This document shows positions 1 to 45,506 of a stretch of 45,506 nt of DNA, piece by piece (position 1 is the stretch's first letter; each line of letters begins with the position of its first letter). The notes under the pieces are model-generated. The model was not told the DNA's origin and ran no database searches. It was given only the letters and a program-made list of their open reading frames with translations. Source of the stretch: Bacteroidia bacterium (GTDB taxonomy: Bacteria > Bacteroidota > Bacteroidia > 2-12-FULL-35-15); assembly GCA_036170695.1 (NCBI GenBank), contig JAVHPR010000218.1, positions 1 to 45,506 of the forward strand, given 5' to 3'. A program made the translations under genes and the position numbers.

Positions 1-2409
1 TACTTCGGGATAAGCGTTTTTCCAAAAACTTTTTAAGTCCTGTGTAATTTGTACAGGCTTGTATCCGGGTGAAAGTAAATGTAAAATTACTTTTGTTCTA
101 CCTTCATTTACAGTAGGAGTGTCAAGCAGTCCAAACATTTCCTGCAATCGTACAGCAAGCACAGGGCTTGTTCCATCAGCCTGATAAGTCAAAGAAATTA
201 CTGAACCACTTGGAACTTTTATTTTTGAAGGCGCGATTGTCTCTAATAGCTGTTTTTGCTGGTAAGACAGCAAGCCCGACAAAATATTGAATAAATCAAG
301 TTTGAAAAAATCTTCTCTTTTTTTAATTGTTGTAATAAACGGTGCAAGCCATTCCTCAAGCGTATTTAATAAATGTTCATCGCTTAAATCAGGCAGCTCT
401 TTATTTGGCCTCCAAATATTGAAGCTTGATACCCGGGCTTTCCAATCAATTAGTTGTTCAGTTTGGTTAAAAAGGGAAAGGCCTTCTTTACGGATTACCT
501 CACATAAAATTTTGATGCGTTCCTCATCAGGAATAATTTTCAGAGGTTTACTTTCAAGAATAATATCACCAATTCGTTTTTCATTTCTCGCAATGAGCAC
601 TCCATTTTGGGCATCCCAGGCTATTACTTTTTTTTCTGTCGCGAGGTGAAAAATATCATCAGGACTAAGTGGTGCAGCAAGGAATATTTTCCCTTCTGTG
701 GTGCCGGCATCAAGGTGTGCAACTGCCAGGTATGTTTCGTGACTTAATGGATCATGTTCGTCCAGTTTCACAATTTTTCCATTGGACAAGCGGTACCGAT
801 GGCTTTGCTCTCTCTGTTTGGCAATCCTTTCGGGATAAGCAGCCGCTAATAGCTTCCCAACTTCCTGGTCAATCGGCGCAGTATTATCCTGCGAAACAGA
901 AAAGTATTTCCGCCATTGTGATGCAAGTCGTTCAATACGTTCCAGCACATTTTTATCGGCAGTAACATATTCTTTACTTCGCCATTTTCGAAGTACCTCT
1001 ATCCGTAAAGTAAGATTAGCGCCTGCTTCTTTTGGTAAAGGATCGCGCTCTTCCAGTATGGCAGCAATATCAGTAGCAAGAGCTATTAAGCCATATTCAT
1101 AACCTTCTAATAGTAGGTGAGCAATGCGTGGATGTGTTGGCAAACGAAGCATTTCCCTGCCACGTTTGGTAATTTTGGATGAGTGTAAGGCACCAAGTTC
1201 TTCTAATACGCGTTGTGCCTGGCTTACAGCGCTGGCGGGTGGTGTACTGAGCCATGCAAGGGTATTCATGTCTTGTATTCCCCATTGAGCAAGTTCAATA
1301 ATCATGGGTGCTAAATCGGCTTCCATGATTTCGGGTTCACGGTGTGGTAACAAGTGTTGCTGTGAAGCCTTATTCCAGAGCCGATAACAAATTCCGGGTG
1401 ATGTTCGTCCTGCCCGTCCTGCCCGCTGTGTTGCCATATCCTGTGTTACCCGTATGGTGTCCAGACGCGTTAATCCTGTTTTGGGATCAAACCGTGGAGA
1501 TCTGCAATAGCCGCTATCAATAACTATTTTAACTCCTTCGATTGTTAAACTTGTTTCAGCAATGGAAGTAGAAAGCACTACTTTACGTTTCCCTTGCGGA
1601 TGGGGCAGTATAGCTTCCTGTTGTTTTTGTAATGGAAGATCGCCAAACAATGGATGAATGCTGATGTTTGAAAGTTCAGTTTCTAATAATTCCTTTGTAC
1701 GTTGTATTTCGCCTGCACCAGGCAGAAATACAAGTATATCACCCTCATGATCAGCAAGTGCTTTGCGAACGGCTTTTGCCATTTGTGTTGCAAGGGAAGC
1801 GCTTGTGTTAATTGATGTTGAATTATTGTTTTCCGGCGGCAAGTAGAATTGTTCAATCGGGTATTGCCTGCCCTCGCTTGTTAATATCGGCGCATTGTTG
1901 AGCAAAGACGAAAGCTTTTCCCCGTCAAGCGTTGCTGACATAATTAAAATCCGTAAATCTTCACGTAATACCTGCTGCATTTCGCGACATAATGCAAGTG
2001 CTAAATCGGCATGTAAACTGCGTTCATGAAATTCATCGAATATTACCAGGCCAACATCTTCAAGTGTATTGTCCTGTTGAAGCATACGGGTAAGAATACC
2101 TTCGGTTAAAACTTCAATACGTGTTTGTTTACTTATCTTATTGTCGAATCGTACCCTGTAACCAACTGTAGTGCCTACTTGTTCACTGATTAGTGAAGAC
2201 ATGCGGTTCGCAACAGCTCTGGCGGCAAGTCTGCGTGGTTCCAGCATTAAAACTTTTTTTCCTTTTAACCAGGGCTCATTTATTAGTTGAAGCGGAACAA
2301 TAGTGCTCTTTCCTGCTCCTGGAGGGGCTTGCAGTATAATTGTATTATGAAGAAATAATTTATTTTTAAGTTCAGGAATGATTTCCAGAATAGGGAGTTG
2401 ATCTGACAT
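1..2409 (-). CDS. hrpB: ATP-dependent helicase HrpB (DEAH-box); the C-terminal end runs off the window start
   Basis: Absent from the supplied ORF track because no stop lies in the window. My translation of the minus strand from ATG 2409..2407 gives MSDQLPILEIIPELKNKLFLHNTIILQAPPGAGKSTIVPLQL...LEPRRLAARAVANRM...VIFDEFHERSLHADL...ILIMSATLDG (Walker A GAGKS, DEFHE box, SAT motif). Spot checks at 1261-1320 (ADLAPMIIELAQWG) and 1-60 (KPVQITQDLKSFWKNAYPEV) stay in frame and look like HrpB. Confidence 0.9.
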   Translation of the reverse strand, partial: MSDQLPILEIIPELKNKLFLHNTIILQAPPGAGKSTIVPLQLINEPWLKGKKVLMLEPRRLAARAVANRMSSLISEQVGTTVGYRVRFDNKISKQTRIEVLTEGILTRMLQQDNTLEDVGLVIFDEFHERSLHADLALALCREMQQVLREDLRILIMSATLDGEKLSSLLNNAPILTSEGRQYPIEQFYLPPENNNSTSINTSASLATQMAKAVRKALADHEGDILVFLPGAGEIQRTKELLETELSNISIHPLFGDLPLQKQQEAILPHPQGKRKVVLSTSIAETSLTIEGVKIVIDSGYCRSPRFDPKTGLTRLDTIRVTQDMATQRAGRAGRTSPGICYRLWNKASQQHLLPHREPEIMEADLAPMIIELAQWGIQDMNTLAWLSTPPASAVSQAQRVLEELGALHSSKITKRGREMLRLPTHPRIAHLLLEGYEYGLIALATDIAAILEERDPLPKEAGANLTLRIEVLRKWRSKEYVTADKNVLERIERLASQWRKYFSVSQDNTAPIDQEVGKLLAAAYPERIAKQREQSHRYRLSNGKIVKLDEHDPLSHETYLAVAHLDAGTTEGKIFLAAPLSPDDIFHLATEKKVIAWDAQNGVLIARNEKRIGDIILESKPLKIIPDEERIKILCEVIRKEGLSLFNQTEQLIDWKARVSSFNIWRPNKELPDLSDEHLLNTLEEWLAPFITTIKKREDFFKLDLFNILSGLLSYQQKQLLETIAPSKIKVPSGSVISLTYQADGTSPVLAVRLQEMFGLLDTPTVNEGRTKVILHLLSPGYKPVQITQDLKSFWKNAYPEV

Positions 2410-2524
2410 GATGGAAAATTATGTAATATGTAATAATTAATATGTAATTGGGGGTTGCCAAATTAGCAGCAAATTTTACATATCAATGTCGTTTTTTAAG
2501 GAAATTAAATGCCATCACACTTTT

Positions 2525-2767
2525 TCGACTCCGCTACCATTGACGTGTTTTGTAATTAACAGATTATCAATTAGTTATCGTGTCATCCTGAAGAGCCTTT
2601 TTGGCGATGAAGGATCTTCTTTATAGTATGAAGATTCTTCATCCTTCCAAAAAAATGGAAGGATGAAGAATGACAGGATAATTTAATTACGTCATTTTAT
2701 ATTGCTTTTTTTGAAAAAAATAACCGCTCGAACTGACTGCCAACACAGTCAGTTCGAGCGGAGTCGA
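2525..2767. repeat. Composite palindromic intergenic element
   Basis: Outer inverted repeat tcgactccgct (2525-2535) / agcggagtcga (2757-2767). Inside are a perfect 15-bp hairpin, attcttcatccttcc (2634-2648) / ggaaggatgaagaat (2657-2671), and a perfect 16-bp hairpin, ccgctcgaactgactg (2724-2739) / cagtcagttcgagcgg (2746-2761). Confidence 0.55.
2709..2761 (-). terminator. Likely rho-independent terminator of the ABC transporter gene
   Basis: The 16-bp perfect stem (2724-2739 / 2746-2761, 6-nt loop) lies about 80 nt downstream of the minus-strand stop at 2843. On the minus strand it is followed by ttatttttttc. Confidence 0.55.
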
Positions 2768-2842
2768 GAACCGTGCGTGAGGATGTTTCGTTAGAAAATA
2801 ATATTCTTTAAAAACGAAAGTGTATTATATATAACACATTTT

Positions 2843-5800
2843 TTACGATACTGGAGCCTTTTTCCCTATCTTACTGAAGAGTGATTCAAGAAGGGTTATG
2901 AATTTCTTTAATACATCAAAGTATAGTGTAATGCCTAGGAACAAAGACATTACCCAGATGACACTTAAATTAAACCAAAAGGTATCATAATATCTGTTCA
3001 AAAACTTTTTTCGTGGGGCGAAAAAGTGAGCGCGTCCCAAATTAGATTCTGTAGGATCAAGATAGATAGGATTTGTTTTTTGGATATAAGCACCGTTCAA
3101 ATCCAGTATTTTATACATGGAATTTCTATTCGTAACTAAATCAATCAGGCTTTCATTTTCATAATCGTCTTTTGTTTGTAAATACTGAACCTGAGAAACA
3201 CTGTCTTTATTCATCGAGGATACAACTTTATCTTTTGCATCGCTATATTTTTTATAGGTCTTAATATAGTTCATTTTCAATGAAGATAATAAGTCCCGGA
3301 TTTCTTTTGCGACGTCAGGGGTGAATGTTTCAATAGATAAGGTTGCCATGCTGGGGGAACTGAGTTTCTCATTGTCTTTCAGCCTTAATTCTTTGGAGAT
3401 TTCGCTTTTAATCATTTTTAAGGCGTCGATCACTTCCTGGCGATTGTCTGGTTTTTTGTAAATTTCTTCGCAATTATCTAATTTCTTTGATAAATCGGTC
3501 AACCAATAATCTTTTTTATAGGTTGCAATACTTATTCCCTTATCGTATTTATACAGATTTTTATTAAACTTGTTGTCTCTGAACTGTTTAACAGCAAGGG
3601 CTTCAAAAGCCCACCTGGAAGTCATTATTTCACCTGTAAATGGTACGAAAGTTTGAGAGGAGATACTGGGATTCAGTTTGTCAAATTTTACAATTACACC
3701 ACTTAATATTAATTGAGGAATAATTAAAAATGGAATTAAAATGTAAATAGTAACTGCTGAATTGAAGCTTGCAGAAATATTTAAACCCAGCATATTTGCG
3801 AAGCACGAAGAAGTGAATAATACAATCCAATATTCCCCCCACATTCCTTTTATTTCAAGAACAGAGTTACCAACCAATACAAATAAAAGAGTTTGTATTG
3901 CCGATAATACGAACATAATAGTGATTTTGGACCATAAATAACTTCCTTTGCTCAGGTTCAGGAACGATTCTCGTTTTTGAATTTTCCGGTCACGGATAAT
4001 TTCTTCGGCACTCACCGTTAAACCAATAAATAAGGCAACCACCACCGACATAAACACGTATGCCGGAAGGTTCTCGTTTTCACGAAAAATATATCCTACC
4101 TTATTTGATAAATCGGTATTGTAATATTTAATAAGAAAGGCCAGGATAAATGCTAGAAGAGGGGCTTCCAGAAAATTTATTAAAAGATACTGTGTGTTCG
4201 TTAATTTGGATAATACATCGCGGGTAACAAACACCTTAAACTGCTTGAATTTACTGGGGACTTTAAAAGTGCTTTCCGGTATTTCAGAAAGTTCAGTAAC
4301 CTCTTCAACTCTTTTCTCGATTTTTTCTTTATAATGACTATTCCACTCTGTGGCTGATATTTTACGATTTTGAGTGATGTTGCCAAATTCGTCTAATACT
4401 TTCGATTCAATAATATTAAATACCTGTTCGGGGTTCACGTTACCGCAAACGATACATTCACTTTCGTTGGAATTTACGTGGTTTACAACTGTTTTGAAGT
4501 ATATTACAGAATCTACAGGGTTGCCGTAATAGATAGGAAAGCCGCCAACGTCAAGTATCATCAGCTTATCAAACATTTTGAAAATATCGGATGAGGGCTG
4601 ATGAATAACCACAAATACAAGCTTTCCTTTAAGGGCTAACTCTTTAAGCAAGTCCATAATGTTTTCAGAATCGCGGGAAGAAAGTCCTGAAGTAGGCTCA
4701 TCCACAAACATTACTGATGGCTCACGAATTAATTCCAACGCAATATTTAATCGCTTACGCTGTCCGCCTGAAATTGTTTTTTCTAATGGGCTGCCAACTT
4801 TTAAATCGCGGGTTTCAATCAAACCAATGCTGGTTAATACATCCACCACCATTTCAGAAATTACTTTATCACTCTTATCTCCGAAACAAAGTTTTGCGTT
4901 ATAAAAAAGATTTTGGAAGACAGATAATTCTTCAATCAATAAATCATCCTGGGAAACCATTCCGATAACGCCTTCAATTTTATTTTTTTCAGTATGGATA
5001 TTAATACCGTTAATCTTTACAGAACCGCCACTAGGTATTTCGTTGCTGTTTAAAACATTAAGTAATGTAGATTTTCCAGCACCGGATCCCCCCATGATAC
5101 CGATGAGTTTGCCGGAATCTTCGCTGAAATTTATATTGCGTAATCCCAGTTTGCCGCCTTTAAATTTGTATTCAAGATTTTTAACTACAAATGACACTTT
5201 CGCTTTAGAGGTATCACTCATAAAGGTGCTTAAAATATCGCTGTAATAGATAGGCTTTACTTTCGAGTTGCGTAATGAAGAGCCGGGTGTTAAAATAAAT
5301 ACTTTACCCTGGGTTAATATCTGACCATTCAGATATAAATCGCTTTTACCGAAATAGAGAAGGGCGTAAATATTTACGCTATGAATCCATAATATACGGG
5401 CGTGTCCGTCAATCCCTTCAGAAAAAATATGTTTGGTTTCTCTATACGGATGTTCCGTTTCGTTATTGATTAAAAGGATTTTTGAAGAATCAGGTGTTGC
5501 GCCTTCTTTTGCTTGTATAAAACTCATACAACTCTTAAACTCTTCCTCTACAATGTTAAATGTTTCGGCAACCGTATTTACAAACTCATACTCCTGCTCT
5601 GATATTTCGATATTTGAATTTATAAACTCAAGCAAACGTAATAACACAACTACTTTTTGTACCTGGGTAAGCTCACCGTTTATTTGAGTGCATATCTTTA
5701 AAACTTTTACCGAATTAAGGGATGTGCGTTTGGCTGTACCGTCTTTCTTTTTGGTTACCTGATGATGCGCTTCCAGGAATTCGTCAAATATTGCTAAGTA

Positions 5801-5935
5801 TTGAGTAACCGCCTCCTGATTTAGCTGTTGTTTCAAAAATGACTGTACAATTAAGCGTCCGCTATCATTAATGCCATCTACTTTGGCAATAATTGCAAAC
5901 ATTTGCATTAACGCTTTTAAAATCCGTTCACTCAT
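2843..5935 (-). CDS. Fused ABC transporter ATPase/permease (ABCG/ABC-2 type) with N-terminal TerB-like and FHA-like modules
   Basis: 1030-aa ORF with Walker A GGSGAGKST, ABC signature LSGGQRKR, Walker B VMFVDEPTSGLS and an IHQPS H-loop region. These are followed by multiple hydrophobic helices (ABC-2 permease) and a long C-terminal extension ending in one more TM helix. The N-terminal calls (MSERILKALMQMFAIIAKVDG... and GHARILWIH...LYLNGQIL..GKVFILTPGSSL) are pattern-based only. Confidence 0.88.
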   Translation of the reverse strand: MSERILKALMQMFAIIAKVDGINDSGRLIVQSFLKQQLNQEAVTQYLAIFDEFLEAHHQVTKKKDGTAKRTSLNSVKVLKICTQINGELTQVQKVVVLLRLLEFINSNIEISEQEYEFVNTVAETFNIVEEEFKSCMSFIQAKEGATPDSSKILLINNETEHPYRETKHIFSEGIDGHARILWIHSVNIYALLYFGKSDLYLNGQILTQGKVFILTPGSSLRNSKVKPIYYSDILSTFMSDTSKAKVSFVVKNLEYKFKGGKLGLRNINFSEDSGKLIGIMGGSGAGKSTLLNVLNSNEIPSGGSVKINGINIHTEKNKIEGVIGMVSQDDLLIEELSVFQNLFYNAKLCFGDKSDKVISEMVVDVLTSIGLIETRDLKVGSPLEKTISGGQRKRLNIALELIREPSVMFVDEPTSGLSSRDSENIMDLLKELALKGKLVFVVIHQPSSDIFKMFDKLMILDVGGFPIYYGNPVDSVIYFKTVVNHVNSNESECIVCGNVNPEQVFNIIESKVLDEFGNITQNRKISATEWNSHYKEKIEKRVEEVTELSEIPESTFKVPSKFKQFKVFVTRDVLSKLTNTQYLLINFLEAPLLAFILAFLIKYYNTDLSNKVGYIFRENENLPAYVFMSVVVALFIGLTVSAEEIIRDRKIQKRESFLNLSKGSYLWSKITIMFVLSAIQTLLFVLVGNSVLEIKGMWGEYWIVLFTSSCFANMLGLNISASFNSAVTIYILIPFLIIPQLILSGVIVKFDKLNPSISSQTFVPFTGEIMTSRWAFEALAVKQFRDNKFNKNLYKYDKGISIATYKKDYWLTDLSKKLDNCEEIYKKPDNRQEVIDALKMIKSEISKELRLKDNEKLSSPSMATLSIETFTPDVAKEIRDLLSSLKMNYIKTYKKYSDAKDKVVSSMNKDSVSQVQYLQTKDDYENESLIDLVTNRNSMYKILDLNGAYIQKTNPIYLDPTESNLGRAHFFAPRKKFLNRYYDTFWFNLSVIWVMSLFLGITLYFDVLKKFITLLESLFSKIGKKAPVS

Positions 5936-6041
5936 TTATTTTTAATATGTCAATTATCATTATCATGTATTTCTTTTATGTTCTGGATATATCATTTACC
6001 ATTTAACAAAATATGAAATACAGGGTTTATTCGGTTTTTTA

Positions 6042-6081
6042 GAAAAAAAAAGACACTAATACCGTAGTAGTTAATGTCTTT
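6042..6081 (-). terminator. Likely rho-independent terminator of the 6099-6542 gene
   Basis: Stem aaagacactaa (6049-6059) / ttaatgtcttt (6071-6081) with one G-U position. On the minus strand it is followed by a run of T, 18 nt after the stop codon. Confidence 0.55.
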
Positions 6082-6098
6082 GTGGGATATAAGGTATT

Positions 6099-6542
6099 TT
6101 ATTTTAATTGTTTAAAGCCAATAAGAACAACGGCTCTTCCCGAACTTTTTGATCCTTCGCTATCAAGTTTAGCCTCAATGATGCAATCAAGAGTACTATT
6201 GACTTTGAAATCCCAAAAAGGAGCATTTTTAAAATCTTTGTTGGTAAATAAAAGATTTCTTTCAGTATCAGTATCATAAACCGAAAAAACAAGATCTCCG
6301 TCTCTTAATCCACTGCATGCTGCGATACGATAAATCGTTCCGCCGTAAAGTGTAACGTGAAATTCGGCCGTTTCGTCAGTATTCATCAACAAAGCGCGAT
6401 ATTGTTGCCCATCAGAAATAAATTGAGTTTCAAAATGTTTTGCACATATGCTTGCAACAGTATCCGAAATTTGAGCTGAAGCAGTGTTTAGTATTGCAAA
6501 TCCGCAAAAAAACAGTATTGATTTTAAAATTCCTTTTTTCAT
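6099..6542 (-). CDS. Small secreted protein, function unknown
   Basis: 147-aa ORF with a signal peptide, MKKGILKSILFFCGFAILNTASA-Q. It has its own downstream terminator. Confidence 0.65.
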   Translation of the reverse strand: MKKGILKSILFFCGFAILNTASAQISDTVASICAKHFETQFISDGQQYRALLMNTDETAEFHVTLYGGTIYRIAACSGLRDGDLVFSVYDTDTERNLLFTNKDFKNAPFWDFKVNSTLDCIIEAKLDSEGSKSSGRAVVLIGFKQLK

Positions 6543-6680
6543 ATTCTATAATTAATTTAACTTGTTAATCTGTTAGTTTAATATTCAGAGTAAAAATTTA
6601 AGAGCCAAGAAGCAAGATGTTGTTCGTTTACTATTTTCTTTTTGTCTTAATTCTTGTCTCTTGGTTCTTACAATATTTTT

Positions 6681-7574
6681 TTATCCTACAATCTGACTTC
6701 TGATTGCTTTTACTTTTTGTGTAATTGATTCAATTTGCTCAGCGGTAATTTTCACATCTGTTTTGCTGTTGATGGTAGTTATTTTCTTTTCTACATCAGT
6801 TGTTGGTTTAATAAAGGTGTATTTGAATTCAACACCATCATAAACAGTTGAAAGATCATATAAATTATCAATAAACTTTGTATATTCAGGTTGACTATAG
6901 TATGGTGTTAACAATTTAATCAAACTTTGTAATGATAATTTTTGTTCTGCAATTCTAACTTTAACTTCCTCTTTCGGTTTGGTTTTATATATATCGGTGG
7001 TAAAGTATAAGCTTTCAATCCAGCCACCTGCAAGTACAAGCCCGCTAACATCATTGCGGTCGTTGGATTTCAGGTAGGCATCACTAGAGCGGTAGGCAAC
7101 GCCAACTAAAACAAGCATTGAATCCTGGTTGCCAAGATTTTTTGTAAACCGGTCTATTGTTTTTGCATCAAAGGCGGCAGATATTCCTAAGCCGTCTGAT
7201 AGTTTTTTTGCTGCGTTTAAAAAAGCAATAGCATCTTGCGATTGATCATAAATGGTTACATAACCTAAGTCAGAACCATAAATACCAAGGTTAAGAGCCT
7301 TTGAAAAATTAGTAGAATACTGCGATGATTTATTGGCAGCATTTAAGATGCTTTTGCTATAACCAGCTCCGCTTCCCTTGATTAAGAGCGCAGTTTGAAT
7401 TGGTGAAGGGATACTGAAAATTTCTCCACCAATTGGAATAATAGAACCCATGGTACTGTCAACTGCAGGTACGTCATCCGGTTTTTTCCCGTTGTCATTA
7501 CAACTTGAGGCTAATACTGCGGAAACTGTCAATGCCGTTAATGCTCTTCTAAATGTGATAAATTTCAATCTCAT
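6681..7574 (-). CDS. Putative lipoprotein, function unknown
   Basis: 297-aa ORF with a signal peptide and a lipobox-like LASSC. Confidence 0.7.
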   Translation of the reverse strand: MRLKFITFRRALTALTVSAVLASSCNDNGKKPDDVPAVDSTMGSIIPIGGEIFSIPSPIQTALLIKGSGAGYSKSILNAANKSSQYSTNFSKALNLGIYGSDLGYVTIYDQSQDAIAFLNAAKKLSDGLGISAAFDAKTIDRFTKNLGNQDSMLVLVGVAYRSSDAYLKSNDRNDVSGLVLAGGWIESLYFTTDIYKTKPKEEVKVRIAEQKLSLQSLIKLLTPYYSQPEYTKFIDNLYDLSTVYDGVEFKYTFIKPTTDVEKKITTINSKTDVKITAEQIESITQKVKAIRSQIVG

Positions 7575-7810
7575 TTCAAAATGTGTTTATTGGTGTATTT
7601 TTATACTTATGAAAAGAATGAACAAAAATAATACTTTATCTGTTAAACTCAACAAAAGGAAGCTATTATTTTTTGTTTTTTGTAAGGCTCAGGCTTTCAG
7701 CAACTTAGGGTTGTTCTAATGATGTTCTTAACCTATAATGCACAAATAGCGTATTTTGAGTTTTAAAACTACTGTGCAAATTTTATTGTTTAGTTCTCGA
7801 ATTGCTTATC

Positions 7811-7857
7811 AGACCTCTCCCCCAGCCCCCCTCCTTGAAAAAGGAGAGGGGAGACCG
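7811..7857. repeat. G/C-rich CTCCCC...GGGGAG-type hairpin repeat
   Basis: agacctctcccccagcccccctccttgaaaaaggagaggggagacc; cccctcctt pairs with aaggagagggg. The motif family recurs at 9247, 11586, 18518, 18620, 42164, 45174 and 45261. Confidence 0.5.
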
Positions 7858-7928
7858 TGTGTTATGATTGTGTTTAAGTAATTTTCAAGAACAATAAATT
7901 TAAAATAAAACAATATTGCCGAATTCAA

Positions 7929-7936
7929 TATCTTTG
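7929..7936 (+). promoter_or_regulatory. Bacteroidota-type -7 promoter box (TAnnTTTG)
   Basis: TATCTTTG lies 40 nt upstream of ATG 7976. It falls inside the TTG-initiated extension of the ORF track, which supports the shorter start. Confidence 0.4.
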
Positions 7937-7975
7937 CCAAAAATAGTGAAGGTGGAGAAAGAAACAGATTTTAAT

Positions 7976-9145
7976 ATGATTGCCAAAACCATATTTGGTT
8001 TGGAAGATATATTGGCGACAGAATTGCAACGGCTTGGTGCGCGCAATATCGAAACTCATAACAGGGCTATCAGTTTTGTCGGCGATAAAGGTTTTATGTA
8101 TAAAGCCAATATATGTTTACGCACAGCTTTGCGTATTCTGGTTCCTATTAAAACATTTACTGTCAGTGATGAAAAATCTTTATATGATTCCATCCAGTCC
8201 ATTAACTGGGAGGACTATATGGGTGTTACTGACACGCTGGCCATTGATACTGTATTAAATTCCGATTTGTTTACCCATTCCCAATACCTTTCTCAAAAGG
8301 CGAAAGACGCCATTGTTGATCAGTTCCGTGCCAAACATGGTGAACGCCCCAATGTAGATTTGGACAGACCCACGTTACGGATTCATTTGCATGTTTTTAA
8401 AGATAAATGTACTGTTGCTTTGGATAGTTCAGGAGAGTCGTTGCACAAGCGCGGTTATCGTGATAAAACAAACCTGGCGCCCCTGAATGAAGTATTGGCT
8501 GCTGGTATGATATTGCTCAGTGGTTGGGATAAGCGCAGCACTTTTATTGATCCCATGTGTGGCTCCGGAACTATTTTAATCGAAGCTGCAATGATTGCAA
8601 ATAATATTCCCCCGGGATATTACAGAGAAGAGTATAGTTTTGAAGGCTGGAAAAAATTCATGGCTTTTGACGAGGAATTATATAATACCATTTTTGATGC
8701 AGCTATTGATAAAATTACAAATCACGAACAGCAAATTTTAGGAGGTGAGCTTTCGCCGAACGTAGCAAAAAAGGCAAAAGAAAATATCAAGCATGCAAAA
8801 GTGGATGACATTGTTTCTATCAAAATATGTGACATCAAAGATTTTGTAGTTCCACCCGGTCGTGGGGTGGTCATATTAAATCCGCCATATGGTGAACGGA
8901 TGGTGAAAGACAATATCGAAGAACTTTATAAAAGTATAGGTGATTCTTTTAAGAAAAACTTTTCGGGATATGATTGCTGGGTGATTAGTTCCAATATGGA
9001 GGCTTTTAAACATGTTGGTTTGCGGCCATCACGAAAAATTGCCTTGTTCAATGGGCAATTGGAATGCAGGTTTATGAAGTTTGAAATGTATGCCGGGACA
9101 AAAAAAATTCATAAACTTGTGGATGGAGGGAAGAAGGACGGTTAA
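7976..9145 (+). CDS. THUMP-domain class I SAM-dependent RNA methyltransferase (RlmL/RlmK-like)
   Basis: SAM motif I DPMCGSGT and catalytic motif IV NPPYGERM, with an N-terminal THUMP-like region. The ORF track starts at TTG 7916; I prefer ATG 7976 (MIAKTIFGLEDIL...). Confidence 0.85.
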   Translation: MIAKTIFGLEDILATELQRLGARNIETHNRAISFVGDKGFMYKANICLRTALRILVPIKTFTVSDEKSLYDSIQSINWEDYMGVTDTLAIDTVLNSDLFTHSQYLSQKAKDAIVDQFRAKHGERPNVDLDRPTLRIHLHVFKDKCTVALDSSGESLHKRGYRDKTNLAPLNEVLAAGMILLSGWDKRSTFIDPMCGSGTILIEAAMIANNIPPGYYREEYSFEGWKKFMAFDEELYNTIFDAAIDKITNHEQQILGGELSPNVAKKAKENIKHAKVDDIVSIKICDIKDFVVPPGRGVVILNPPYGERMVKDNIEELYKSIGDSFKKNFSGYDCWVISSNMEAFKHVGLRPSRKIALFNGQLECRFMKFEMYAGTKKIHKLVDGGKKDG

Positions 9146-9246
9146 TTTTGCAATGTGCTGATGTGCTAATTTCTAATTAAACAATTTGCAGCAGTCAATA
9201 TGCAAAGAACAATTTTACAATTTACCAGGAGGCAACTTAGAATATA

Positions 9247-9287
9247 CTCCCCCTTGAGCGTTGCCTGTGTGATAGAGAAGGGGGGAG
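9247..9287. repeat. G/C-rich hairpin repeat (CTCCCC family)
   Basis: actccccc (9247-9254) ... gggggag (9281-9287). The flanking tail cgtgtgt resembles the tail of the copy at 7811-7857. Confidence 0.45.
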
Positions 9288-9413
9288 CGAATGCTCGTGT
9301 GTAGTCGGGGGATGTTTTTAATTTATTTGTAATGATTTGTAATTTGTAACCAATGTGAATTCGTTAATCCAAATAAAAATTCGTAATTTGTATCTAAAGA
9401 AATTTATAATAAG

Positions 9414-10394
9414 ATGACTAATAAAATGAAAAAAATTGCTGTATTTACCTCAGGAGGTGATTCCCCGGGAATGAATGCTTGTATTCGTGCAGTAGTCCGT
9501 ACTGCCAGTTACCATAATCTGGAAATAATGGGTATTATGCACGGTTATGAAGGATTGATAGGAAATGAGTTCATTAACCTAGGCCCAAGATCTGTTGCTA
9601 ATATTATTCAGCGCGGCGGGACTGTTTTAAAAACAGCACGCAGTAAGAGGTTTTTGACGTTGGAAGGCAGGCAAAAAGCATTAGAAAACCTAACGAAACA
9701 TGGTATTGAAGGCATTGTTGCCATTGGCGGAGATGGTACATTCAGAGGGGCTGTGGAGTTTGGTAAAATGTGCTCGATACCTATTGTTGGCTGTCCTGGT
9801 ACCATTGATAATGATTTGATTGGCACTGATTTTACAATTGGTTATGACACGGCTATCAATACGGTTGTAGAGGCGGTCGATAAAATACGGGATACCGCCG
9901 AAAGCCACGATCGTTTGTTTTTTGTGGAGGTGATGGGACGTGATGCCGGTTTGATTGCTTTGCGTTCAGGAATAGGCGTGGGCGCAGAGTGCATCTTAAT
10001 GCCGGAAACAAAAACCGATATGGAAGGTTTGATAAGCCGTTTGGCCAGCGGGCGTAAAAGTAAATCTTCAAAAATTATTATTGTTGCTGAAGGTGATGAG
10101 GCCGGAGGAGCCTTTATCATTGCTGAACAAGTGAAAAAACGTTTGCCGGATTTTGATACGCGTGTAACCGTTCTTGGTCATATACAACGGGGAGGTAATC
10201 CTACTGCAATGGATCGTGTTAATAGCAGCCGCATGGGGTTTGCCGCCGTTGAAGCCTTAATGGCAGGAAAAAAAGGAATGATGATTGGAATAATAGATAA
10301 AAAAATCAGTTATACCCTATTTGAGAATGCTGTAAAACACACTCAGCAACTTGACCCTGAATTGATGCGTATGTTGGAAATTTTATCGCTTTAG
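9414..10394 (+). CDS. pfkA: ATP-dependent 6-phosphofructokinase
   Basis: TSGGDSPGMNA, GGDGT, PGTIDND, MGR and LGHIQRGG motifs. The start could instead be ATG 9426 (MKKIAVFTSGGD). Confidence 0.92.
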   Translation: MTNKMKKIAVFTSGGDSPGMNACIRAVVRTASYHNLEIMGIMHGYEGLIGNEFINLGPRSVANIIQRGGTVLKTARSKRFLTLEGRQKALENLTKHGIEGIVAIGGDGTFRGAVEFGKMCSIPIVGCPGTIDNDLIGTDFTIGYDTAINTVVEAVDKIRDTAESHDRLFFVEVMGRDAGLIALRSGIGVGAECILMPETKTDMEGLISRLASGRKSKSSKIIIVAEGDEAGGAFIIAEQVKKRLPDFDTRVTVLGHIQRGGNPTAMDRVNSSRMGFAAVEALMAGKKGMMIGIIDKKISYTLFENAVKHTQQLDPELMRMLEILSL

Positions 10395-10428
10395 GTTCAT
10401 ATCATTACAACCGTGAATTTTAAGTTTT

Positions 10429-10542
10429 TACCACTATGGCACTAAGACCACTAAGTTTCACTGAGTTAATTTTGGTTAAACCTGTTTTTGTTTGCCCTCT
10501 GCTCTCCGTGTTTCTTTGTGCCCTCCGTGCCTTAGTGGTTAA
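10429..10542. repeat. Inverted-repeat intergenic element between convergent pfkA and the LD-carboxypeptidase gene
   Basis: ttaccactatggcactaagaccactaag (10429-10456) versus cttagtggttaa (10531-10542). The interior is ...tgccctctgctctccgtgtttctttgtgccctccgtgcc... Confidence 0.5.
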
Positions 10543-10571
10543 CCTTTTTTAAATTTTTAGCTCACAAAACA

Positions 10572-11459
10572 TCAAAAAGATAATTCAACAGTATCGGCAA
10601 CTTTCAATTTTACCTTCCTTCCCAAATATAAAGCTGAATTTTTATCAATATGTCCGGCAGGAAAATTAAAGCATATAGGATAACTATATTCCTTGACAGC
10701 ATCTAAAATTATTTCCTCAGCTGTTTTTCCAAAGGGGATGGCATTATCTTTCATGTCACACAATCCACCCACTACCAAGCCTGCTAAATGATTCAATTTC
10801 CCAGAACGTTTCAGATTCATCATCATCCTGTCGATGTGATAAAGGTATTCATCCAAATCTTCAATAAATAATATTTTTCCTTTTGTATCAATGTCCGAAA
10901 CGCTACCTGTTAATGCATAAATTAGTGAAAGATTTCCTCCGCAGATTTCAGCATTTGCAATTCCTTTTCTATTTAGAGGGTGAGTTTCAACATCATATTT
11001 TACTATTTCTCCAAATAGCGCTTTGTGTAATGTTGCTGTAGCCTCTGCATTTTTCATAAAATTAATGGGCATAGTTGCATGAAGCGTTTCAATTCTAAAA
11101 TTATTTAGCTGAGAATGTAATACCGTAATATCGCTATAACCAATGATCCATTTTGGATGTTTCTTAAAATGTGTAAAATCAATTTTGTCAATAATGCGCA
11201 CTGTTCCGTATCCTCCGCGGGCACTAATTATGGCCTTTATGGAATCATCATCCAGCATTGTTTGCAAGTCATTCGCTCTTTCATCATCAGTTCCCGAAAA
11301 TTGATTGTCGGCATTAAATAAATTTTTACCTAATACAACATCCAATCCCCATGCATTAAAAATTTCAATGGCAGGTTGAATTTCGTCATGTGTAATTTTT
11401 CTGGCACAGGCTATAATACCAATTTTATCGCCTTTTTTTAGATATGTGGGTGTTCTCAT
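10572..11459 (-). CDS. LD-carboxypeptidase (peptidase S66, muramoyltetrapeptide carboxypeptidase-like)
   Basis: 295 aa with a GYSDITVLH nucleophile motif and a C-terminal FPAGH. Confidence 0.85.
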   Translation of the reverse strand: MRTPTYLKKGDKIGIIACARKITHDEIQPAIEIFNAWGLDVVLGKNLFNADNQFSGTDDERANDLQTMLDDDSIKAIISARGGYGTVRIIDKIDFTHFKKHPKWIIGYSDITVLHSQLNNFRIETLHATMPINFMKNAEATATLHKALFGEIVKYDVETHPLNRKGIANAEICGGNLSLIYALTGSVSDIDTKGKILFIEDLDEYLYHIDRMMMNLKRSGKLNHLAGLVVGGLCDMKDNAIPFGKTAEEIILDAVKEYSYPICFNFPAGHIDKNSALYLGRKVKLKVADTVELSF

Positions 11460-11482
11460 TTTATGAACTGATTAACAATTAT

Positions 11483-11490
11483 TATCTTTG
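11483..11490 (+). promoter_or_regulatory. -7 promoter box (TAnnTTTG) upstream of metG
   Basis: TATCTTTG in the ldc-metG intergenic region, 135 nt before ATG 11625. Confidence 0.4.
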
Positions 11491-11585
11491 AACGCAATTT
11501 ACGAAAAAAAACAAAAACCTTTCCTCTTTATTTCCTTTCCAGGTGAAAGGAAGTGAGACTTAAACCAACAATTAAAATACACTTC

Positions 11586-11617
11586 ATCTCCCTCCCTTTG
11601 GGAGGGCTGGGGTGGGC
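11586..11617. repeat. Solo copy of the CTCCCC hairpin repeat in the metG leader
   Basis: catctccctccctttgggagggctggggtgggc, with hairpin cctccc/ttt/gggagg. It is very similar to the right arm of the element at 18620-18649. Confidence 0.5.
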
Positions 11618-11624
11618 TTCTTAT

Positions 11625-13790
<2,166 letters not shown>

Positions 13791-13849
13791 TCCTGATCTG
13801 ATATTTTTTGCACTTCTCAAAAATGTGTGTTCTAACCCTAAATATTTAT

Positions 13850-13857
13850 TATCTTTG
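13850..13857 (+). promoter_or_regulatory. -7 promoter box (TAnnTTTG) of the TA cassette
   Basis: TATCTTTG lies 19 nt upstream of ATG 13876. Confidence 0.4.
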
Positions 13858-13875
13858 GAATAAATAACATTATCT

Positions 13876-14133
13876 ATGCAAATAATTAATCAAAATGCTC
13901 ATACTAATAATGAAGGGATCCTAAATATCAGCATTCCTACCCTATTGGTTGATACTGATGTAGAATTGGTGGTGGTTATCAGTCCTGCTATTAAAGCCGG
14001 GAAAAACAATCAGTTAACAAATGAGGAAATTCAATTGGTAGAAGAGCGTTGGCAAGAATATCAAAAAAATCCGAATACCGCCAAATCTTGGGAAGAAGTA
14101 AAAACCACCATCAATAAAAAGTATGGAATATAG
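13876..14133 (+). CDS. Putative addiction-module antitoxin
   Basis: 85-aa ORF that overlaps the downstream toxin gene by 11 nt. The C-terminal segment LTNEEIQLVEERWQEYQKNPNTAKSWEEVK resembles the 'putative addiction module component' antitoxin family. Confidence 0.7.
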   Translation: MQIINQNAHTNNEGILNISIPTLLVDTDVELVVVISPAIKAGKNNQLTNEEIQLVEERWQEYQKNPNTAKSWEEVKTTINKKYGI

Positions 14134-14422
14134 GATTGTAATTCTTCCTGATGCAACCATTGATTTCGAAAAATCCATTGAGTGGTACGACAATATTAAT
14201 CCTTCATTAGCAAAGCAGTTTATTGTTGAAATAGAAACCACCATTAGTTTTATTTCAAAAAATCCATTGTTGTTCCAATACGATTACGGTACATTTAAAT
14301 CAGTTAACACATCAAAATTCTTATTTAAAATAGTTTACAGAATTAATGGAGATGAAATTGTAATAGTTGCCATTTTTCATCATAAACGTAACCCCAAAAT
14401 ACTATATTCAAGAATAAAATAA
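14123..14422 (+). CDS. Type II toxin, ParE/RelE superfamily
   Basis: 99 aa; YRIVILPDATIDFEKSIEWY...LAKQFIVEIETTISFISKNPLLFQ...KIVYRINGDEIVIVAIFHHKRNP is the typical ParE/RelE layout. Confidence 0.8.
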   Translation: MEYRIVILPDATIDFEKSIEWYDNINPSLAKQFIVEIETTISFISKNPLLFQYDYGTFKSVNTSKFLFKIVYRINGDEIVIVAIFHHKRNPKILYSRIK

Positions 14423-14559
14423 TTATACTAAATTGCTGTTTCAAATCAATTCAGATATTATAAGAAAGTCAAATTCTATTCCTGTTAGGAATGCGTATAA
14501 ATTAATTCCCTAAATTATTTCATACTCGTTACCTATTGTTATAGAAATTACTCAAATAG

Positions 14560-14609
14560 TTGTCACACCAATAAAAGATAATATGAATAATGGGGGAGCA
14601 ATTAAATAA
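14560..14609 (+). repeat. Direct repeat copy B (displaced copy of the metG 3' end)
   Basis: ttgtcacaccaataaaagataatatgaataatgggggagcaattaaataa. In the metG frame it still reads [15 protein letters not shown]. Confidence 0.9.
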
Positions 14610-14610
14610 G

Positions 14611-14901
14611 ATGAATAAATTACCTGTCCTATCAAAACGAACTTTTTGGGATGTTGATATTTCCCGGATTGATTTTCAGGAATCCAACGAGTGGGTTATA
14701 ACACGAGTATTTGACCGCGGTACTCTGGATGAAGTATTTGAGATAATCAACTTTTACGGTAGTGACTTTGTAAAACAAACCATACAATCCACAAATGAAT
14801 ACCTGCCTAATCGCTCTATTCTGCTTGCCCGCGCTATTTTCAACTTAAATTATACCGATTTTAAATGCTCAGAAAAGAAACCGTTTCAACTGAACTATTA
14901 G
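14611..14901 (+). CDS. Small conserved partner protein of the AbiEii-like nucleotidyltransferase (candidate antitoxin; possibly DUF6922-like)
   Basis: MNKLPVLSKRTFWDVDISRIDFQESNEWVITRVFDRGTLDEVFEIINFYG... It overlaps the next gene by 37 nt. The ORF track starts at 14590, but those codons belong to repeat copy B. Confidence 0.6.
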   Translation: MNKLPVLSKRTFWDVDISRIDFQESNEWVITRVFDRGTLDEVFEIINFYGSDFVKQTIQSTNEYLPNRSILLARAIFNLNYTDFKCSEKKPFQLNY

Positions 14902-15539
14902 AAGGTTTAAAAAATCTTATGAAACTCCCAATCTTAAAGAACCATAGATTGGTGGGGGGGACTGCATTGGCATTACAAATTGGTCATAGGGTTTCCATAG
15001 ACATTGATTTGTTTTCAGAAAAAAAAAACAATTACAATGCTATTTCGATAGAACTTCGAAAAAAATTTGGGAAAACACTTCAGGAAGGTTATCATATTAA
15101 TAGTCCGATGGGAAAAGGAATTAGCGTTTTTATTAATGATATTAAAACCGATATCCTTGATTGGAATACAAAATTTATTCGACCCGAATTAATAGACGAA
15201 GAAATAAGATTAGCGAGCAAAGAGGATATTATACCCATGAAGTTTAATACTTTTTTGTGTGCACCGGAATTTGCCAGGTATGAAAAAAAAGATTATACAG
15301 ATATTGCCCATTTGCTGAAAGAGTTTTCGTTAAGCCAGATGATTGAGTTATACAAAACTAAATACCCGAATCAATTAATGTCGGACCGGATGATATTAGA
15401 AGGGTTGAAGCTTAACGAAATGGCAGATAAAAAAATTATGCCTCAAATGTTGAATAACATATCTTGGGGTGATGTGAAAAAACAAATTGATAATTCCATT
15501 CTTTTATACTCAGAAAATAGAATAAAAAAAAGAAACTAA
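14865..15539 (+). CDS. Nucleotidyltransferase, AbiEii/AbiGii toxin family (DUF1814-like)
   Basis: Pol-beta NTase signature LVGGTALALQIGHRVSIDIDLF (G-G...D-x-D) and a downstream K...R...KDYTDIAHLL motif. Confidence 0.75.
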   Translation: MLRKETVSTELLEGLKNLMKLPILKNHRLVGGTALALQIGHRVSIDIDLFSEKKNNYNAISIELRKKFGKTLQEGYHINSPMGKGISVFINDIKTDILDWNTKFIRPELIDEEIRLASKEDIIPMKFNTFLCAPEFARYEKKDYTDIAHLLKEFSLSQMIELYKTKYPNQLMSDRMILEGLKLNEMADKKIMPQMLNNISWGDVKKQIDNSILLYSENRIKKRN

Positions 15540-15576
15540 TTGCGAAAAATTTAGCATCTGTACGAAAAAAAACATC

Positions 15577-17739
15577 ATGAAAAAACTCATAAACTCCTTT
15601 ATAATAATTGGTGCATTCATCCAAATCAGCTTTGCCCAAACAAAGCAATTAACGATGGAAGATGCAATTATCAAACAAAAAACCAGCCTTGCTCCGGCAA
15701 AACTTAAACAATTAATGTGGGTGAAAGGAACGAATACTTATTCCTATATCGATACGAAAGACAGTACTGATGTATTAATTTTAGGTAATGCCGAAAGTGA
15801 TAAAAAGCCTTTAATAACCATTGCTACGTTGACAGAACTTAATGCCGAATTGGGCAGGTTAAAGTTCAAATCGCTGAAAACGTTTCCACAAATTCAATGG
15901 AAAAATTTAAATCAATTTACTTTTGAAACAGAAAAAAGTCTGTTTGTGTTTGATTTAAAATCAAAAGCAATTTCAATTGAATCAACACGGGATTTTGGCG
16001 AAAATGCTGAAAATGTTGATGTTGCAAGTAAAACAAACTATGTTGCATTCACGGTAAAAAATAATTTATTTGTTTACGATGGGAAAGAAAATTTAATTGT
16101 AACCAACGAAGCGAATGAAAACATTGTAAATGGGAAATCCGTTCACCGTGAGGAATTTGGTATTGTGAAAGGAACATTTTGGTCGCCAAAAGGCAATTTA
16201 CTTGCCTTTTACAGGATGGATCAAACGATGGTGAAAGATTACCCAATCATTGACTGGACTAGCCGTCCGGCAAAAAGTAATGCCATTAAATATCCAATGG
16301 CAGGCGATACCAGCCATCAGGTTACGGTGGGTATTTATAATGTAAATACCGGCAAAACTGTTTTCTTAAAAACAGGCGAACCTAAAGAACAATATTTAAC
16401 AAATATCGCATGGAGTCCGGATGAACAAACCATTTATATTGCTGTTTTAAACCGTGATCAAAACTGGTTAAAACTGAATTCATATAACGTGGTAACCGGT
16501 TTACCCGAAAAAACATTGTTTGAAGAAAAAGATGATAAATATGTTCAGCCTTTGCATCCAATTGTGTTTGTGCCGAATCATCCCGATCAATTTATATGGC
16601 AGTCGGTTCGAGATGGATACAATCATTTATATTTATATGATGTTACAGGGAAACTGATTAAGCAACTTACCAAAGGCAACTGGGTGGTAACTGATTTTGC
16701 CGGATTTGATGAAAAGGGATTGAACGTGTTTTACACATCAACCGCCGAAAGTCCTATTTCCAGAGACTTTTATTGTCTGGACTTAAAAAAGGGTATTAGT
16801 AAAAAAATCACCTCCGGTGATGGAACTCATTCCCCTCTCCTCAATGATAAAGGAACTTATATTATTGATAATTTTCAAAGTACTACTGTTCCCCGAGAAA
16901 TTTGTATTTACAATAACAAAGGGAAAAAAGTGCAAACAATTAAACAATCTGAAAACCCTTTAAAAGACTTCAAATTGGGGCAGATGAGCCTTTTTAAATT
17001 AAAAAATGAAAATGGTGATGATTTATATTGCCGCATGTTTAAGCCTGTTGGATTTGATTCTACAAAAAAATATCCCACCATCGTTTATTTATACGGAGGT
17101 CCGAATGTTCAGTTGGTAAAGAACACATGGAATGGAGGAGGTGATTTATGGTTTCAATACATGGCAGAACATGGCTTTATAGTGTTTACAATGGATAGCA
17201 GGGGAAGCGATAATCGGGGGAAAGCATTTGAACAGGCTACTTTTCAGCATTTGGGAACGGTAGAAATGCTGGATCAGTTAGTAGGTATTAAGTTTCTGAA
17301 AAATTTAAAATATGTGGATGCAAGCCGAATGGGCTTGATGGGATGGAGCTTTGGAGGGTTTATGACAACATCCATCATGACTCGTTATCCCGATTTATTT
17401 AAAGCGGCAGTAGCAGGCGGACCTGTAATTGACTGGACATATTATGAAATTATGTACACCGAGCGATACATGGACACTCCTCAAACAAATCTGAAAGGAT
17501 ATGAAGAATCAAAATTGTTGAATTATGTAGATAACCTGAAAGGAAAACTAATGTTGATTCACGGAACAGATGATAATGTGGTTGTTTGGCAGCATAGTTT
17601 GATGTTTTTAAAAGCTTGTGTGGATAAAGGCAAACAGGTAGATTATTTTGTTTACCCGGGGCACGAACACAATGTATTAGGCAAAGACAGGGCACATCTG
17701 TTCAATAAAATTACCGATTATTTTATTCAAAATTTGTAA
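15577..17739 (+). CDS. Dipeptidyl-peptidase IV (peptidase S9B)
   Basis: Signal peptide, a DPP-IV N-terminal beta-propeller region, a GWSFGG nucleophile elbow, DDNV and GHEH catalytic residues. Confidence 0.9.
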   Translation: MKKLINSFIIIGAFIQISFAQTKQLTMEDAIIKQKTSLAPAKLKQLMWVKGTNTYSYIDTKDSTDVLILGNAESDKKPLITIATLTELNAELGRLKFKSLKTFPQIQWKNLNQFTFETEKSLFVFDLKSKAISIESTRDFGENAENVDVASKTNYVAFTVKNNLFVYDGKENLIVTNEANENIVNGKSVHREEFGIVKGTFWSPKGNLLAFYRMDQTMVKDYPIIDWTSRPAKSNAIKYPMAGDTSHQVTVGIYNVNTGKTVFLKTGEPKEQYLTNIAWSPDEQTIYIAVLNRDQNWLKLNSYNVVTGLPEKTLFEEKDDKYVQPLHPIVFVPNHPDQFIWQSVRDGYNHLYLYDVTGKLIKQLTKGNWVVTDFAGFDEKGLNVFYTSTAESPISRDFYCLDLKKGISKKITSGDGTHSPLLNDKGTYIIDNFQSTTVPREICIYNNKGKKVQTIKQSENPLKDFKLGQMSLFKLKNENGDDLYCRMFKPVGFDSTKKYPTIVYLYGGPNVQLVKNTWNGGGDLWFQYMAEHGFIVFTMDSRGSDNRGKAFEQATFQHLGTVEMLDQLVGIKFLKNLKYVDASRMGLMGWSFGGFMTTSIMTRYPDLFKAAVAGGPVIDWTYYEIMYTERYMDTPQTNLKGYEESKLLNYVDNLKGKLMLIHGTDDNVVVWQHSLMFLKACVDKGKQVDYFVYPGHEHNVLGKDRAHLFNKITDYFIQNL

Positions 17740-17816
17740 TTCCGAGTAAAATAATAAATATTGCCAATCAATACTTAGGAATATGAAAAAAAGGGAATAT
17801 ATTTCATACTGAATTC

Positions 17817-18512
17817 TTATTTTCCAATCAGCAGTTTAAATCCTTTTCCGTGTACATTTATCAACTCCACCGTGCTGTCTTCTTTTAAATATTTACGGAG
17901 CTTTGCAATATATACATCCATACTGCGGCCACTAAAATAATTGTCGTCCTGCCAGATTGATTTCAGTGCAAAATTTCTGTCGAGAATATCATTTGCATTT
18001 AAACAAAGTAGTTTTAATAAATCGGCTTCTTTAGTGGTTAGTTTTTGCTGCACTCCATTAATTTCGAGTGTTTGGTGCTTATAATCAAATTTGTATTTGC
18101 CTATTTTAAACTCAACTTGCTCCGAATGTATTGACGTCTTGTTTTCTGTTCTGCGCAATATAGCTTTAACGCGCAATAGCAATTCCTCCATGCTGAACGG
18201 CTTTGTGATATAATCATCGGCTCCGGCAGAAAAACCTTCTATAGCATCTTCTTTCATTGATTTTGCCGTCAAAAACACGATAGGAACATTGCCATCAATG
18301 GCGCGGATTTCTTTTGCCAGGGTAAAACCATCTTTAATGGGCATCATCACGTCCAAAATACAAATGTTGAATTTGTCTTTTGAAAAAACATCGTAACCTT
18401 GCTTACCATTCACTGCCAAAACAGTTGAATACCCTTTCAGATCTAAATATTCTTTTAAGAGACTACCCAAATTAGGATCGTCTTCTACTAATAATACTTT
18501 TACTTTTGTCAT
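17817..18512 (-). CDS. OmpR/PhoB-family response regulator
   Basis: Receiver domain (VLLVEDD, ILDVMMP, LTAK) plus a winged-helix output domain. The ORF track starts at 18536, but those 8 codons translate the repeat; ATG 18512 (MTKVKVLLVEDD) is preferred. Confidence 0.88.
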   Translation of the reverse strand: MTKVKVLLVEDDPNLGSLLKEYLDLKGYSTVLAVNGKQGYDVFSKDKFNICILDVMMPIKDGFTLAKEIRAIDGNVPIVFLTAKSMKEDAIEGFSAGADDYITKPFSMEELLLRVKAILRRTENKTSIHSEQVEFKIGKYKFDYKHQTLEINGVQQKLTTKEADLLKLLCLNANDILDRNFALKSIWQDDNYFSGRSMDVYIAKLRKYLKEDSTVELINVHGKGFKLLIGK

Positions 18513-18517
18513 AATTA

Positions 18518-18649
18518 GCCCCTCCAACCTCCCCAAAGGGGAGAATTACGTATTTTGTTTATTTAATTACTTTTATATTCATCACAATTTTTTTCAAAAA
18601 AGGTAGCTCGCCTCAGAATCTCCTCCCCTTCGGGGAGGTTGGGAGGGGC
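18518..18649. mobile_element. MITE-like 132-bp element with about 26-bp terminal inverted repeats, flanked by TTA on both sides
   Basis: Left arm gcccctccaacctccccaaaggggag (18518-18543). The right arm ctcctccccttcggggaggttgggaggggc (18620-18649) is its reverse complement with 1 indel and 1 substitution. The spacer is 76 nt and AT-rich. tta lies at 18515-18517 and at 18650-18652. Confidence 0.5.
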
Positions 18650-20254
18650 TTATTTCACCGGTAAATATACCGTAAAAGTACTCCCTTTCCCTAACTCACT
18701 ATCCACACTTATAGAACCTCCATGTTTTTCAACAACAGCTTTTACATAACTTAATCCCAGTCCAAACCCTTTCACAGTATGAATGTTGCCGGTAGAAACA
18801 CGAAACATGGTATCGAATATCCGTTTTTGATTTTCTTTGCTTATCCCTATTCCATTATCTTGTATAGAAATAAAAACACCCTCCTGGTCACTTCTGGTGC
18901 ATATTCTGATTTTTGGTTTGCCATTCGAATATTTTAATGAATTATCAATCAAGTTAAAAATAATATTTGTTACATGTACCTTGTCGGCATTTATTATTGG
19001 ATTTGTTGCTTTTAACTCTGTGGTAATTTCCCCTTCTTTTTTATCCACCTGCAATTTAATGTTGGCGATAGTTTGTTCGATTAATGAATGGATATCAATG
19101 CTCTGAATGTTTAATTTAAACTCGCCCTTATCAAGAATTGCAGTTTGCAAGATATTTTCAACCAATATACTCAGCCGTTTATTCTCATCACCTATCATTT
19201 TTACATAATTGCTAATGCGGTCATTAGATTTTTCAATAGTTTTATCATTTAATACCTCACAAGCCAATGATATTGTTGAAATTGGCGTTTTAAATTCATG
19301 TGTCATATTGCTGATAAAGTCATTTTTTATTTCAGATAGTTTTTTCTGTTTAAAGATGGTAGAAACGGTGTAATAAAAGGAAAAAATTATCACCATCATA
19401 AACGCACCGGATATTGCAAACATAAATCCCATTGAACTCAATAAATAATGACGCTGGTCGGGGAAATAAACCGACAAATACTGTGGTTTTATGAAAATAT
19501 TGTCAGGTGATAAGTTTATTTTATAATTGGATGAAAACAATAATGTTTCAATGTTCGAAAGCCGGCTTATATCGGTTGGAGGGAGTTTCGAAGCTAACAC
19601 GCCAAAAACATAATGAGCCGAAATCCCTTTTTCCTGAAGCTCTATGCGTATTAACGAATCCAGGAGAACGGTGTCAATTTTATCATTGTAATCATTATAA
19701 ATATTGATACTCACCAATTCATCAAAAATATCGTTCACCATGTTTTTCTTTTGAGAGAACCATTTATTTCGTAGTTCCCCCGAATTAAATTGATGTATAT
19801 AAGTAGGGACACCATCTTCGGTAAGAATATCTACTTCTGAAGGCACACTATCACTTAAGTAATTTTTGTGGCGCGATTTTTTTGTTGTTATCCCGTTGGA
19901 ATCGGAAGAGTATTCTTCGTAAATTTTCACATTAATTTTATCTTTGGGGAGAGCGTAATTTTTATTGCCTGATTTGGAACCCGTAATAAATTTTGATCCG
20001 TTTGATAATGAATCTTGCGGAGTAAACCAGCGAATGCCTTGTTTACGAAAATTGAATTTTTTTCGGATTTTTGAAGCCGCAATTTGTTTTTCCATCCTGG
20101 AAACAACATTATTTAAGGCTTCGTTTACGTTTTGTTCGAATCGTTGCTCCCCCAATGTCATTGCATTGTCTAGCCAATAAACCTGAATGGCTGTTAAGCC
20201 TGCCAAAGCAAGACATGCAATTGTTGTTATTATTTTAACATTTCTTTTATTCAT
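18650..20254 (-). CDS. Sensor histidine kinase
   Basis: Two TM helices flank a periplasmic domain of about 250 aa. H-box SNMTHEFKTPIS, and HATPase boxes IQDNGIGIS and GFGLGLS. Confidence 0.88.
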   Translation of the reverse strand: MNKRNVKIITTIACLALAGLTAIQVYWLDNAMTLGEQRFEQNVNEALNNVVSRMEKQIAASKIRKKFNFRKQGIRWFTPQDSLSNGSKFITGSKSGNKNYALPKDKINVKIYEEYSSDSNGITTKKSRHKNYLSDSVPSEVDILTEDGVPTYIHQFNSGELRNKWFSQKKNMVNDIFDELVSINIYNDYNDKIDTVLLDSLIRIELQEKGISAHYVFGVLASKLPPTDISRLSNIETLLFSSNYKINLSPDNIFIKPQYLSVYFPDQRHYLLSSMGFMFAISGAFMMVIIFSFYYTVSTIFKQKKLSEIKNDFISNMTHEFKTPISTISLACEVLNDKTIEKSNDRISNYVKMIGDENKRLSILVENILQTAILDKGEFKLNIQSIDIHSLIEQTIANIKLQVDKKEGEITTELKATNPIINADKVHVTNIIFNLIDNSLKYSNGKPKIRICTRSDQEGVFISIQDNGIGISKENQKRIFDTMFRVSTGNIHTVKGFGLGLSYVKAVVEKHGGSISVDSELGKGSTFTVYLPVK

Positions 20255-20274
20255 TCATGCAAAAATCCTGATTA

Positions 20275-20282
20275 CAAAAATA
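20275..20282 (-). promoter_or_regulatory. -7 promoter box (TAnnTTTG) for the kinase/regulator operon
   Basis: The plus strand reads caaaaata, which is TATTTTTG on the minus strand, 21 nt upstream of ATG 20254. Confidence 0.35.
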
Positions 20283-20371
20283 CGCTATTCTATTAAACGG
20301 TTCGGAGCTTAACATATTTTAACATCACATATTGTATCCACGTTTTAAGCATTGACAAGCTACACCATCAA

Positions 20372-20415
20372 AAAATTGTTTTTACAAAATTGTTTTTTAC
20401 AAAATTGTTTTTTAC
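20372..20415. repeat. Three tandem 14-15-bp direct repeats in a divergent promoter region
   Basis: aaaattgtttttac | aaaattgttttttac | aaaattgttttttac, then a partial atttg. Confidence 0.9.
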
Positions 20416-20562
20416 ATTTGATTTAGTAAATTTAAAACAGAAATAAAAAAAGGAACGACTTTTTGACTTTATTAAAATAATTAGTGCCTAAAATATACTT
20501 GTCCTTTCAAAGAAAATCCCAATCTAAATAATTTAAACACCAACCCAACAATCCCGACGAAC

Positions 20563-22887
20563 ATGATGAATAAATTCAAAACAGCTATACTGTCAATTAT
20601 TTTATTGTGCACAGCTATGTTTTCAAACAGTGTTGCACAACAATTAAAAATGAATCCGATTTCAAAAGGAACACCAATCAGCAAAAGAGTTAGCAGCAAG
20701 GTTTCTTTAGGGGCAAGCCAAAGTTCTGTCCAAACAGGATCCACTCAATCAAATTTAAAATCCTGCGCAACAGATGTTCTGATGCAAAAATATATTACAG
20801 ACAATCATCTGGAAGCTGTTTATGCACAGGAAAAATTAAATAAGCAAAACACCTCTTCAATACCAGATAATAATAAAACGATAAAAACAATTCCTGTTGT
20901 TTTTCATGTCGTTTATAATCCTAATATTCCTGCATCAGCTCAGGTGAATACGAAAATATCAACGGCGGTAATCAACAGCATGATTGCCAGATTAAATGAT
21001 GATTACAGCAAAAGCACGACCACCGGAGTGCGCAGTGCATTTCAAGGTCTTATTGCGAATACCAATATTCAATTTTGTTTAGCAAACAAAGATGAAAATA
21101 GTGCTGCAACAACTGGTATTGTTAGAAAAACAACTACTCAATCTTATTTTGACGAAAGTTCTTCGTCAAGTGTTAATGGGTCAGATGCAATGAAAACAAC
21201 TGCTAATGGCAGTTTGGGGTGGAACCATTTAAAATATGTAAATATCTGGCTTTGTGATATTACTAATAATATGAATCTTTGTTCAACAGGCTGTACTGTC
21301 GGATATGCATATTTAGGGACAACCAGCCAGAGCACTCTTCCTAATATTCAGGGCGGAATAATGATTGACGGTATTGTTTTAGATTACAATATGGGCGTTT
21401 TTGAAAATGCCGGAACGGCTGATTTAACCATATCCAAATCAATATCTCATGAGATGGGACATTACCTTGGGTTGGAACATACCTTTGGTACCAATTCAAA
21501 TGCCTGCAATCTTAGCAATGACGACGGTTTTAGTGATACTCCTCCAATCAAAGGGCCTTTCCAGAATTTTTATTGGTGTTCAGGGTCAAGTGCTGTTCAG
21601 TCCTGTTCACCACCCACCTTATGGCAATATGAAAACATTATGGACTATACCGATTGCTTTGTAATGTTTACTACTATGCAGTCGGCTTATATGAATAACG
21701 TATTAACAAATGGTCGTTATGGATTAACAAACTGGCAGGCTACCGCTTGTACTCCTTTAATTCCGGTTACCCCTGTTGCTTCTTTCACAGGTTGCAATAG
21801 CAGTGTTTCTCAAAACGCAACGGTATCATTCACAAGTACTACTACAAATTCCCCAACATCATGGTCCTGGTCAATCGCCCCATCAACGGGTGTAAGTTAT
21901 GTAAACAGCACTACTTCCACTTCAGAAAATCCAAAAGTTACTTTTGCTAATACAGGGACTTATTCTGTAGCATTAACCGCTACAAATACTGCGGGCAGCA
22001 ATACTTCCACCAGTTCAAGTTGTATTACTGTGGTTGCCGGAAATCCGGGTGGAGGATGCGATACCCTTCTTAATATTACTTCAGATGATACTTTAGCCAT
22101 TTATAATACTAGTAACTGGGGGTACGTTACCGGAATGAATGGGTACGCAGATGAAGCAAAAGCTGAAAAATTCTCAAGTTCAACTTACACTGCGGGTAAC
22201 CTGATATATGGAGCATATGTTTATTTTTATCAATATTCCTATGCAAACGCTGCTTCAAATGTAAAAGTAAAAGTTTGGAATTCTTCAGGAACAGGTAGCT
22301 CACCAGGAGCAACCGCCCTGGCAACAAAAAATCTCCTATTAAATTCAATACCAAGTACAGGAAACTTTCCAGGGTTGGCTTATGTACCATTTTTATCTCC
22401 TGTGGCTGTTTCCGGCGATTTCTTTGTAGGAGTGGAATTCTCTAATCCTTATGTAAATGGTGATACCGTTGGTATTATTTCTAACCGTATAGGTAATACG
22501 CCTGCACCAGGAACTGCTTGGGAAAAATATGGCGGGTCATGGTATTCAATTGATGCCGACTGGGGAATTGACATTTCTCTTTATATAACTCCAGTGTTAT
22601 GTCCGATTACAACGGCTATCGATCACTCTATAGATATTGACGATTTCTCTATTTATCCTAACCCGTCAAGTGGTACAATTTCTGTAATGATAGGCCTGAA
22701 CAGAGATTCGAATATAAAAATAAATATTTTCAATACACTCGGACAAATGGTGAAGTCGGCAGATATGAAATCCGGATATGGCGGGAAAGTGGACTTTGAT
22801 TTGTCAAACAATAAAAATGGAGTTTATTTTATTGAGGTGAAAACAAAATCATCGGTAGTAACAAAACGCTTGATTTTAAATAAATAA
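20563..22887 (+). CDS. Secreted zinc metalloprotease (M43/pappalysin-like) with a PKD domain and a type A T9SS C-terminal sorting domain
   Basis: Signal peptide; HEMGHYLGLEHTF (HExxHxxGxxH); a PKD-like segment SWSWSIAPSTG...GTYSVALTATN; C-terminal FSIYPNPSSGTISV...GVYFIEVKTKSSVVTKRLILNK. Confidence 0.85.
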   Translation: MMNKFKTAILSIILLCTAMFSNSVAQQLKMNPISKGTPISKRVSSKVSLGASQSSVQTGSTQSNLKSCATDVLMQKYITDNHLEAVYAQEKLNKQNTSSIPDNNKTIKTIPVVFHVVYNPNIPASAQVNTKISTAVINSMIARLNDDYSKSTTTGVRSAFQGLIANTNIQFCLANKDENSAATTGIVRKTTTQSYFDESSSSSVNGSDAMKTTANGSLGWNHLKYVNIWLCDITNNMNLCSTGCTVGYAYLGTTSQSTLPNIQGGIMIDGIVLDYNMGVFENAGTADLTISKSISHEMGHYLGLEHTFGTNSNACNLSNDDGFSDTPPIKGPFQNFYWCSGSSAVQSCSPPTLWQYENIMDYTDCFVMFTTMQSAYMNNVLTNGRYGLTNWQATACTPLIPVTPVASFTGCNSSVSQNATVSFTSTTTNSPTSWSWSIAPSTGVSYVNSTTSTSENPKVTFANTGTYSVALTATNTAGSNTSTSSSCITVVAGNPGGGCDTLLNITSDDTLAIYNTSNWGYVTGMNGYADEAKAEKFSSSTYTAGNLIYGAYVYFYQYSYANAASNVKVKVWNSSGTGSSPGATALATKNLLLNSIPSTGNFPGLAYVPFLSPVAVSGDFFVGVEFSNPYVNGDTVGIISNRIGNTPAPGTAWEKYGGSWYSIDADWGIDISLYITPVLCPITTAIDHSIDIDDFSIYPNPSSGTISVMIGLNRDSNIKINIFNTLGQMVKSADMKSGYGGKVDFDLSNNKNGVYFIEVKTKSSVVTKRLILNK

Positions 22888-23105
22888 TTTTTACGAGGTG
22901 CTGCAAATAATATCTAAAACGTTTTCTTTGCATTTTTTGCAGGAGAGCGGTGATGGTATGGGAAAATAACAACCACAGTATGTGGATAATGTAAAAAAAT
23001 GTTTTCTTTGTTAAAGTAAAATCTTGGTATCAATTAAATTTGTAATTTTAAGGTATAATCTGGTTATTTTAATTTTTTACCCATAATGAATTAATCCATA
23101 GCAAA

Positions 23106-23615
23106 ATGTCAAAAGTTAATACTATTTTTATTGTTGATGATGATGCAACGCAATCCATGATGTTGAAAGATCATCTGAGTAAGTTTCCGGCATTTACGTT
23201 ACATGTTTTTAATTCAGGTGAAGAATGCCTTAAAAACCTTGATCTGAACCCTCAAATCATTTTTCTTGACTATAATTTTGATTTACCAAATGCAATGAAT
23301 GGTATTGATGTTCTAAAAAAGATAAAAGAGAAGAAACCGGAAACAGAAGTTATCATGTTTAGTGGGCAGGATAAAATTCAGGTGGCTGTAAACATCATGA
23401 AATATGGAGCTTTCGATTATATCGTAAAAAGCGAAAGCTCGTTTCTTCGTTCGGAACGTGTCATTTTTAATATTATTAAAAGTTTGAAGTTAGAAGGGGA
23501 GAGGAAGTTATATAAAAACCTTACCTATGGCTTAGCAGCTGCTATGATATGTTTGTTTATCATTCTGGCTATTGTCTTTAAAATGGGCTATATTGCAACA
23601 TATCCTTCGTCGTAA
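23106..23615 (+). CDS. Single-domain response-regulator receiver with a C-terminal transmembrane anchor
   Basis: IFIVDDDA, FLDYNF (phospho-acceptor Asp), MFSGQ and DYIVK, then the hydrophobic helix LTYGLAAAMICLFIILAIVFKMGYI. Confidence 0.75.
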   Translation: MSKVNTIFIVDDDATQSMMLKDHLSKFPAFTLHVFNSGEECLKNLDLNPQIIFLDYNFDLPNAMNGIDVLKKIKEKKPETEVIMFSGQDKIQVAVNIMKYGAFDYIVKSESSFLRSERVIFNIIKSLKLEGERKLYKNLTYGLAAAMICLFIILAIVFKMGYIATYPSS

Positions 23616-23721
23616 TACTTCGTGTAAAACTTACTCCTTCCTTTGTTTATTCGCTGTTATTTCTTTAAGAAGAAAACTGTGGTGATCGGAAATTCGCTCG
23701 TATGCAACTATTACAGGTGGG

Positions 23722-24066
23722 TTATTTTATTGCGATTGTATTAGCGGACAAATCTGTGTTTTCTTGCAATCTTGCATATTCAGATAAGTTATTTACGGTG
23801 CTAAAATTATTGGTAGCTGGTAAATCTATGCCGGAATTCTCTGAATTATTTTGATTTATTATTTTATTCTCAACAGGTAAAACAGTTGCTTTTGGAGCTG
23901 CAGGAGTAAAGGGGCAATTGTGTATTTTCAGTATTGCAACAGGATTAACCATGGGGATTATTCTGATACCACTAAAACGGGCTTTTTGTGAATCCTGTGA
24001 AAAACATGATGTAGAAAACAGCAGTGAAGCTACAATCAACAAGCAAATATTTTTTATCGTTTTCAT
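23722..24066 (-). CDS. Small secreted protein, function unknown
   Basis: 114-aa ORF with signal peptide MKTIKNICLLIVASLLFSTSCFS. No recognisable domain. Confidence 0.5.
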   Translation of the reverse strand: MKTIKNICLLIVASLLFSTSCFSQDSQKARFSGIRIIPMVNPVAILKIHNCPFTPAAPKATVLPVENKIINQNNSENSGIDLPATNNFSTVNNLSEYARLQENTDLSANTIAIK

Positions 24067-24204
24067 TCTGATTTATTTTATTATTCTTTACCTGTTACAA
24101 ATGTCAGCAAGTAAAAAAGAATACTAAAATCATAATGCAAAAAAAAATATCATATGTAAGATTTTTCGTGTTTTTATATGTTTTTAATTTTATACAAAAT
24201 AAAA

Positions 24205-24241
24205 AAAATCCCGTCTTGCAAATCTTGCAGAACGGGATTTT
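24205..24241 (-). terminator. Rho-independent terminator of the TPR lipoprotein gene
   Basis: aaaatcccgt (24205-24214) / acgggatttt (24232-24241), flanked by an A-run and a T-run, 24 nt downstream of the stop at 24265. Confidence 0.6.
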
Positions 24242-24264
24242 TTATGTTTAAATGAATTTTGTTT

Positions 24265-25992
24265 TTAGTTCACCATTGCTTTAAAATCAGCATTATCGCG
24301 GAATTTAATAAATTCGGCATCATCTTTTGCCATTGCTTTGAATGAAGCATCTTTTTGAATAGCAGCTTTTAAATTATTAGTCAATACGTCGGCTTTGTTT
24401 TGGCGGGCACCGGCAATTGCTTTTAAGTAAAAAGAGAGAGCGGCATCTTTTTCAGTTGAACTATCAAGTGTTGACATCGCGCCTTCAGTATTTTTGTTCA
24501 TCAATTTTGCTAAAGCAGAGTTGAAGGTGTTATAACTGCCAAAATCAGAAACAGCAGCTGCATAGTTGCCATTTTGTATCTCGATAATTCCCATATTGTA
24601 AGTTGCTTCAGGACTTGCAGCTGATTTATATAGCGTCATTGCTCCAGCGCGATCGCCTTTCCAATGTGCAACAATACCAAGGTTGTTTTCGATAATAGCA
24701 TTATGAGCTGATAGTGCGTTAGCTTTTTTTAAATGAGTTTCAGCGTCGTTTAATTTATTTTGCATTAAATAAATATATCCAACATTATTGGATGTTCTCC
24801 AGTCGTTAGGATATTTTGCTTCTGCTTTTTTGTAGATATCCAATTTAGCATTTATATCAGTTGTTAAAGTGGCAGCGTAAAGGATTTCTTCTACGGATAA
24901 GCTGTCGGCGGATATGGCTGCCAATGCTTTAATTTGTTCATCTGTGCGGCTTTTTTCGTCTGCATTAAGCGTGAGGACAGCTCTGCGCAATTTTGGTAAA
25001 ATTTTATCAGCTACTTCTGTGTATGTTTTTGATAAATTTTTAATTTCTTTTTCGCGTGTATCTCCGTCAGGGTACATCGTTAAAACGCGTAAAATTAATT
25101 CTTTGTCGGCAATAGTAGAAGCCTCCATTGCTTTTTTGAAACCATCCCAATCCTCGGCTGTAGTTACTTTATTGTAAAATGTTTCTGCAGTAGCCATATC
25201 CAGTTTCATTTTTTTATCTTTGAACATTGACATCATTGCTTTAGTAGCCTCTTTAGCACGATTTTCTGCAAGGTTGCTATTTAAAGTTAATTCGCCATCC
25301 GGTGAAGCGTATGCCGAAATATTCATGTTTTTGAAAGCAAATGATTTTGTGATACCGTTAATTATAAAGTCTTTAAATGCTTTCATTTCATTGCTGGTCA
25401 TTTCGGCCGTACGAACCTGAGATTCATTTACCACAAAGAAAATGTTTGCTGTTTGTGAGCGTGGAATGGTTTTTATGAAATTATCTTTCGCCATTAAAGC
25501 TTTTTCATCATTTTTTACCAACAAAGAAGTAGCTATTGTTCCATCAGCAACTTTTTTTGCAGGTAAATCTTTTACTTTTTTCTTAACCTGTCCGGCTACT
25601 CGTACCTCCAAAGTGGCAACCTTCATTTCTGGCGTATAGGCAATTTTTTCGGATTTGTAAGAGAAACTGCCGCCTTTAACATTAGTAATTTTCTGTCCGG
25701 CTCCTTCTACTTTTTCTCCTATCAATACAACCGGTTTAAATGCTTTTTCACCACCATTGAATTTAATTACAGGTATAGTTGTTACAACAGCCTTTTTAGG
25801 AAATATTTTCTCAGGGTATGTTCCGTTAATACTTACAGAAACGCTATCGTTATTCATTTCCATAGGGTCTGGAGTTACTACGTAAGTGATTTTGTCGGCG
25901 TTTTTAACTAATTTGGCAAGCCCATCGCAAGAAGTGAACCCGACAGTGGCAATTAATGCTAAACCAAGTGTTTGTAATGATTTATTTTTCAT
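24265..25992 (-). CDS. TPR-repeat lipoprotein
   Basis: Lipobox GFTSC. The C-terminal half has TPR-like repeats (NNVGYIYLMQNKLNDAETHLKKA..., NNLGIVAHWKGDRAGAMTLYKSA...). A central segment, ISAYASPDGELTLNSNLAENRAKE, is weakly OmpA-like. Confidence 0.8.
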   Translation of the reverse strand: MKNKSLQTLGLALIATVGFTSCDGLAKLVKNADKITYVVTPDPMEMNNDSVSVSINGTYPEKIFPKKAVVTTIPVIKFNGGEKAFKPVVLIGEKVEGAGQKITNVKGGSFSYKSEKIAYTPEMKVATLEVRVAGQVKKKVKDLPAKKVADGTIATSLLVKNDEKALMAKDNFIKTIPRSQTANIFFVVNESQVRTAEMTSNEMKAFKDFIINGITKSFAFKNMNISAYASPDGELTLNSNLAENRAKEATKAMMSMFKDKKMKLDMATAETFYNKVTTAEDWDGFKKAMEASTIADKELILRVLTMYPDGDTREKEIKNLSKTYTEVADKILPKLRRAVLTLNADEKSRTDEQIKALAAISADSLSVEEILYAATLTTDINAKLDIYKKAEAKYPNDWRTSNNVGYIYLMQNKLNDAETHLKKANALSAHNAIIENNLGIVAHWKGDRAGAMTLYKSAASPEATYNMGIIEIQNGNYAAAVSDFGSYNTFNSALAKLMNKNTEGAMSTLDSSTEKDAALSFYLKAIAGARQNKADVLTNNLKAAIQKDASFKAMAKDDAEFIKFRDNADFKAMVN

Positions 25993-26044
25993 TTTATTTT
26001 GTTCTTTAGGAATATTTTTTCAGTGAAATTTTCAATTGGTGGCG

Positions 26045-26052
26045 CAAAAATA
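26045..26052 (-). promoter_or_regulatory. -7 promoter box (TAnnTTTG)
   Basis: The plus strand reads caaaaata, which is TATTTTTG on the minus strand, 53 nt upstream of ATG 25992. Confidence 0.35.
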
Positions 26053-26131
26053 ATTAAAAATTCAACTAATTTGGTTTTTTATGAGATTAAAATTCAATTA
26101 ATTTTAAAACAGAAAACAAACTATAAATTAT

Positions 26132-26767
26132 TTATGCCGTTATCCTTGTTATACCTTGGTTGTAAGGCTGATTAATGATTTTTATCATTTGATTATAGTC
26201 TTCAATTTTGTTCGCAAAATCAATTTTGTTTACATCTACCACCAAAACACGTAAATCTTTTAATTGTTTTATAAAGTCGAAATAGGTGGTTTGTATCTTT
26301 ATCAGGTAATCATCGGGGATTTTTTGCTCATAACTTCTTCCGCGTTTTTTGATGTTTTCCTGCAAGCGTTCAACATCATGATAGAGATAGACAAACAAAT
26401 CAGGTTTGGGCAACGAACCGTTGATGATATGAAAAAGTTTGGAATATAGCCCAAATTCGTCAATTCCTAAATTAGCTTTGGCAAATATCAGGGATTTTAA
26501 AAAATAATAATCTGAAACAATACCAGGTTGGAATAGGTCTTGCCTGTTGAGCTCATTCTTCAATTGTTGATACCTTTCGGCCAAAAATGAAAGTTCAAGA
26601 GGGAAAGCATGTTTTTCAGGATCCTTGTAAAATTTTGGTAAAAAAGGATTATCTGCAAATTGCTCTAAAATCAAGCGGGCATTAAAATCAGCGGCAAGTT
26701 TTTTTGCAAGTGTAGTTTTACCTGCCCCGATATTCCCTTCAATAGCTATAAAATTATAAACACTCAA
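26132..26767 (-). CDS. Deoxynucleoside kinase (dCK/dGK family)
   Basis: P-loop IAIEGNIGAGKTTLAKKLA; 211 aa, typical of the family. Confidence 0.88.
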   Translation of the reverse strand: MSVYNFIAIEGNIGAGKTTLAKKLAADFNARLILEQFADNPFLPKFYKDPEKHAFPLELSFLAERYQQLKNELNRQDLFQPGIVSDYYFLKSLIFAKANLGIDEFGLYSKLFHIINGSLPKPDLFVYLYHDVERLQENIKKRGRSYEQKIPDDYLIKIQTTYFDFIKQLKDLRVLVVDVNKIDFANKIEDYNQMIKIINQPYNQGITRITA

Positions 26768-26850
26768 AGTTCTTTTTATTTAATTTAAAGTTCAATTTAT
26801 AAAACTACGATACACTTTTTGCTATTTTGCTGCTATACTTTAAAAAATAT

Positions 26851-27014
26851 GGAACGCTGATAACGCTGATTGTTATGATTCAAAAGGATTTTTATCTGTT
26901 TTTCAGCATAAATTTATGGCTAAAAAAGATTTTATTTTATCTGTGTTCATCAGCTTTCGCACTGTCTCGCTCATCCTGCCACAGGCAGTATGCCGTCTGC
27001 GTTATCAGCGTTCC
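26851..27014. repeat. 164-bp element with perfect 16-bp terminal inverted repeats
   Basis: ggaacgctgataacgc (26851-26866) / gcgttatcagcgttcc (26999-27014), with an internal hairpin ctgcc-aca-ggcag. It lies between folK and the kinase gene. Confidence 0.6.
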
Positions 27015-27052
27015 AATTACTTTTTGTAAAGTAGTTTGCAAAGGTATAAAGT

Positions 27053-27556
27053 TTAAAGTCCGGCTTTCGAACTTTTCAATTTTCTAACTTCTAAATTATC
27101 ATGACATTCTGAAAGTAATGTTTTAATGTTTTTTTTTAATACCGGATGAACCAACATTGGCGCCACTTGTGCCATCGGAATCAATACGAATTTACGTTCC
27201 TGAATCAAAGGGTGTGGTATTTTTAAATCAATGGTGTTGATAACAGCATCATTATAAAACAAAATATCAATATCCATAGTTCGTTCCATCCATTTTTTTT
27301 CACTTCGTATACGACCTAATTTTTGTTCGATGGCTATTGTTTTTTTTAGTAATTCAGGCGGCAACAATAGTGTTTGAAGACAGATAACCTGATTTAAAAA
27401 ATCTGGCTGATTGGTATTGCCCCATGCCGATGTAACATAAACAGCTGATTTTTTTGCAATTATTCCGGCATTATCCGTAATTAATTGAAGCGCATCTTCC
27501 AGGTTTTGCAGCCTGTTGCCTTTGTTTCCCCCTAATATCAGGTATGCCGTATTCAT
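27053..27556 (-). CDS. folK: 2-amino-4-hydroxy-6-hydroxymethyldihydropteridine diphosphokinase
   Basis: AYLILGGN..., ERTMDIDILFY and LKIPHPLIQERKFVLIP motifs. Confidence 0.88.
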   Translation of the reverse strand: MNTAYLILGGNKGNRLQNLEDALQLITDNAGIIAKKSAVYVTSAWGNTNQPDFLNQVICLQTLLLPPELLKKTIAIEQKLGRIRSEKKWMERTMDIDILFYNDAVINTIDLKIPHPLIQERKFVLIPMAQVAPMLVHPVLKKNIKTLLSECHDNLEVRKLKSSKAGL

Positions 27557-27561
27557 TTTGG

Positions 27562-27569
27562 CAAAGATA
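27562..27569 (-). promoter_or_regulatory. -7 promoter box (TAnnTTTG) almost abutting the folK ATG (possible leaderless mRNA)
   Basis: The plus strand reads caaagata, which is TATCTTTG on the minus strand, with 5 nt between the box and the start codon. Confidence 0.3.
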
Positions 27570-27615
27570 TAAAAATTGTTATTGATTTATTGAATTGTAA
27601 AACGTTGTCAATAAT

Positions 27616-27783
27616 TTTTGCCATGAATAACAGATTACACAGTTTTCTGGTTCCATAAAATGAATACCCCCGAGGCAGAGTCTTGAGGAATTCAAAGGAT
27701 TAAACATAATTTATTTTTTAAAAAAATTATCTGTGTAATCTGCGGCAAAATTGAACCAGAGTGATGCTGTTTAATTCCTTTGA
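27616..27783. repeat. Two interleaved inverted-repeat pairs
   Basis: Pair A: ttttgcc..cagattacacag (27616-27642) / ctgtgtaatctgcggcaaaa (27731-27750). Pair B: tcaaaggattaaaca (27692-27706) / tgtttaattcctttga (27768-27783). The order is A-B-A'-B'. Confidence 0.55.
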
Positions 27784-27833
27784 TTTATCCAACAAAAAAA
27801 TCCAATATTCAAAAAATCTAAAATTATTAACGG

Positions 27834-27841
27834 TACATTTG
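27834..27841 (+). promoter_or_regulatory. -7 promoter box (TAnnTTTG)
   Basis: TACATTTG lies 25 nt upstream of ATG 27866 and inside the GTG-initiated extension of the ORF track. Confidence 0.4.
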
Positions 27842-27865
27842 CCCATTAATAAATATCATTCTAAA

Positions 27866-29110
27866 ATGATTTTTTTCGGTTTGTTTAAGGAAAGTATTTT
27901 GTTTGCTGTTAATGCTTTAGCGGTAAATAAATTACGGACCTTTCTTTCTTTATTAGGGATTACCATTGGTATTTTTGCCATAATAACGGTATTTACCGTG
28001 GTTGATTCGCTGGAGCAAAATCTTAGGAAAAGTGTGCAGAGTCTAGGCGATGATGTTGTTTTTGTTGAAAAGTGGCCATGGACTTTTGAAGGAACTTATC
28101 CCTGGTGGAAATACATGAATCGTCCTTTGCCGCAATACAAGGAGCTGGATGAAATTCTGCAAAAATGCAATGGCGCGCAATCTGCGGCATTTCTGGTCAG
28201 CACTCAGATAACCATCAAACATAAAAGCAATAGCATTGAAAATGTTACCATTATTTGTGCTTCCCATCAATATGAAAAAGTAAAGAATTTTGAGATAGCA
28301 GATGGCCGGTATTTTACTGAAATTGAATCCTCTTCCGGTCGCCCTGTGGCTGTTATTGGCGATGTGCTCGCGAAAGCTTTGTTCCCCACAGAAGACCCTT
28401 TGGGGCAAGTAATAAAATTAAATGGTGCCAGAGTAACGGTGATTGGGGTTTTTAAAAAAGAAGGGGAAAGTATTTTGGGAGGTACCCCGGATACTCAGGT
28501 TCTTGTTCCTGTCAACTATGCCCGTAGTTTGATTGACGTTGGAGATGAAGATTTGCAGCCACAAATAATGGTAAGGGCAAAAACAGGCATCAGTAATGAT
28601 GAATTAATAGCTGAACTCACCGGATTGATGCGTTCGATGCATAAGTTAAAGCCTTTGGTGGAAGATAATTTTGCATTGAACCAAACCAGCTTAATCTCAA
28701 AAGAGTTTGATGGTTTGTTTGATATTGTCGGTTTGGCAGGTTGGATTATTGGAGGTTTTTCAATTCTGGTAGGAGGTTTTGGAATTGCCAATATCATGTT
28801 TGTGTCGGTGAAAGAACGGACTAATATTATCGGTATTCAAAAATCATTGGGAGCAAAAAATTATTTTATTTTATTGCAGTTTTTATTTGAATCCGTGTTT
28901 TTGTCTTTGATAGGAGGTATCGTAGGCTTGTTGGTTGTCTTCGCCATCACCCTGTTTGCAGGTGACTCATTCGGTATGGAAATCACATTGAGTAAATCAA
29001 ATATTATTTTGGGATTTACTATCTCCATTTTAATTGGGGTGGTTTCAGGATTCATTCCTGCGTATAGCGCATCACAACTCGACCCGGTAGAGGCTATTCG
29101 GGCGAATTAA
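27866..29110 (+). CDS. ABC transporter permease, FtsX/MacB-type
   Basis: N-terminal TM (LRTFLSLLGITIGIFAIITVF), a MacB-like periplasmic domain, and a C-terminal FtsX 3-TM bundle. The start is moved from GTG 27761 to ATG 27866. Confidence 0.85.
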   Translation: MIFFGLFKESILFAVNALAVNKLRTFLSLLGITIGIFAIITVFTVVDSLEQNLRKSVQSLGDDVVFVEKWPWTFEGTYPWWKYMNRPLPQYKELDEILQKCNGAQSAAFLVSTQITIKHKSNSIENVTIICASHQYEKVKNFEIADGRYFTEIESSSGRPVAVIGDVLAKALFPTEDPLGQVIKLNGARVTVIGVFKKEGESILGGTPDTQVLVPVNYARSLIDVGDEDLQPQIMVRAKTGISNDELIAELTGLMRSMHKLKPLVEDNFALNQTSLISKEFDGLFDIVGLAGWIIGGFSILVGGFGIANIMFVSVKERTNIIGIQKSLGAKNYFILLQFLFESVFLSLIGGIVGLLVVFAITLFAGDSFGMEITLSKSNIILGFTISILIGVVSGFIPAYSASQLDPVEAIRAN

Positions 29111-29125
29111 CAAATTTATAACCCA

Positions 29126-29470
29126 ATGGAATCCATCATCAGAAAACGCCCCAAATTACTTTCTCTAGTTTGTATTGCAGGATTTATTTGGATTGTATTC
29201 AGCTTTCCTGCCGTGTTTTCTCCAACTATAAAAAAACTTGGCGATTGGTATCCTGCGCTTTTTGGGTTAATTGTTGCTGTTAGTTTTATCTCTTATATTG
29301 GGGTATGGCACATGAAACGCTGGGGCGTGAGTTTGTTTATTATTGCTTTTTTTATTAAAGAAATAATTCTTATTCTTATTAATGATATAAATTACATAGG
29401 AATGGGTTTCTCCATTTCATTTATCATTATTATGCTGTTTTATTATAAGCGATTAGATGTGAATTTATAG
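29126..29470 (+). CDS. Small integral membrane protein, function unknown
   Basis: 114 aa and almost entirely hydrophobic (about 4 TM helices). It begins 16 nt after the permease gene. Confidence 0.55.
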   Translation: MESIIRKRPKLLSLVCIAGFIWIVFSFPAVFSPTIKKLGDWYPALFGLIVAVSFISYIGVWHMKRWGVSLFIIAFFIKEIILILINDINYIGMGFSISFIIIMLFYYKRLDVNL

Positions 29471-29486
29471 TAACCCTTGCCGGGAA

Positions 29487-30056
29487 TCAATTATTCAGCA
29501 AGTCAAAAATAGTTTTCGGGAAAAAGTCATATTCCAATTGATGAATTTTGTGCGCTAGCATTTCAGGAGTATCTGATGGCTCAATCGAGCAAAAGTGTTG
29601 CGCAATTAATTGGCCTTCATCATATTCTTCATTTACAAAATGGATACTGATTCCGCTTTGTTTTTCTTTCGCTTCCACAACAGCTTTATGCACGTTCATT
29701 CCGTACATCCCCTTTCCACCATATTTCGGTAATAAGGCAGGATGAATATTGATGATTTTGTCGGGGAATCTTTTAATCAGATTTTCAGGAATCTTCCATA
29801 AAAAACCCGCAAGTACTATTAAATCAATTTTTGCAGATAATAATTGTTCTTCGGTTTCAGAACTGTTGTAAAATGAATTGCGGTCAACAAGGAGGGTGGG
29901 AATACCCGCTTCTTTTGCGCGATTCAGCACATTTGCTTTTGGATTATTTGAAATTACCAATGCAACTTTTATCCCAACATCAGGTGATCTAAAGTTTTCA
30001 ATAATGTTTTGAGTATTGCTGCCTTCTCCGGAAGCAAAAATTGCTATGTTTTTCAT
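29487..30056 (-). CDS. purN: Phosphoribosylglycinamide formyltransferase
   Basis: IAIFASGEGSN, IINIHPALLPKYGG and ISIHFVNEEYDEGQ motifs. Confidence 0.9.
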   Translation of the reverse strand: MKNIAIFASGEGSNTQNIIENFRSPDVGIKVALVISNNPKANVLNRAKEAGIPTLLVDRNSFYNSSETEEQLLSAKIDLIVLAGFLWKIPENLIKRFPDKIINIHPALLPKYGGKGMYGMNVHKAVVEAKEKQSGISIHFVNEEYDEGQLIAQHFCSIEPSDTPEMLAHKIHQLEYDFFPKTIFDLLNN

Positions 30057-30079
30057 TGGGTATAATCAACATTTTTTTA

Positions 30080-30087
30080 CAAATCTA
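30080..30087 (-). promoter_or_regulatory. -7 promoter box (TAnnTTTG) of purN
   Basis: The plus strand reads caaatcta, which is TAGATTTG on the minus strand, 24 nt upstream of ATG 30056. Confidence 0.4.
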
Positions 30088-30239
30088 CGAATTCCCGACA
30101 GATGTAATATTATTGATATAATTCCAGTCTTCCCTTTTTATGTTTATTTTTAGACTTGCGCCTTAAATTTATAATCAACTGATATACAGGTCTGTAAATG
30201 TTAAAAAAATATAAAAATGGGCATTTTTAAATTATTTTT

Positions 30240-30269
30240 TTTGTTATTGTACACATAACTATATCTTTG
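30240..30269 (+). promoter_or_regulatory. Bacteroidota sigma-A type promoter (-33 TTTG / -7 TAnnTTTG) of acpP-fabF
   Basis: TTTG at 30240-30243 and TATCTTTG at 30262-30269, with 18-nt spacing, 32 nt upstream of acpP. Confidence 0.5.
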
Positions 30270-30300
30270 CACCCTAATTAACCTTAAAACGTTTAAAAAA

Positions 30301-30537
30301 ATGTCAGAAATTGCAACAAAAGTAAAGGCTATTATCGTTGATAAATTAGGTGTTGACGAAAAAGAAGTAACGCCTACAGCTAGCTTTACAAATGATTTGG
30401 GAGCAGACTCATTAGATACTGTAGAATTGATTATGGAGTTTGAAAAAGAATTTAATATTGCTATCCCTGACGATCAAGCTGAGAAAATTGCTACCGTTGG
30501 TGATGCTATTTCCTACATTGAGGCAAATACAAAATAA
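30301..30537 (+). CDS. acpP: Acyl carrier protein
   Basis: 78 aa, with [16 protein letters not shown] containing the phosphopantetheine Ser. Confidence 0.95.
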
Positions 30538-30557
30538 TTCCTGAAACGACTTATTGT

Positions 30558-31814
30558 ATGAATTTAAGACGAGTAGTAGTTACTGGACTTGGTGCTATTA
30601 CACCGCTTGGTAATAATGTTACAGATTACTGGAACAACCTCACAGCTGGTGTTAGCGGAGCAGTACCTATTACCCGTTTTGATGCTTCTAAATTCAAAAC
30701 ACGATTTGCCTGCGAAGTAAAAGGCTTTAGTGTGGAAGAATATTTGGATCGCAAAGAGGCCCGTAAAATGGATCCTTTTTCTCAATTTGGCGTTTGTTCG
30801 GCCATACAAGCTGTTCGTGATGCCGGGTTAGATGGAGCAAATGCCTTTGATCCGGATAGAGCGGGGGTTATCTGGGGCACAGGAATTGGTGGTTTACAGA
30901 CATTCCAGGAAGAGTGTTTGAATTTTGCCAAAGGTGACGGAACTCCTCGTTTCAATCCTTTTTTTATTCCTAAAATGATTGCCGATATTTGTTCGGGACA
31001 TATTTCCATCATGTTTGGCATGCGTGGACCCAATTTTACTACCGTCTCTGCCTGTGCTTCCTCTACCAATTCTATCATTGACGCTGCCGTTTATATTAAA
31101 TTAGGTAAAGCTGATATTATTGTCGCAGGAGGTTCCGAAGCGGCTATTTGTGAAGCCGGTGTAGGTGGCTTTAATGCATTACACGCACTTTCTACCCGAA
31201 ACGACTCTCCGGAAACAGCTTCCCGTCCTTTTGATGTGGATCGTGATGGTTTTGTGCTTGGAGAAGGCGCAGGATGTTTAATACTGGAAGAACTGGAACA
31301 CGCTTTAAAACGTGGAGCCAAAATATACGCAGAAGTTGCAGGTGGAGGTTTGACTGCTGATGCAAACCATATTACAGCACCACATCCTGAAGGTTTCGGC
31401 GCCATAAATGTAATGCGTAACGTTTTGCAGGATGCAGGTATGATACCTGAGCAGATTGATTATGTCAATGTTCATGGTACTTCTACACCTCTTGGCGATG
31501 TGGCTGAAACAATTGCCATACTTAAGGTTTTTGGAGAACATGCTTACAAACTAAATATAAGCTCAACAAAATCAATGACAGGGCATTTATTGGGTGCTGC
31601 CGGTGCTATTGAAGCAATCGCCTGTGTGCTTGCAGTAAAAAATGATATCGTGCCTCCTACTATCAATCACTTTACCGATGATCCTGCTTTAGACAGCAAA
31701 CTTAACTTTACATTCCACAAAGCACAAAAACGTGTTGTTAATGCTGCATTAAGTAATACTTTCGGATTTGGCGGACATAATGCGTCTGTTATTGTTAAGA
31801 AGTATCAGGTATAA
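30558..31814 (+). CDS. fabF: 3-oxoacyl-ACP synthase II
   Basis: Active-site SACASS, HGTSTPLGD, GHLLGAAG, and the C-terminal FGFGGHNAS. Confidence 0.93.
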   Translation: MNLRRVVVTGLGAITPLGNNVTDYWNNLTAGVSGAVPITRFDASKFKTRFACEVKGFSVEEYLDRKEARKMDPFSQFGVCSAIQAVRDAGLDGANAFDPDRAGVIWGTGIGGLQTFQEECLNFAKGDGTPRFNPFFIPKMIADICSGHISIMFGMRGPNFTTVSACASSTNSIIDAAVYIKLGKADIIVAGGSEAAICEAGVGGFNALHALSTRNDSPETASRPFDVDRDGFVLGEGAGCLILEELEHALKRGAKIYAEVAGGGLTADANHITAPHPEGFGAINVMRNVLQDAGMIPEQIDYVNVHGTSTPLGDVAETIAILKVFGEHAYKLNISSTKSMTGHLLGAAGAIEAIACVLAVKNDIVPPTINHFTDDPALDSKLNFTFHKAQKRVVNAALSNTFGFGGHNASVIVKKYQV

Positions 31815-31961
31815 AGTATCAGGTATCAGGTATCAGGTATCAGGTATAAAGTATAAAGTATCGGGAAAGTATCGGTATAAATTATCAGGTATCAGGATGT
31901 TATTTGGGTCTTGATACTTACTACTTGATACTTGATACTTACAACTTGATACTTACTACTT
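31801..31961. repeat. Heptad-array inverted repeat filling the fabF-rnc gap
   Basis: The left arm (31801-31896) is an array of aagtatc/aggtatc/aagtata units. The right arm (31910-31961) is an array of the complementary cttgata/cttacta units. The spacer is 13 nt. Confidence 0.9.
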
Positions 31962-31962
31962 A

Positions 31963-32679
31963 ATGAAACCTTTAAGAGTCTACCTTTCCCCCGACAAAAT
32001 ACTTTACGAATCACTGTTTAGAATACTTGGTTTTTACCCGGGTAATATAGCGTTATATAAATTAGCTTTCCGTCACAGTTCAGCTGCGCAGCTGATTAAA
32101 GTAGGAGTAAAAGATAGCAATGAACGTCTTGAATTTCTCGGTGATTCAATAATCGGAAGCGTAGTGGCAGATTACCTTTTCAAAAAATTTCCTTTCAAAG
32201 ATGAAGGCTTTTTAACCAAGATGCGTTCAAAAATGGTGAGCAGGGCTAAACACAATCATATTGCTATCCATTTAGGATTAAATAAGTTTATTGAAGTCGA
32301 TAACGGACGTTTTAAATCTTCTCAGCCGAGCTCCATCAGTGGTGATGCATATGAAGCATTAATCGGGGCTATTTATCTGGATAAAGGGTATAAAGCAGCT
32401 CAGATTTTTATTCTTAAACGTATCATTAATGTTCACATTGATATGGATGAAGTGGAAACTAAAGAAATAGATTTCAAGAGTAAATTTATTGAATGGGTCC
32501 AAAAAGAAAAAAAAGATTTTCGTTTTGAGGTCGTTAATGAGGCCGGAACGGCATCAGATAAACAATTCGTTATTCAGCTTATAGTCGAAAATGAAATAGT
32601 TGGCACCGCCCAGCATTTCTCTAAAAAGCGTGCCGAACAAATGGTTTCGGAACAGGCGTGTATTATTTTGGAAATTTGA
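31963..32679 (+). CDS. rnc: Ribonuclease III
   Basis: RNase III signature NERLEFLGDS, a second acidic cluster SGDAYEALIGAIYLD, and a C-terminal dsRBD (KSKFIEWVQKE...). Confidence 0.9.
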   Translation: MKPLRVYLSPDKILYESLFRILGFYPGNIALYKLAFRHSSAAQLIKVGVKDSNERLEFLGDSIIGSVVADYLFKKFPFKDEGFLTKMRSKMVSRAKHNHIAIHLGLNKFIEVDNGRFKSSQPSSISGDAYEALIGAIYLDKGYKAAQIFILKRIINVHIDMDEVETKEIDFKSKFIEWVQKEKKDFRFEVVNEAGTASDKQFVIQLIVENEIVGTAQHFSKKRAEQMVSEQACIILEI

Positions 32680-32788
32680 TAATGCGTCTTCCTCTTCTTT
32701 GTCTGTAAACGTCAAGAGCTTTGTGGTGAAAAAAAATTTTTTGAATTTTCACCGTAGTCCAGCGTCTCCCACCAGATTTGAATTTTCC

Positions 32789-33013
32789 TTACTAACCTGA
32801 GTTCGATTATTAATTTGGGCTAAAGCTCAATAAATACGGGCAAATTCAATTTAATTGTATTTCTGCGTTAGGGATTGAAGCGAAAATCCTTTTCTTTTTA
32901 GAAAAGATTGAAGCGTAAAGCCCGACCCTTTCTTTTTTAAGAAAGGGAAACGCCCAAATAATAGTGCTTTTGACAAATTAATTTTATTTTATAAATCGAA
33001 CTCAGGTTACTAA
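32789..33013. repeat. 225-bp element with 20-bp terminal inverted repeats
   Basis: ttactaacctgagttcgatt (32789-32808) / aatcgaactcaggttactaa (32994-33013), 19/20 complementary. The interior holds two gattgaagcg units and short hairpins (ccctttc-ttttttaa-gaaaggg). Confidence 0.6.
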
Positions 33014-33041
33014 ATTCAGAAAAATTAATGTCGAAAATAAA

Positions 33042-36000
33042 TTAATAAACAATCACCTTTTTAATGGTTTCCATTCCGGCATTGCTTAAACTTATCAAAT
33101 ACATTCCTTTCCCATATTTTGTAAGATCCATTTGCTTTGCATAGGTTCCATTAAAATCTATTAAAGTTTCTTCATACACCAAGGCTCCCAACGCATTTAT
33201 AAACTCAAGTGTATAGTTTGCTTTTTTAGTCACATCAAATGAAATAGTAAAGTTTCCATCATTCGGGTTCGGGTAAATGGTGAAGAAATTGTTATTGTTT
33301 ATTTGCCCGATACCTGTGTTAGTAACTGTAACAACACCGGAAGGACAAGCATTTCCGGCAACCAGAACATTATAGTCTCCGTTTTGAGTAGGAGTGTATG
33401 TTTGACTGGTGGCGCCTATTACTGGTTGACCAAACCAATACCATTGGTAAGAGGAGGATGAACTGCATGTTAATACAGATCCTGATTGTGTAATAGCAGG
33501 TGTTGGATTTACAGTAATAGTGTATGATGAAGGTGTTCCAACACAAGCTCCATTAATAGTAGGTGTTACCGTTATGGTAGCAGTGATGGCAGAACTTGTT
33601 GAGTTAACTGCAGTGAAAGCAGGTACATTTCCCGTTCCACTTGCTGCTAAACCAATTGCCGTATTTGAGTTCGTCCAGGTATAGGATGCGCCGGATGGGG
33701 TGCTTGAAAAACTGCTTGCACCAATATCCCCTCCACACACGTTTTTATCCGCAATATAATTTATGGTAGGTGCAGGAGTTACAGCAATCGTTATTCCTGC
33801 ACTTGAAACCGTTGTAGGGTTTGCACAGGCTTCGTTAGATGTTACTAAACATGTTATCACCTGACCATCAGTTAACGTTGAGGATGTATAAGTTGCACCT
33901 CCTGTTCCCACATTCCCCCCATTTATTTTCCATTGGTAAACAGGGGTAGTCCCTCCATTGGTTGGTGTAGCGGTGAATGTTAGTGGAAGTCCTCCGCAGG
34001 TTGGATTTGATCCTGATGTCAAAGCCACTAAAACAGAAGGCGTATTAGCGCTGTTCGTTGTTATTATTATAGCCGTGGAAGTTGCTGTTGTTGGGCTTGC
34101 GCAACTTAAGTTGGAAGTCATCACACAGGTAACGGATTGTCCGTTTGTTAGTGAAGAGGTGATAAATGTTGCACTATTTGTTCCAATATTAGAGCCGTCC
34201 ACTTTCCATTGATAAACTGGTGTTGATCCACCACCGCTTGGTGTAGCGGTGAATGTTATTGATGCTCCTGCGCAGGTAGGGTTAGATCCGGATGTAACTG
34301 CAATAGATACGGATGGAGCTACAGATCCGGTTAATGTTATCGTAATTGCTGTTGAGGTTGCTGTTGTCGGACTTGCACAACCCAGGTTGGAAGTCATCAC
34401 ACAGGTTACTATCTGTCCGGTTGTTAGTGTTGAAGTGGTATAGGTTGTACTGTTTGTTCCAACGGGTGTTCCATCTACATTCCATTGGTATGCAGGTGTT
34501 GTCCCTCCATTAGTTGGCACTGCTGTAAATGTCAGTGATTGACCTGCGCACGTCGGGTTTGAACCTGATGTAATAGAAGTGCTTACCACAGGGACAATAC
34601 CACTGGTTGATGTTATTGTTATTGCAGTTGATGTATCTGTTGCCGGACTAGCACAACTTAAGGTGGAGGTCATCACACAGGTAACAACTTGTCCGTTTGT
34701 TAAAGTGGAGGTGGTAAACGTTGTACTGTTGGTTCCAACGGGTGAGCCATCTACTTTCCATTGGTAGCTTGGTGTTGTGCCTCCATTGGTTGGTACTGCC
34801 GTGAATGATAGAGATTGCCCCGTACAGGTTGGATTCGTACCTGTTGTAATAGAAGTAACTACCGCCGGAACAACGCTGCCTGCTGATGTTATTGTTATTG
34901 CAGTAGATGTTGCTGTTGTGGGGCTTGCACAACTCAGGTTAGAGGTCATCACACAGGTAACTACCTGCCCGTTCGTTAATGTAGAAGACGTAAATGTTGC
35001 ACTGTTTGTTCCCACAGCTGATCCGTCAACTTTCCATTGGTAGGCAGGTGTTGTCCCTCCATTGGTTGGTACAGCTGTGAAGGTCAATGATTGCCCCGTG
35101 CAAGTTGGATTTGAACCAGAGGTAATAGATGTCGTTACAACAGGAGCAACATTGCCGACAGTAATATAATTGGTTTTTGTTTCTGTGTTAGGTCCTATGC
35201 CATTTGTTGCAACCAAAGTAATACCATAGGTTCCCGGCGTATTATAACAAATGTTGGTTGGGTTTTGAAGAGTCGAAGAAGTGGTTGCTGCTCCTGTGAA
35301 AGTCCAGGCCCATGAAGTTGGAGAGTTGGTGCTTTGGTCTGTGAGACTTATGCATTGCCCAACACAAACAATGGTATCGCTTGCCAGGAAATTTGCATTG
35401 GGAGCACTCGAAACAACTCCTGTAATATTAATATCATCAATATAGATGTCATTCCCAACGTGATTGGTACTTTCAAACTTGACAATAATATTGCTGCCAA
35501 CAAAAGAGGTTAAAGAAACTGTTTCTGTTCGCCAGTCTCCGGCAATGGTAGGAGTAAACTCTGTTGCAGTTGATCCGGAAGTGGCAAGAACGGTGCCTCC
35601 TTTTACATAAACCGGTGCACCATAACTTACACCGCAATTTGTAGAAACATACACTCTTAAGGTATCATAATTAGCAGGATTCTGGTAATTCTTATAGGCC
35701 ACCTTAAAGGTCATGGATGGGCTGCTGACACCAACTAAACTTACCGGTTTACTGATGAGATTATCCTTTTCTCCTCCGGTTGATGCATAATTAAAATTAG
35801 TATAATAATTAGTTATAAATGCACAGCCGGTACTTGCGCCGTTCCCTGCAGCTGATGTATTTCTATACCATGTAATAATATCATTCGGTGGTGGGCTTTG
35901 TGTTACCGACCAACCTAAAGGAGGGAATGTTGTATTTTCAAAATCTTCTATGAAAGGCAAGGTAGCGCCTCCTACAATTACATAATTTGTTTTTGTAATT

Positions 36001-37535
36001 GTATTGTTTCCGTTGGCATTGGTCGTCGTGAGCTTTACGCTATATGTTCCGGCAGTGGAATAAGTATGCGTCGGGTTTTGAGTTGTATAATCGGTAGTGC
36101 CATTATTGTCAATATCCCAGGCCCATGAAAGAGGCAAACCAAGGCTCAGATCAGTAAAATTAACTATTTGAGGGGCAGAACAGCTGATCACAGGAGATGC
36201 GCTAAAATCAGCGGTTGGAAGGTTGGCGCAAGCCGTTAAACAGGATGCTGCATTATACTGAGTCCTGATATAATTACCTGGTAATGATCCAAAACCATTG
36301 GTAAGTAATATGCCAACGCTGGAAAGATGACAATAACTCATAATGGTTCCCCCATTTGTAGGAGTTGGTCCTGGAGAACACGGCCCATCATCAACAGCTA
36401 CACAGTTGTCTATAGGCCCACCCGGCCATCCACACCAATGCGTATGGTGAGAGCCGAAATTATGACCTAATTCATGAGTAACAACCTCTGATGTCCAGCA
36501 ATAATTTGGGTATGGATCATATGTGTTGTCAATATTGCTCATTCCATAAGCATTTGCAGGAGTACACAATATATCCAGATAAGCCAATCCCCCAACACCA
36601 ATATTTCTGGTGGTTAGTAGATGTGCTACTGTACCATTAAATGTGGTTCGTGTAGTTTGAAAATTGTTGAGCAAATCTGTCGAAGTCGTATAAGAAACGT
36701 AGGGATCAGTTGTTGACCACACATATATTTCCGATATTTCTGTATTTATGATTTCAACATTATATAGTGCCTCCACAACATTAAACATTCCCGTAACGTA
36801 ATTCCCTACATTTATTACACTTCCCTTATCAAGGAACATTTGATAATCACATTCAAAATATACTTTAATACATTGATTGCTTAATAATTGACCTGGATCT
36901 CCGTTGCCGGATAAGGTTTTAGGCATCTCGTCCACACCACATTTAAAATCACGGGCGTACAACACATCGCTGTCTTTATATAAAATGTAAATATTTTTAT
37001 TGACATTGGATTTATCATTCCATACCCCTAATACATAATTTGCGTTGTTGTATGAAAATACCGCCATTATTGAACTTTCGAACATGCTGAATGCTACTAA
37101 TGAAGGACTTACCCCTGGAACAGTTCCCTGATAATATAATCCGGGAGTATAATTTACTTTTTCATTATTACCGGTGATAATAGAGAAATTGTCGGTTAAT
37201 ATTTGTACGTCATGTAGTGCAAAAGTCACTTCATTGTTTGCAGAAACAGGGATTGTTAAATTCAACAAAGAAGATTTTGTTTTATTAATTCGTGTTAGTT
37301 CATTATAGTTGATTTCAAGAAAAACCGCGTCGCGGATATCCTTTTTTACATCCGGTGTATAAGAAAGCGGAAGTCTGTTAAAAAGTTGTTTGCTTTCATT
37401 TTCTTCACTGGAAGGGGCACTTTTAAGCTGCCGGCTTTGACTTTTATTTGCCAGTTGATTAATTGAATTTTGTCCCCATGTGATTGTTCCTAAAAGGATA
37501 CAAGCAGTCAATACGAGTATTACTAATGGTTTCAT
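33042..37535 (-). CDS. Giant secreted reprolysin-like (M12B-type) zinc metalloprotease with PKD domains, five tandem Ig-like repeats and a type A T9SS C-terminal domain
   Basis: Signal peptide; VVTHELGHNFGSHHTHWC (HExxHxxGxxH); PKD cores (SWAWDIDNNGT..., SWAWTFTG...); a FEDFE..FPPLGW choice-of-anchor-J-like module; C-terminal FFTIYPNPNDGNFTISF...GMYLISLSNAGMETIKKVIVY. Confidence 0.85.
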   Translation of the reverse strand: MKPLVILVLTACILLGTITWGQNSINQLANKSQSRQLKSAPSSEENESKQLFNRLPLSYTPDVKKDIRDAVFLEINYNELTRINKTKSSLLNLTIPVSANNEVTFALHDVQILTDNFSIITGNNEKVNYTPGLYYQGTVPGVSPSLVAFSMFESSIMAVFSYNNANYVLGVWNDKSNVNKNIYILYKDSDVLYARDFKCGVDEMPKTLSGNGDPGQLLSNQCIKVYFECDYQMFLDKGSVINVGNYVTGMFNVVEALYNVEIINTEISEIYVWSTTDPYVSYTTSTDLLNNFQTTRTTFNGTVAHLLTTRNIGVGGLAYLDILCTPANAYGMSNIDNTYDPYPNYCWTSEVVTHELGHNFGSHHTHWCGWPGGPIDNCVAVDDGPCSPGPTPTNGGTIMSYCHLSSVGILLTNGFGSLPGNYIRTQYNAASCLTACANLPTADFSASPVISCSAPQIVNFTDLSLGLPLSWAWDIDNNGTTDYTTQNPTHTYSTAGTYSVKLTTTNANGNNTITKTNYVIVGGATLPFIEDFENTTFPPLGWSVTQSPPPNDIITWYRNTSAAGNGASTGCAFITNYYTNFNYASTGGEKDNLISKPVSLVGVSSPSMTFKVAYKNYQNPANYDTLRVYVSTNCGVSYGAPVYVKGGTVLATSGSTATEFTPTIAGDWRTETVSLTSFVGSNIIVKFESTNHVGNDIYIDDINITGVVSSAPNANFLASDTIVCVGQCISLTDQSTNSPTSWAWTFTGAATTSSTLQNPTNICYNTPGTYGITLVATNGIGPNTETKTNYITVGNVAPVVTTSITSGSNPTCTGQSLTFTAVPTNGGTTPAYQWKVDGSAVGTNSATFTSSTLTNGQVVTCVMTSNLSCASPTTATSTAITITSAGSVVPAVVTSITTGTNPTCTGQSLSFTAVPTNGGTTPSYQWKVDGSPVGTNSTTFTTSTLTNGQVVTCVMTSTLSCASPATDTSTAITITSTSGIVPVVSTSITSGSNPTCAGQSLTFTAVPTNGGTTPAYQWNVDGTPVGTNSTTYTTSTLTTGQIVTCVMTSNLGCASPTTATSTAITITLTGSVAPSVSIAVTSGSNPTCAGASITFTATPSGGGSTPVYQWKVDGSNIGTNSATFITSSLTNGQSVTCVMTSNLSCASPTTATSTAIIITTNSANTPSVLVALTSGSNPTCGGLPLTFTATPTNGGTTPVYQWKINGGNVGTGGATYTSSTLTDGQVITCLVTSNEACANPTTVSSAGITIAVTPAPTINYIADKNVCGGDIGASSFSSTPSGASYTWTNSNTAIGLAASGTGNVPAFTAVNSTSSAITATITVTPTINGACVGTPSSYTITVNPTPAITQSGSVLTCSSSSSYQWYWFGQPVIGATSQTYTPTQNGDYNVLVAGNACPSGVVTVTNTGIGQINNNNFFTIYPNPNDGNFTISFDVTKKANYTLEFINALGALVYEETLIDFNGTYAKQMDLTKYGKGMYLISLSNAGMETIKKVIVY
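33771..35150 (-). repeat. Five tandem 276-nt (92-codon) coding repeats
   Basis: The YQW(K/N)(V/I)(D/N)G landmark recurs at about 33932, 34206, 34482, 34758 and 35033. The repeat unit is ...TSGSNPTC.GQSLTFTAVPTNGGTTPAYQWKVDG..VGTNS.T.T.STLTNGQVVTCVMTSNLSCASPTTATSTAITIT... Confidence 0.85.
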
Positions 37536-37537
37536 AG

Positions 37538-37605
37538 CTTAGACGACATTAGTCTTATGGAATACATTGTATTCAATAGCATAAATAAAATATATGTCGT
37601 CTAAG
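37538..37605 (-). promoter_or_regulatory. Structured 5' leader abutting the start codon of the reprolysin-like gene
   Basis: Perfect 12-bp stem cttagacgacat (37538-37549) / atgtcgtctaag (37594-37605), with a nested 6-bp hairpin gaatac-att-gtattc (37560-37574). The stem ends 2 nt from ATG 37535. Confidence 0.4.
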
Positions 37606-37746
37606 TTATGCATTTATTAGTATGTTTTTCATTGTGTAAGTGTTATTGTTTTTCAGTTTTTACTTTTTTATAAATTATTTCATTCGTAGAAAATCCGGAG
37701 AATTCTCTGAATCGATCTGCTAATAAATCTTTTGAATTTACATATT

Positions 37747-40700
37747 TTACTTCAACAAAGTTACAATTCCTTTGTAATTATGCTTACGCCTTTTAAAATC
37801 GATTACATGAATTGAATAAATATAAACATCCGCCTGAGCTAATTCATTTCCGTGATTTGCCGTGCCACACCATGGTTTGTTAACGTCATCAGTAAAGAAA
37901 ATTAAGTTTCCCCAACGATCAAATATCGACATTTCATAGCTACTGATAAATATTCCCATTCCATTAAAATTATCATTTATTCCATCGCCATCAGGAGTAA
38001 ATGAATTGGGAATATAAAATAAAAAATCAGGGTCAATGATAATGGTTTGGTAAGCAGAGTCTGTGCAACCATATTGAGTGGTGGCAAGCAAAGTTATTAT
38101 ATATGCACCTGTATCTGCATATGTATGAGGTATAGGTGTATTAATAGCAGATGTTGTAAGATCGCCAAAATTCCAATTCCAAAAATTTGTTCCTGTTGAT
38201 AAATCTGTAATCGAAATAACAGGGTCGGTAATAAATGCTGTTTGAGGTTGAACGGTAAAACTGGCATTTGGATTAGGATACACAGTAATGTAATTATTTT
38301 TTGATAATGAGCTGATACAGCCGCTATCAGAGGTAACTGTTAAGTTAATGATGAAATAATTTGGCAAAAATATGGAGTCATTGATGTAACAGTGATTTGG
38401 ACTCTGGGAATTGCCGATTGAACTATTATCGCCAAAATTCCATTGCAAGGCCGCATTTGTCCCTGATGCAATAGAAGATAAATTTTGAAAATTAATGCAT
38501 AAAAGTTCACAACCTATAGTGTCATTTGCTGTGAAACTCACATCTGGATTAGGGTTTACGATAATTATTTTGCTGATAGAATCCCTGCATCCAAAATTGG
38601 AAATAACCAATAATTGAACAGGATACGAGCCATTTCCTGCAAATAAATGAGTGGCGTTTGGATTATTGAAAACAGGACTTCCATCTCCAAAATTCCATGA
38701 CCAGGATTGAATGGTATCTGTTGAAATAATAGTTGAATAATCAGTAAAGGAAGCAATGCTCCCATCACAAACATTTGATGTACTAAATTGTGCAACAGGT
38801 AAAGGATATACTACCACACTTTTTGATATCGTGTCTTTACAGCTATTGGCGGTGTTGGCAACTAAAGTAACCAGGTATGATCCCGGGAATGTATAGGTGT
38901 GACCCTGGTTTTGAATACTACTTAATGCTGAGCCGTCACCAAAGTTCCATGACCAACTTGTAATGCTTCCGCTGGAAACATTTGATAAATCGTTAAAAAT
39001 CATGGTTTGATTTAAACACACATTCGAAAAACCAAAATTGGCAATAGGCATTGGGAATACTGTAATTGTTGAGTGTAAGGTATCGGAGCAGTTTAAGTTC
39101 GACGAATATGTTATTAGTGTTAACTGATAATTCCCTGGGACGGAATACAAGTGGTTGGGACTCCAATCGGTGTTATTCAAAGGAGAGCCATCTCCAAAAC
39201 TCCATGACCAGGCAGCTGTATTACCCATAGTTGGATTAAGTGATGTGTTTGTATATTTTGCGGAGTCGTATAAACAGGGGGTGCTAAATGTAAATGCAGA
39301 TAAGGGTGCATCAAAAGCGCTTACAGATAAAGTTTTCATGTCAGTACAACTATCAATGGTAGTGACTACTAATAAAACAGAATATGTTCCTGCCACAGAA
39401 TAATAGTGATTCGGATTTTTTAAACTGCTGGTTGGACTATTATCACCAAATGACCATAAATAAGATGCAATAGAAGTAGAAGAATCAATTGAAGATGTAT
39501 TTGTAAAATGCATCGTATCACCCAAACAAATATCACTATAAGTGAATCCGGCTACAGGATTATAATAAACCTGAACAGGGTTTGAAACAGTGTCGGTGCA
39601 ACCAAAACTATTTTCAACAATTAAGGTAGTTGTATAATTTCCTGCATTAGCATATAAAGGAGCAGGGTTTTGAGTATAATTTCCCGGTGGACCGCCAATT
39701 CCGAAATCCCAAACCCACGTGCTTATTGTACCGGATGCTGTAGTGGAGCTGTCGGTAAATTGTGTGGCAGTGCCGTTGCATTCCTTTATACTCCCAAAAA
39801 TGGCTTTTGGAGCAGGTTTTCGGGAGATGATAATACTAACAGTATCCATACAGCTGTCGGCATCCATAACGGTGGCCATGTAAATCCCCGCGGAAAGACC
39901 CATGGCTGTTTGGGTATTTTGGATAGGATTGGTATTCCAGGAAAAAGAATAAGATCCCGTTCCACCGGAAACACTAACTGTAATTGAACCATCGAGACTG
40001 TTCGGACAGCTTTCATTGCTGATTACGCCTGGTGAAATCACACCAACTGCCCCAGGAACAAGATCCAATTGTGGCGTTTGATGCACAGTAATGGTATCCG
40101 AAAACGAATGGCAGAAAAGATCCATTACTGTATATGTATATGTTCCGGCAGTTAAATTGCTAATTGTAGCCGTTGTTTGTCCGCCAGGCTGCCATGAATA
40201 GGTATATGGCACAATTCCACCAGCAGCAACAATGCTTGCACTTCCTCCTTTACAGGTTGCATTTATTGAAGTTGCGGTGGTGCTTAATGGAAGTGGCGCT
40301 GTACAATTCGTAATAAAACTGCCAATGAAACCCTCTCCACAGGCAAGAATATTCCCATAGGAAGAAAACAAAATGTCATACACAGCACCAGTGGTAGGTA
40401 TTGTTGAAATATATGTAAGTGCAGAGTCATATTTTACTATGCTGTTAGTGGTTCCGGCATAAATGTTACCACAGGCGTCTGCTGCCAATCCACTGCATTG
40501 ATAGTTTACAGCATTGGGTACAATTACATCATTTATTGGGCTTAAGGTAGTTTTATTAAACCTCCTCAGTTTGGTACCATCATAGATATATACATAAGGT
40601 CCCTGAATAACATTGCCATTAAAACCTTGAAAAATGGAAGAGGAATAGTCGGGATTATAGGCATACCCAATACCGGAATAAATTAAAGTAAGTCCGCTGG

Positions 40701-42117
40701 GAGCAAGCCCTCCGGTTGTAAAATTAGCGTTTGTTTTGCGGAGATTGCTCGATGGTAAATGGAGTGAATACATATCTCCGTTACAATCGGTAGAGATGGA
40801 CCGGGTTTCTTCACTATAAGCAATTTGGTCACTGATGGCACCTGTTGCCATGTCAAGTTTTGCAAGATTATTATTACCCGGATTCACAAAATAACCGCAA
40901 ATAGCAAGGGTTGTTTTAGAATAATTAAATGCCAGTCGCCATTCTTCACATAACCCGGCAAACACCCATTGCTGAACACCCGTACTATCCAGTTTTTGCC
41001 TTTTCCCGACAGGATAGCCTCCTATGATGTAAACATTCCCGGGATTATCAACAGCAATATCTCCCAAAAATTGAGAGTAAGTTTGATACGTCCAAACTAA
41101 GGCTCCGAGTGGATTGTATTTTTGCACGTAATAAGAATTTGAGGAGGAGCTTTGGGAATAATTTCCGTGAACAAAAACATTGCCAATGGAATCTTCCTGT
41201 ATGTCATAGGCGCGGTTTAAGCCGGGATAATTAGGGTTAGTAACCCATGGGTCAATAACAATACCTTCTGGAGAAGAAACTGTTGGCGATGAAAACTGAA
41301 ATTGCACTATATTGCCGGCAACACCGTATTTTACAGGAATATTGATATGTGATGATGAAGTAAAAGCATTGGGTGAATGATCTATAAGCTGCCACTCGGG
41401 GTTTAGGCTAAGTGGATCGAATTTACTCCTGATGTGTAGGTCTCCTTTTTCATCTGTGTTAATCGTATTTATACCCTCCCATTTAAATGCGATCTCCGGA
41501 ACAATAACATTAGGCTGAATAATAAATTTATATTTTATCCCCCCTTCTTCAGATAACTCAAATTCTGCATCCACACCGGGATATAGGTTAACATATCTTA
41601 ACTTTTTGTAAGCCGGAACAAAATTGATAGTGCTTTCGTTTATAAGACCTCCGTAGTTGTAATATTCTGATACTTTTTGCTCTGAAATTAGTTCTACAGA
41701 AGCGTTTGCATTAAGCCATAGCATTTGCGAGGTATGCCAGGTAGTTTCAACAGTTTTCTCTTCTGTTTCTCCCTCTTTTTTTTTTCGATCTTTTTCTTCA
41801 ATATTTCTTCTTTCCGGGAATTGAAATATAATACCGTTTTTTGTGAAATAGGCGTTAAACTCACCATTTTCAACTCCATAAAGGACCGGCTCAGGCAAGG
41901 GTGTTTTTAGTTCCCTTGCAATTCTGCTGAATTGTCCCTGCTCTTTAATAAAAACCTTGTTTTCTAATGGTTTTATCAGGATTTGTTTCCGTTCTGTTTG
42001 CGCTGTCGCGAATGAATACATGCCGATGATAGCTATAAAAATAAGCATACCTCTTCTGACCCCTATCCCAATGGAAGGTAGACGATTGATACTCATTTTT
42101 TCTTTTATCTTCTTCAT
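37747..42117 (-). CDS. Giant T9SS type B cargo: SBBP/beta-propeller-like head, two SprB repeats, seven PKD domains and a gliding-motility-type C-terminal domain
   Basis: 1456 aa. GN(V/I)Y-type propeller repeats; SprB repeats (CKGGSASIVAAGGIVPYTYSW..., CPNSLDGSITVSVSGGTGSYSFSW...); W-x-FGDGS PKD cores; C-terminal FYIPNSFTPDGDGINDNF...FDRWGNLIF...YKGIVTLLK. Confidence 0.85.
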   Translation of the reverse strand: MKKIKEKMSINRLPSIGIGVRRGMLIFIAIIGMYSFATAQTERKQILIKPLENKVFIKEQGQFSRIARELKTPLPEPVLYGVENGEFNAYFTKNGIIFQFPERRNIEEKDRKKKEGETEEKTVETTWHTSQMLWLNANASVELISEQKVSEYYNYGGLINESTINFVPAYKKLRYVNLYPGVDAEFELSEEGGIKYKFIIQPNVIVPEIAFKWEGINTINTDEKGDLHIRSKFDPLSLNPEWQLIDHSPNAFTSSSHINIPVKYGVAGNIVQFQFSSPTVSSPEGIVIDPWVTNPNYPGLNRAYDIQEDSIGNVFVHGNYSQSSSSNSYYVQKYNPLGALVWTYQTYSQFLGDIAVDNPGNVYIIGGYPVGKRQKLDSTGVQQWVFAGLCEEWRLAFNYSKTTLAICGYFVNPGNNNLAKLDMATGAISDQIAYSEETRSISTDCNGDMYSLHLPSSNLRKTNANFTTGGLAPSGLTLIYSGIGYAYNPDYSSSIFQGFNGNVIQGPYVYIYDGTKLRRFNKTTLSPINDVIVPNAVNYQCSGLAADACGNIYAGTTNSIVKYDSALTYISTIPTTGAVYDILFSSYGNILACGEGFIGSFITNCTAPLPLSTTATSINATCKGGSASIVAAGGIVPYTYSWQPGGQTTATISNLTAGTYTYTVMDLFCHSFSDTITVHQTPQLDLVPGAVGVISPGVISNESCPNSLDGSITVSVSGGTGSYSFSWNTNPIQNTQTAMGLSAGIYMATVMDADSCMDTVSIIISRKPAPKAIFGSIKECNGTATQFTDSSTTASGTISTWVWDFGIGGPPGNYTQNPAPLYANAGNYTTTLIVENSFGCTDTVSNPVQVYYNPVAGFTYSDICLGDTMHFTNTSSIDSSTSIASYLWSFGDNSPTSSLKNPNHYYSVAGTYSVLLVVTTIDSCTDMKTLSVSAFDAPLSAFTFSTPCLYDSAKYTNTSLNPTMGNTAAWSWSFGDGSPLNNTDWSPNHLYSVPGNYQLTLITYSSNLNCSDTLHSTITVFPMPIANFGFSNVCLNQTMIFNDLSNVSSGSITSWSWNFGDGSALSSIQNQGHTYTFPGSYLVTLVANTANSCKDTISKSVVVYPLPVAQFSTSNVCDGSIASFTDYSTIISTDTIQSWSWNFGDGSPVFNNPNATHLFAGNGSYPVQLLVISNFGCRDSISKIIIVNPNPDVSFTANDTIGCELLCINFQNLSSIASGTNAALQWNFGDNSSIGNSQSPNHCYINDSIFLPNYFIINLTVTSDSGCISSLSKNNYITVYPNPNASFTVQPQTAFITDPVISITDLSTGTNFWNWNFGDLTTSAINTPIPHTYADTGAYIITLLATTQYGCTDSAYQTIIIDPDFLFYIPNSFTPDGDGINDNFNGMGIFISSYEMSIFDRWGNLIFFTDDVNKPWCGTANHGNELAQADVYIYSIHVIDFKRRKHNYKGIVTLLK

Positions 42118-42163
42118 TGTAATTCTGCCAAACCGGCATCACGAGAGATGAAGTTTTTTTACG

Positions 42164-42214
42164 CTTCTTCCCCGCTCCGAAGTTTATCCCGATAAAGGAT
42201 GGAGAGTGGAGAAG
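42164..42214. repeat. Imperfect G/C-rich inverted repeat between the two giant type B cargo genes
   Basis: cttcttccccgctcc (42164-42178) versus ggagagtggagaag (42201-42214). No T-run follows on the coding (minus) strand. Confidence 0.35.
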
Positions 42215-42227
42215 AAAAGGAGAGCTG

Positions 42228-45200
42228 TTATTTTATCAATCCTACCGTCCCTTTATAGCTGTGTTTTTTGTTTTTAATATCTTTAATCTCAATCACATAA
42301 ATGTATATATCTGCCTCTGCAATTTCATTTCCGTGATTTGCTTTTCCATCCCAGGGTTTATTTTTGTCATCAGAAAAGAAAATTAAATTTCCCCAACGAT
42401 CAAATATAGTCATTTTAAAATCTTTAACGAAAACCCCTTTGCCAATAAAACTATCATTTAATCCATCGTTATCAGGTGAAAAGGCATTTGGGATATAAAA
42501 TACAAATTCAGGATCTACAATAATAGTTTCATGAGCGGTATCAACGCATCCATATTGGGTGGAGGTAATCAATGTTATCAGGTAAGTGCCAGTATCTGCA
42601 TAAGTATGAGGTGCCTGAAGACTAGTATTGAGAGGAGCCGAACCTTCGCCATAATTCCAATTCCAAAAATAAGTACCGGTGGAAAAATCAGTAACTGTAA
42701 TAACGGGGTCAATAATCGTTGTTGTTATAGGCTGAACCGTGAAACTTGCATTCGGATTGGCATACGCGGTTATATAATTATTTTTTGGGAGAATGCTAAC
42801 ACATCCGCTATCCGAAGTAACTGTTAAAATAACATTAAAAGAATTAGGTACAAAAACTGAATCATTGATATAACAGCGATTAGGATTCTGTGAAGTGCTT
42901 ACAGGACCGTTATCACCAAAACTCCATAAGATGGCAGCATTATTACCAGTTGCTATAAAAGATAAATTCTGAAAACTTACACACAATGGTTCGCATCCTA
43001 CTGTATCACTGGCGGTGAATACAACACTAGGGTTTGGATTAACAACACTTATTTTAGTGATAGAATCGGGACATCCAAAATTGGTAATAATCAACAACTG
43101 AACAGTATACGAACCCGCAGCAGAATAAAGATGAGAAGTGCTGGGAGTATTGCTAAACGGGCTTCCATCACCAAAATCCCATTCCCAGGATTGAATGGTG
43201 TCGGTTGCTGCAATGGTTGAGAAATTATTGAACTGCACGATGGTGCCGTCACAAACATTTGATGAACTATAAAGCGCTATTGGCAAAGGGTGCACCACCA
43301 CACTCTGCACTATAGTATCTTTACAGCTATTGTTGGTTGTAACAATTAATGAAACGCTGTAAGTTCCAGGGCTTGCATAAGTATGACTTGGGTTTTGAAG
43401 CGTACTTAGCGGAGAAGCATCACCAAAATTCCAGGATCGGCCAACAATACTTCCACTTGAAACTTTAGAAGAATCGCTGAAATTTATTGCCTGATTTAAA
43501 CAAACATTGGCAAAATCAAAATCAGCGATAGGCATTGGGAATACAGTAATTGTATTTTGGAAAGTATCAGGGCAGCCGAGATTAGATGAGTGAGTAATCA
43601 AAGTAATCTGGTAATTCCCCGGAGCCGAGAAAATGTGACTTAAACTCCAAACAGAGGTGTTTAAAGGAGTGCTATCACCGAAGTCCCAGGACCAACTTGC
43701 AATGCTACCCATCGCCGGGCTGAGCGAAGTGTTTGTGAATTTTGCAGAATCAAACAAGCACGTGTTGCTGAATATGAATGAAGACTTGGGAGTATCAAAC
43801 GTATTTACAGAAATAGTTGCTGTATCCTTGCAACCATCTGCACTCGTGGTTAATAATGAAGCGGTGTAAGTTCCCGGTGGGAAGTAATAATGAGAGGGGC
43901 TTTGTAAGCTACTTGTGGATCCGCCATCGCCAAAATCCCATAAATTACTTGTTATTGAGGTTGAACTGTTAATAGTAGAATTATTTGTAAAGAGCATTGA
44001 ATCACCAAAACAGACATCATTCTGTGTGAAAACAGCTATTGGGTTATAATAAACCTGTACCACTTTTGTAATCGTATCAGCACATCCAACGCTATTGTTT
44101 TCAATCAATGTAACGTTATAGCTTCCGCCGCTGGCGTAGGTATGAGATGGGTTTTGAGTGGTACTTAAAGGGCTGCTATCACCAAAATCCCAGGTTCTTG
44201 ATACAATGCTTCCTGTCGAATTTGTTGTACTGTCAGTGAATTGAGTGGCGTTATGATTACACACTTTTGTAAAGCCAAAAGCCACAACCGGAGAGCCATT
44301 GAATATTAATTGGACAAATCCATCTCCACCTTTTGTAGAACCATTTCCTCCATTTACAGTTCCGGGAGGAAGATCAAGATCTGTGTTGTTGGCTCCAGTT
44401 TGTCCGTTTCCGTTTATGAAAATTGTATTGATTCCTGTTGAGAAACTATTCCCTCCGCCTCCGCCACAAGCGCCACAATCACAACCACCAGCCACACCGC
44501 CGCCAGTACCTCCGTTATATCCACCACCACCAGCTCCGCCGCCGCCGCCATCTCCTCCTTTATTTGCTCCCGGACCTCCATTGCCGCTGGCACTCGCTCC
44601 CGCTATTCCAGGAGAAGAACAAGAACCAGGTGATACATTACCATTTTGTCCACCGCCACCACCGATAGCGCCACTGCTAAACTGTCCGCCACCACTTCCA
44701 CCACCACCAGCTCCTGCCACCAGCAAAACTGTAGATCCATTGTATATGGCAGAGGCGCCACCGCCACCGCCACCACCACCAGAGCATCCGGAACATCCAG
44801 CATTACCTCCGCTACCTCCATTTACTACACCATTACCCCATCCTGTGCTACCACCCGGGGCGCAGCCTGCACATTGACCACCGGGACCTGCGCCGCCTCC
44901 AACTATTACCGTAATAATTTGTCCGGCAGTAACTGCGATAGAGCTTTTTACATAGGCTCCACCTCCACCAACTGCTCCGGGGTAACTGTCGCCACCGCCA
45001 CCGCTACCACCTGCCCCCCATGCTTTGACGTGGATAGTATCCACACAGCCGGGTACTACAAAAGTTTGAACGGCGCCTGTATAGGAAAATGAGAGGGTAT
45101 CTTGTGCATAGCATGAAGAACCGCTTCCAAGCACCCCCGAAAGAAGAGCGAGGGAAAAAAGACATCTCCCTAGCCCTCTCCAAAGGAGAGGGAAACGTAA

Positions 45201-45254
45201 CTCGTTTTTTTTATTTTTTATCATTTTTATGCCTTTTGTTTTTAAAAAACTCAA
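42228..45254 (-). CDS. T9SS type B cargo: glycine-rich (ALK/LTK GlyR-like) head, seven PKD domains and a type B C-terminal domain
   Basis: 1008 aa. Signal peptide ...CLFSLALLSGVLGSGSSCYA-QD. Head: FSYTGAVQTFVVPGCVDTIHVKAWGAGGSGGGG...AYVKSSIAVTAGQIITVIVGGGAG...LLVAGAGGGGSGGG.... C-terminal FYIPNAFSPDNDGLNDSF...FDRWGNLIFF...YKGTVGLIK. Confidence 0.85.
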   Translation of the reverse strand: MSFLKTKGIKMIKNKKNELRFPLLWRGLGRCLFSLALLSGVLGSGSSCYAQDTLSFSYTGAVQTFVVPGCVDTIHVKAWGAGGSGGGGDSYPGAVGGGGAYVKSSIAVTAGQIITVIVGGGAGPGGQCAGCAPGGSTGWGNGVVNGGSGGNAGCSGCSGGGGGGGGASAIYNGSTVLLVAGAGGGGSGGGQFSSGAIGGGGGQNGNVSPGSCSSPGIAGASASGNGGPGANKGGDGGGGGAGGGGYNGGTGGGVAGGCDCGACGGGGGNSFSTGINTIFINGNGQTGANNTDLDLPPGTVNGGNGSTKGGDGFVQLIFNGSPVVAFGFTKVCNHNATQFTDSTTNSTGSIVSRTWDFGDSSPLSTTQNPSHTYASGGSYNVTLIENNSVGCADTITKVVQVYYNPIAVFTQNDVCFGDSMLFTNNSTINSSTSITSNLWDFGDGGSTSSLQSPSHYYFPPGTYTASLLTTSADGCKDTATISVNTFDTPKSSFIFSNTCLFDSAKFTNTSLSPAMGSIASWSWDFGDSTPLNTSVWSLSHIFSAPGNYQITLITHSSNLGCPDTFQNTITVFPMPIADFDFANVCLNQAINFSDSSKVSSGSIVGRSWNFGDASPLSTLQNPSHTYASPGTYSVSLIVTTNNSCKDTIVQSVVVHPLPIALYSSSNVCDGTIVQFNNFSTIAATDTIQSWEWDFGDGSPFSNTPSTSHLYSAAGSYTVQLLIITNFGCPDSITKISVVNPNPSVVFTASDTVGCEPLCVSFQNLSFIATGNNAAILWSFGDNGPVSTSQNPNRCYINDSVFVPNSFNVILTVTSDSGCVSILPKNNYITAYANPNASFTVQPITTTIIDPVITVTDFSTGTYFWNWNYGEGSAPLNTSLQAPHTYADTGTYLITLITSTQYGCVDTAHETIIVDPEFVFYIPNAFSPDNDGLNDSFIGKGVFVKDFKMTIFDRWGNLIFFSDDKNKPWDGKANHGNEIAEADIYIYVIEIKDIKNKKHSYKGTVGLIK

Positions 45255-45302
45255 CTATTGCCTCCCCTCTTGTGGAGATGAGATAATGAGGAGAGGTGGT
45301 TT

Positions 45303-45506
45303 TCACCTCACCAGTGTTACAGATCCTTTATAACTATGTTTTTTTGTTTGAAAATCAGTAACCTTAATGGAATAAATATACACGTCTCCCGGTGCAATTT
45401 CTGTCCCATGATTTGCTTTACCATCCCAGGGTTTATTAATGTTATCAGAAACAAAAATTAAATTCCCCCAACGGTCAAAAACACTCATTTCATAGCTGGT
45501 AATAAA
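45303..45506 (-). CDS. C-terminal fragment of a third T9SS type B cargo gene (the 5' part lies beyond the window end)
   Basis: The frame is open to base 45506 (FITSYEMSVFDRWGNLIFVSDNINKPWDGKANHGTEIAPGDVYIYSIKVTDFQTKKHSYKGSVTLVR*). It has the same CTD as the two genes downstream. Confidence 0.8.
   Translation of the reverse strand, partial: FITSYEMSVFDRWGNLIFVSDNINKPWDGKANHGTEIAPGDVYIYSIKVTDFQTKKHSYKGSVTLVR

Follow-up and report, generated by a model that had tools for sequence, protein, structure and literature searches.

We found that the gap between fabF and rnc in a Bacteroidia bacterium is filled by an intercistronic hairpin consisting of two inverted heptanucleotide arrays, with the polarity 5'-(AGGTATC-type)n, loop, (GATACTT-type)m-3'. 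To judge from the sequences compared, this hairpin represents a widespread class of paired heptamer arrays that occupies unrelated loci in many phyla, and such a hairpin has displaced the ancestral fabF-rnc spacer in a group of uncultured Bacteroidia of about genus rank. We tentatively propose, at a little under an even chance, that the hairpin is carried on an acpP-fabF-rnc mRNA, is cleaved by RNase III and feeds back on rnc, and that the repeat unit from which it is built is exchangeable.

The element was analyzed within a stretch of 45.5 kb (45,506 nt; hereafter the window), and its parts are listed together with the neighboring genes in Table 1. The fabF-rnc gap measures 148 nt (31815-31962). 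A first-pass annotation of the locus had read this gap as a single inverted heptad structure with about 13 left and about 7 right units, a 13-nt spacer, a fabF product ending in KKYQV* with its stop codon at 31812-31814, and an rnc ATG at 31963. All of this was borne out by the sequence, by repeat detection and by the fold. Tandem Repeats Finder reported a 5' array at 31802-31896 (period 7, 14.1 copies, consensus GTATCAG) and a 3' array at 31910-31964 (period 7, 7.9 copies, CTTGATA/CTTAATA), and the arms formed an inverted repeat of 55 nt with 75% complementarity (I1). The arrays do not stop at the gene borders: the last two fabF codons and the stop (CAG GTA TAA) are themselves heptad units, and the 3' arm, which contains TGA stops, reaches into the start codon of rnc, whose product begins with MKPLRVY.

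Table 1. Features of the acpP-fabF-rnc locus and of the hairpin between fabF and rnc (window coordinates).
Feature	Position	Strand	Evidence
Bacteroidetes-type -7 promoter motif TAtcTTTG	30262..30269	+	regex scan; 32 nt upstream of acpP
acpP (acyl carrier protein)	30301..30537	+	NCBIfam NF002151, 135.9 bits
fabF (beta-ketoacyl-ACP synthase II)	30558..31814	+	TIGR03150, 599.8 bits
5' arm, ~14 heptads (AAGTATC, AGGTATC, AAGTATA and degenerate units)	31800..31896	+	Tandem Repeats Finder; pattern enrichment
Predicted long-range duplex	31814..31954	+	RNAfold minimum-free-energy structure and partition function
Surplus 5'-arm units, bulged, no partner in the shorter 3' arm	31847..31886	+	minimum-free-energy structures
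Spacer ATGTTATTTGGGT, 13 nt, apical loop region	31897..31909	+	sequence, fold
3' arm, ~8 complementary heptads (CTTGATA, CTTACTA, CTTAATA)	31910..31964	+	Tandem Repeats Finder; inverted repeat
rnc (RNase III with dsRNA-binding domain)	31963..32679	+	TIGR02191, 192.4 bits; Pfam Ribonuclease_3 and dsrm on identical protein

The repeats are not a product of chance. Allowing up to two mismatches, GTATCAGGTATCAG matched eight times in the window, every time within the element, while 0.13 matches were expected from shuffled sequence and none of 100 shuffles reached eight. The units follow each other head to tail as near-perfect copies beyond chance, as is typical of long simple-sequence repeats of a heptanucleotide. 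Four Logan assemblies from other sequencing runs encode the same RNase III protein and are identical to the window over 31818-31965, and because these independent assemblies agree there, an assembly artefact can be dismissed for the loop, for the whole right arm and for the inner part of the left one. All four contigs end inside a perfect (GTATCAG)4 run and thus give no copy number for that run; the resolved part of the element is invariant among them, one of the contigs being present in 10 samples. No second copy with defined ends and near-identical full length, as a MITE- or REP-like mobile element would leave, was found in the window.

The RNA fold, whose computation the first-pass annotation had suggested, proved stable. 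The + strand of 31795-31970 folded at -61.2 kcal/mol against a shuffle mean of -32.1 kcal/mol (z -7.9), and 0 of 200 shuffles were as stable. The predicted structure is an interrupted duplex of about 45 bp whose main RNAfold helices comprise 11 bp (31814-31824/31944-31954), 19 bp (31828-31846/31922-31940) and 12 bp (31887-31898/31908-31919), and the partition function kept positions 31944-31953 paired practically throughout the ensemble. The left arm exceeds the right in length, so that some 40 nt (31847-31886) are left to bulge out, among them a side hairpin of 7 bp (31858-31864/31872-31878). In this model the 19-bp and 11-bp helices form a near-coaxial duplex of the kind that RNase III cuts. 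The rnc start codon had been placed at the foot of the stem. The stem does span from the fabF stop to near the rnc start, but it ends at 31954, which leaves the AUG 8 nt past its foot, with positions -19 to -9 fully paired. The - strand folded much more weakly (-36.7 kcal/mol, z -3.6) because 14 of the 75 pairs are G-U. We rejected this asymmetry as a sign of selection at the RNA level: the inserts of relatives fold equally on both strands, and in the related genome L001 a GTATCAG hairpin keeps the better-folding strand though its flanking genes lie on the other one. The G-U asymmetry is a trait of the GTATCAG unit, independent of transcription direction in relatives.

The hairpin did not correspond to a known RNA family. 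At the gathering threshold Rfam returned nothing over it, the only match in the window being Flavo-1 at another position, and as none of 20 related loci showed Flavo-1, a link between this RNA and rnc was discarded. A permissive scan of 31500-32300 (E up to 10) gave matches over the hairpin that all scored far below gathering, to plant microRNA-precursor, lncRNA and snoRNA models, and we read them as chance. Rfam includes a model of rncO, the rnc leader of Escherichia coli, and the permissive scan revealed no sequence or model similarity between rncO and the window. RNAalifold found three compensatory pairs in the set of AATATTT-type inserts (A1) and five in the GATGTGCT-type set (A2), counts that come with positive covariation penalty terms, too few sequences and an ambiguous repeat alignment.

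The hairpin is probably transcribed together with the genes upstream of it. On the + strand between 29900 and 32100, a regex scan for TAnnTTTG, a motif that we take to mark Bacteroidetes promoters, had its sole match upstream of acpP and none for rnc itself; as rnc has no such motif of its own, the hairpin should be transcribed with fabF. Two sigma-70 promoter-like matches were discarded, since the heptads produce them (9/12 matches) and the model is unsuited to Bacteroidetes. We found no terminator-like site in 31800-31970, and the stem is followed by AAUGAAACC with no U-tract, which rules out an intrinsic (Rho-independent) terminator. Co-transcription of acpP, fabF and rnc, with acpP as the presumed first gene and the hairpin included, is thus the simplest reading of the sequence; the first-pass annotation had made it a condition of its proposal. 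Hairpins of the REP type act as mRNA 3' stabilisers and insulators in E. coli, and a very stable stem that immediately follows the stop codon of two highly expressed genes might do the same here, shielding the acpP-fabF mRNA from 3' exonucleases and lowering read-through or translation into rnc, so that abundant lipid-synthesis proteins are set against scarce RNase III without any feedback by the latter. The second occupied site in relatives, between purN and rnhB, is also an intercistronic stop-to-start gap. We nevertheless consider such an insulator quite unlikely, as the missing U-tract speaks against termination, this operon works in relatives with an intergenic spacer of about 10 nt, and RNase III would be expected to attack a long perfect duplex.

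Comparison with related Bacteroidia placed the insert in a phylogenetic frame. In most of 79 measurable relatives the fabF-rnc gap is 14-29 nt long and leaves no room for a hairpin; about 10 nt separate the fabF stop from an rnc TTG located some four codons upstream of the ATG used in the window. In the clade of the window, 12 of 13 genomes carry an insert of 79-260 nt in this gap, and an insert is present there in all relatives with an identical ACP. The fabF products compared end in ...KKYIA* or KKYSA* in the relatives, and the comparison indicates that the replacement in the window rewrote the last two fabF codons and the stop and made a new ATG four codons into rnc. At least three unrelated unit families occupy the site (GTATCAG; GATGTGCT; AATATTT/AATAGGT), and the genome L003 departs in its unit family from L002, L004 and L005, sister genomes that are nearly identical to it. 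In the relatives inspected, the arms start at most 2 nt from the stop codon and finish no more than a few nucleotides from the start codon. The insert has decayed in L008, L009, L022, L040 and L041 and is absent from L007, which has the ancestral spacer of 10 nt, and a distant genome (L067) has filled the same gap with an independent hairpin of 177 nt. Within the clade it is the structure that is kept at the junction and not the sequence. The conserved structure despite sequence drift that the first-pass annotation had suggested looking for in relatives was therefore seen in the clade of the window, but not in most relatives of the same synteny.

How unusual this occupancy is can be gauged from other gaps. 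Ten fabF-rnc gaps, including that of the window, folded with z <= -4, eight of them in the clade of the window. A value of z <= -5 was reached by 7 of the 69 other intergenic gaps examined in this clade, by 10 of 131 from its sister clade and by 3 of 80 from distant genomes. The contrast between 8/12 and 7/69 is significant in a Fisher test that ignores kinship (p = 7e-5); a single ancestral insertion followed by inheritance could explain the occupancy throughout the clade, and the enrichment statistic overstates independence. Since most relatives with the same fabF-rnc synteny lack it, the hairpin is dispensable for rnc expression, and on this comparative evidence it is not a conserved rnc-specific motif. 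Its persistence at this one junction in the clade keeps the idea of autoregulation alive.

The exchange of unit families between near-identical genomes points to recombination at the site and, together with the similar folding of both strands in relatives and a fixed polarity that is alike on both strands, would suit an element that acts as DNA, i.e. a cruciform, a replication pause or a recombination hotspot whose RNA structure is incidental. We regard this as highly improbable because the element sits inside an operon and will be transcribed in any case, and because the RNA of the + strand, with its 14 G-U pairs in the window, is far more stable than either the - strand or a cruciform in the DNA.

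Heptad arrays of the GTATCAG type are by no means confined to this junction. They were present in at least 120 metagenome contigs with a GC content of 0.35-0.71, often as hairpins of fixed polarity, and comparable hairpins occur at loci unrelated to rnc; neither a fabF-rnc gap nor the lineage of the window was among the matches listed for these loci. Among 79 contigs with full flanks, a complementary array lay downstream in 29 and upstream in one, the G-richer array thus being 5' in 29 of 30 pairs, alike on both strands. Closer to the window, L001 carries a hairpin of the same heptad between purN and rnhB, upstream of the gene for RNase HII; the copies in L001 and the window share the heptad and differ in loop and arm lengths, so they were not taken as one MITE-like element. 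A phage origin was likewise dismissed, as the array occurred in just 12 of 2.9 million viral contigs.

This dispersal over many unrelated loci feeds the main competing explanation, which we consider somewhat unlikely: the hairpin may be a by-product of heptanucleotide dynamics (slippage, template switching between the arms, recombination with other arrays) with no regulatory role. It would be tolerated since an insert that pairs with itself holds the stop of fabF and the start of rnc together at the foot of the stem, where the terminating fabF ribosome would melt the 11-bp basal helix and expose the rnc start, preserving an ancestral translational coupling. The absence of the insert from most relatives and its decay in several lineages are in keeping with neutrality; the arms abut stop and start codons, with metagenome arrays generally lying 0-10 nt from them, and an ancestral spacer of some 10 nt followed by the weak start codon TTG is typical of coupling. 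PMC4679880, moreover, cites Mrazek 2007 for heptamers being the most slippage-prone class of long repeats. Neutral expansion alone leaves unexplained why this one junction is occupied in 12 of 13 clade members when similar structure is seen in only about 10% of other gaps, and why a new unit re-establishes a hairpin rather than the insert being lost, although the occupancy and the replacement of units could both still stem from one ancestral insertion combined with recombination.

Paired heptanucleotide arrays are already known as a class, and the element in the window is a further member of it, located at fabF-rnc. The closest counterpart in architecture is the convergent paired GGGAATC array of Xanthomonas (Rehm et al. 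2015, PMC4692102), in a paper that also mentions the cyanobacterial STRR repeats. Both systems comprise intergenic 7-nt arrays with a complementary array nearby on the other strand; the Xanthomonas arrays are always convergent with stem-loop potential, lie close to ORFs and vary in length and sequence between close relatives, as here (PMC4692102). In the window, the complementary arrays share one intergenic region and the G-richer one is 5' on both strands. The units agree at five of seven positions (AGGTATC versus GGGAATC), so the window does not carry the Xanthomonas unit, and the Xanthomonas arrays differ further in phylum, in their G-quadruplex framing and in that no link to rnc is described (PMC4692102).

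The direct repeats of the heptamer TAACTGA in Beggiatoaceae, Cyanobacteria and certain Bacteroidetes (MacGregor 2015, PMC4679880) are likewise intergenic arrays of fixed orientation. As here, close relatives lack them in the corresponding gap, and the lineages concerned have few Shine-Dalgarno sites. The TAACTGA repeats are mostly short direct arrays of 2-6 copies with a single inverted case reported, and their proposed role is the binding of a translational regulator and not dsRNA formation (PMC4679880). The 3' arm in the window resembles them as a forward intergenic array ending at the start codon, but its unit is not theirs: it reads TACTTGA/TACTTAC, with at best five of seven positions matching TAACTGA, compared with six of seven for the metagenome unit TACCTGA. 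Mazel and colleagues are said to have described STRR in 1990 as dispersed tandem intergenic heptanucleotide arrays with several unit families per genome. These belong to a different phylum, have different units and have no known tie to rnc.

Experimental evidence that a heptad-repeat hairpin is cleaved by RNase III, with an effect on expression, comes from the hmw 5'-UTR of Haemophilus influenzae (Rapun-Araiz et al. 2025, PMC12721329). There, as in the predicted structure of the window, a heptad array forms the left arm of a hairpin of more than 100 nt upstream of an initiation codon, with surplus repeats leaving the stem unchanged (PMC12721329). The hmw right arm is a non-repetitive G-rich stretch whereas that of the window is a complementary array, and hmw controls an adhesin and not rnc, its cleavage being experimental and that in the window predicted only (PMC12721329). 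The hmw precedent might further suggest a phase-variable rnc, in which gain or loss of heptads would reshape the hairpin and thereby switch the RNase III level between subpopulations, much as repeat length acts on hmw, and insert lengths do differ widely between close relatives (144, 160, 218 and 247 nt within one unit family). We give this very little credence: the part resolved by short reads is the same in all four Logan contigs, surplus units loop out so that modest copy changes should spare the main stem, and rnc is a housekeeping gene.

The rnc gene of E. coli is autoregulated by cleavage of its leader rncO, and other substrates titrate the enzyme to give homeostasis, according to the passages of PMC5371410 that cite Bardwell 1989 and Matsunaga 1996. 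The window shares with rncO a stable stem-loop directly upstream of rnc (z -7.9), with no promoter motif or terminator between them and thus probably on the rnc transcript, and by analogy cleavage by the gene's own product would be expected. In contrast to rncO, which is unique, conserved and placed as a leader at the operon's 5' end, the window contains an intercistronic, sequence-exchangeable repeat insert that is missing in most relatives of the same gene order. By analogy with these systems, RNase III cleavage of the hairpin is likely if it is transcribed with fabF, and an evolved autoregulation of rnc is a plausible hypothesis. The RNase III processing and autoregulation site proposed by the first-pass annotation thus stands as a stable duplex of a cleavable kind with a precedent in hmw, but not as a conserved regulatory element of rnc, given the short gap of most relatives, the dispersed repeat class and the lack of an Rfam family.

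The feedback that we propose would operate as follows. Transcribed within the acpP-fabF-rnc mRNA, the interrupted duplex would bury rnc positions -50 to -9, and initiation in Bacteroidia, proceeding without Shine-Dalgarno pairing, is tuned mainly by mRNA structure, in line with the structure-tuned initiation described for Bacteroidetes (PMC6847099). RNase III, encoded immediately downstream, would be the enzyme expected to cut the duplex. Cleavage would detach rnc from the abundant acpP-fabF message and alter its translation or stability, so that RNase III output would depend on free RNase III activity, a feedback of either sign. As any long duplex would serve, the repeat unit at the site would be freely exchangeable, which is what we observed. 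An unlikely but farther-reaching extension holds that the fabF-rnc junction in this Bacteroidia genus is a dedicated dsRNA-sensor slot, in which any repeat-built hairpin ties RNase III synthesis to free RNase III activity and matches the enzyme level to the hairpin load of other transcripts (titration feedback). Sequence would then be irrelevant, and any heptad or octad family at work in the genome could refill the slot. The arrays might even be made to expand and contract by RNase III and transcription, as in hmw, which would couple the repeats to the nuclease that processes them, and the occupied site directly upstream of the RNase HII gene in relatives would agree with a broader connection of these repeats to RNA-processing genes.

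If RNase III does cut the hairpin and sets its own level, Bacteroidia would have evolved rnc autoregulation on their own, out of a simple-sequence repeat and not a dedicated leader. A regulatory structure could then be rebuilt from unrelated sequence while its place and shape are kept, and paired heptamer arrays, widespread across many phyla and functionally unexplained, would gain a testable role as intergenic RNase III substrates. Should the hairpin be no more than tolerated junk, the inserts would still fill stop-to-start gaps exactly and with the same polarity, which constrains models of their origin. Gene starts in the metagenomes adjoined the CTGATAC side of the arrays in 19 cases and the GTATCAG side in four.

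We found that the 148-nt gap between fabF and rnc, the gene for RNase III, is filled by two period-7 arrays and the spacer between them (Table). The first-pass annotation had described this gap as one inverted heptad structure whose left arm begins inside the last fabF codons, and both points were borne out: the left array starts at 31802 and fabF extends to 31814. A two-unit probe allowing up to 2 mismatches matched 8 times across the 45.5 kb, always within the element, where 0.13 matches were expected. Folding of the + strand RNA (31795-31970) yielded -61.2 kcal/mol (z -7.9), a value equalled by none of 200 shuffles, and the proposed hairpin thus held up energetically as well. The - strand reached only -36.7 kcal/mol; this advantage was rejected as a mark of transcription direction because it is a property of the GTATCAG repeat unit. 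In the fold predicted in wider context, G-U pairs make up 14 of 75 pairs and the extra left-arm units (31847-31886) loop out of the stem. The start codon had been placed at the foot of the stem; the AUG in fact lies 8 nt beyond it, but positions -19 to -10 of rnc (31944-31953) are paired essentially always. Rfam yielded no credible family for the hairpin, the only matches over it scoring far below threshold. Four independent Logan assemblies (from other sequencing runs) with identical RNase III match 31818-31965 exactly, and all end within a perfect (GTATCAG)4 run. The element is therefore real, with independent support that does not extend to the copy number of this run or to its variation. 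The 362-nt gap past rnc carries the Rfam RNA motif Flavo-1 (RF01705; 32855-32931, + strand; 60.4 bits, gathering score 42), of which 20 related loci showed no copy; it is therefore not tied to rnc.

Genes, repeat arrays and predicted helices of the window, and purN-rnhB hairpins of relatives
Feature	Position	Strand	Description
acpP	30301-30537	+	full-length NCBIfam match above threshold
fabF	30558-31814	+	full-length NCBIfam match above threshold; C-terminus KKYQV*
rnc	31963-32679	+	full-length NCBIfam match above threshold; N-terminus MKPLRVY
Left array	31802-31896	+	period 7, 14.1 copies, GTATCAG (= AGGTATC/AAGTATC/AAGTATA)
Spacer between arrays		+	13 nt
Right array	31910-31964	+	period 7, 7.9 copies, CTTGATA/CTTACTA
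Helix, 11 bp	31814-31824/31944-31954	+	predicted fold in wider context
Helix, 19 bp	31828-31846/31922-31940	+	predicted fold in wider context
Helix, 12 bp	31887-31898/31908-31919	+	predicted fold in wider context
purN-rnhB hairpin	L001 380-483 (= L207 3033-3117)		AAGTATC/AGGTATC heptad, as in window
purN-rnhB hairpin	L005 269-475 (= L210)		another 7-9-nt unit
purN-rnhB hairpin	L007 265-536		another 7-9-nt unit
purN-rnhB hairpin	L213 2259-2347		another 7-9-nt unit

Between 29900 and 32100 the Bacteroidetes-type -7 promoter motif TAnnTTTG occurs once, upstream of acpP (30262). The fabF-rnc gap of the window contains no terminator-like site, and the corresponding spacer of relatives is too short for a promoter. 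Together these features point to a hairpin-bearing acpP-fabF-rnc transcript; a promoter within the fabF coding region is possible. Ribosomes of Bacteroidia disregard Shine-Dalgarno sequences and mRNA structure near the start tunes initiation (PMC6847099), so the predicted stem over -50 to -9 should matter for rnc. The modelled 19 and 11 bp helices, being near-coaxial, would make a plausible RNase III substrate. Precedents exist: in Haemophilus influenzae hmw, RNase III cuts a heptad-array hairpin in the 5'-UTR, altering expression and repeat dynamics (PMC12721329), and E. coli RNase III is described, in PMC5371410, as cleaving its own leader, from which other substrates titrate it away. The best-supported reading is that RNase III would process the hairpin preceding its own gene. 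Such self-processing would result in feedback of either sign, since cleavage might free the rnc start region or, alternatively, open the rnc message to decay. Provided that the region is transcribed as proposed, cleavage of the hairpin is probable; that it serves an evolved RNase III feedback is a tentative idea, to which we give somewhat less than even chances.

A scan with the RNase III protein, taking one genome per species, retrieved 80 loci, all from uncultured Bacteroidia or Bacteroidota and nearly all with fabF directly 5' of rnc. In most genomes the gap spans just 14-29 nt, with the TTG start of rnc about 10 nt past the fabF stop, which rules out a conserved rnc leader across relatives. 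Inserts of 79-260 nt are found in a minority of relatives. In a fabF+rnc tree they occur in 12 of the 13 genomes of the window clade, in 4/39 of the sister clade and in 1/26 more distant genomes, and every one of the further relatives with identical ACP (L205-L214) carries one. By our own shuffles, strong hairpins (z -4 to -8) are present in the window, L001-L006, L049, L015 and the distant L067, and decayed ones in L008, L009, L018, L022, L040 and L041. The expectation that structure is kept despite sequence drift thus applies to the window clade, where the units themselves were replaced, but not to the majority of relatives, which have no insert.

Gaps were counted as structured at z <= -5 on either strand, and the fabF-rnc gap was compared with other intergenic gaps of >=40 nt. 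Structure was found in 8/12 fabF-rnc gaps and 7/69 other gaps of the window clade (Fisher test, p = 7e-5, with kinship ignored; a single inherited ancestral insertion would inflate this result), in 0/4 scorable inserts and 10/131 other gaps of the sister clade, and in 0/1 scorable insert and 3/80 other gaps of distant genomes. By these counts the hairpin load is alike in the window and sister clades, but the rnc junction is filled in one clade only. Six sister-clade loci (L012, L017, L021, L025, L030, L031) share a strongly structured gap (z -5.7 to -9.7, positions ~4200-4540) that recurs ~0.5-0.8 kb downstream of rnc and may be another conserved hairpin site.

The fabF-rnc inserts are built from unrelated units. 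Among these inserts GTATCAG is confined to that of the window; the 8-mer GATGTGCT paired with AGCACATC occurs in L001, L003, L206, L213, L049, L010 and L015; AATATTT/AATAGGT paired with ACCTATT/AAATATT occurs in L002, L004, L005, L006, L205 and L209. The L003 insert is homologous to that of L001, loop included, although in the tree L003 groups with its near-identical sisters L002, L004 and L005, all of AATATTT/AATAGGT type, which suggests a cassette swap between very close genomes: either recombination exchanged the intercistronic cassette or the L003 bin is a chimera. In the inspected relatives 0-2 nt separate the fabF stop from the beginning of the 5' arm, and a few nt lie between the end of the 3' arm and the rnc start. 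The window element replaced the fabF stop together with the two codons before it, and the TTG start and four codons of rnc were lost to it, leaving a new ATG. The main rival explanation holds that the insert is neutral and tolerated: self-pairing would hold stop and start codons adjacent, and a ribosome terminating on fabF would open the basal helix, so that coupling is kept. Refilling of the site with different units and the independent L067 hairpin argue for something beyond inertia, short of proving selection. Neutral tolerance and self-processing by RNase III are compatible with each other.

A hairpin of the window element's heptad, AAGTATC/AGGTATC followed by CTTGATA, lies in L001 between the stop codon of purN and the start of rnhB, which encodes RNase HII. 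This purN-rnhB gap is a second recurrent hairpin site in relatives, and hairpins of 7-9-nt units fill further gaps besides. Within loci covering ~3-4 kb either side of rnc/acpP, both recurrently filled gaps of the window clade lie directly 5' of an RNase gene. An exact (GTATCAG)3 probe of metagenomes retrieved at least 120 contigs (L081-L200), which among the matches listed span GC 0.35-0.71, many habitats and many phyla. In these listed matches the arrays are flanked by GTGTCAG, GGGTCAG and GAATCAG variants and mostly adjoin stop or start codons; a complementary CTGATAC array lies downstream in 29 and upstream in 1 of 79 fully flanked contigs, and gene starts adjoin the CTGATAC side of single arrays 19 times and the GTATCAG side 4 times. 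The polarity, GTATCAG then CTGATAC, is identical read from either strand. PMC4679880, citing Mrazek 2007, names heptanucleotides as the most abundant long simple-sequence repeats of prokaryotes, and Xanthomonas carries 70-75 pairs of GGGAATC arrays, convergent in every case (PMC4692102), a description with which the heptad pairs of the window and metagenomes agree. The window element is a further case of paired heptamer repeat arrays, a class known but poorly understood.

Other repeats were also observed. L008 (3238-3425) contains two G/T-rich heptad arrays side by side, one of TAGTTGG and one of GTTATTG units, which pair by G-U and A-U only (+ strand -43.6 kcal/mol, - strand 0.0). In the window, five perfect AATGGAA heptads (12440-12475) lie inside the methionyl-tRNA synthetase gene (ORF 11553-13790), encoding part of an 18-residue stretch without counterpart in the solved homologue 1rqg; here a heptad array is tolerated in frame in an essential gene. 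A long-range inverted repeat at 18510-18651, GCCCCTCCAACCTCCCCAAAGGGGAG ... CTCCCCTTCGGGGAGGTTGGGAGGGGC, encloses the entire intergenic space separating two - strand genes, and a small hairpin lies within each of its arms. Two strong hairpins (2586-2672 and 2722-2760), one a perfect 16-bp stem (CCGCTCGAACTGACTG...), occupy a 433-nt gap upstream of a 1030-aa - strand ORF, the 160-nt region folding at -64.6 kcal/mol. A 276-nt tandem repeat (33919-35129; 4.4 copies, 74% identity) inside a 1497-aa ORF (33042-37535, - strand) presumably represents repeated protein domains, and the divergent intergenic region 20255-20562 contains 3.1 copies (96% identity) of the 15-nt unit AAAATTGTTTTTTAC at 20372-20416.
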